From Candidatus Dadabacteria bacterium UBA1144 (GTDB lineage Bacteria; Desulfobacterota_D; UBA1144): a stretch of 36,233 nucleotides of DNA. Below the pieces are notes generated by a model that was not told where the DNA came from, did no database searches, and worked only from the letters and a program-made list of their open reading frames with translations. How positions within the stretch are numbered: the first letter of the stretch is position 1; each line of letters opens with the position of its first letter. The stretch covers positions 1 through 36,233 of the forward strand of contig CAJIYY010000022.1 of assembly GCA_905181755.1 (NCBI GenBank), read 5' to 3'. The translations under genes were made by a program, and so were the position numbers. Positions 1 through 36,233 of the stretch are shown piece by piece.

Positions 1-305
1 ACTTTCTTAAATAAGACTTTCTCTACTATGTCCATAGTCTTATCACATGTAACCCTTAGCCCGTCAATAAAATTAGCCTCTAAGCCAGCCTTAGAAAGCG
101 CCTTAGTAATTTCAGCCCCTCCGCCATGAACAACAACAGGATTTATCCCGACGTAATTTAATAGAACTAGGTCCCTGGCAAAATTAGTGAATTCCTTAGA
201 CCCTATGCTTCCTCCAAACTTAAGAACAATAGTCTTACCTCTAAATTTTTGGATATAAGGCAAAGCTTCTATTAATGTTTTTGCAATTTTTAAATTATCT
301 TTCAT
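1..305 (-). CDS. argB: Acetylglutamate kinase, N-terminal fragment (gene runs off the left edge of the window)
   Basis: My reverse-complement translation from the ATG at 305-303 gives MKDNLKIAKTLIEALPYIQKFRGKTIVLKFGGS...GINPVVVHGGGAEI...FIDGLRVT. This matches the ArgB N-terminus (ALPYI..F.GKT.V.K.GG and VVHGGG motifs). Confidence 0.8.
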   Translation of the reverse strand, partial: MKDNLKIAKTLIEALPYIQKFRGKTIVLKFGGSIGSKEFTNFARDLVLLNYVGINPVVVHGGGAEITKALSKAGLEANFIDGLRVTCDKTMDIVEKVLFKK

Positions 306-367
306 ACCATTAAGGGAGGATTATAAAAGATATTTATAAAAATCTCTATCTTATATTTATTTTTAAG

Positions 368-1339
368 TTAGCCAAGGTCAAAGTTATTAATAACATCATA
401 TTTATTCTTTATCTTGTTAACGTGTTCGTATATTTCAGTTGATGAAATACTTTTATGGTCCAACATATCTCTCACATCAGAGATATTTGCTCCATTCATG
501 CACATAATTGTGGCAAAAGTATGCCTAAGTATATGTGGATGAATCTCTCTACCTAATAACTTCTTAGAATATTTAAGAACAACTCTATAGACCAAATATC
601 TGTCGATTTGAACTCCTTCTTTCTTTGTAAACAAGTAACCTAGTCTATTATCAGAATCTATTTTTTTTAATTTAATATAGTTCTCCAAAAGTGGTCCTAA
701 GTGTTTTCTTTCAATTGGAATCTCAGCGTAGTTACGCCTCTTCCTTAAAACATTTTTTATACAACAATTACCTAAATCAACATCTTCTATTTTAATTCTA
801 GTTACCTCAGTAGCCCTTAATCCTGTAAAAATAAGAAGCAGGACGAGTATAGAATCTCTGTGGACATTAAGAGAATTCGAAGACTGAGCACAAGCTGTCA
901 AGGCTTTGACAAAAAGCACTAACTCTTCCTGAGGTATCCATTTTGTATAATTCCTACTAATTACCTCTCTATTCTTTTTAATCAAGTTTGTTCTATCAAA
1001 CCCCCTAAGGAAATTTATTTCAATCAATTGTTCTCGAACTAAGAAATCTAAAAACTTGGAAAAACCAGAGATTTTCCTGCTAAGAGTACGATAGAATTTA
1101 TTAATAGAGATTGGATCATTCTTCTCTTTGTAGGGTCCCTTAAGTTTCTCAAAATAAGTTAAAAGTTCTTTTTTCTCTAAAAGAGTAGAGAGAGTGCTGT
1201 GTGGTATAGAATTATGGACTCTTTTAAAGTCATAGAGATAAATAGTAATATCTCTAAGATAGAGACTTATAGTATTATCCATTTTATTCTGAGTCTTAAG
1301 AAATTTTTCATATCCTATCAAAAATGTGTTCAAAGTCAT
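368..1339 (-). CDS. Tyrosine site-specific recombinase, XerC/XerD-integrase family
   Basis: The catalytic signature is visible: GLRATEV (Arg I), HPHILRHTFAT (H-x-x-R), LDHKSISSTEIYEH (His/Tyr nucleophile). The N-terminal SAM-like domain (ISLYLRDITIYLYDF) is also present. The start is uncertain: ATG at 1339 (MTLNTF...) or an upstream TTG at 1390, and neither has a clear SD. Confidence 0.8.
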   Translation of the reverse strand: MTLNTFLIGYEKFLKTQNKMDNTISLYLRDITIYLYDFKRVHNSIPHSTLSTLLEKKELLTYFEKLKGPYKEKNDPISINKFYRTLSRKISGFSKFLDFLVREQLIEINFLRGFDRTNLIKKNREVISRNYTKWIPQEELVLFVKALTACAQSSNSLNVHRDSILVLLLIFTGLRATEVTRIKIEDVDLGNCCIKNVLRKRRNYAEIPIERKHLGPLLENYIKLKKIDSDNRLGYLFTKKEGVQIDRYLVYRVVLKYSKKLLGREIHPHILRHTFATIMCMNGANISDVRDMLDHKSISSTEIYEHVNKIKNKYDVINNFDLG

Positions 1340-1425
1340 AAGATGAATATAAATTACTAATAATAAAGTAGTCAAGAACGAGAAAATCAAATTGAAGATA
1401 TGAATGAAATGTGGGATAATATATT

Positions 1426-1932
1426 ATGTATAAAGTCGGAGATAAAGCAGTTTATCCATCTCATGGCTTGGTCTCGATAACCGGAATCCAAAAACAAGAA
1501 ATTGCTGGTGCTACTCATGAATTTTTAATTTTAAAAGTTGTTGACAGTGATATAACAGTAATGATTCCAACTAATTCAGTTCAAGCAAAAGAATTAAGAC
1601 CTTTAGCGAAAAAGAATGAGCTAAAGACATTGTGGTCGTTAATAAAGGGTAAAACAAAATATAAGATTGAAGAAAACTTGAGCTGGAATAAAAGATATAG
1701 GTCTTATACTGAAAAACTAAAGACTGGGAATATAATCATGGCTGGAGAAGTTTTCAGAGAAATTAATGATATCTCTAAAAAAAAGGAATTGTCTTTTGGT
1801 GAACAGAAAATTCTTGAGAACGCTTTTAAAAGACTTGTAAAAGAAGTTTCAGCTTCTCTAAAATCAAAAGAAGAACTTGTACACGCAGACATAAAAAAGC
1901 TACTTTCCAAAGAAGAATTAATTAATATCTAA
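1426..1932 (+). CDS. CarD/CdnL-family RNA-polymerase-binding transcriptional regulator
   Basis: The N-terminus MYKVGDKAVYPSHGLVSITGI..E..G....F..L is the typical CarD_CdnL_TRCF RNAP-interaction domain. Size (168 aa) fits, and the C-terminal helical domain contains LSWNKRYR. Confidence 0.85.
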   Translation: MYKVGDKAVYPSHGLVSITGIQKQEIAGATHEFLILKVVDSDITVMIPTNSVQAKELRPLAKKNELKTLWSLIKGKTKYKIEENLSWNKRYRSYTEKLKTGNIIMAGEVFREINDISKKKELSFGEQKILENAFKRLVKEVSASLKSKEELVHADIKKLLSKEELINI

Positions 1933-3321
1933 CTTTTTTCCATCTACTTTGTTCGGGACTTGTAAATTCAAAAAATCTAAGATGGTTGGAAAAAGGTCTA
2001 CTGTTCTAATCTTATCCTCGGAGACCATTCTATTCATAATCAATGGAACATGCATATGATCACTCTTCAGAGATCCATGTGACGACTTATGTTGTGGAAA
2101 CTCGAAATTACTTCTTAAATCAAATCCTGTCTCAGCACTAATAATGATATCGCCACTACGGCCAGATTTAAAAATTTGAACTATTTGAGTTAAAGCATCT
2201 GGATAGGATGTTTCAAAAGTTTTTTCAAGAACATCATCATAGGAGAGAAAATCTTTAATCCCTTCATATCCAAAAGGATCGTTTACAAGAGGAGTGTAAA
2301 ACACTCCCGTTTCTTTATCTTCAAGAAGTGCAATACCTCTTTTACTTTTAATAACTATTTGATTTTTTGTATTTAAGGACATGACTATATCTATTGCTTC
2401 AGATGTAAGCAATTTATCTATCAGCCCATCTGAGTTTCTAGAAGTATGCTTCTTTGACCAATCTCCATCTTCTCTAAGGTATATATGAGACATGGAATTT
2501 CCTGAAACCATAACAGCGGCATCAATATCAGTTAAATACTTTTTATGAACTAAAGGATAGGAAAAGACCTTGTACCCACTCCTTTCGAGAAACCCTGTCA
2601 AATCTAAGTGTGAAGATGTATTAGAGTGTCCATGGTCGCTAGTAATTATTAAGAGCGTGTCCTCAAACTGTTTTGTATCCTTCAACTTCTTAACAACTAT
2701 GCCAAGTTTATCATCGAAGTTAACAAAGGAATCTACTACGCTTTGACTATTACAGCCTGAGATATGTGAGTTAGAGTCAACACCCAAATAACAACAGAAA
2801 ACGAATTGTGCACTTGATTCTATTGCATCTAAAAGTTTTTCTGATGCAACGTTATCTATCAGTTGCGACCCTAAAAAATGAGACTTAACTTTATAATAAA
2901 ATTTAGATATTTGTGTCATATCAAATTTTGAAGGTAAACCTCTTGTAATTTCATTAAATATTGACCTTGAATCATTTACAATTTCAAAGATTGTAGCTTG
3001 TGACTTCTTCAAGTCTCTATTAAAGAGAAGTCCTTCAATTCCAACATAGCTTCTATGGGAGTTTAGAGAGCTTCTATTCTTAGAAAACTTAACTTTATCA
3101 AACCATCTAATGCCGGGCATATTGCTATTTCCTGGAAAGGTACCCATCAGAAAAGGAATATAGGCTGGGCCAGTAGTAGAAGGAAAAACACTAACAGCAG
3201 TAGAGAATGATCCGTTTTGACTTATTAAACTTTTCATATTCGGCATCAAGCCATTTTCTATATGAGTCTCCAAAGAATCCTTCCGAGCACCATCCAAAAG
3301 AAGAAAAATAACTTTTTTCAT
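1918..3321 (-). CDS. Alkaline-phosphatase-superfamily enzyme (type I phosphodiesterase / nucleotide pyrophosphatase-like)
   Basis: Metal and nucleophile motifs are present: LLLDGARKDSL, FPSTTGPAY (Thr nucleophile region), ITSDHGH, HGSL. No signal peptide is visible. It lies co-directionally downstream of the bio genes. Confidence 0.75.
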   Translation of the reverse strand: MKKVIFLLLDGARKDSLETHIENGLMPNMKSLISQNGSFSTAVSVFPSTTGPAYIPFLMGTFPGNSNMPGIRWFDKVKFSKNRSSLNSHRSYVGIEGLLFNRDLKKSQATIFEIVNDSRSIFNEITRGLPSKFDMTQISKFYYKVKSHFLGSQLIDNVASEKLLDAIESSAQFVFCCYLGVDSNSHISGCNSQSVVDSFVNFDDKLGIVVKKLKDTKQFEDTLLIITSDHGHSNTSSHLDLTGFLERSGYKVFSYPLVHKKYLTDIDAAVMVSGNSMSHIYLREDGDWSKKHTSRNSDGLIDKLLTSEAIDIVMSLNTKNQIVIKSKRGIALLEDKETGVFYTPLVNDPFGYEGIKDFLSYDDVLEKTFETSYPDALTQIVQIFKSGRSGDIIISAETGFDLRSNFEFPQHKSSHGSLKSDHMHVPLIMNRMVSEDKIRTVDLFPTILDFLNLQVPNKVDGKKLDIN

Positions 3322-3333
3322 AATATTAAGAAA

Positions 3334-3645
3334 TTACCTCTTTTTCTCCCATTCTTCCTTAGATACAATGAAACCTTTACCGTCTCTATAAACCTCTTCA
3401 CCGTTAACCTTCTCAGAAACTTCATCGCTCCATCTCTCATTCTTTAACCATCGCTGAGGGTGAGGAACGAACCTCTCTTCACTTGTAGCCCTATATAGGC
3501 TATTAAATCTTGACGCTAGCTCCTGAACAGAAAGATTAGTCTTTATTTTCACAAATTCCATCCGAGCTTTCTTTTTATCAACTTTTCTGCCTAATAGCAG
3601 ACTCCAGAAAAGCTCAAATTCTTCTTCTTTTCTTCCCATAATCAC
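3334..3645 (-). CDS. Hypothetical 103-aa protein (conserved-looking F..FW....K.DKKKA ... HP.RWL.NERW.D pattern)
   Basis: This ORF fills the gap between bioF and the AlkP gene on the same strand. The pattern resembles a widespread uncharacterised small-protein family; I cannot name a function. Confidence 0.5.
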   Translation of the reverse strand: MIMGRKEEEFELFWSLLLGRKVDKKKARMEFVKIKTNLSVQELASRFNSLYRATSEERFVPHPQRWLKNERWSDEVSEKVNGEEVYRDGKGFIVSKEEWEKKR

Positions 3646-3695
3646 AATCTCTTAAAAGTTTACCTTCTCTTGTATGATTTACTATTTAATCTAGA

Positions 3696-4877
3696 TTAAT
3701 TAGAGAATTTTTCTAGTTTCTTCATTACTTTAATTAATTTATCAATATGCTTTTTCTTATGAGTAGACATAAATGTTAACCTAATTCTTGATTCTCCAAC
3801 TGGTACCGAAGGAGGTCTTACTGCAGGAATATAAATCTGATTCTCTAGTAAGAATTTAGAATACATAAGGGCTTTTCTTTCATCACCAACAATTATAGGA
3901 ACAATTGGTGTAGTAGATTTTAAGTAATTGTGGCTTGAACCTTCAAGGTAACTTTGGAAGTACTTAATATTATCATAGAGCTTCTCTCTCAAAATATTAT
4001 CTTTTCTAATTATAGATATAGCCTTTAGAGAAGCACTAAGTGCCGGGGCGGGAAGAGAAGTGTCGAATATGAAAGACCTGGCCTTGTTCTTTAAGAAATC
4101 AATCAAGTCTCTAGATCCTGCAACATATCCTCCGATTGAACCTACTGCCTTTGACAAAGTACCCATACAAATATCAATTTTATCTTGAACCTGAAACATT
4201 TCTGATGCACCACTACCAGTATCTCCTAAAACTCCAGTTGCATGTGCTTCGTCAATCATAGAAATGCAATCATACTCATCGCATAATTCAACAATCTTGT
4301 CCAATGGTGCAATGTCCCCATCCATACTAAAAACACTGTCGGTCAAAATCATCTTTTTTTCTTTATTAGATTTATATTTTTGAAGCTTTTTCTTCAAATC
4401 TACCATATCGGAGTGCTTATATATAACTATTTTACTTCCTGCTAACCTGGCACCATCAATTAGGCATGCATGGTTTAGCTCATCACTAAAGATTATATCT
4501 TTCTTACTCATTATAGAAGGAATAGTCCCTATGCTAGCTAGGTAACCTGAGCTGAAGACTATTGAATCTTCAGTTTTTTTAAAACTTGCAATTTCCTCTT
4601 CTAACTTACGATGCAAACTAGAAGTGCCCGTAACTAGCCTTGATCCTCCAGTCCCAACACCATACTTTGAAGCAGAACTAATAGAAGAATTAATTACTTT
4701 TGGATTCGTTGTTAATCCTAAGTAATTATTAGATGCAAACTGATAACAGCTTTTCTTATTTATAATAACTTCTGGGCTCATAGAAGATGATATTTCAACT
4801 AAAGTTCTGTGTAGATTAGATTCTTTAATCTTAGTGAGATTCTTTTTAACCCAGTAATCAAGACTATTAACTTTCAT
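3696..4877 (-). CDS. bioF: 8-amino-7-oxononanoate synthase
   Basis: The fold-type I PLP alpha-oxoamine synthase pattern is present: NNYLGL, DELNHACLIDG, DEAHATG, GTLSKAVGS (PLP lysine). It overlaps the bioA stop by 11 nt within the bio operon. Confidence 0.85.
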   Translation of the reverse strand: MKVNSLDYWVKKNLTKIKESNLHRTLVEISSSMSPEVIINKKSCYQFASNNYLGLTTNPKVINSSISSASKYGVGTGGSRLVTGTSSLHRKLEEEIASFKKTEDSIVFSSGYLASIGTIPSIMSKKDIIFSDELNHACLIDGARLAGSKIVIYKHSDMVDLKKKLQKYKSNKEKKMILTDSVFSMDGDIAPLDKIVELCDEYDCISMIDEAHATGVLGDTGSGASEMFQVQDKIDICMGTLSKAVGSIGGYVAGSRDLIDFLKNKARSFIFDTSLPAPALSASLKAISIIRKDNILREKLYDNIKYFQSYLEGSSHNYLKSTTPIVPIIVGDERKALMYSKFLLENQIYIPAVRPPSVPVGESRIRLTFMSTHKKKHIDKLIKVMKKLEKFSN

Positions 4878-6189
4878 TTTCTGTTGCTTCTTTTATCGAC
4901 TTATAAATAGATTTTGTAAGCTTCTTTAGTTCTTTTTGTTTAATTGAAATTGGTGGCATTATAACTATAGTGTCCCCAAGAGGTCTGATTAGAACACCTT
5001 CTCGCCTAGCTATATCACAAACCTTCTTGCTGATTCTATCTTTCAATTCATAAGAAACATCATTCTTTGGATCTTTTTTCAAATCAATTCCTGCCATTAG
5101 ACCCTTATTCCTAATTCCTGACACATGCTTAAGTCCTGAAAATTCTTTTAGTTCATCCTCAAAAATTTTTATTGTCGTTTTAGCCTTTATGATAGTTTTT
5201 TCATCCTCAAAAATTTCGAGATTTGCTATTGCGGCGGAACACGCAATTGGATTACCACTATAACTATGGCCATGAAAAAAAGCTTTCATCTCTTCATGAT
5301 CTCCAAGAAATGTCTCAAAAATTTGATTTGTAGTAATAGTTGCTGAGAGTGGAAGGTACCCCCCAGTCAACCCTTTCCCTAAAACTAAAATATCTGGAGT
5401 TACGTTATCATGGTCGCAGGCAAACATTTCACCTGTCCTACCAAATCCTGTCGCAACCTCATCAAGTATAAGTAAGACATCATACTTCTTACAAAGTTTA
5501 CTAATTTCTTTTAAATATCCATCTTTTGCAACTTTGATTCCACCTGCCGCTTGGACATAAGGCTCTATAATAAGTGCAGCAACAGTATCGGCCTTTTCAC
5601 TAAATAGAGTTTTTAGTTCTGAGATTGTTAAATCAGAAGAATCATAAGATGAAACTTGATAAGACTCGAACAATAAAGGCTTAAATGTAGAATGAAAGGC
5701 ATCTATCCCGCCGACAGAGACAGCTCCAAGAGTATCCCCATGATACCCTCCTTTAAGGCATACAAATTTTGACTTTTTTGACTTACCTTTAATAAGCCAA
5801 TACTGAAAAGCCATCTTTAGGGCTACTTCCACAGCACTTGCACCATCTCCGGAATAAAAGACTTTCTTTAAACCCTTAGGGGAAATATCAATCAACTTCT
5901 TTGCAAGCAATGACGCTGACGGATTAGTGATTCCAAGCAAAGTAGAATGAGCGACTTTATCAACCTGTTTCTTTATAGCAGAGTTGATTTTGGAAACTTT
6001 ATGTCCGTGAATATTGACCCACAAAGATGATACTCCATCAATATACCTATTGCCGTCCGAATCAATTAAGAAAACACCATCTGAGTTCTCTATAACCAAA
6101 GGCTCTTCATTTAAGTAATCCTTCATTTGGGTAAAAGGATGCCAAATATAGTCTAAATCATAAGATTTTATTTTGTTTGAGGTAGTCAT
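4867..6189 (-). CDS. bioA: Adenosylmethionine-8-amino-7-oxononanoate aminotransferase
   Basis: Class III aminotransferase motifs are present: IWHPFTQM, FYSGDGASAVEVALKMA, LDEVATGFGRTG, GKGLTGGYLPLSAT. Length is a normal 440 aa (no BioD fusion). Confidence 0.9.
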   Translation of the reverse strand: MTTSNKIKSYDLDYIWHPFTQMKDYLNEEPLVIENSDGVFLIDSDGNRYIDGVSSLWVNIHGHKVSKINSAIKKQVDKVAHSTLLGITNPSASLLAKKLIDISPKGLKKVFYSGDGASAVEVALKMAFQYWLIKGKSKKSKFVCLKGGYHGDTLGAVSVGGIDAFHSTFKPLLFESYQVSSYDSSDLTISELKTLFSEKADTVAALIIEPYVQAAGGIKVAKDGYLKEISKLCKKYDVLLILDEVATGFGRTGEMFACDHDNVTPDILVLGKGLTGGYLPLSATITTNQIFETFLGDHEEMKAFFHGHSYSGNPIACSAAIANLEIFEDEKTIIKAKTTIKIFEDELKEFSGLKHVSGIRNKGLMAGIDLKKDPKNDVSYELKDRISKKVCDIARREGVLIRPLGDTIVIMPPISIKQKELKKLTKSIYKSIKEATENES

Positions 6190-6198
6190 AAGGTAAAA

Positions 6199-7191
6199 CT
6201 ATTTGATACTATCATATCTATCTCGAATAGGCATCTGGAGGTCTTCTATCATTTTCAAATCTTCTTCTGGCGGTCTCCCCTCTGTTGTTAGATAATTACC
6301 AATTATCATCCCATTTGATCCAGCCATTATTCCCATAGATTGCAGGTCTCTAAGAGTTATTTCTCTACCGCCTCCCGACATTAGAACTTTCTCAGGCATT
6401 ATAAGTCTAAAAATAGCGATAGTCTTAATAGCTTCAAGGCTTGCGACTGGCTTCATGTGAGCCAATGGTGTGTTTGGCCTAGGGTTTAAAAAGTTCATAG
6501 GAACAGTATGTGGATCTAAATCTTTAATCTCAAAAGCTAATTCAATTCTTTGTTTAACGCTTTCACCTAGCCCTATAATTCCACCACAACAGAGCTCCAT
6601 TCCAGCTTTCTTAACTAACCTTGCGGTTGACACTCTTTCATCATAAGTATGAGTGGTACAAACATTAGGGAAAAATTCCCTGCAAGATTCAATATTATGG
6701 TTGTATCTCCATACCCCGGCTTCCTTTAAACCAAAGGCCTGGTCTTCTGTAAGACTTCCAAGAGAACAGCCAACCTCTAGCTTGGTATTATTTTTAACTA
6801 TCTCGATTGACTCAATAACCTTTTCGAACTGACTCTTGCTTGGACCCTTAACCGCCATAACAATACAAAAATCAAATGCTCCCATCTTCTCAGATTGAAG
6901 AGCAGCTTGCAAGACTTCGTCTGGGTCTAGCAATGAGTGCTTTGATATCGGTGAAGAATAATGAACAGATTGCGAACAAAACGAACAGTCCTCAGAGCAA
7001 TCGCCTGTTTTAGCACTTATTATAGAGCGCAAAAAAACTCCATCTCCTTTGTATTTCAGAGTTACCTTTCTAGCCAAGCTTGTTAATTCAAGAATCCTAT
7101 TTTTAGGAAATTCTGTAAGTTCCATTGCTTCTTTAAAATTAATACTTCCATCCTTCTTTAATAGCTTATCTTCTAAGTATTGTATATCCAT
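6199..7191 (-). CDS. bioB: Biotin synthase (radical SAM)
   Basis: The radical-SAM triad CSEDCSFCSQS is present, plus downstream Cys residues and the YNHN motif typical of BioB. I prefer the ATG at 7191 (MDIQYLEDKL); the ORF track extends to a TTG at 7203. Confidence 0.9.
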   Translation of the reverse strand: MDIQYLEDKLLKKDGSINFKEAMELTEFPKNRILELTSLARKVTLKYKGDGVFLRSIISAKTGDCSEDCSFCSQSVHYSSPISKHSLLDPDEVLQAALQSEKMGAFDFCIVMAVKGPSKSQFEKVIESIEIVKNNTKLEVGCSLGSLTEDQAFGLKEAGVWRYNHNIESCREFFPNVCTTHTYDERVSTARLVKKAGMELCCGGIIGLGESVKQRIELAFEIKDLDPHTVPMNFLNPRPNTPLAHMKPVASLEAIKTIAIFRLIMPEKVLMSGGGREITLRDLQSMGIMAGSNGMIIGNYLTTEGRPPEEDLKMIEDLQMPIRDRYDSIK

Positions 7192-7267
7192 ATCATTTCC
7201 CAACCTAAAACAAGATATATTCTACATATAATATTGGCTTTATTCAAACTAAGTTATAATTGGTTGA

Positions 7268-7783
7268 ATGAAAGATAAAATCATCAAATTAAAGGAGTCT
7301 ATTTGGGAAGAAATAAGGGGAAGCCTATTGTCCTGCTCAGACATAGGAGAGTTTGACTCCGACCTTCTGCATAATGAAGATATCCCTAGAAGAATATACA
7401 AAGGGAGAGCTGTAATACCAGATTCTATTTTCAACAAGATTTCAGATAATCAGATTAAAGACTCAGAGTTATATGCTACTGCTATAGAATCCTTAGCTTT
7501 AGCAGCAGCTTTAAGGCTAAGGATTAACGAAGAATTCAGCATCATTTTCTCTAAATGCTATTCATGTATCTATTTTAAAAGAAGCGATAACATCTCCTTC
7601 CAGTATGAGCAGATTTTCTTTTCGACGAAATTTATTGAAAAATTCGGAATTGACTTTAAATGGAACTCTAACAATCAAGACTTAAAAGAGTTTCTAAAAT
7701 TAATGTTCAATCTAATTCTTGCATGGAGCAAGGATCATGAAAAATATACTCTTGACTTAAAAGCATTTAAGAATCAGCTCTAA
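7268..7783 (+). CDS. Hypothetical protein (171 aa), divergent from bioB
   Basis: A long ORF fills the space between bioB and the mqn-like gene. I recognise no motif, P-loop, signal peptide or TM segment. Confidence 0.45.
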   Translation: MKDKIIKLKESIWEEIRGSLLSCSDIGEFDSDLLHNEDIPRRIYKGRAVIPDSIFNKISDNQIKDSELYATAIESLALAAALRLRINEEFSIIFSKCYSCIYFKRSDNISFQYEQIFFSTKFIEKFGIDFKWNSNNQDLKEFLKLMFNLILAWSKDHEKYTLDLKAFKNQL

Positions 7784-7784
7784 T

Positions 7785-8855
7785 TTAATAAGTCTTAATA
7801 GTTTTATAAAAAGTATCTCTTTGAACAGGAACAAAACCTTCGGACCTAATGAAGTGTATTATCTCCTCTACACTTGCCCTATAGGGATTGTTTGCGGATT
7901 TTAAAACATTCTCTTCGAGTAAAGTCCCCCCAACATCATTCGCCCCATAGTAAAGAGACAGGCCCCCCACCTTAAAGCCCTGCGTAAACCAAGATCCCTG
8001 AATATGACTAAAGTTATCTAGGAATATCCTAGACAGACCTAAGACGCGAAGATATCTATCTCCCCCAATTTCCTTAGAAATATTCCTCTCCATAAAAGTG
8101 TTTTCGGGCTTAAAAGTCCATGGAATAAAAGATAGAAAACCTTTCGTCTCATCTTGCAACTGCCTTATTCTAACAAGATGCTCTAAAATATCCTCATCTT
8201 CTTCTGCATGGCCAAACATTAAAGTAGCTGTAGTTTTAAAGCCAATCAAGTGAGCCTCTCTGGTTATATTGATCCATTCATCAGCTGAAATCTTTAAAGG
8301 ACTAATCTTCTTCCTAACTTTATTACTAAGAACCTCTGCCCCACCTCCTGGAATTGTTCTCAAACCAAGTCCCCAAAAAAGCTTTAACAACTCATGCGTT
8401 GTGATATTCGAATACTTTGCAATAGAATGAATCTCTGGTGCAGAAAAGGCATGAAGATGTATACCAGGAACCTCGCTTATTATACGTTTTATCAAGTTAC
8501 AGTAATAATCCAACTCTATCGATGGATTATGGCCACCCTGGAGAAGGACCGTTGTTGCGCCATTATGATAAGAGGTTTTAACAATTTCAACTATCTTGTC
8601 CAGCGACAGAACATAAGAGTCACCATGAGACTCTTTTCTCCAAAATGCACAAAAAAGACACTCAGTATCACAGATATTCGTGTAATTAGGATTTGTATCG
8701 ACGACAAAACCTACTTCATCTTTGATTCCTCTTTGCTCTTTCGCTATAGTAGCAAGCTGGCCAATTTTTAGAGTAGAATAATCCTTTAGTATATTGAGGC
8801 CTTCATTTTTTGTTAATCTCTTTTGGCTTAAAATACTTTTTAAGATATCATCCAT
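7785..8855 (-). CDS. Radical SAM enzyme of the futalosine menaquinone pathway (MqnC/MqnE family)
   Basis: NPNYTNICDTECLFCAFWR is the CxxxCxxC cluster motif in the context typical of the MqnC/MqnE/CofH group. TVLLQGG, GGGAE and a size of 356 aa also fit. I cannot separate MqnC from MqnE by eye. Confidence 0.75.
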   Translation of the reverse strand: MDDILKSILSQKRLTKNEGLNILKDYSTLKIGQLATIAKEQRGIKDEVGFVVDTNPNYTNICDTECLFCAFWRKESHGDSYVLSLDKIVEIVKTSYHNGATTVLLQGGHNPSIELDYYCNLIKRIISEVPGIHLHAFSAPEIHSIAKYSNITTHELLKLFWGLGLRTIPGGGAEVLSNKVRKKISPLKISADEWINITREAHLIGFKTTATLMFGHAEEDEDILEHLVRIRQLQDETKGFLSFIPWTFKPENTFMERNISKEIGGDRYLRVLGLSRIFLDNFSHIQGSWFTQGFKVGGLSLYYGANDVGGTLLEENVLKSANNPYRASVEEIIHFIRSEGFVPVQRDTFYKTIKTY

Positions 8856-8916
8856 ATAACAATTAAAACGAATTAGCTTTGTTAGTCAAATCTAAGTAAG
8901 AAAAGGTGAGATATTA

Positions 8917-9684
8917 ATGAGGAAACTTAACGAAGTTTTTATTAATCTAAATAAACTGATTTTTATAATTTTTATACTTCTTTTACCTGCCAAAGCAGAT
9001 ACATTTGGAAATTACAAGAAAATTAGTAAAAATGAAGTGGAAAGAATAATAAATCAATTAAACAAGAAAGATGTTTATATAAAAACTGCGAATATCGCTG
9101 GCAAAGCTAAGTACTTGCTACCATTAGGTAAAAAAATAAAGCTCCATAAGACTTACAAAATTCAAAGAGACTCAAAATTGCATATGAATATTTATTTTTT
9201 TAAACTAATTAAAGTTGCTGAATTTGTATCTGATGGTGCCCATGTAGAGTACAAAAGAATAAGAAAAAAGCCTAAGAAAAGAGATACTTTTAAGTTTAAT
9301 CTAAGCATTTTCAGTAAACACTTAGATCTAGAGGTAACAATTGACGAGCTAAATAGAGTGCTATTAGGTCTTAACTTTTCTGAGTTTAAAGACGGCAGCT
9401 ACATATATGAGATAAATGGAAATGAGTTATCTATAGAGCAAGACAAAATAACTACAACAATAGACTTAGTCAGTGAACAAATTGTAAGAATTGCATCTAA
9501 AGACAATAGAAAAATTCAGATTACTTATTCGAATTTCATCCCAATAACTATCAAAGATGCTGGGGAGATACAGCTTCCACTAACAATAAGGTTGTCTACA
9601 CCTAATTTTTCAATGAAAATAAATCATGAAGATGATATAATAATCAATAGAAAGATTAAAAAAGAACAATTTCTGATTAATTAA
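8917..9684 (+). CDS. Hypothetical exported protein (255 aa)
   Basis: An N-terminal signal-like segment (LIFIIFILLLPAKA/DT) is followed by a Lys-rich, probably beta-rich domain. Its stop overlaps the HPr start (TAATG at 9682-9686). Confidence 0.5.
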   Translation: MRKLNEVFINLNKLIFIIFILLLPAKADTFGNYKKISKNEVERIINQLNKKDVYIKTANIAGKAKYLLPLGKKIKLHKTYKIQRDSKLHMNIYFFKLIKVAEFVSDGAHVEYKRIRKKPKKRDTFKFNLSIFSKHLDLEVTIDELNRVLLGLNFSEFKDGSYIYEINGNELSIEQDKITTTIDLVSEQIVRIASKDNRKIQITYSNFIPITIKDAGEIQLPLTIRLSTPNFSMKINHEDDIIINRKIKKEQFLIN

Positions 9685-9950
9685 TGAAAAAAAAAATTAG
9701 AATATCAAATAGACTGGGACTTCACGCTCGCGCTTCTTCAAAGCTTGTGAGATTAGCTAATAATTTTAAATCAGATGTGAATATTTCAAAAGGAGAGCTC
9801 GCAATTAATGCAAAAAGCATCCTGGGAATATTATCACTTGCAGCAAGTCTTGGTGTCGAAATAGAAATTGAAACAAAGGGTGACGATGAAGAGTTTGCTA
9901 TGAGAGAAGTAATTAGTTTATTTGATAGCAAGTTTGGTGAGGAATCATGA
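9684..9950 (+). CDS. ptsH: Phosphocarrier protein HPr (or NPr-like paralogue)
   Basis: NRLGLHARASSKLV carries the His-15 site, and INAKSILGILSL carries the Ser-46-like site. Length is 88 aa, with an ATGA overlap onto ptsI. Confidence 0.85.
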   Translation: MKKKIRISNRLGLHARASSKLVRLANNFKSDVNISKGELAINAKSILGILSLAASLGVEIEIETKGDDEEFAMREVISLFDSKFGEES

Positions 9951-11695
9951 GCATAGAAAAAAATGGCATAGCTATATCCCCTGGTTTTTCTGTTGGTAAT
10001 GCTTTATTGATAAATCAGGCAAAAACAGTAGTTGAAAAAAGGAAAATTAAAACTAATGAAATAGTTATGGAAGTTAATAGATTCCAGGCAGCTGTAGAAG
10101 AATCTAAGAATGAAATAAGCAAGATGAAACAGAACAAGAATAACGAGTATAAAATTGAGCATATAGAAATTTTAGATTTTAATATTTTAATACTTGAAGA
10201 CGAAATACTTGCTGGTGAAGTTGTTGACACAATCACAAAGAAGCAAATTAATGCTGAGTGGGCTTTAAACAAAGTCCTTACAAATAAAAGTAAAGAATTT
10301 GCCTTTGTTAAAGATTTGTATATGCAAGAAAGATTAGCAGACTTTTACTATATAGCAGAAAGAATAACCAAGAACCTTAGGGGGCTAAACGAAAATTTAT
10401 TCGAAATAAAAAGTAATACTATTCTAGTAGCACATGATTTGTCACCTATAGATGCTCTAAAGTATTGTAGAAATGGAAACGTTAATGGTATTGTGACGGA
10501 CTTAGGTGGAACAACGTCTCACACTGCGATTATAGCAAGGTCACTAGGAATCCCTACAATAATGTCTCTTTTAAATATAAGCACGTCTATTGAGCCAGGA
10601 CAAAGAATATACGTTGACGGATATAAGGGTAGAGTTAAGTGGAAAGTAAATAAATCGGAGAAGGATGAGCTTAATACATTACAGACTAAATATACATCAT
10701 TTCAAAAGAATCTTTTTGAATTTTCTAAACTATCTGGGGAGACTAAAGATAAAAAAATTATATCTATAAAGGCAAATATCGAAATATCATCTGAGGTTAA
10801 AATGGCCCAAAAGTACGGAGCTGAAGGAATAGGAATGTATAGAACTGAGTTTTTATTCACAAGCAAAGAGCAATTTCCTTCATTAGATGAGCAATATGAA
10901 GACTACAAAGAGTTATTCAAAGAGAACCTATTTAATGAAGTTACAATAAGAACCCTAGATATAGGTGGAGATAAAATCCAAGATTATTCGCATCTCGAAA
11001 ACAATCCTGCTCTTGGATTACGAGGAATTAGATATTCTTTGGTAAATATTGACATCTTTAAAACTCAGTTAAATGCTATTTTTAAAGTAATAGAGAGTGA
11101 AAAGAAAAAAATTAGGATTCTATTGCCCATGATTTCCAATATAGATGAAATTGATAAATCTTTATTTATTATCGATGAAGTAAGAAAGAATTATTCCATA
11201 GATTCGAACCTCCTCTCTGTAGGCGTAGTGATAGAGACACCTTCTGCAGTCCTTTTGGTTGAAGAAATATCAAAAAAAGTGAACTTTATAAGTGTTGGCA
11301 CAAATGACTTAATTCAATATACTCTGGCAGCTGATAGAACTAATGAAACATTAGAGAATATCATTTCCCACTATCAACCATCTGTAGTAAGAATGTTAAA
11401 CCTAATCAGTGATAAAGTTCCGGCAAATACATACATATCTATATGCGGGGAAATGGCTAATGATATAAACTGCCTTCCATTATTTATCGCTATGGGGGTT
11501 AGAGAATTAAGCATGAACTACTATTCAATACCAAGAATTAAAAGTGCCATACATGATCTTTCTTTTAACGATTGCGTTGACACAGTCAAGCATTGCTTAA
11601 ATCTTACAAGCCACGAAGAAATAAAGAATGAGCTTTCTCAACTTATAAGGAACAAGATGAAAGGATATGACTCAATCATGGATTATCAGGTTTAA
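9947..11695 (+). CDS. ptsI: Phosphoenolpyruvate-protein phosphotransferase (PTS Enzyme I)
   Basis: DLGGTTSHTAIIARSLGIPT carries the phospho-His. GIGMYRTEFLF, LDIGGDK and GTNDLIQYTLAADR mark the PEP-utilising domain. Length is 582 aa. Confidence 0.9.
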   Translation: MSIEKNGIAISPGFSVGNALLINQAKTVVEKRKIKTNEIVMEVNRFQAAVEESKNEISKMKQNKNNEYKIEHIEILDFNILILEDEILAGEVVDTITKKQINAEWALNKVLTNKSKEFAFVKDLYMQERLADFYYIAERITKNLRGLNENLFEIKSNTILVAHDLSPIDALKYCRNGNVNGIVTDLGGTTSHTAIIARSLGIPTIMSLLNISTSIEPGQRIYVDGYKGRVKWKVNKSEKDELNTLQTKYTSFQKNLFEFSKLSGETKDKKIISIKANIEISSEVKMAQKYGAEGIGMYRTEFLFTSKEQFPSLDEQYEDYKELFKENLFNEVTIRTLDIGGDKIQDYSHLENNPALGLRGIRYSLVNIDIFKTQLNAIFKVIESEKKKIRILLPMISNIDEIDKSLFIIDEVRKNYSIDSNLLSVGVVIETPSAVLLVEEISKKVNFISVGTNDLIQYTLAADRTNETLENIISHYQPSVVRMLNLISDKVPANTYISICGEMANDINCLPLFIAMGVRELSMNYYSIPRIKSAIHDLSFNDCVDTVKHCLNLTSHEEIKNELSQLIRNKMKGYDSIMDYQV

Positions 11696-11770
11696 TGGCC
11701 CGCTCATGAGGACTCGAACCCCAATTACTTGATCCGAAGTCAAGCGTGTTATCCATTACACTATGAACGG
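11696..11770 (-). tRNA. tRNA-Arg (anticodon UCG), CCA encoded
   Basis: Reverse complement: CCGTTCA-TA-GTGT-AATGGATA-ACAC-G-CTTGA-CTTCGGA-TCAAG-TAAT-TGGGG-TTCGAGT-CCTCA-TGAGCGG-G-CCA. It folds as a cloverleaf with a 7-bp acceptor (one G-U), a 4-bp D stem, a 5-bp anticodon stem, loop CU-UCG-GA, and a T arm with GGTTCGAGTCC. Confidence 0.85.
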
Positions 11771-11809
11771 ATTCTTTATATATTAAAGATTAGTAGTTAA
11801 AGTAATTTA

Positions 11810-12148
11810 ATGAAAGATGAACTATTTGTCGACAAAAAATGTGAAGTCTGCAGCTCTTTTGGTGAATACATTCTCTCTAAAAAGAAGAATTCTATTATTA
11901 TCAAAGATATAAATGAGCTAGACAATGAGACCCGAAGTCTAGACAAAATGTACTTTAAAAGAATGGGGAGAGTTTTTATTGGCCATGAGGCCCTATTGGA
12001 AAGTATTAAAAATATTGAAAATCTAAGTTTTATTAGAAAAATCTTAGTAATGCTTCCTAATTTTGGTATGAGATTACTCTATAGAGTACTGTCTAAAAAT
12101 AGACATCGCATAGCTAAACTACTTAAGATAATCAAACCAAAAACGTAG
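11810..12148 (+). CDS. Thiol-disulfide oxidoreductase DCC-family (DUF393-like) protein
   Basis: An N-terminal D-x2-C-x2-C motif (VDKKCEVCSSF) and a C-terminal LYRVLSKNRHRI segment resemble the DCC family. Length is 112 aa. Confidence 0.55.
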   Translation: MKDELFVDKKCEVCSSFGEYILSKKKNSIIIKDINELDNETRSLDKMYFKRMGRVFIGHEALLESIKNIENLSFIRKILVMLPNFGMRLLYRVLSKNRHRIAKLLKIIKPKT

Positions 12149-13228
12149 CCTATTCTTCTGAGGGTTATAGGAATCTAATCTCTTAATGTTTTCCTTAGAT
12201 AAGCTCTTATGTGATTTACTAAGCTTATAAAAATAGAGGTGCGATTTAAAAACGTCCTCTACCTCACGAGCCTTAAGTATATTCGAAGATATAAAGTATA
12301 TGGATTTACTAATTATAATAACTCGTGGATAAGTTTTAAACTTCTTAATAAACCTTGGAATCTCTTTTTCTAGCGATTCATTTACTACCAAAGCAGATTC
12401 ACCACAGTATAGCAATTGATCTGGATTTAAGGGTTTAGAAAAGCCCGCTGGAAACTTTGATTTTACAAAAGAATTAATAAAAATATCTTCACTATAATAT
12501 GAGACCAGATCATTAAAATCATTTTTCCACAATATCTCTGAGATTAAACTTGTAATCTTGTAACGCTTAAAATTCACTTTTGAATATCGTTCCAACTTAA
12601 CCATTATTTCTTCAATGTAAGCAATAAGGTCATCCGCATTATCTGAAGAACAAATTAGTCCGTGATTCTCTAGAAACAAAATAGTATATTTGTTCTTCAA
12701 TATAGACTCCTTATGAGGATTCACAATTCTCATAATTTCTGATGCCAATGCAATCCCAGGGGTCTTATATTTAATATAAAAGAAAATCTTATCTAAAATT
12801 TCTTCTTCAAATATTGAATTAAAAATTTTTTTTGAATTGTTTGATGTTGAAACAATGTTCCCGGCTATAGGGTGAAAATGAATTGTATATTTTTTGAGCA
12901 TAGAATGTGTAAAAGTTTCTATAGATGGGGCGTTACCAGAAATTATAGATCTTCTCAGTACATCAAAAGAAGCTTTTTCAATTGATTTATCTATCTTAAC
13001 GTTAGTAGTAGTTTTAAGAAATTTAATTAGCTTATTGTTACTAAGAACTGAAAAACCATATTTAGAGCTAACTTCAGCTAGCGAGTATCCGCTAGACTTA
13101 ATAAACATCCTATCTCCATCTTTAATGGAAGTATTTCCTCCAGCAGCTTGAACTAAATCAAACCTTTGACCAAAATACTTAGAGATTCTAACAAATTCAC
13201 TTATGAGACTTGAATCTTTCTTAACCAT
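12119..13228 (-). CDS. Class II aldolase/adducin-domain protein (stand-alone aldolase-like domain)
   Basis: The N-terminal AAGGNTSIKDGDRMFIKSSG is the signature seen in the aldolase domain of bifunctional aldolase/short-chain dehydrogenases; FLENHGL is also present. It overlaps the upstream epimerase gene by 28 nt. Confidence 0.6.
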   Translation of the reverse strand: MVKKDSSLISEFVRISKYFGQRFDLVQAAGGNTSIKDGDRMFIKSSGYSLAEVSSKYGFSVLSNNKLIKFLKTTTNVKIDKSIEKASFDVLRRSIISGNAPSIETFTHSMLKKYTIHFHPIAGNIVSTSNNSKKIFNSIFEEEILDKIFFYIKYKTPGIALASEIMRIVNPHKESILKNKYTILFLENHGLICSSDNADDLIAYIEEIMVKLERYSKVNFKRYKITSLISEILWKNDFNDLVSYYSEDIFINSFVKSKFPAGFSKPLNPDQLLYCGESALVVNESLEKEIPRFIKKFKTYPRVIIISKSIYFISSNILKAREVEDVFKSHLYFYKLSKSHKSLSKENIKRLDSYNPQKNRLRFWFDYLK

Positions 13229-14184
13229 TTATTGTTTTCGATATGCCACTTATAAGTTCTTAGCATTCCTTCTTCTAAATTAATCTTAGGCTCCCATTTT
13301 ATAGTCTTGATTGTTTTGCTTATATCAGCCGAAGTATAAAAAACATCTTCTGGCGTTGAAGGCTTATCTATTCTTTTGATTTCTTTATTAGAAAGTTTAG
13401 AGATAATTTTAATCAAGTTGTTAACAGAAACAGGCCTATTGTTGCCGAGATTTAAATAATTGAGACCTTTCAGTTTAGTAGACTTATATATACCATCGAC
13501 AATATCTTCAACATAAGTAAAATCTCTTTTTTGTTTTCCTGTACCAAAGACATTAATAGATCTTTCATTTATCGCTGCCTCAGTAAAAATAAAAGGAGCC
13601 ATATCCGGCCTACCACAAGGTCCGTATACAGTAAAAAAACGTAATATAGTTATGTTCTGACTGTATAAAGCATAGTATGCATGAAGTAGGACTTCAGAAG
13701 CCTTTTTTGAAGCAGCATAAATAGAATCAGGTTTGCTTGTTTCGCTGTTAATTTTAAAGCTCTTCTCCTTACTGTCACCGTAGACACTAGAGGTAGAGGC
13801 TTGAACAAATGAATTAACAGAGAACTCTCTGCTAAGCTTTATTAAGTTTAGAACTCCCATCAAATTGGACTCATAATATGAATTTGGAAAAAGAGTTGAC
13901 TTCCTTACTCCTGTACCAGCTGCTAAATTTACAACAGCATCTAACTTGTTCTTTTTGAAATTATTAAAATAGGTAGTAAGTTTCTTTTCTGAAGAGATAT
14001 CAACCTTACTAAAGATGAAGTTCTTGTTCTTTATTAATTGAGAGTTTCTCCATTTCTTAAGTTTTACATCATACCCGTCATTATGATTATCAATACCGAA
14101 CACCTTAAATCCTTTTCTTAAATACAATAAAGATAGGTGGTAACCGATAAATCCAGAAGCTCCAGTAATTAAAACATTATTCAT
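13201..14184 (-). CDS. NAD-dependent nucleotide-sugar epimerase, UDP-glucuronate 4-epimerase-like (extended SDR)
   Basis: ITGASGFIGYHL (Rossmann) and YAASKKASE (YxxxK) are present. RFFTVYGPCGRPDMAPFIFT and RDFTYVEDIVDG closely match the UDP-GlcA 4-epimerase subgroup pattern. Confidence 0.8.
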   Translation of the reverse strand: MNNVLITGASGFIGYHLSLLYLRKGFKVFGIDNHNDGYDVKLKKWRNSQLIKNKNFIFSKVDISSEKKLTTYFNNFKKNKLDAVVNLAAGTGVRKSTLFPNSYYESNLMGVLNLIKLSREFSVNSFVQASTSSVYGDSKEKSFKINSETSKPDSIYAASKKASEVLLHAYYALYSQNITILRFFTVYGPCGRPDMAPFIFTEAAINERSINVFGTGKQKRDFTYVEDIVDGIYKSTKLKGLNYLNLGNNRPVSVNNLIKIISKLSNKEIKRIDKPSTPEDVFYTSADISKTIKTIKWEPKINLEEGMLRTYKWHIENNKWLRKIQVS

Positions 14185-14194
14185 ATTAATAAGA

Positions 14195-14611
14195 TTACCT
14201 TACCTCTTTTGCACGATTTTTAAAAACCCAAAGTCTTTGTCCAAAATAACCTATAATGACAGAAACAAATAATGAAATAAAATAAGCAGTGTCAATGTCT
14301 TGCAGGATTCTGAAAACAAAGTTATTAACGGCAACATTAACTATGATTGCAATTATATAAAGAGCTAGATACCTTTTTAAATCATCAAAATATGAGGAAG
14401 CTGACTTAAATGTCCAAATCCTATTAAAATGAAAAGATATGTTGACTCCAAGGAAAGTCGCGGCCCCTTTGGCTAAATCCATATCAATAATGTTCAATAA
14501 AAACTTATATAGTGACAAATCGCAGATTAATGCAAAGACTCCAATAGTCCCCCACTTGTAGGTTTTAGGATCTTTCAATAACATTATTAGGTATTTAATG
14601 ATTTTAAGCAT
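14195..14611 (-). CDS. GtrA-family membrane protein
   Basis: 138 aa with 4 predicted TM helices and the HFNRIWTFK motif typical of GtrA-like proteins. Confidence 0.8.
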   Translation of the reverse strand: MLKIIKYLIMLLKDPKTYKWGTIGVFALICDLSLYKFLLNIIDMDLAKGAATFLGVNISFHFNRIWTFKSASSYFDDLKRYLALYIIAIIVNVAVNNFVFRILQDIDTAYFISLFVSVIIGYFGQRLWVFKNRAKEVR

Positions 14612-14700
14612 TGATTTAAAAATTCATAATAAATTTAATTATTTGATTAGTCAAACTATAATAATGTAATCTAAAACTATATTAAGACCGATTAAAGATA

Positions 14701-16269
14701 ATGTTAAAAATTATTTCAAATTTAAACCTCAAAGAAAAAGAAAAGTATTTTTTTATTTCTACTTTTGTAATAATTACTCTATCAATACTTACAAATAGTA
14801 TTGTAGATACTAATGGATTCCTTACTAATGATTCAACCCACTTCTTAAAGCTTGCCAAATCATTCAGTCTAAATAATGATCTTCATGTTTACTCCTGGAC
14901 TAATAGCGGAGAAATAAATTTCTTTAGTATGTGGCCATTAGGATATCCGTTACTAATCTCTTTTATATCAGACCTAACCTTTCTTGATGTTTTTTGGTCC
15001 TCTAAGTTAGTAAACATATTGTCAGTACTAGCAGTTTTCCTAATGATCTACAAACAAACTCCTTTTGGATATTCATTGATTGCCCTACTGTTCCTGTTTG
15101 GAAGCTTTATTAATATTTTTTCTTACACCATAACTGAGAACTTATTCATGGTAGGACTAATTTCCTATGCTTACACAAGCCACAATCTAACTACGAATTC
15201 TAACAAAAAGAATATATTCCTAGCATTTCTTTCTTTTGCTATAGCATTTTCATCAAGGTACATTGGTGGCTATCTGTTGGTATTTAACTTTTTCTTAATT
15301 CTTAAATCAATAAAAAATGGTTCTATAGGCACAAGAAATCTAATTATTCTGCTTATAGCGTCAGGAATTTACATGATAGCTTATTTGTATATGAACAAAT
15401 ACTTCACGGGATTCTTAACTTACCCTCACGCTTATCTCACATATGAATCAGCGACTGAAATAATATTACATTTTATTAAAAAAGTTTTTGAAGAGCTTAA
15501 TCTTATTATGGCCAGCGTAAGGTTCAGTGCGAGCCCTTTATTCTCGATAATTTCATCATTTATTTCAGCAATTTTTATCTCATTGGTGGCGCTCTATTGC
15601 AGTAGAGCAAAAGTGAAAGACTCAAGCCTTAATAGACTAGGAAACAACTTTGTGAACCTATCGTTTTTCTACTTAATAATAGTCTTCGCCTGGAGATTAA
15701 CTATATGGTTTTCTCCTTTCTCATATAGGATACTATTTCCCGCATCAATTCTTATGATGATAGGTTTTGCCTACAAGATCCTTTCTAGGACAAATTTGGA
15801 TCTTGACGGCATAAAGGGAATATACTTAACCCTAGTGCTTATTGGATTCTTATCAATTGGACACAATGTGGTTTACAAGCAGGTATCGTTTGAAGGAATT
15901 TCTTATACTGAAAATATCAAAAGAATAAAGAAAAAATACGATAAAATTGATGGTGGAGGCGCAATCATTTTTGGCGAAAGGCAAGTTGACTACCTTAGGA
16001 CTGACTTAATTCCTTTGAAGCCCTATTATCTTCCTCTATTTGAAAAAACAGAATCTTTAAAAGAGATAAACAGAAGAATCGCAAAATTCGATTTATTATA
16101 TTTTAATATTCCCGAGATATGTCAGAAACCATATAGGACTTTATCCGGCGATAGAGGCCTAAACTGCATTTCTTCAGAGAAAAAAATTCATTCGTTTGAT
16201 ACTAAAATTCTCAACTATATTAAAGAAAACAAAAAGCTTGGACTCCATAGAATAAGAGAGATTAGATGA
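14701..16269 (+). CDS. Polytopic membrane protein, probable GT-C-fold (ArnT/PMT-like) glycosyltransferase
   Basis: 522 aa with roughly 11-13 hydrophobic segments and a soluble C-terminal ~130 aa. The first loop carries an acidic/aromatic patch (TNDSTHFLKLAKSF) where GT-C enzymes have their catalytic D/E. The call rests on architecture and context only. Confidence 0.5.
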   Translation: MLKIISNLNLKEKEKYFFISTFVIITLSILTNSIVDTNGFLTNDSTHFLKLAKSFSLNNDLHVYSWTNSGEINFFSMWPLGYPLLISFISDLTFLDVFWSSKLVNILSVLAVFLMIYKQTPFGYSLIALLFLFGSFINIFSYTITENLFMVGLISYAYTSHNLTTNSNKKNIFLAFLSFAIAFSSRYIGGYLLVFNFFLILKSIKNGSIGTRNLIILLIASGIYMIAYLYMNKYFTGFLTYPHAYLTYESATEIILHFIKKVFEELNLIMASVRFSASPLFSIISSFISAIFISLVALYCSRAKVKDSSLNRLGNNFVNLSFFYLIIVFAWRLTIWFSPFSYRILFPASILMMIGFAYKILSRTNLDLDGIKGIYLTLVLIGFLSIGHNVVYKQVSFEGISYTENIKRIKKKYDKIDGGGAIIFGERQVDYLRTDLIPLKPYYLPLFEKTESLKEINRRIAKFDLLYFNIPEICQKPYRTLSGDRGLNCISSEKKIHSFDTKILNYIKENKKLGLHRIREIR

Positions 16270-17564
16270 GCTATCAAGATTTAACAAATAGAATTAAGAA
16301 AAACTTTAAGGTTCTTGGAGCTGCGAAAATTATAGGGGGGCTAATGTCAGCTCTGACTTTACTCTTAATTGGAAGAGCTCTAGGTGTAGAGAAATTTGGT
16401 ATATTTTCAATGGTTATATCCGCAGTAGAAATTTGCAACATATTTCTAAGTTTTAGAGTCTGGGATACGGCTGTAAAGTTCATAGGAGAGAATTTAGAAA
16501 AAAGAAGAACAGCGTCAAAATATTTGTCTTTAAGTCTGCTTCTAGGTCTTGCTTCTTCAGCAATTTCTTTCTTAATAATAATTCTTATCACCAATTTATT
16601 TGCTGAAAATTTGTTCAGTTCAGTAAGCAACTCTAAACAATTAGTAATTACTTATTCAATAGTAGTTTTATTCATTTCCTTGAATGAAATAATAGATGGA
16701 ATTCTTAGAGTTTTGGATAGATACAAATCAATCTTCAAAATTAATATTTACACAAACCTGTTTAGACTTTTACTCGTAATTACTACACTTATATTATTTG
16801 GCCTTAATATCCAAAACATTATCAACTGCTTTGTCTTAAGTTATATTTGCTGGTTCATTGTAAGAATTATATTTTTAACAGAAGCTTTGAAACTAAGTTC
16901 TATCACAATTAATCCTTTAGACTTACCTAACTCTCAATCATGTTTTAGGTTCATAAAATTTATGTTAAATGCCCACTTTTCAAATATCTTAAACATTGCT
17001 AATGATAAGAACTTGGGCGTTCTAGCAGTGGGGTATTTGGCAACACCTTATTATGCTGGACTTTATCGAGCTGCAAGAGCCATTGTAAAAATAATTAGAA
17101 GAATGATGGATCCGCTACTTGAAATAATATTCCCTGAATTAGTTAGGTTATATTCTGAAAAGAACTTTGAGACCTATAAAAGAATTATTTTTGATTCGAC
17201 TAAGTTAATACTATTAGTCTCTCTAGGAGTAGGAGGGGTAATTTTTTATTTTTCAAATAGTATAATCATATTATTTTTTGGTGAACAATACGTAGAAGCT
17301 GTTCTAGCATTACAAATCCTAATAATAGGAATGATTATTCACAATACTGCTTATTGGGTTAATCCCTCTATCCTATCTTCAGGAAATCCCAAGTTCTTAT
17401 CAATTATTACAATTGCAACAACTACTACTTACTGCTTATGTCTTCCATATTTTATTGGTCAAATAAATCATGAAGGCGCGGCAATTTCTTTAGTAATTAA
17501 GAACATTTTAACCTTGATACTTGGCCTTATCTTCTACTTTAAATTTTTAAAAAATAAAGTTTAA
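16266..17564 (+). CDS. Polysaccharide/oligosaccharide flippase (MOP superfamily, Wzx-like)
   Basis: 432 aa with about 12 TM segments. The N-terminal KVLGAAKIIGGLMSALTLLLIGRALG pattern is typical of polysaccharide biosynthesis (Wzx) proteins. ATGA overlap with the preceding gene. Confidence 0.7.
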   Translation: MSYQDLTNRIKKNFKVLGAAKIIGGLMSALTLLLIGRALGVEKFGIFSMVISAVEICNIFLSFRVWDTAVKFIGENLEKRRTASKYLSLSLLLGLASSAISFLIIILITNLFAENLFSSVSNSKQLVITYSIVVLFISLNEIIDGILRVLDRYKSIFKINIYTNLFRLLLVITTLILFGLNIQNIINCFVLSYICWFIVRIIFLTEALKLSSITINPLDLPNSQSCFRFIKFMLNAHFSNILNIANDKNLGVLAVGYLATPYYAGLYRAARAIVKIIRRMMDPLLEIIFPELVRLYSEKNFETYKRIIFDSTKLILLVSLGVGGVIFYFSNSIIILFFGEQYVEAVLALQILIIGMIIHNTAYWVNPSILSSGNPKFLSIITIATTTTYCLCLPYFIGQINHEGAAISLVIKNILTLILGLIFYFKFLKNKV

Positions 17565-18583
17565 GATGGTGTAGGTTTTGTCTTAGTATTAGAGAATGGT
17601 TGGTTAAGTGAGGCAGAGTGTTTCTCGACCCACAAGTTTTCTATCTTGCTTATTTCTTCAGATGAAAGAGGTGAAAGCTCTGAAACACCACTGTACTCGT
17701 CTATCTCATCATGAGATGTAAAATTAGGCAAAACAGTACATATGTTAGGGACCGATAAAGGGAAAAGAATAGCAGCCTGTCCTATTGTTCTTTCGTTGTC
17801 TTTATATAAAAACTCAAAATCATCTCTTGCCTCTAGACCTTCTTGCATCCACTTTTGCTTCCTGTGACTTCTATGGTCGTCCTTTGAGTAAACCTTATCT
17901 TTAGTAAAACTCCCATCCATAATACCTGAAGCATGAGGAACTCTGGATATTAATCCAGTTTCTGTTTCAGCTGCTTTATCAAATAATGACTTAGACGGTT
18001 CTTGCTCTAGCAGATTATAAATAATCTGCAAGGCTAGCGGTGAATGGTTCATAGAATCAAGACCCTCATCTAACCATCCGATGTCTGGACCTAATGCCAT
18101 AGCGTAAGATCTAATTTTTCCTTCTTCAACTAGCTTCTCAAGAGTCTCAAGTACCTCATCATTATTGATAAAATCCATCCGAGGATTATGGAGCTGGTAA
18201 ATGTCTATATAATCGGTAGAAAGTCTCTTTAGGCTTTGTTCGCAAGAAAATCTCACATCCTTAGCAGAAAACTTTTGGGGCATTTCACTGTGGCCTTTTC
18301 TTTCTCCTGCATTAGAATAAATATCATAGCCAAACTTAGTTGCATATATTCTTTTATCTCTAGATTTAGGGAAAGCTTTAGCTAAAACTTCTTCCCCATA
18401 ACCATTTCCATAAATATCTGCTGTATCATAGAAGTTTATTCCTACATCAAAAGCATGGTGCAACAAGGATAACGACAGCTTCTCTTCGGTAACCCCCCAC
18501 CACTTTGTAGCTACGGACCATACACCAAAACCCACCTCTGAGACTCTAAGCTCTTTGTTCTTGGGAAAAGTTCTATAGTTCAT
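17561..18583 (-). CDS. Aldo/keto reductase
   Basis: MNYRTFPKN.ELRVSEVGFGVW, FYDTADIYGNGYGEE, IDIYQLHNP and a TIGQAAILF-type C-terminus are present. I prefer the ATG at 18583; the track ORF starts at 18613 inside trxB. Confidence 0.8.
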   Translation of the reverse strand: MNYRTFPKNKELRVSEVGFGVWSVATKWWGVTEEKLSLSLLHHAFDVGINFYDTADIYGNGYGEEVLAKAFPKSRDKRIYATKFGYDIYSNAGERKGHSEMPQKFSAKDVRFSCEQSLKRLSTDYIDIYQLHNPRMDFINNDEVLETLEKLVEEGKIRSYAMALGPDIGWLDEGLDSMNHSPLALQIIYNLLEQEPSKSLFDKAAETETGLISRVPHASGIMDGSFTKDKVYSKDDHRSHRKQKWMQEGLEARDDFEFLYKDNERTIGQAAILFPLSVPNICTVLPNFTSHDEIDEYSGVSELSPLSSEEISKIENLWVEKHSASLNQPFSNTKTKPTPS

Positions 18584-19517
18584 AATCTTCCTCCAGAAAT
18601 CTTTCAGCATCAATGGCAGCCATACATCCAGAACCTGCCGCTGTTATTGCTTGCCTATAAATACTATCTTGAACATCGCCTGAAGCAAAAACACCCCTAA
18701 TATTGGTTCGGGATGATTTACCATCAGTTATCAAGTATCCATTAGAATCTATATGCAAGATATCCTTAAAGAGACTTGTATTGGGGTTGTGCCCTATGGC
18801 GATAAATACACCATCTGTCTCAACTTCAACTTCACTTCCTGTTTTAGAGTCCTTGTAGATTAATCCATATACTCCTTTTTCCTGATTTCCTATAAATTCG
18901 ATCGGTTCTGCGTTCCATAGAAAGTCTATCTTGTCATTACTAATTGCTCTATCTTCCATTATTTTTGAAGCTCGCAAAGTATCTCTTCTATGCATGATAG
19001 TTACCTTAGAAGCGAATTTTGTTAAGAAAATTGCTTCTTCCATTGCACTATCTCCGCCGCCAATTACATGAATGGACTTATCTTTGTAGAAAAACCCATC
19101 GCAGGTTGCACAAGTTGAAAGTCCCCTACCAACAAACTCATCTTCACCTTTTATTCCTAAAAGTTTGGCCGAAGCTCCCGTGGAAATTATTACGGAATCA
19201 GCTTCTATCTTTTCATTATCTGTCTCGAGCTTAAAAGGGTAAGATTCAAAATCTACTTTATCAACCTGCTTCATAATACATTTTGCACCAAATTTCTGTG
19301 CTTGCTCTCTAAGCAGGTCCATAAGATTTGGTCCCATTACACCGTCTGGAAAACCAGGAAAATTTTCAACATCTGTTGTCATTGTTAGTTGACCACCAGC
19401 TTGAAATCCTTCAAATACGATCGGATTAAGATTAGCTCTCGCACAATAAATCGCCGCTGTTAGCCCCGCAGGTCCCGACCCTATAATTACAACTTTATTT
19501 TTTTTAGGATAGTCCAT
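18573..19517 (-). CDS. trxB: Thioredoxin-disulfide reductase
   Basis: VVIIGSGPAGLTAAIY (FAD), the redox-active CATCDG, VIGGGDSAMEEA (NADPH) and GVFASGDV are present. I prefer the start at 19517 (MDYPKKNK), preceded by AAGAGG. Confidence 0.9.
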   Translation of the reverse strand: MDYPKKNKVVIIGSGPAGLTAAIYCARANLNPIVFEGFQAGGQLTMTTDVENFPGFPDGVMGPNLMDLLREQAQKFGAKCIMKQVDKVDFESYPFKLETDNEKIEADSVIISTGASAKLLGIKGEDEFVGRGLSTCATCDGFFYKDKSIHVIGGGDSAMEEAIFLTKFASKVTIMHRRDTLRASKIMEDRAISNDKIDFLWNAEPIEFIGNQEKGVYGLIYKDSKTGSEVEVETDGVFIAIGHNPNTSLFKDILHIDSNGYLITDGKSSRTNIRGVFASGDVQDSIYRQAITAAGSGCMAAIDAERFLEEDYEL

Positions 19518-19632
19518 CACAACCTCTTGCAAATATGAATTTAGCAACTAATTTAATATATATGTTACCAGTTTGTTAATTATTATGTATTTTATACCAA
19601 TAAGGTAAATAGAGGAATTTTTTTTAAATTAA

Positions 19633-20535
19633 ATGAGCAAACCAAAAGAAAAGAATATTTTAGAAACATTTACGAATGGAGAGTTTCTCTTCTTGCAAGA
19701 GAGCAAGTCGTTATTATTTCTAGATGGTTCTGATTCATTTAAATTCATCAATAGTATCTCTTCAAATGAGATTACCAATACAAAAGGTAGTCTATCGGTT
19801 AGCACACTAATCCTTACCAATAAAGGTAGACTAATATTTGATGTTGAAATTTACACTAAATCCGATGATTCGATGTTTGTTTTATGCAACCTATCACAGA
19901 AAAACGAGCTGATAGAATATTTAAAAAATTATCGAATGTCATACAAAGTAGAAATTAACGATTACAGCAAGAGCCTTTATCCTTTCAAAGCCATGAATGT
20001 TTTAATTTCAGAAGAATCAAATAATTTTACTTCTCCATTTATTTTGGAGAGCAATTTTATTAATTATTTTATCACTAAAGATAAGATCCCAGAAACCAAA
20101 AAATTTAAAACTGATGAGCTAGACTACAAAAAATGGAAAATCTTATGTGGCTCTCCGAGTTTCCCTAATGAGCTAAATTCTCAATTAATACCAATAGAAG
20201 CTGATATGTGGTCCTCAATATCATTCACCAAAGGGTGCTATATTGGTCAGGAGACCATTGCTAGAATAAAGTATCGAGGAAAAGTAAAAAAGACTCTTGG
20301 TTCATTTAGAATATCTGGCCCAATAAGAGATGAAAGAGAGATATTGAATCTAAAAAATGAAAGAATTGGCTCAATAACCAGCCACTTTTACTGCAAAGAA
20401 AAAAATCTATCATTCGGATTAGGATTTCTAAAGAATGAAGAGAATTTCATCAAGAATAAAATTAAAATTGCTGATTTAGGCGGCGAAGTGAGAAGAAACT
20501 TGCATATGGAAGAAAATCGGAAACTAACACTATAA
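19633..20535 (+). CDS. ygfZ: YgfZ/GcvT-like folate-binding protein (Fe-S cluster repair / tRNA modification associated)
   Basis: KGCYIGQETIARIKYRGKVKK is the hallmark YgfZ motif (K-G-C-Y-x-G-Q-E...Y-R-G). Length is 300 aa. Confidence 0.75.
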   Translation: MSKPKEKNILETFTNGEFLFLQESKSLLFLDGSDSFKFINSISSNEITNTKGSLSVSTLILTNKGRLIFDVEIYTKSDDSMFVLCNLSQKNELIEYLKNYRMSYKVEINDYSKSLYPFKAMNVLISEESNNFTSPFILESNFINYFITKDKIPETKKFKTDELDYKKWKILCGSPSFPNELNSQLIPIEADMWSSISFTKGCYIGQETIARIKYRGKVKKTLGSFRISGPIRDEREILNLKNERIGSITSHFYCKEKNLSFGLGFLKNEENFIKNKIKIADLGGEVRRNLHMEENRKLTL

Positions 20536-20541
20536 TAGATT

Positions 20542-20763
20542 TTAATCTAGAGATGTATTAATTACTAACTTAATCTGGTTATCAAATTCCTCAAGCCCTT
20601 CAATGGGAACCACAATACTTGACCTGCCCCCACTTTGTTCTGTAATTCTCAAGTATTTACCCTTATGATTCTCCTTTATATCAAAGAAGAATCTTTTAGT
20701 TTGAATATCTACTTGAGAACTATACAAATCTTTTGACTGATTATCTTTTTCATTCGCCATCAA
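20542..20763 (-). CDS. Single PUR-repeat (Pur-alpha-like, DUF3276-type) nucleic-acid-binding protein
   Basis: SSQVDIQTKRFFFDIKENHKGKYLRITEQSGGRSSIVVP matches the PUR repeat pattern (I.nKrFy.D.K.N.kG.fl.I.E). Length is 73 aa. Confidence 0.65.
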   Translation of the reverse strand: MMANEKDNQSKDLYSSQVDIQTKRFFFDIKENHKGKYLRITEQSGGRSSIVVPIEGLEEFDNQIKLVINTSLD

Positions 20764-20770
20764 ATAATCA

Positions 20771-21952
20771 CTATACCTTAGGGTTCTCTATAACCATGGC
20801 AATCCCCATTCCGCCACCAACACATAGTGAAACCAAACCTCTTTTTACTTTTCTTCTTTGCATTTCATGAAGAAGCTTTACCACTAAAACTGTTCCTGAG
20901 GCTCCAATAGGATGCCCAAGAGCAACCGCTCCTCCGTTAACATTTAGCTTATCGGCAGGAATTGGAAAATCGCTTAAAACAGCTAATGATTGGACTGCAA
21001 AAGCTTCATTCAATTTAACTAAATCAATATCATCTATTGTTAATCCTGCTTTAGCTAGAGCTTTATTCATTGCTGGAACTGGACCAATTCCCATAACTGA
21101 AGGTTCAACTCCCGCGACTGCGTAAGATATGACTTCACCGATAGGATCCAAACCTAACTCCTTAGCTTTTTCCTCTGAAGATACGACCATGTAAGCTGCT
21201 CCATCATTAATACCTGAAGCATTACCGGCAGTAACTGAGCCTTCAGGAGTAAAAACAGGCTTAAGTCTGCTTAAAGCAGCCATTGAAACTTCTCTTGGAT
21301 GTTCATCTATATCAAAGATACCTTTCTTAAGTTGCACTGGAACAATCTCTTTTTTAAATGTTCCAGCCCTTTGTGCCTTCTTTGCTTTTCCTTGACTTTC
21401 AATCGCAAACTTATCTTGCTCTTCCCTAGATATATTATACTTTTCTGCAAGATTTTCCGCAGTCATACCCATATGATAATTATTGAAGATATCCCACAGT
21501 CCATCATAAACCATTCCATCTAGAACAGTATCCCTAGCTTCTAAGGCCATCCTGTACCCGTATCTTGCTTTTGGCATAATAAATGGTGCCAAGTTCATAT
21601 TCTCTATTCCACCAGCTAAAACGACACCTGCGTCACCCGCCTTAATAGACTGAGCAGCGTTAGCTATTGATTGAACACCAGACGCACAAACTCTATTTAA
21701 GCTATACGCAGGAGTGTCAAAGTCTAAGCCAGCGCCTAATGCAACTTGCCTAGATGGATTTTGTCCCTGACCTGCACCAAGAATGTTTCCTGTTACAACT
21801 TCATCAATCTGAGTTGGGCCTATACCAGTCCTCTTTAGAATTTCCTTAACTACAGTGACTCCTAATTCAACAGCTGTTGTATCTTGAAGAGTTCCTCCAA
21901 ATGTTCCAATCGCCGTTCTTAAAGGCTCACTTAATACTACTTTTGTAGACAT
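20771..21952 (-). CDS. Acetyl-CoA C-acetyltransferase (thiolase II)
   Basis: NRVCASG (active-site Cys), [15 protein letters not shown] and LCVGGGMG are present. Length is 393 aa. Confidence 0.9.
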
Positions 21953-22054
21953 TGTTTCTTCCCCCTTTTTATTAACTTTTAATTAGAAATTATAAAAATT
22001 TAATTTTTATTATTGTACCAAAATATAAAGAAATAATAAACTTTTAATTAATTT

Positions 22055-23197
22055 ATGAGTATTATTGACTTCATGAGAGTAAAAAAAGTATGTATAATTT
22101 TTGGCGGTAAATCAGTAGAACATGAAATATCAATAATATCTGCTAATTCAATTCTAAATAATATAAATAAGACAAAATACAAGATCTTCGGAATTTATAT
22201 TACGAAAGACGGTGTTTTCTGTGAAGCAACACCCAGCATAAACAGAAAATCTTCTGAATATAAATTTAAGATTAGCCGTCAAAAGATAGTTCTTCTTTCA
22301 AACCAAAAAAATAAAAACCTCTTAATACTAAAAGGAAGCAAGATTGAAGCAAAAATTAATATAGATGTTTTTTTTCCAATTATTCATGGAACTGGTGGCG
22401 AAGATGGTTCAATCCAAGGGCTATTAGAATTAGTAAATAAACCATATGTTGGTTGTGGGGTGGAAAGTTCTTCTATATGTATGAATAAGATTTTATCAAA
22501 GAAATTAGTCTCTCAACAGTCTATTCCGACAACAGCGTTCCACAGTTTCGGTAAAGAAGAATGGAGAACTAGCGAATCAAGCCTCATTAGAAAAATCTTA
22601 GAAGATATAGGTCTCCCATGCTTTGTGAAGGCATCAAATTTAGGATCAAGTGTTGGAATATACAGAGTAGCCACAACTAAAGAACTAAAAAGTAGGATTA
22701 AAGATGGCTTCAAGTTTGCCAATGAGCTACTAGTAGAAGAGGCGGTGCTTCAACCTGAAGAAGTTGAGGTCAGCATCCTTGAGAAAAATAATATTATTAC
22801 CACCGTACCAGGAAGAATAATTCCCTCTGATGAGTTTTATAGCTATAAGGCAAAATATATAGACGGAAAATCAGAGATCGAAATACCATATCAAAGAGCC
22901 TCGTCTAACCCCGCCCTAATGAAGAGAATCAAAATCCTATCAAGTAAGGTGTTTACTGTTCTTCAATGTTCTGGGATGGCACGAATAGATTTCCTATATG
23001 GAAGGACGACCAGAAAGAAGAAGCCAGCCCTATACTTTAGCGAAATCAATACAATTCCTGGTTTCACAGAAATTAGCATGTTTCCTAAACTTTTAAACAA
23101 TGAAGGAATAACACTTGAAGCAACAATAGAGGCGCTCATAAAGAATTCAGAGTCTAAACAGAGGAAGAAGGAGAAATTAGTAACTGACTTTCTTTAG
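22055..23197 (+). CDS. ddl: D-alanine--D-alanine ligase
   Basis: IFGGKSVEHEISIISA, FPIIHGTGGEDGSIQGLLEL, the ATP-grasp segment PCFVKASNLGSSVGI, and EINTIPGFT are present. Confidence 0.85.
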   Translation: MSIIDFMRVKKVCIIFGGKSVEHEISIISANSILNNINKTKYKIFGIYITKDGVFCEATPSINRKSSEYKFKISRQKIVLLSNQKNKNLLILKGSKIEAKINIDVFFPIIHGTGGEDGSIQGLLELVNKPYVGCGVESSSICMNKILSKKLVSQQSIPTTAFHSFGKEEWRTSESSLIRKILEDIGLPCFVKASNLGSSVGIYRVATTKELKSRIKDGFKFANELLVEEAVLQPEEVEVSILEKNNIITTVPGRIIPSDEFYSYKAKYIDGKSEIEIPYQRASSNPALMKRIKILSSKVFTVLQCSGMARIDFLYGRTTRKKKPALYFSEINTIPGFTEISMFPKLLNNEGITLEATIEALIKNSESKQRKKEKLVTDFL

Positions 23198-24105
23198 TTT
23201 ACATTTTCCTTTCTAAAAACAAGAAGGAAGACGACTCCAAGTACAATCAAACCTCCACCCACCAATTTCAAAAAGCTAGGCATTGTGTCAAAGAATATAA
23301 AAGTCAATAAAACTACGAATACAGCCTCCAGAGGAGTAACGGCAGTTGTTCTAGAAACATCTACTAATTTAATAGCTTGGAATTGAAGAGCTTTCCCAAT
23401 ATAGGCGCCACAAGTTCCTCCAATTAACATATAAAGCAAATCAATATTAGAGGGGAGCTGAAACCTCCCACTTATAAGTAAGTAGGATATTCCAATAACT
23501 GAGACTCCTAGTGCTCTTAGGGTTGCGACCATCATCATATTTAAGCTTGACCCTTTTCTTCTAACTATAACGAACAGGCACGAGTAGCAAAATGCCGCTA
23601 AAATAGCAAAGAATGCTCCTTTTAATTCAAATATCGGAGTATCATAAGTTATAACAAGGCCACCAATTATCGTAAGAGCGATTCCAAAGAATTCTAATTT
23701 CCTTAATCTTTCATTTAAAAAAAATGCTCCAAGAATTACCGAGAAGACGACTTGGAACTTCATTAAAAAAGAAGTCACAGGTGGTCCAGCCGACCTCAGT
23801 GCGATTATCCAAAAAGCAACTCCGAAAACAGTAACAATTGAAGATATAATCATTACATCTTTATATTGCCCAAGATCGTCAATATTCACCCGAAATTTAG
23901 TTCCAAACAAACCGAATAAAGTCCTCTTAAGAATTGCGAACAAGAACGCTCCAAAAAACCAATAGAAGGCCACTGTTTCTGGATAAAGATCTTCGGAAAC
24001 TTTCTTTCCAAATATGTATGAGAAAGCTGTAAAAAAAGCAGTCCCTGTCACCAGCAAGTAGCCAAAAAGTACATCTGACTTCTTTTTCTTTAAATTATTC
24101 TGCAA
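23194..24105 (-). CDS. DMT-superfamily (EamA-like) transporter
   Basis: About 10 TM segments arranged as two EamA-like halves. Length is 303 aa. The start codon could be an internal one. Confidence 0.75.
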   Translation of the reverse strand: MQNNLKKKKSDVLFGYLLVTGTAFFTAFSYIFGKKVSEDLYPETVAFYWFFGAFLFAILKRTLFGLFGTKFRVNIDDLGQYKDVMIISSIVTVFGVAFWIIALRSAGPPVTSFLMKFQVVFSVILGAFFLNERLRKLEFFGIALTIIGGLVITYDTPIFELKGAFFAILAAFCYSCLFVIVRRKGSSLNMMMVATLRALGVSVIGISYLLISGRFQLPSNIDLLYMLIGGTCGAYIGKALQFQAIKLVDVSRTTAVTPLEAVFVVLLTFIFFDTMPSFLKLVGGGLIVLGVVFLLVFRKENVN

Positions 24106-24163
24106 AATACTATTTTCCTTTGGTTTTTAAACTTTCCGACTAATTCAACTTAAACTTAAAGAA

Positions 24164-24562
24164 TTAATTTGATTTTTTAACCGCAATACCTAATTTCTTA
24201 AACCCAGAACGCTTAATTAAATCCATAATCTGAACAACAAATCCATGACCAATCGCCTCGTCTGCCTTTACAATAACCACCTGATCTTTTGATTCATCAG
24301 CAAGATAGGTTCCAATTTGATCTAAGAACAAGCTTTTATCATTAATAAAAATCTTATTTCCTTTTTCAATACTAACAATAATCTGTTTTTCTGTTACTAT
24401 CTCGGAACTTTTTGCTTTTGGTAGCTTAATATTAATACTTGATGTAACTTGTGAGAAGTTCAGCGAAAGAGCAAAGAAAATTAAAAGATTAAATACCACA
24501 TCCACAATAGGAGTTAGGTCCATTAAAGAATCGTCAACATTGATTTCCTTACTAAAGTTCAT
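24164..24562 (-). CDS. Biopolymer transport protein ExbD/TolR
   Basis: 132 aa with a single N-terminal TM (LTPIVDVVFNLLIFF) and a periplasmic domain (VIVKADEAIGHGFVVQIMD). It overlaps exbB by 4 nt. Confidence 0.8.
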   Translation of the reverse strand: MNFSKEINVDDSLMDLTPIVDVVFNLLIFFALSLNFSQVTSSINIKLPKAKSSEIVTEKQIIVSIEKGNKIFINDKSLFLDQIGTYLADESKDQVVIVKADEAIGHGFVVQIMDLIKRSGFKKLGIAVKKSN

Positions 24563-25188
24563 TTCTCTTCCGAAGTTTTTTCCAATTCATAAATTAAACG
24601 AGTAGATTCATCTTGCAAGATGTTTGATATCTCACTAATTCTATTGTTAATCATTTTATATCCAACGAATGTCGGAATCGCCACTATCAGACCAAAAGCT
24701 GTTGTATAGAGAGCCTCAGAGATACCTCCAGCAAGGCTCGGGGGGTCTACAACAGTCTGGGTTGAGATAACTTGAAACACCGTTATCATCCCAGAAATAG
24801 TTCCCAACAAACCTAGCAAGGTACTTATATTACTTAAGGATCCTAGGAGCTCATTAGACCGAGATAAAAGAAAAACCTGCCTTGCTCCTTCGTCCTCAAC
24901 TATCTTCTCTAAATCTTTCTTTGACTTATCTTTATGAAGCAAAATTAGATGAGCGATCTTTCCAAATACTGAACTATCTTCAACAGAAAGAGAAATAGCT
25001 TCACTCAGCTTCCCTTTAGATATGCAGGCATACAATTTTCTCAAAAAACCTTGAGGTAATATATTTTTTTCTCTAGTTAAAAAAAACTTTTTTAAAAAAA
25101 TTGACAAAGCAACGACCGAGCAAGCTAAGATGGGGTAGACAAAAAATCCCCCTTTTGAAACAATAGAAACAATGAAAGATTCATTCAT
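24559..25188 (-). CDS. MotA/TolQ/ExbB proton-channel protein
   Basis: 209 aa. The C-terminal channel region LGLLGTISGMITVF....GGISEALYTTAFGLIVAIP is typical of ExbB/TolQ. Confidence 0.8.
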   Translation of the reverse strand: MNESFIVSIVSKGGFFVYPILACSVVALSIFLKKFFLTREKNILPQGFLRKLYACISKGKLSEAISLSVEDSSVFGKIAHLILLHKDKSKKDLEKIVEDEGARQVFLLSRSNELLGSLSNISTLLGLLGTISGMITVFQVISTQTVVDPPSLAGGISEALYTTAFGLIVAIPTFVGYKMINNRISEISNILQDESTRLIYELEKTSEEK

Positions 25189-26434
25189 CCTGTAGTATTA
25201 CCTCGTTTTGAAAAAGCTGGACTATTAATTCTTTTTTTCTAATCAAACTAGACTTAGTACCTGAGACTAGAACTTCTGGAACCCTAGGTCTTGAATTATA
25301 ATTGGATGACATAACTGAGCCATATGCTCCAGCTGAATGAATTACAAGATTCTCGCCCAAATTTACTTCATTTAGATTAACATCATGCGCAATTACATCA
25401 CCGGTCTCGCAAATAGGTCCAACTATGTCGTATGACTCCATACTTCCTGAGGATTTTACAGATCGAGAAACTTTGTGAAATGCTCCATAAAGCGATGGTC
25501 TAAGAAGATCATTCATCCCTGCATCAACAATCAAAAAATTCTTTTCATTACTTGTTTTTTTATAAAGAGCTTTTGTAACTAAAAAGCCGGCATTCCCAAC
25601 AAGTGACCTACCAGGTTCCAATACCAGATTGCAGTCAATCTTTCTCATTATCTTAATAATTCTAGAAGCAAACTCCTGCTTTGTAGGGGGAGTGTCGCTG
25701 TCTTTATATTTTATTCCAAGACCTCCACCTATATCTACAAACTCAATATTAATCTTCAAATCTTTAAGTTGATAAAAAAGATTCTCTAATCTTTCCAAAG
25801 AATCTTCAAATGGTTTTAGATCAAAGATTTGAGACCCTATATGAGCATCAATTCCAACAACTTCAATATTTTTCATTCTTGAAGCCTCTACGTAAGCCTC
25901 AAATGAATCCTCAATTGCTATACCAAACTTACTAGTCTTTAGACCGGTGGAGATATAAGGGTGCGTCTTGGGGTCAATATCTGGATTAACTCGAATTGAT
26001 ATTCGCGCTCTAACTCCAAGTTGTCCAGAGACCCTATCAATTGCTCTTAATTCGTCGAAAGATTCTACATTAAAAAATAGAATCCCAAACTCCAAAGCCT
26101 TAATTATCTCGTTGTCTGATTTAGCTACGCCTGAGAAGACTACCTTCTTTGGATCAGCACCAACCTTCTTAATTCTTTCCAGTTCCCCTTCCGAAACTAT
26201 ATCAAAGCCAGACCCAAGAGAATTAAAAATATTTAATACTGACAAATTAGAATTAGCTTTTACTGAATAGCAAATTGTTGTTTTGGGATAACTCTCAAAG
26301 GCTTTTTCATACTCTAGAAATTCATTAATTAACATTTCTTTACTATAGACATAACAAGGTGTGCCAAATTCATTAGCTAAAGATTCAAAAGTAACATTTT
26401 CAATGGATAGATTATCCCCAATCATTTTTAACAT
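25181..26434 (-). CDS. lysA: Diaminopimelate decarboxylase
   Basis: GTPCYVYS, YSVKANSN (PLP Lys), DIGGGLG, EPGRSLVG, GPICETGD and the YNSRPR tail are present. Length is 417 aa. Confidence 0.9.
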   Translation of the reverse strand: MLKMIGDNLSIENVTFESLANEFGTPCYVYSKEMLINEFLEYEKAFESYPKTTICYSVKANSNLSVLNIFNSLGSGFDIVSEGELERIKKVGADPKKVVFSGVAKSDNEIIKALEFGILFFNVESFDELRAIDRVSGQLGVRARISIRVNPDIDPKTHPYISTGLKTSKFGIAIEDSFEAYVEASRMKNIEVVGIDAHIGSQIFDLKPFEDSLERLENLFYQLKDLKINIEFVDIGGGLGIKYKDSDTPPTKQEFASRIIKIMRKIDCNLVLEPGRSLVGNAGFLVTKALYKKTSNEKNFLIVDAGMNDLLRPSLYGAFHKVSRSVKSSGSMESYDIVGPICETGDVIAHDVNLNEVNLGENLVIHSAGAYGSVMSSNYNSRPRVPEVLVSGTKSSLIRKKELIVQLFQNEVILQDE

Positions 26435-26487
26435 TTAAATTATTATATACACAAGGTATGATTTTGATAAGGAGATTCAACTTTAAA

Positions 26488-26775
26488 ATGAATAAATCAC
26501 ACAAAGTTACCTTTATCAAAACTGGCGAATCTATTGATATAGTCGAAGGAGATTCAATAGTAACAAGTTCAAACAAACAAGGATTAGACCTTCCATATAG
26601 CTGTATGCAAGGAATGTGCACTACATGTGTTGCTAAGATTAGAAAAGGAGATTTCAAATATATAGAAGAACCCGACCCTGATACGCTTAGCAAACAAGAA
26701 ATAGCCGAAAAATCAGTATTGCTATGTATAGCTACACCTTTAACGGACCTTTTAGTTGAATTAAATGAGGAATAA
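26488..26775 (+). CDS. Plant-type [2Fe-2S] ferredoxin
   Basis: The cluster ligand pattern C-x4-C-x2-C...C is visible (YSCMQGMCTTCVAKI ... VLLCIA). I prefer the start at 26488 (MNKSHKVTF, AAGGAG upstream); the track ORF begins at 26458. Confidence 0.8.
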   Translation: MNKSHKVTFIKTGESIDIVEGDSIVTSSNKQGLDLPYSCMQGMCTTCVAKIRKGDFKYIEEPDPDTLSKQEIAEKSVLLCIATPLTDLLVELNEE

Positions 26776-26785
26776 TATTTACTTG

Positions 26786-26814
26786 TTGAATTTAAAATTT
26801 GGATTTGCTACAAT
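26786..26814 (+). promoter_or_regulatory. Putative sigma70-type promoter for the 66-aa ORF
   Basis: TTGAAT (26786-26791), a 17-nt spacer, then TGc-TACAAT (extended -10; hexamer 26809-26814). It lies 28 nt upstream of the ATG at 26842. Confidence 0.4.
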
Positions 26815-26841
26815 TGAGTATATCACCAATGGAGGTGCAAA

Positions 26842-27042
26842 ATGCCAGATAAACAAAATTCACCAATGAGAAATTGGGCTAGACAAGTAAATATAGATAC
26901 TGCAGTTTCAGCTCATGACCCTCAAAAAGCACGTGGATATGCAGGACATGTCCCTGGATTTCAAAACTGGGGTCGCTTAGTGGGTACAGACCTTGGAAGA
27001 CCTGAAAATCAGTCAAAATATAGAAGAGCTCCGAACCAATAA
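26842..27042 (+). CDS. Small hydrophilic basic protein (66 aa), function unknown
   Basis: A strong SD (GGAGGT) sits 6 nt upstream of the ATG, with its own promoter-like element and a downstream hairpin. No TM segment, no Cys, rich in Gly/Pro/Arg/Asn/Gln. Confidence 0.5.
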   Translation: MPDKQNSPMRNWARQVNIDTAVSAHDPQKARGYAGHVPGFQNWGRLVGTDLGRPENQSKYRRAPNQ

Positions 27043-27054
27043 GACTTACTATCA

Positions 27055-27097
27055 AAAATGGCCAGAGATTTTAACTATTAGATTTGCTGGCCATTTT
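27055..27097 (+). terminator. Putative intrinsic terminator hairpin
   Basis: AAAATGGCCAG (27055-27065) is perfectly complementary to CTGGCCATTTT (27087-27097): a GC core flanked by an A-run and a T-run. The loop is long (21 nt), which lowers confidence. Confidence 0.45.
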
Positions 27098-27138
27098 GAA
27101 ATTTCTTTTATATAAACTATTATCGTATACTTTCATTC

Positions 27139-27558
27139 ATGTTCCCTAAGGCTCTATATTTCGTCGCTAGCTCTTTATTAGGCCTATATTTTGTCTACCT
27201 TTTCTACAGTAATGCTTTTTATCCTTTTGAATCAGTAGATCTGACTTATTACATCGATAATATTAATTTTTATCTTTCAAAGAACACTCTAAACACATAC
27301 TTTGTTCTCTTCTTATTTGGCCTACTTTTTTCTACTATATATCATCAGCTATCCAGAGTAATTCAAACTGGAAAAATCCTTAGAAGTCTAATTGTAACTT
27401 TAATAGTATTCTTGCTCTATATAGGCATTCTTGTATTACTGCTTGGCACAAGCAGGTTAGACTATATGAAGATATATCTGCTACAAGATATGCTAGCATT
27501 ACTTATCTTTTATTTAACCATATCTATAATGTACAGGAGGAATAAAATTGGAGATTAA
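27139..27558 (+). CDS. Hypothetical small membrane protein (139 aa, about 4 TM segments)
   Basis: Hydrophobic segments are visible throughout. It overlaps the glutaredoxin start by 11 nt. Confidence 0.5.
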   Translation: MFPKALYFVASSLLGLYFVYLFYSNAFYPFESVDLTYYIDNINFYLSKNTLNTYFVLFLFGLLFSTIYHQLSRVIQTGKILRSLIVTLIVFLLYIGILVLLLGTSRLDYMKIYLLQDMLALLIFYLTISIMYRRNKIGD

Positions 27559-27784
27559 AATCTATTCAACAACTTCTTGCCCATTCTGTGTTGCAGCAAA
27601 GAATCTTTTATCGGGCAAAGATTTGGAATACATAGAGATTGACTTAACTTCTGATTTAGAGCTCAGGCTTGAAATGTCAACTAAATATAACTGTAGGACT
27701 GTTCCTATGATTGTTATTAATGGTGAGTTCATAGGAGGATTTGATGAATTGAATAAGTTAAATGCGGAAGGCAAGCTACCTTAA
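27548..27784 (+). CDS. Glutaredoxin (GrxC-like)
   Basis: IYSTTSCPFCVAAKNLL carries the CPFC active site; TVPMIVINGEFIGGFDEL is also present. TTG start with AGGAGG 8 nt upstream. Length is 78 aa. Confidence 0.85.
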   Translation: MEIKIYSTTSCPFCVAAKNLLSGKDLEYIEIDLTSDLELRLEMSTKYNCRTVPMIVINGEFIGGFDELNKLNAEGKLP

Positions 27785-28278
27785 AGCTTCCGATTAATTT
27801 CTGCACAAGCAATTCTTCTTCCACCCTCAGAACTTTCATGAATAATAATAGAAGAGCCATTTGAGTCTAGAATCGTGAGTTCAGAACTTGGATTTAAATA
27901 AATATCTTTTAGGAAAATTATTTGCCCAAACTTCTTTAGTTTGCCTGTGTACTTGCTAACCTCATTCTTTACATAAATAGGCTTAAAGTCACCATAGAAA
28001 GTTCCATCTGTCTTCATTCCATGATGTCCGGATGAACTTGTAAATTCTGGGGGATTGCACTTTCCTACTTGATGGATATGCATAGCATAAAAACCCGGTT
28101 TTAATGTTTCAAGATGAATCCTAAAATTAGAACCCTTTCCTTGTTCAACTACCTCAACGCTTCCAATTTTAAGATTATTTGAGTTTATAAAGGTTCCTTC
28201 AGCTTGATATACTAGATTAGTACTATCGCAAGAAGTAAAACTAAGAATCATAATTAAAAACAAAATCTTACTGACCAA
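27781..28278 (-). CDS. sodC: Cu/Zn superoxide dismutase family protein, probable lipoprotein
   Basis: AMHIHQVGKC, SSGHHG, GDF and IIIHESSEGGRRIACAEI are present. My proposed TTG start at 28278 (GGAG upstream) gives (M)VSKILFLIMILSFTSC with a lipobox-like Cys. The track ORF extends to 28362, inside trhO. Confidence 0.75.
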   Translation of the reverse strand: MVSKILFLIMILSFTSCDSTNLVYQAEGTFINSNNLKIGSVEVVEQGKGSNFRIHLETLKPGFYAMHIHQVGKCNPPEFTSSSGHHGMKTDGTFYGDFKPIYVKNEVSKYTGKLKKFGQIIFLKDIYLNPSSELTILDSNGSSIIIHESSEGGRRIACAEINRKL

Positions 28279-29179
28279 TGTGAATCTCTCCTCTTTTTGC
28301 AGACAACTCAACTTGTTTTTGTCTCTCCTTGGATCTTCCAAGTTTTTCCTTAGATAGACCACCGTGACACTTGGGGCAAGATATACCTTTCTTGTATTTA
28401 GGATTACTCGTTTCGTCTTTCCTTAAAGGCTCACCACATCCATTACAATTCAAATAACTCCCTTCTTTTAAATCGTGCTCTATAGAAACTCGATTATCAA
28501 AAACAAAGCACTCACCTATCCACTTGGAATCTTTTCTTGGAACTGTTTCTAAATATTTTATTATCCCACCCTTCAAATGAAAAACTTCTTTAAAACCAGT
28601 CTTCAGCAAATATGCGCTTGCCTTTTCACATCTTATTCCACCAGTGCAAAACATAGCAATCTTTGTATCTTTTTTAACTTTGTACTTATTTATAAAACCC
28701 GGAAATTCTTTAAAATTTCTTACTTGTGGCAAAATGGCATTATGAAAAGTCCCAATAGATGTCTCATACTTATTTCTGGTATCAATTAAGATTAAATTTT
28801 CTTCAGCGATTAGATCATTCCAATCTTTAGGTTCAACATAGGTGCCGACAACCTCATTAGGGTTAGACAATTCCGGATACCCTAAGCTAATAAGCTCCTT
28901 TTTAATTTTTATTCTCAGCCTATTAAAAGGTTTTGATACAGAAGTAGAGAATTTAAAGTCCTCTAAGGCGAAATCTAATTTTTGGAAAAAATTTGTTACA
29001 ATTTCAATTGAGTCCTGAGATCCTGCAAGCATTCCATTGACTCCTTCTTTGGAGATAATAATTGTCCCTAAAACTGAGCATCTTCTGCAAAGAACAAAAA
29101 GCTGGTCACTTAATAAACCAGGGTCCTCTAAAGGAGTGAATTTGTAGAAACTAACTAATTGATAATTCGCCTTATTCAT
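28268..29179 (-). CDS. trhO: Rhodanese-domain tRNA uridine(34) hydroxylase (TrhO/YceA, UPF0176)
   Basis: SFYKFTPLEDP at the N-terminus, the rhodanese active loop FCTGGIRCEKASAYL, and a C-terminal Cys-rich zinc-ribbon-like tail (CNGCGEP...CPKCHGG) are present. Confidence 0.8.
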   Translation of the reverse strand: MNKANYQLVSFYKFTPLEDPGLLSDQLFVLCRRCSVLGTIIISKEGVNGMLAGSQDSIEIVTNFFQKLDFALEDFKFSTSVSKPFNRLRIKIKKELISLGYPELSNPNEVVGTYVEPKDWNDLIAEENLILIDTRNKYETSIGTFHNAILPQVRNFKEFPGFINKYKVKKDTKIAMFCTGGIRCEKASAYLLKTGFKEVFHLKGGIIKYLETVPRKDSKWIGECFVFDNRVSIEHDLKEGSYLNCNGCGEPLRKDETSNPKYKKGISCPKCHGGLSKEKLGRSKERQKQVELSAKRGEIHIGQ

Positions 29180-29185
29180 TAAAAA

Positions 29186-29204
29186 TTAATAATATCATAT
29201 TATT
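29186..29204. promoter_or_regulatory. Perfect 9-1-9 AT-rich inverted repeat in the trhO/cys divergent region (candidate operator or RNA hairpin)
   Basis: TAATAATAT-C-ATATTATTA. It lies 7 nt upstream of the trhO ATG and 15 nt upstream of the predicted cys -35. AT-only palindromes arise easily in AT-rich DNA. Confidence 0.25.
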
Positions 29205-29218
29205 ATTTTTTAAAAAAC

Positions 29219-29248
29219 TTGCTGTTATATTAAACATAGTGCTATAAT
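29219..29248 (+). promoter_or_regulatory. Putative sigma70-type promoter of the cys leader/operon
   Basis: TTGCTG (29219-29224), an 18-nt spacer, then TGc-TATAAT (extended -10; hexamer 29243-29248). Confidence 0.4.
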
Positions 29249-29362
29249 TTAATTGTCGTCATTTAACTCTACTTGCAACGACATAAAATAAATGCTAAAC
29301 AGGGTAAGGATGCTGCTCAGTGTCTTTCTCTTTGAGTTACAAATTAAATTGTGGAGTTTGTT

Positions 29363-29449
29363 ATGATTAATGTTCAAAATCTTTTATCTGTAACAGAGAT
29401 TATTTCTTGTTACTTTAAGCACTCAAACTCTTGTTGTTGTAACAAATAA
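29363..29449 (+). CDS. Candidate leader peptide (28 aa) rich in Cys codons: MINVQNLLSVTEIISCYFKHSNSCCCNK
   Basis: My own translation; the ORF is below the ORF-track size cutoff. GGAG (29353-29356) lies 6 nt upstream of the ATG. There are four Cys codons, three of them consecutive TGT (29432-29440), and tandem TAA TAA stops. It sits in the leader of the cysteine-biosynthetic sulfate-assimilation operon. Confidence 0.4.
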   Translation: MINVQNLLSVTEIISCYFKHSNSCCCNK

Positions 29450-29563
29450 TAAAATAAGTCTAATTTGATATTTCGAATTAACGACTTTACGAACCGGCGA
29501 AAAATTTCGTCCGATATATCAAATTGATATCACTTTTTAATATTAAAACCTTGGAGGGTTTAA

Positions 29564-31252
29564 ATGAAAGAAGTAAAATTAGTAAAAAATGAAGGAATAA
29601 AAGAATCAAGTGATGGGTTACGGGGAACTATCGAAAACGAGTTAATTGATGAAAGTACAATCAAATTTTCCTCTGATAACGAGCAGGTTCTTAAGTTTCA
29701 TGGGATTTACCAGCAAGATGATAGAGATAAAAGAAAATCGCTGCAGAAGGCTGGCCTAGAAAAAGACTATAGCTTTATGATTAGAACGAAGAACCCAGGT
29801 GGCGGGAATATAAGCCCAGAGCAATGGGTCATAATGGATGAAATTACAAATGAGTGGGCAAATCCAACATTAAGAATTACGACTAGAGAATGTTTTCAAT
29901 TTCATGGGATTGGCAAGAAAAATCTTAAGAAATTAGTAAACGCATTAAATGAGAATCTCATAACTTCCTATGGTGCCTGTGGAGATATAGTAAGGAATAC
30001 GGTGGCATCACCAATATCTGATATTAGAGAGGATCTAAGCTACGATGCTCAGTCCTTAGCAAGGGAGATTGACAAGGAGACCCTAGCTAAGTCAAGAGGC
30101 TACTACGAGATTTGGGTTGATGGAGAGAAGGTCCTAACTAAGAAGAATCAAGATAAAATTGAAGAAGACTCCTTATACAAGAAGGCCTATCTTCCTAGAA
30201 AATTTAAAATCGGCGTTGGTCACCAGCTCGATAATTCAATTGACATCTACACTCAAGATATAGGAATTCTTCCGATAGTAGATGGAGAACAAAAATACTT
30301 TAATATCTTAGTCGGTGGAGGTTTAGGAAGTCACCATAGACAGAAGCAAACTTTCCCTAGACTTGCTGATGAGCTAGGAATGTGTCAGGAAGATCAAGTA
30401 TTAGAGGTCGTGAGGGCCATAATAAGCATCCAAAGAGACCATGGTGTGAGGACTAACAGAAAACAAGCAAGAATGAAATATCTGTTAGAGGATTGGGGTG
30501 TAGAAAAGTTTAGGAGCGAACTAGAGCTTAGGCTAGGATTCAAGCTAGAAACATATATCAAAAAATCTCTTACTAAGTTGGATAATTACTACGGGTGGCA
30601 CAAGCAGAAACAAGAGGGGAAATTTTATTGCGGAATTTTTATTGAAAATGGTCGTATTAAGGATACAGACTCAGTAAAACTTAAGTCCGGGCTTAGGGAA
30701 ATAATTCATAAATATAAGGTTGAAACTAGATTAACTGCAACACAAGATTTGATCTTAGTAAATGTTAACAAAGATGATGTTCAAGGGATAAAAGACCTGT
30801 TAAAGAAGAATAGTATAGATACAAACGAAAAATACTCTAACTTAAGATTAGCTTCAATGGCCTGCCCTGCTTTGCCAACATGTAGTCTTGCAGTTGCAGA
30901 AGCCGAAAGATTCCTTCCTTCTTTGATTGACGAGCTTGACCTTAGGGGCCTCGGGGGTGAGAAAATTAAAATCAGAATGAGCGGGTGTCCGAATTCATGC
31001 TCAAGACCTCCTGTCTCTGAGATAGGACTTATAGGGGCAACAGCAAATAAATATAATATTTATTTGGGTGGGGATTTCTATGGCACAAGGCTAAACAAAC
31101 TATTTATGGAACTAGTTGATGATTTCGAACTTGCAGATAAAATTTCTAAGTTAATAAATTACTGGAAACAAAATAGAGAGACTACAGAAGAGCCTTTTGG
31201 AGATTTTTGCAATAAGAAAGATTTTGAAATATTAAGGAGTGTAGTGGAATAG
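29564..31252 (+). CDS. cysI: Assimilatory sulfite reductase hemoprotein (siroheme/[4Fe-4S] beta-component)
   Basis: The N-terminus E..K..S..LRGTI...L, FHGIYQQDDRD and the siroheme-FeS cysteines (ACPALPTC...; SGCPNSCSRP) are present. Strong SD GGAGG 6 nt upstream. Confidence 0.9.
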   Translation: MKEVKLVKNEGIKESSDGLRGTIENELIDESTIKFSSDNEQVLKFHGIYQQDDRDKRKSLQKAGLEKDYSFMIRTKNPGGGNISPEQWVIMDEITNEWANPTLRITTRECFQFHGIGKKNLKKLVNALNENLITSYGACGDIVRNTVASPISDIREDLSYDAQSLAREIDKETLAKSRGYYEIWVDGEKVLTKKNQDKIEEDSLYKKAYLPRKFKIGVGHQLDNSIDIYTQDIGILPIVDGEQKYFNILVGGGLGSHHRQKQTFPRLADELGMCQEDQVLEVVRAIISIQRDHGVRTNRKQARMKYLLEDWGVEKFRSELELRLGFKLETYIKKSLTKLDNYYGWHKQKQEGKFYCGIFIENGRIKDTDSVKLKSGLREIIHKYKVETRLTATQDLILVNVNKDDVQGIKDLLKKNSIDTNEKYSNLRLASMACPALPTCSLAVAEAERFLPSLIDELDLRGLGGEKIKIRMSGCPNSCSRPPVSEIGLIGATANKYNIYLGGDFYGTRLNKLFMELVDDFELADKISKLINYWKQNRETTEEPFGDFCNKKDFEILRSVVE

Positions 31253-32137
31253 ATGAACAAAGTTTCATATCTAAAAGAGCTTGAAAGTGAGTCAATATTT
31301 ATACTCAGAGAGGTTGTAGCAGAATTTAAAAACCCTGTAATGCTATATTCCGTTGGTAAGGATTCAAGTGTAATGCTTCATTTAGCTAGAAAGGCATTCT
31401 TTCCTTCTAAGATTCCCTTTCCACTTCTTCACGTAGATACAGGTTATAAATTTAGAGAAATGTACGAATTCAGAGACTCTTTTGCAAAAGAGATTGGAGC
31501 AAACTTGATCGTCCATAGAAATGAAGATGCAATAAGCAAAGAGTTTCACCCGTCAAAAAATGGGGTGGCAAAATGCTGTGGGGCATTAAAGACTCAAGCT
31601 CTACTAGACGCACTAAGTAAATATAATTTTAATGCTGCAATAGGTGGAGCCAGAAGAGACGAGGAAAAATCAAGAGCCAAGGAAAGAGTCTTTTCATTTA
31701 GAGACTCCTTTGGACAATGGGACCCCAAGTCTCAAAAACCTGAACTCTGGAATATTTATAATGGTGAAATTGATGAAAATGAATCTGTTAGGGTTTTCCC
31801 TTTATCGAGTTGGACAGAAGTTGACATATGGAACTACATAAAGCACGAAGAAATTAAAATTGTTCCATTATATTTTGCAAAAAAAAGGAATGTGATAGTC
31901 CAAGGTAAAAACTTGATACCTTCAGATAGTCTAAAAAATAATGAATCAATTCAAGTTGAATCTAGATTTAGAACATTAGGCTGTATGCCATGCACTGGGG
32001 CAGTCAGATCTAATGCTACCAATATAGAGATGCTTATACAGGAAACTGTCGAAGCAAAAAGAAGTGAACGAGAGACAAGAATAATTGACCATGGCTCCAA
32101 CTCAATGGAAGACAAGAAAAAGGAGGGGTACTTCTAA
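31253..32137 (+). CDS. cysD: Sulfate adenylyltransferase subunit 2
   Basis: [12 protein letters not shown], the PP-loop [12 protein letters not shown], and [15 protein letters not shown] are present. It starts immediately after the cysI stop. Confidence 0.9.
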
Positions 32138-32138
32138 G

Positions 32139-33392
32139 ATGGTAGACAACACAGAAATCCTGAGATTTGCTACAGCTGGTAGCGTTGACGATGGAAAGTC
32201 AACGCTGATAGGTAGACTACTTTATGATTCTAAAGAAATATTCTTAGATCAACTTGAAGCCCTAGAAGAGGACTCAAAATCTAAGAACTTAGATACGATT
32301 GATCTCGCTCATCTTACAGACGGTCTTAAGGATGAACGAGAACAAGGGATAACTATAGATGTAGCTTATAGGTATTTCTCAACTCCAAAAAGAAAGTTCA
32401 TTATTGCAGATACTCCAGGTCATGAGGAATATACTAGGAATATGTTCACAGGAGCAAGCAACTCAAGCTTAGCAATTATACTGATTGATTCAAGGAAAGG
32501 CGTATTAAGGCAATCAAGAAGACATCTCTACATAAGCTATTTATTAGGAATTAAGAATATAATTGTTGCTGTAAATAAAATGGATCTAGTCAATTATAGT
32601 AGAGAGAAATTTTTATCAATAAGACAAGACTTTAAGGAAATATCCAAGGACCTTTCTATTGAATCTATTAACTTTGTTCCTCTATCAGCTCTAAATGGAG
32701 ACATGATTGTTCGTAGAGGGACCAATTTGCCCTGGTACAAAGGGGAAACTCTAATTTCCTTACTAGAGAACGTTAATCTTAAAAAAGAAAGTAACACTGG
32801 TCAAAACTGCTTTCCTGTTCAGCTTATATCTAGAGTGGACAATGAAGATGTAAAAGATTTTAGGGGCTACATGGGAACAGTAACATCAGGTAGGTTTAAA
32901 ATTGGTGAGAAGATTAAAGTTTTACCTAGTAAAAAAGAATCAGTAATAAAAAATATTTTAGTATCAGATTCGTACTCTGAAGAAATAAATAAAAACCAAT
33001 CAGGGACTATACTTCTAGAGGATGAAATTGAAATCTCACGAGGCGATTTAATTGCCAATGTAGAGTATTATCCAAGAACTAGTAGCGTAATAAATTGTCA
33101 GGTATGTTGGATGAGCAATGAAGCTCTAGTTCTAGATAAAAAATATCTCATTAAACATTCTAATAAAATTTCTAAGGCTATAGTAACAAAAATAATAAAT
33201 AAAGTTGATATTGAATCACTAAAAGAGACAGACTCATCTAATAGCTTAGAAATGAATGATATTGGAAAAGTCGAAATAAAGATTCAAAATCAAATTGTAA
33301 ACGACTCCTATGAATCGAATAGGAACTTAGGATCATTAATTATAATTGATATTGAATCAAACAATACAGTTGGTGCTGGAATTATAGAATAA
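32139..33392 (+). CDS. cysN: Sulfate adenylyltransferase subunit 1 (GTPase), no fused APS-kinase domain
   Basis: GSVDDGKSTLIGRLL (G1), DTPGHEEY (G3) and NKMD (G4) are present. The ATG at 32139 follows the cysD stop by 1 nt; the track N-terminal extension from 32085 overlaps cysD. The protein ends after the EF-Tu-like domains (about 417 aa). Confidence 0.9.
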   Translation: MVDNTEILRFATAGSVDDGKSTLIGRLLYDSKEIFLDQLEALEEDSKSKNLDTIDLAHLTDGLKDEREQGITIDVAYRYFSTPKRKFIIADTPGHEEYTRNMFTGASNSSLAIILIDSRKGVLRQSRRHLYISYLLGIKNIIVAVNKMDLVNYSREKFLSIRQDFKEISKDLSIESINFVPLSALNGDMIVRRGTNLPWYKGETLISLLENVNLKKESNTGQNCFPVQLISRVDNEDVKDFRGYMGTVTSGRFKIGEKIKVLPSKKESVIKNILVSDSYSEEINKNQSGTILLEDEIEISRGDLIANVEYYPRTSSVINCQVCWMSNEALVLDKKYLIKHSNKISKAIVTKIINKVDIESLKETDSSNSLEMNDIGKVEIKIQNQIVNDSYESNRNLGSLIIIDIESNNTVGAGIIE

Positions 33393-34369
33393 TGGAAATT
33401 CTATTAATTTCTCTATTAAGCCTCTTGCTGGCTTTTAACATTGGAGCAAACAACGCCGCCTCCTCAATGGCTACAGTATATGGCTCGAAGATGCTCTCCA
33501 AGCTTGGGACTATGTCGCTCGTTTTCATCTTTGTATTCCTCGGTGCATCTTTCGGTGGAGAGAAAGTAGTAGAAACTGTAGGAAAAGGAATACTGCAGAT
33601 TGATTTTATTAAAATAGAAAATTCGCTTATATATCTCATACTAATTATTCCAATATTATGTATTTTAGTTGCAAATAGATCAAAAATACCAATCGCTACA
33701 ACTCACATAGTAGTTTGTACGATATTTGGAATCGGCTTAAGTCTGAACTCTATCAATGTAGACAAGGCGCAAGAAATTATAATTTGGTGGGTAGTTACTC
33801 CAATTGCCATATGGCTACTTAACTACTTGATTGGGAAATATCTCTACTTCGAAATAATTGACAAGCTGATCAACATGAACGGAAGGCGTACACAAAAGAT
33901 AAACCAATCACTCAAGTTTCTGTTAATTACTTCTGCATGTTTTCTAGCACTATTTGCAGGGGCAAATAACGCAGCGAATGCTGCAGCTCCTATAGTAGGA
34001 CTAGACTTAATCTCTGCCAAAGATGCGGCACTTATATCAGGATTTTTTATGGCACTTGGAGCTCTAATATTTGGAGGCGGGATTATGGAAAAAATTGCAA
34101 CCAAAATCACCTCTCTTTCAATTGTAAGAGCAATTTCGGTTAATTTCACAGCTGGAACGTTCCTTGCTTTCGCCTCTTTCTACGGTATTCCTATTTCTAT
34201 GGCAGAAATAATTACATCAGGGATAATTGGTTTTTCCTGCTCTTCAACAGGTTTCAAAGAAACTTTTAAAAAGAAAAGCGTTGCTCAAATTGTTGCATTC
34301 TGGATATTCACTCCGATTGTATGTGTTGTTATATCATTTCTTGTCACGAATGCTTTGGTTAAAGGATAA
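33392..34369 (+). CDS. PiT (PHO4) family anion permease, probable sulfate permease (CysP-like)
   Basis: Two internally repeated signature segments are present: FNIGANNAASSMATVYG (N-terminal) and FAGANNAANAAAPIVG (C-terminal). About 9-10 TM segments, with a TAATG overlap onto cysN. It is embedded in the cys operon, like the Bacillus subtilis PiT-family sulfate permease CysP. Confidence 0.7.
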   Translation: MEILLISLLSLLLAFNIGANNAASSMATVYGSKMLSKLGTMSLVFIFVFLGASFGGEKVVETVGKGILQIDFIKIENSLIYLILIIPILCILVANRSKIPIATTHIVVCTIFGIGLSLNSINVDKAQEIIIWWVVTPIAIWLLNYLIGKYLYFEIIDKLINMNGRRTQKINQSLKFLLITSACFLALFAGANNAANAAAPIVGLDLISAKDAALISGFFMALGALIFGGGIMEKIATKITSLSIVRAISVNFTAGTFLAFASFYGIPISMAEIITSGIIGFSCSSTGFKETFKKKSVAQIVAFWIFTPIVCVVISFLVTNALVKG

Positions 34370-34371
34370 AA

Positions 34372-35085
34372 ATGAAAGATATAGAAAAATTTTATAAAAG
34401 AGCAGTTAAAGAACGAAGTGCTAATTCTACAGAAGAATTATTAAATTTTATATCAGATAGTCATGGGAGCAAAGTGCAAATTGCCTCAAGCCTGGGTGCT
34501 GAAGATGTAGTCTTAATTGATATAATGAAGAGAAGGAATCTGGAGATAGACGTCTTTACTATAGATACAGGTCGACTAAATCAAGAAACTTATGATTTAA
34601 TTGATGAGATTTCTTCAAGATATGAGATTAAGATAAATATCCTGCTTCCTGAGCCTCTTGATGTAAAAGAGATGGTTGAGAAGAAGGGCATGAATCTCTT
34701 TTACGAATCAACTGAGAATAGAAAACTATGTTGTGACATTAGGAAAGTTAAACCCTTGAATAGACACTTGTCAGAATTAGATGCTTGGATTAGTGGTATC
34801 AGAAGTGAGCAAAATCAAAACAGACTTAGGTCTAAGAGAATAGAGCTTGAGCATAGAGATAAACTCATCATCAAATACAATCCACTATTGGATTGGACAT
34901 ACAAGCAAATCTTTGACTATATCAAAGAGAACAATGTTCCCTACAATAAGCTGCACGACTTAGGTTATCCATCAATTGGTTGCCTACCTTGTACTCGTTC
35001 AGTAAAACAAGGAGATAAAAATAGGTCTGGCAGATGGTATTGGGAAGAAGAAAGTAATACTGAGTGCGGGTTGCATGAAAATTAA
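34372..35085 (+). CDS. cysH: Adenylyl-sulfate (APS) / PAPS reductase, thioredoxin-dependent; Fe-S-type cysteine pattern suggests APS reductase
   Basis: The C-terminal catalytic ECGLH is present, plus the CC pair (RKLCCDIRKVKPL) and CxxC (SIGCLPCT) that ligate the [4Fe-4S] cluster in assimilatory APS reductases. Confidence 0.85.
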   Translation: MKDIEKFYKRAVKERSANSTEELLNFISDSHGSKVQIASSLGAEDVVLIDIMKRRNLEIDVFTIDTGRLNQETYDLIDEISSRYEIKINILLPEPLDVKEMVEKKGMNLFYESTENRKLCCDIRKVKPLNRHLSELDAWISGIRSEQNQNRLRSKRIELEHRDKLIIKYNPLLDWTYKQIFDYIKENNVPYNKLHDLGYPSIGCLPCTRSVKQGDKNRSGRWYWEEESNTECGLHEN

Positions 35086-35219
35086 AGTAAAAAGGGCGAA
35101 AAAAAAGATTGAGTTTTAGTGCTAATCTCTTAGCTTTCTACGTGAGACAAACTATTTTATCTCTAACTCAACCTGATGTATACAACTTACATAAAAGGAG
35201 ACTACTTGTCAACCATTTT

Positions 35220-36188
35220 TTAAACTTCTTTTGCTTCAGATATCTCCTCAGGAACAAAGATACTCCCTATAGGCAGTAAAAGTGCATCTCCTAGAACAGT
35301 TACCACTCTAAAAATCAATATACCAATAGTTGGGTCATCTGGTCCATATATAGGAGCCAATAGAGCTATAACTATAAATTCCCTTATTCCGATACCACCT
35401 GGTGCTCCCGGAATGATAAACATTCCAAGCCAAGTAATAGTAAAGAGGGATACAACATAAAGGTATCCAATATCCATACCAAGAAGATTCGAAAAAACAA
35501 AAAATTCAAGTGATCCCATTCCAAAGAAGAAACAAACAAGTAATACAAAGAGTTTTAATATTCTCATTATATTTCCTGAAGAAAGTGAAGTTTTGTAATT
35601 CCTTAGTGCCTTAAATAAATAGAAAATTATAGCCAAAGCACCAAAAATTAAGATACCAAACGAAAACGCTTTAACTTTACCTCCAGAAAAATCTCTAATT
35701 TTGGATATTAATTCGTCAGATAGAGAAAAAGCTCCAATATAGACAGAGGTTAAAACGATTATAAGACCAATCAAGACCATAAAGACTATCTCAAGAAAAT
35801 AACTCTGAACAACGTTCGCTTTAGAAGGGCCAAGTTTAGTGGCAAAATATATCCTAGCAACAACATGCATTAAATTTGAAGGTATATATTTATAAATTTG
35901 AGTTTTTGTATAAATTCCAATGATTCTCCACTTAGGTAGGTCAGAGCCATGAAGTAATTCAAGCATATACCTCCAACCAGTTGCCAGAAAACCCATTAGA
36001 AGAACATAGATAGATATAAAAATTAAAATTATAGGAATCCACGAATAGCTTATTTTTTCTTTAGCTGCTTCAAGGTCAATATTTACAACATATTTATAAA
36101 CAAAGTACAAAGCTAGGAAGCTAACTACATATCCCAGGTACTCTATTACTCTTTTCTTAAGAGTCTTCTTCTGTTTTTGACTGTCCAA
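35220..36188 (-). CDS. UPF0104 / lysylphosphatidylglycerol-synthase-TM-like (flippase-like) membrane protein
   Basis: 322 aa with about 8 TM segments and the conserved IPGAPGGIGIREF motif near the C-terminal third. TTG start at 36188 with GGAG 7 nt upstream. Confidence 0.65.
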   Translation of the reverse strand: MDSQKQKKTLKKRVIEYLGYVVSFLALYFVYKYVVNIDLEAAKEKISYSWIPIILIFISIYVLLMGFLATGWRYMLELLHGSDLPKWRIIGIYTKTQIYKYIPSNLMHVVARIYFATKLGPSKANVVQSYFLEIVFMVLIGLIIVLTSVYIGAFSLSDELISKIRDFSGGKVKAFSFGILIFGALAIIFYLFKALRNYKTSLSSGNIMRILKLFVLLVCFFFGMGSLEFFVFSNLLGMDIGYLYVVSLFTITWLGMFIIPGAPGGIGIREFIVIALLAPIYGPDDPTIGILIFRVVTVLGDALLLPIGSIFVPEEISEAKEV

Positions 36189-36233
36189 TTCGAGGCTCCA
36201 TAATAAAAATATCTAGGTTAAAAGCGTAAGTTT

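Follow-up and report, generated by a model that had tools for sequence, protein, structure and literature searches.

A probable SAM-II-class aptamer and a cysteine-rich leader ORF ahead of a sulfate-assimilation operon of a marine Candidatus Dadabacteria bacterium: a candidate two-input leader

The question raised by this locus is what the long leader of a sulfate-assimilation operon responds to. The window, a 36,233-nt contig of the marine Candidatus Dadabacteria UBA1144, includes a 384-nt cysI leader followed by genes for a CysI-like sulfite reductase, CysD, CysN, a PHO4/CysP-type permease, and an APS/PAPS reductase (CysH); the cysI product is an assimilatory sulfite reductase hemoprotein. 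A first-pass annotation, made from the sequence alone, proposed that a short ORF in the leader senses cysteine by trp/his/leu-type attenuation. All of the sequence elements it described were found where it had placed them; its statement that the leader (29180-29563) is the sole non-coding gap of more than 150 nt does not hold, since 9685-9946 and 20536-20770 are also ORF-free by a list of ORFs of at least 90 aa.

The promoter occupies 29219-29248 (all features described here are on the forward strand), with a -35 element TTGCTG (29219-24), an 18-nt spacer, and an extended -10 element TGcTATAAT (29240-48). Its earlier description as a good promoter stands as far as the elements and their positions go, and the hexamers are conserved, the -35 TTG and TATAAT being unchanged across seven orthologous leaders; against this, the -35 matches consensus at three of six positions, and a consensus scan made no call. 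An equivalent promoter lies upstream of every copy of the module described below. Transcription would be expected to start at about 29254-56, at the first base of the aptamer. The cysI ribosome-binding site, as read from the sequence (29553-29566), has GGAGG at 29553-57 and ATG at 29564-66.

Conservation of the leader ORF and its cysteine run

The leader ORF (uORF), MINVQNLLSVTEIISCYFKHSNSCCCNK, has 28 codons (29363-29449, or 29363-29452 with the whole of its tandem TAA-TAA stop at 29447-52). Its ribosome-binding site (29353-29365) is a GGAG Shine-Dalgarno sequence (SD, 29353-56), a 6-nt spacer, and the ATG at 29363-65. TGT codons are found at 29408-10 and 29432-40, and the C-terminus reads ...NSCCCNK ahead of the tandem stop. 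The long proteins of the window are Cys-poor, as the first-pass annotation had remarked: 26 long ORFs in it have 1.12% Cys in 9762 residues, and CCC is absent throughout.

Taken alone, the uORF would be no more than chance might supply: TGYTGYTGY occurs seven times in the window, counting any frame, and shuffling the uORF body leaves a 28-codon open frame about 11% of the time. Taken comparatively, it is more than that. Related marine contigs have 23 distinct versions, of 21-29 aa and 14-32% Cys, all open and all with an SD and a C-terminal Cys run; the N-terminus drifts, GGAG...ATG is invariant among orthologues, and a C-terminal motif N-[SL]-C-C-C-[NSG] is conserved. The last Cys is 2-4 codons before the stop in all 23, and a CCC run is at this distance in 22, the exception (L062) having CC. 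In L006, an 18-nt in-frame deletion keeps the frame, the pre-run codons are replaced, and the run is lengthened to CCCCC. Synonymous TGT/TGC changes are present among the related loci, and no amino-acid replacements were seen within the terminal Cys run. Some of the synonymous changes are outside helix a (described below): at Cys codon 1 in L001-L003, and in the first Cys run in L013, L027, L049, L008, and L004 compared to L037.

The check that had been suggested, on whether related cysI upstream regions conserve a short ORF with a Cys run, came out positive, and the suspicion that the uORF might be fortuitous is contradicted by the retention of SD, frame, and Cys run in 23 of 23 versions. On these comparative grounds it is to be regarded as a real, conserved leader ORF rich in Cys codons, upstream of sulfur-acquisition genes. 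Another ORF (29292-29366), whose stop overlaps the uORF ATG as ATGA, was dropped as not conserved in relatives. The codon following the Cys run is only ever AAC, AGC, or GGC, with G-U keeping the pairing to UU. The UGUUGUUGUAAC segment is also under constraint at the RNA level, and part of the "Cys" conservation could be structural.

The uORF is one of two settings in which the same module is found. A metagenome scan by aptamer core yielded 55 loci, in which the module is followed by a Cys-rich uORF or else, with equal spacing, by a ThrC-like ORF. Where it includes the uORF, the module stands before one of three gene sets: the cys operon, a rhodanese-NifU operon, or an SBP56 gene. In paralogous loci that have no uORF it is directly on the start of a ThrC-like/ThiS-like (ThiS/MoaD-like) gene pair. 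Each of the three gene sets that follow the uORF functions in sulfur acquisition, while the methionine-branch ThrC-like gene has no uORF. Rhodanese-type leaders have the whole UGUUGUUGUAAC string twice. A possible internal promoter, TTGTAA-N17-TATAAA, was noted in the rhodanese-type leaders only.

A probable SAM-II-class aptamer and its expression platform

Positions 29255-29304 match Rfam RF00521 over the full model length and are probably a SAM-II-class aptamer, with a predicted H-type pseudoknot fold. The first-pass annotation had overlooked it. The score against RF00521 (SAM_alpha) is 32.9 bits (E = 1e-5 locally, 7e-4 window-wide), just below the gathering score of 36, and that against RF01726 (SAM-II) is 29.5 bits, with a gathering score of 44. 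Among 12 related loci, 11 gave full-length RF00521 matches at 25.9-35.6 bits, all likewise under the gathering score of 36, and L023 is absent from the matches at E ≤ 0.1. A match to a known cis-regulatory RNA family had been named as grounds for giving up the leader-ORF proposal. The first 50 nt do match one, but the uORF is not displaced by it: with about 50 nt between the end of the aptamer and the uORF SD, the aptamer is an addition to the uORF and not a substitute for it.

Within the aptamer, P1 pairs GUCGU (29255-59) with ACGAC (29278-82), L1 is CAUUUAAC, P2a pairs CUCU (29267-70) with AGGG (29301-04), and P2b pairs UUGC (29273-76) with GC-U-AA (29294-98). The P2a/P2b assignment is a predicted one, from the Rfam alignment and general knowledge of SAM-II architecture. 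A first assignment, pairing loop AUUUAAC with tail GCUAAA, was abandoned; P2b as UUGC:GC-AA with P2a as CUCU:AGGG fits the Rfam alignment and the H-type topology. A UGCU:AGCA mini-hairpin considered against the pseudoknot was also set aside, as it is not conserved in the uORF-less loci. A relaxed regular expression found no further diverged aptamers in 567 kb of related loci.

The resemblance to SAM-II extends to the order of elements, to the sequence blocks AUUU.AC, CUUGCA, AAA.AA, GCUAAA, and AGG, to compatibility with an H-type pseudoknot, and to location in the 5' leaders of methionine, SAM, and sulfur genes. The SD strand GAGG of Sinorhizobium meliloti metA (PMC9373788) aligns with AGGG/AGAG/GGAG here. 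Unlike SAM-II, the present aptamers score just below gathering and have a shorter loop; the strand equivalent to the SD is not an SD, and appears instead to relay between pseudoknot and the hairpin P3; and the regulated start is about 50 nt further on, in many loci that of a leader ORF. The leader is predicted, from this sequence comparison, to bind SAM.

P3 (29301-29331) has a lower stem of AGGG (29301-04) with CUCU (29328-31) and an upper stem of 29306-14 with 29319-27, with a minimum free energy of -10.3 kcal/mol. Ninety-seven percent of alignment cells are paired, seven pairs are changed on both sides (39 compensatory cells), and this covariation was equalled in none of 500 shuffles. Since the same AGGG strand serves both P2a and lower P3, it is a candidate switch point; it can pair with the two CUCU strands in 99% and 96% of cells. 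P3 runs into an expression platform, UUUCUCUUU-GAGUUAC (CCUCUU-GAGUUAC, 29325-29340), in which CUCU (29328-31) is the anti-SD and GAGUUAC occupies 29334-40. The platform is conserved in 28 of 28 aligned leaders from three gene contexts, and P1, P2a, and P2b, which can pair in 99-100% of cells in 28 sequences, are nearly invariant and so without covariation; this near-invariance of pseudoknot, anti-SD, and GAGUUAC comes partly from the search pattern, which fixed the aptamer core.

A relay can be proposed from this arrangement. With a SAM-II-class pseudoknot at the transcription start, AGGG would pair either within the pseudoknot or with the CUCU of P3; SAM binding would capture AGGG, releasing the anti-SD CUCU and GAGUUAC, which would then close the translation start just downstream. 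The riboswitch would be an OFF switch, like other SAM-II riboswitches. The anti-SD can pair with the SD that follows it in 94% of cells. At the uORF-less loci, the partner of GAGUUAC lies in codons 2-6 of the regulated ORF, the pairing having -10.3 kcal/mol (p ≤ 0.01) in one clade and -7.2 kcal/mol in a second, and at the base 5' of GAG the pair has gone from C:G to U:A, a compensatory change. From GAGTTAC to ATG is 28-31 nt for the uORF and 26-30 nt, with one at 35, for the ThrC-like start of the uORF-less loci; anti-SD pairing energies range from -3.2 to -5.8 for the former and from -2.7 to -6.3 for the latter. The uORF start is positionally equivalent to the ThrC-like start. Thermodynamic folding of 55 leaders did not reproduce the proposed relay: a SAM-bound mimic gave no drop in uORF SD accessibility, and with the aptamer masked the uORF SD was more accessible, not less, in 30 of the 55.

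Pairing of the Cys-run segment and possible paths to cysI

The candidate helices of the leader, apart from those above, are L1:GAGUUAC, GAGUUACAA:UUGUAAC, uORF SD:pre-Cys segment, and CCUCU:main RBS. Two involve the end of the uORF. The 3' strand of helix b is CAAACUCU (29423-29430), the codons just 5' of the Cys run, which pair with GGAGUUUG (29353-60) at the uORF SD. RNAduplex puts it between -6.5 and -12.2 kcal/mol for all but one (L012, -4.4) of 17 unique SD/pre-Cys combinations; it appears in the predicted minimum free energy structure of most leaders, and it is rebuilt with other sequences in L003, in L010/L018 (AGUUUAAUA:UAUUAAACU), and in L006 (GGGAG:CUCCU). Helix a has UUGUAAC (29437-29443) as its 3' strand, comprising the end of Cys codon 2, Cys codon 3, and the Asn codon, paired with GUUACAA (29336-42). 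Five of the six uORF leaders tested give -7.3 to -10.5 kcal/mol for it, and L001 gives -3.3. It is a predicted helix, with strands that appear nearly invariant on alignment.

When the SAM-bound state is mimicked, 14 of 18 leaders show pairing between the anti-SD so released and the main RBS, and these main RBSs rank in the top 3-12% of 200 ORF starts by anti-SD complementarity; in the window's own clade the pairing is weak (-4.6 kcal/mol, probability 0.05). Outside that clade it could reflect merely strong SDs. In 17 of 19 unique leaders the duplex of Cys tract and main RBS does not outscore shuffles, and the L004/L037 clade has an 11-bp match at p = 0.07. Both whole leaders and 3' halves were folded at 15 and 37°C with a ribosome footprint masked at one of four sites (the first, second, or last Cys codon, or the stop), and accessibility of the main SD/AUG showed no consistent change; such masking, at the Cys codons and at the stop, had been proposed in the first-pass annotation. 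Pairing of the aptamer loop to the cysI or rhodanese SD/AUG (RNAalifold, RNAfold) was judged a composition effect because it is unconserved among cysI-type leaders. By eye, neither an ermC-like region 2/3 pairing downstream of the uORF nor any AU-rich motif common to both leader types held up.

The spacer between the uORF and cysI is filled by a long, imperfect stem-loop D (29457-29530; -17.5 kcal/mol). Its core is an inverted repeat, 29462-71 with 29516-25, a perfect 10 bp, to which 29473-75 with 29512-14 is added. MAFFT with RNAalifold gave no consensus for cysI-type spacers, whose arms are not alignable, and per-sequence duplex tests were substituted: the arm-arm duplex beats shuffles in seven of 11 orthologous leaders (p ≤ 0.024), with clade-specific arm sequences. 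In rhodanese-type leaders an analogous hairpin abuts the SD and has GC to AU covariation at two pairs.

A proposed composite sensor and its alternatives

The best explanation, which we hold with moderate confidence, is a composite leader in which the sulfur operon responds to two inputs, SAM and Cys-tRNA. The start gated by the riboswitch would here be that of the 28-codon leader ORF, not of an enzyme gene. If Cys-tRNA were scarce, ribosomes would linger at the Cys run, with two codons left before the stop. The segment concerned would also supply the 3' strand both of the helix with the uORF SD and of that with GAGUUAC; with a ribosome stalled there the leader would stay open, and expression of sulfite reductase, CysDN, permease, and CysH would rise. 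The module, with the uORF or lacking it, would serve a small sulfur regulon. The output we favor is translation of cysI by way of long-range RNA remodelling, since in most relatives the anti-SD, once freed, has strong complementarity to the main RBS; a Rho-type or mRNA-stability output would be the next choice. A stronger version can be entertained only tentatively: that the leader is a shared-strand logic device ("SAM low OR Cys-tRNA low"), a portable module, used with or without the uORF, that in a streamlined marine lineage would stand in for protein regulators as its sulfur regulon. In such a device GAGUUAC would pair with either aptamer L1 (UAACUC) or the end of the Cys run (UUGUAAC), and a stalled ribosome would feed back on aptamer folding and SAM binding and, via CCUCU, on the cysI RBS.

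The attenuation first proposed would have a ribosome at the stop block 29462-71, leaving hairpin 29513-31 and U5 to terminate transcription, with read-through upon a Cys stall. Its leader ORF, with Cys codons clustered near the stop, stands, the elements are in the right order within the window, the 3' arm is able to enter the long helix or, alternatively, the small hairpin, and a long helix soon after the stop is conserved. The terminator/antiterminator half fares badly. The candidate terminator (29513-29538), short and AT-rich, with GATAT (29513-17) pairing with ATATC (29527-31) and then T5 (29534-38), has -2.1 kcal/mol against the -17.5 kcal/mol of the long stem-loop; hairpin and U-run are restricted to the window's clade and missing in all others (the rhodanese-type hairpin is without a U-run), and even there a close relative, L033, has an uncompensated change. 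The stop is anywhere from 3 to 14 nt from the stem-loop's 5' arm among relatives, a terminator scan of the leader made no call, and over the window as a whole terminator-like sites are about as frequent as chance predicts. The hairpin is probably not functional as a terminator, classical intrinsic termination is an unlikely output, and the trp-type scheme as a whole is highly unlikely. The likeness to trp/his/leu attenuators is in the leader ORF, the cognate codons clustered near its end, and the position before a biosynthetic operon; the differences are the want of a conserved terminator/antiterminator and the pairing of the regulatory codons with upstream partners (uORF SD and platform), not with a downstream region 2.

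The remaining alternatives keep the uORF and change what it does. It might be a conduit that only relays the SAM decision, by reinitiation or unfolding, with no Cys sensing, UUGUUGUUGUAAC being kept as the strand that pairs with GUUACAA and its neighbours. The pairing of the last Cys codon and the next with GAGUUAC would suit this, as would the restriction of the post-run codon to purine-purine-C despite Asn/Ser/Gly changes, the doubling of UGUUGUUGUAAC in rhodanese-type leaders, and the precedent of M. tuberculosis ppe2, whose riboswitch-gated uORF is needed for downstream expression without sensing an amino acid (PMC11260477). On the other hand, Cys is kept through synonymous TGT/TGC changes outside helix a, L006 has swapped its pre-run codons while extending the run to CCCCC, the uORF occurs only before sulfur-acquiring gene sets and not before the methionine-branch ThrC-like gene, and near-stop Cys runs are a proven sensor in mycobacteria (10.1101/834739); we think a mere conduit unlikely, if worth keeping in mind. 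If the uORF does sense Cys, the stalled ribosome might, in tna-like fashion, mask a Rho or RNase site by the stop, with no RNA switch. Since every version has its Cys run 2-4 codons from the stop, a stalled ribosome would cover the stop and some 5-10 nt past it; folding gave no consistent structural switch, and the same was proposed by Seliverstov et al. for terminator-less actinobacterial cys leaders (PMC1262725). The spacer, however, is not obviously C-rich or G-poor (one rhodanese-type leader, by eye) and is mostly in a stable stem-loop, a composition and folding that make it a poor Rho loading site, and this reading is distinctly improbable. Least probable of all is a functional Cys-rich micropeptide, thiol- or metal-binding or persulfide-carrying, co-expressed with the sulfur enzymes and not regulatory: it would account for the conserved C-terminal motif and good SD, but the N-terminal two thirds are unconserved, with the composition of AT-rich codons, length varies from 21 to 29 aa, the ORF is exactly where the platform expects a regulated start, three unrelated gene sets lie downstream, and nucleotide conservation is strongest in the segments that pair with other parts of the leader.

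The two-input reading can be set beside several known systems. Cys leader peptides were described as rare in the first-pass annotation, but are less so than that implies: they were predicted in 2005 for cys/cbs operons of Actinobacteria (PMC1262725), demonstrated in mycobacteria in 2020 (Canestrari et al., 10.1101/834739), and predicted again in 2021 as the uORFC-8-2 motif upstream of cysS in Rhodobacterales (PMC8632094). Like the predicted examples (PMC1262725, PMC8632094), the present ones are tandem-Cys short ORFs before cysteine-related genes, found by comparative genomics; uORFC-8-2 differs in having a clear terminator and U-run, the actinobacterial cases have no riboswitch, and for neither is there a report from this lineage or of fusion to a SAM aptamer. 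The mycobacterial sORFs likewise have a 3'-end Cys run upstream of sulfur or cysteine genes (in their case including a thiosulfate sulfurtransferase), lack an intrinsic terminator, and are a device common to several loci, there a regulon by ribosome stalling; in this polycysteine sORF system (Ms5788A/Rv0815A) the non-start mutant is locked off (10.1101/834739). They are leaderless, though, whereas here the probable transcription start (about 29255) is 108 nt before the ATG and the uORF has a GGAG SD; their Cys tract pairs with the downstream SD, while here that pairing is not significant and it is the pre-run segment that pairs, with the uORF SD; and here a riboswitch precedes the uORF, in an unrelated, AT-rich lineage. 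Another comparison is with ppe2, where a B12 riboswitch gates uORF translation and the downstream gene depends on it (Kipkorir et al. 2024, PMC11260477). In both a riboswitch stands before a short uORF, the gating here being proposed; the ppe2 uORF has no run of regulatory codons, and it works by termination-reinitiation at overlapping or adjacent codons, in place of which there is here a structured spacer of 114 nt from stop to cysI.

No report of a SAM riboswitch and a Cys leader peptide in one leader was found in the literature. The Salmonella mgtA leader combines a Mg2+ riboswitch with a proline-codon uORF, mgtL, its output being Rho-dependent termination. It too couples a ligand-sensing RNA to a short ORF whose translation speed reports amino-acid supply; ligand and amino acid are others, and the present system differs in having both inputs on the sulfur pathway and a module reused with and without the uORF. 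To our knowledge, riboswitches and leader-peptide attenuators are usually treated as alternatives, with few documented leaders combining ligand-sensing RNA and an amino-acid uORF, mgtA the main one. Each part of the Dadabacteria leader is known in kind; what is probably added is one RNA that reads both SAM and cysteine supply.

If so, both inputs would report on one pathway, cysteine marking the entry and SAM the end of it, and the occurrence of the cassette with and without the uORF before different sulfur genes provides a natural construct set for dissecting how the sensors are wired together. Rfam-type searches would gain a SAM-II variant missed by current thresholds. The rhodanese, SBP56, and ThrC-like/ThiS-like genes of these genomes could be assigned to a predicted SAM- and sulfur-responsive regulon, and Cys-codon attenuation would extend beyond the Actinobacteria and Rhodobacterales to a marine group that is abundant and uncultured and has streamlined genomes.

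The cysI leader and its probable aptamer

The leader of the cysI-cysD-cysN-permease-cysH operon contains a promoter-like TTGCTG-N18-TGcTATAAT (29219-29248); a GGAG Shine-Dalgarno (SD) sequence with a 6-nt gap to an ATG at 29363; a 28-codon upstream ORF (uORF; 29363-29449), MINVQNLLSVTEIISCYFKHSNSCCCNK, with TGT codons at 29432-29440 and a tandem TAA-TAA stop; a perfect 10 bp inverted repeat (29462-29471 with 29516-29525); a small hairpin plus U5 (29513-29538); and, 3' of this, the cysI SD and ATG. All are located as the first-pass annotation described. Pfam and NCBIfam identify the operon's products as an assimilatory sulfite reductase hemoprotein, CysD, CysN, a PHO4/CysP-type permease, and an APS/PAPS reductase; upstream of the leader, a divergent gene encodes a TrhO-type rhodanese protein. 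Between this gene and the cys promoter is an inverted repeat, AATAATAT-C-ATATTATT (29187-29205), whose core AATATCATAT is kept in all six orthologous leaders, and which could be a divergent promoter or operator.

The first-pass annotation had proposed an Rfam scan to exclude a riboswitch, and had overlooked a probable one. A permissive scan of the leader yields a full-length match to RF00521 (SAM-II family) at 29245-29319, with RF01726 as the second match. At 32.9 bits (E=1e-5; gathering score 36) the element is just under the Rfam threshold for SAM-II, and it is absent from the default scan at that threshold; among whole-window Rfam matches it ranks next after tRNA. RF00521 was also matched in 11 of 12 related loci searched (25.9-35.6 bits; L023 is missing from the list at E<=0.1). 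Since the match begins a few bases past the -10 box, the aptamer (predicted pseudoknot, 29255-29304) is probably the first part of the transcript. A 24-codon ORF (29292-29366) begins in the aptamer tail and ends on the uORF start codon, TGA and ATG overlapping as ATGA, but its own ATG is unconserved in relatives and it is probably fortuitous.

Related leaders and the uORF as a coding unit

Eight genome loci were recovered with the sulfite reductase as query, all in marine MAGs whose labels, Thermodesulfobacteriota or “Deltaproteobacteria TMED58,” correspond to the streamlined marine Dadabacteria. The whole leader, including promoter, aptamer, and GGAG-ATG, is kept in six of the eight. In these six, the hairpin after the aptamer is changed in sequence yet intact in pairing; the platform strand TTTCCTCTT-GAGTTAC is invariant; the short ORF ends in ...NSCCC[NSG] (APCCCCCN in locus L006); and an inverted repeat, with arms of different sequence, lies past its stop. 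The upstream regions of the two more distant loci, L005 and L007 (sulfite reductases at 70-71% identity), are unrelated, without riboswitch or uORF. They carry direct repeats 5' of the sulfite reductase gene (e.g., ACTTTTTAGAAACCCGTT, ACTTTCCAGAAACCCGTT; about 2880-2990 in L005, about 2890-2990 in L007), possibly sites for a protein regulator.

A metagenome scan with the aptamer core added 55 loci, and the cassette of promoter, aptamer, hairpin (P3), and platform is found in three contexts. In the first, it lies before the sulfite reductase operon with a Cys-rich uORF in between; in the second, a homologous uORF, again Cys-rich and often carrying two CCC runs (e.g., MVKIISVLHACLADTCCCNFTNSCCCNYK), leads into a two-domain rhodanese plus NifU-like gene or an SBP56 gene; in the third there is no uORF, and a thrC-family PLP enzyme gene starts at the GGAG-ATG past the platform, with a ThiS/MoaD-like protein with a GG end as second gene. 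The distance from GAGTTAC to the start codon is 28-31 nt in the first two and 26-30 nt (one at 35) in the third. Copies placed directly on the thrC-family gene are found in L014 (about 2920-4460), L022, and 18 other loci; the enzyme has an N-terminal Cys-rich zinc-ribbon-like segment, and its partner is ThiS/MoaD/SAMP1-like. SAM control and a sulfur-carrier partner suggest homocysteine rather than threonine synthesis; the pair resembles the MetM/MetO homocysteine route, where control by SAM would make sense. One 138-kb contig, Ga0209630_10000050 (L010, L035), has two copies of the cassette, one with a uORF (SBP56) and one lacking it (ThrC-like); one genome therefore uses both forms. In the rhodanese-NifU operons of L009 and L012, a third ORF after the rhodanese encodes a conserved 450-457-aa protein that neither Pfam nor NCBIfam matches and that is a candidate for a new protein of sulfur metabolism. 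Unrelated sequence follows the aptamer and platform in L055, and in L044 it follows the ThrC-like ORF's first ~40 codons; these metagenome contigs are probably assembly chimeras or rearrangements.

Judged from its sequence, the uORF alone is statistically unremarkable: TGYTGYTGY occurs seven times in the window, and the uORF body, when shuffled, stays open for 28 codons in about 11% of cases. The case for it rests on comparison with related sequences. There are 23 distinct uORF peptides of 21-29 residues, with 14-32% Cys; Cys makes up 1.12% of the 9762 residues of the window's long ORFs, among which CCC does not occur. All 23 have the last Cys 2-4 codons from the stop. Sequence in the N-terminal two thirds diverges freely among clades, and L006 has an 18-nt deletion that preserves frame. 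TGT/TGC swaps that keep Cys affect the terminal run at its first codon (L001-L003) and also the upstream run (L013, L027, L049, L008, and L004 versus L037); no lineage has a residue replaced in the terminal run, and one codon is lost in L062. All three gene sets behind a uORF bring sulfur into the cell's reduced pool, while the methionine-branch gene has none. This conservation and distribution form the pattern that would be expected of a cysteine-sensing leader peptide.

Predicted pairing between aptamer, platform, and uORF

In an alignment of 28 riboswitch-to-ATG segments, P3 (29301-29331) has seven pairs changed on both sides, with 39 compensatory cells, a level reached by none of 500 shuffles. 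Its first strand (29301-29304; AGGG, AGAG, or GGAG) is pairable with the aptamer-loop CUCU (P2a) in 99% of cells, and also with CUCU at the base of P3 (29328-29331) in 96%; the latter is pairable with the next SD in 94%. The strand aligned with AGGG in S. meliloti metA is an SD hidden by the pseudoknot (PMC9373788). These alternative pairings and the metA equivalence suggest a relay, in which SAM would capture AGGG in the pseudoknot, CUCU would thereby be released, and the following SD would be closed. Because the strands are invariant, such a relay is compatible with the data, not demonstrated by them; simple folding of the leaders did not reproduce it.

The partner of the platform's GAGUUAC (29334-29340) depends on context. 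At uORF-less loci it is just inside the regulated ORF: in one clade, UGUAACUUG at ATG+7 is the partner of CGAGUUACA (-10.3 kcal/mol, p<=0.01), and in another clade UGAGUUA pairs with UAACUCA at ATG+4 (-7.2), with a C:G to U:A switch between the two at the base 5' of GAG. At uORF loci it is UUGUAAC(U), made up of the final Cys codon and the one after it (-7.3 to -10.5 in five of six leaders tested; weak, -3.3, in L001). GAGUUA can also pair with UAACUC in the aptamer loop (-6.2), a pairing that a change of the element to GGGUUAAAAAA lengthens to 10 bp in the L001 clade. The uORF's own SD pairs with the codons directly 5' of the Cys run (-6.5 to -12.2 in 16 of 17 unique combinations; -4.4 in L012), a pairing that is re-formed from other sequences in L003, L010/L018, and L006. 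The Cys run is thus placed within a structure enclosing the uORF, which a ribosome dwelling on the run would hold open.

Possible routes to cysI, and known systems

The first-pass annotation proposed a trp-type terminator at 29513-29538. The hairpin and U5 are present, but the hairpin is predicted at only -2.1 kcal/mol, is missing (as is U5) outside the window's clade, has an uncompensated change in L033, and is not called by a terminator scan. Terminator-like consensus sites in the window (1-36,233) are about as frequent as chance predicts (12 found for 9.2 expected, and 12 for 9.8), most inside ORFs, and canonical intrinsic terminators seem rare in this compact, 33% GC genome. A long, imperfect stem-loop (-17.5 kcal/mol) fills the spacer, with the proposed inverted repeat as its core; it begins 3-14 nt past the stop and ends 22-35 nt before the main ATG, its arms differ among clades, and the duplex is better than shuffles in 7 of 11 leaders. 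Rhodanese-type leaders have one hairpin across the stop codon and a second, with two covarying pairs, adjoining the SD.

The likeliest form of a regulatory link between uORF and cysI is long-range translational remodelling, followed by a mechanism based on Rho or decay and, much less likely, by intrinsic termination. Masking ribosome footprints in leader folds, a check the first-pass annotation had suggested, gave no consistent change in main SD accessibility, and pairing of the Cys tract with the downstream SD, the mycobacterial mechanism, is in general unsupported across the leaders. With the aptamer and tail masked, the freed CCUCU pairs with the main ribosome-binding site in 14 of 18 leaders, and these sites are in the top 3-12% of 200 ORF starts by complementarity to CCUCU. 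The pairing does not hold in the clade of the window itself (-4.6 kcal/mol), and the complementarity could be a mere effect of strong SDs.

The mgtA leader joins a riboswitch and an amino-acid-sensing uORF. Riboswitch-gated uORFs are already known (PMC11260477), and Cys-codon leader ORFs have been predicted without terminators in Actinobacteria (PMC1262725), predicted with a terminator 5' of cysS in Rhodobacterales (PMC8632094), and demonstrated to be translational attenuators in mycobacteria (10.1101/834739). In the literature searched, no paper describes a SAM riboswitch joined to a Cys leader peptide, or riboswitches in this lineage. A classical attenuator is defined by its terminator, which the window's leader lacks; the mycobacterial type is leaderless and its Cys tract pairs with the SD, neither of which is supported for this uORF. 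Of the earlier interpretation, then, the Cys leader peptide stands and the trp-type terminator falls, while a probable riboswitch is to be added: the leader is best filed as joining two known kinds, a probable SAM-II-type riboswitch and a Cys-codon leader ORF. With one riboswitch occurring both with and without a uORF, this modular natural series offers a direct way to test how two sulfur signals are integrated.
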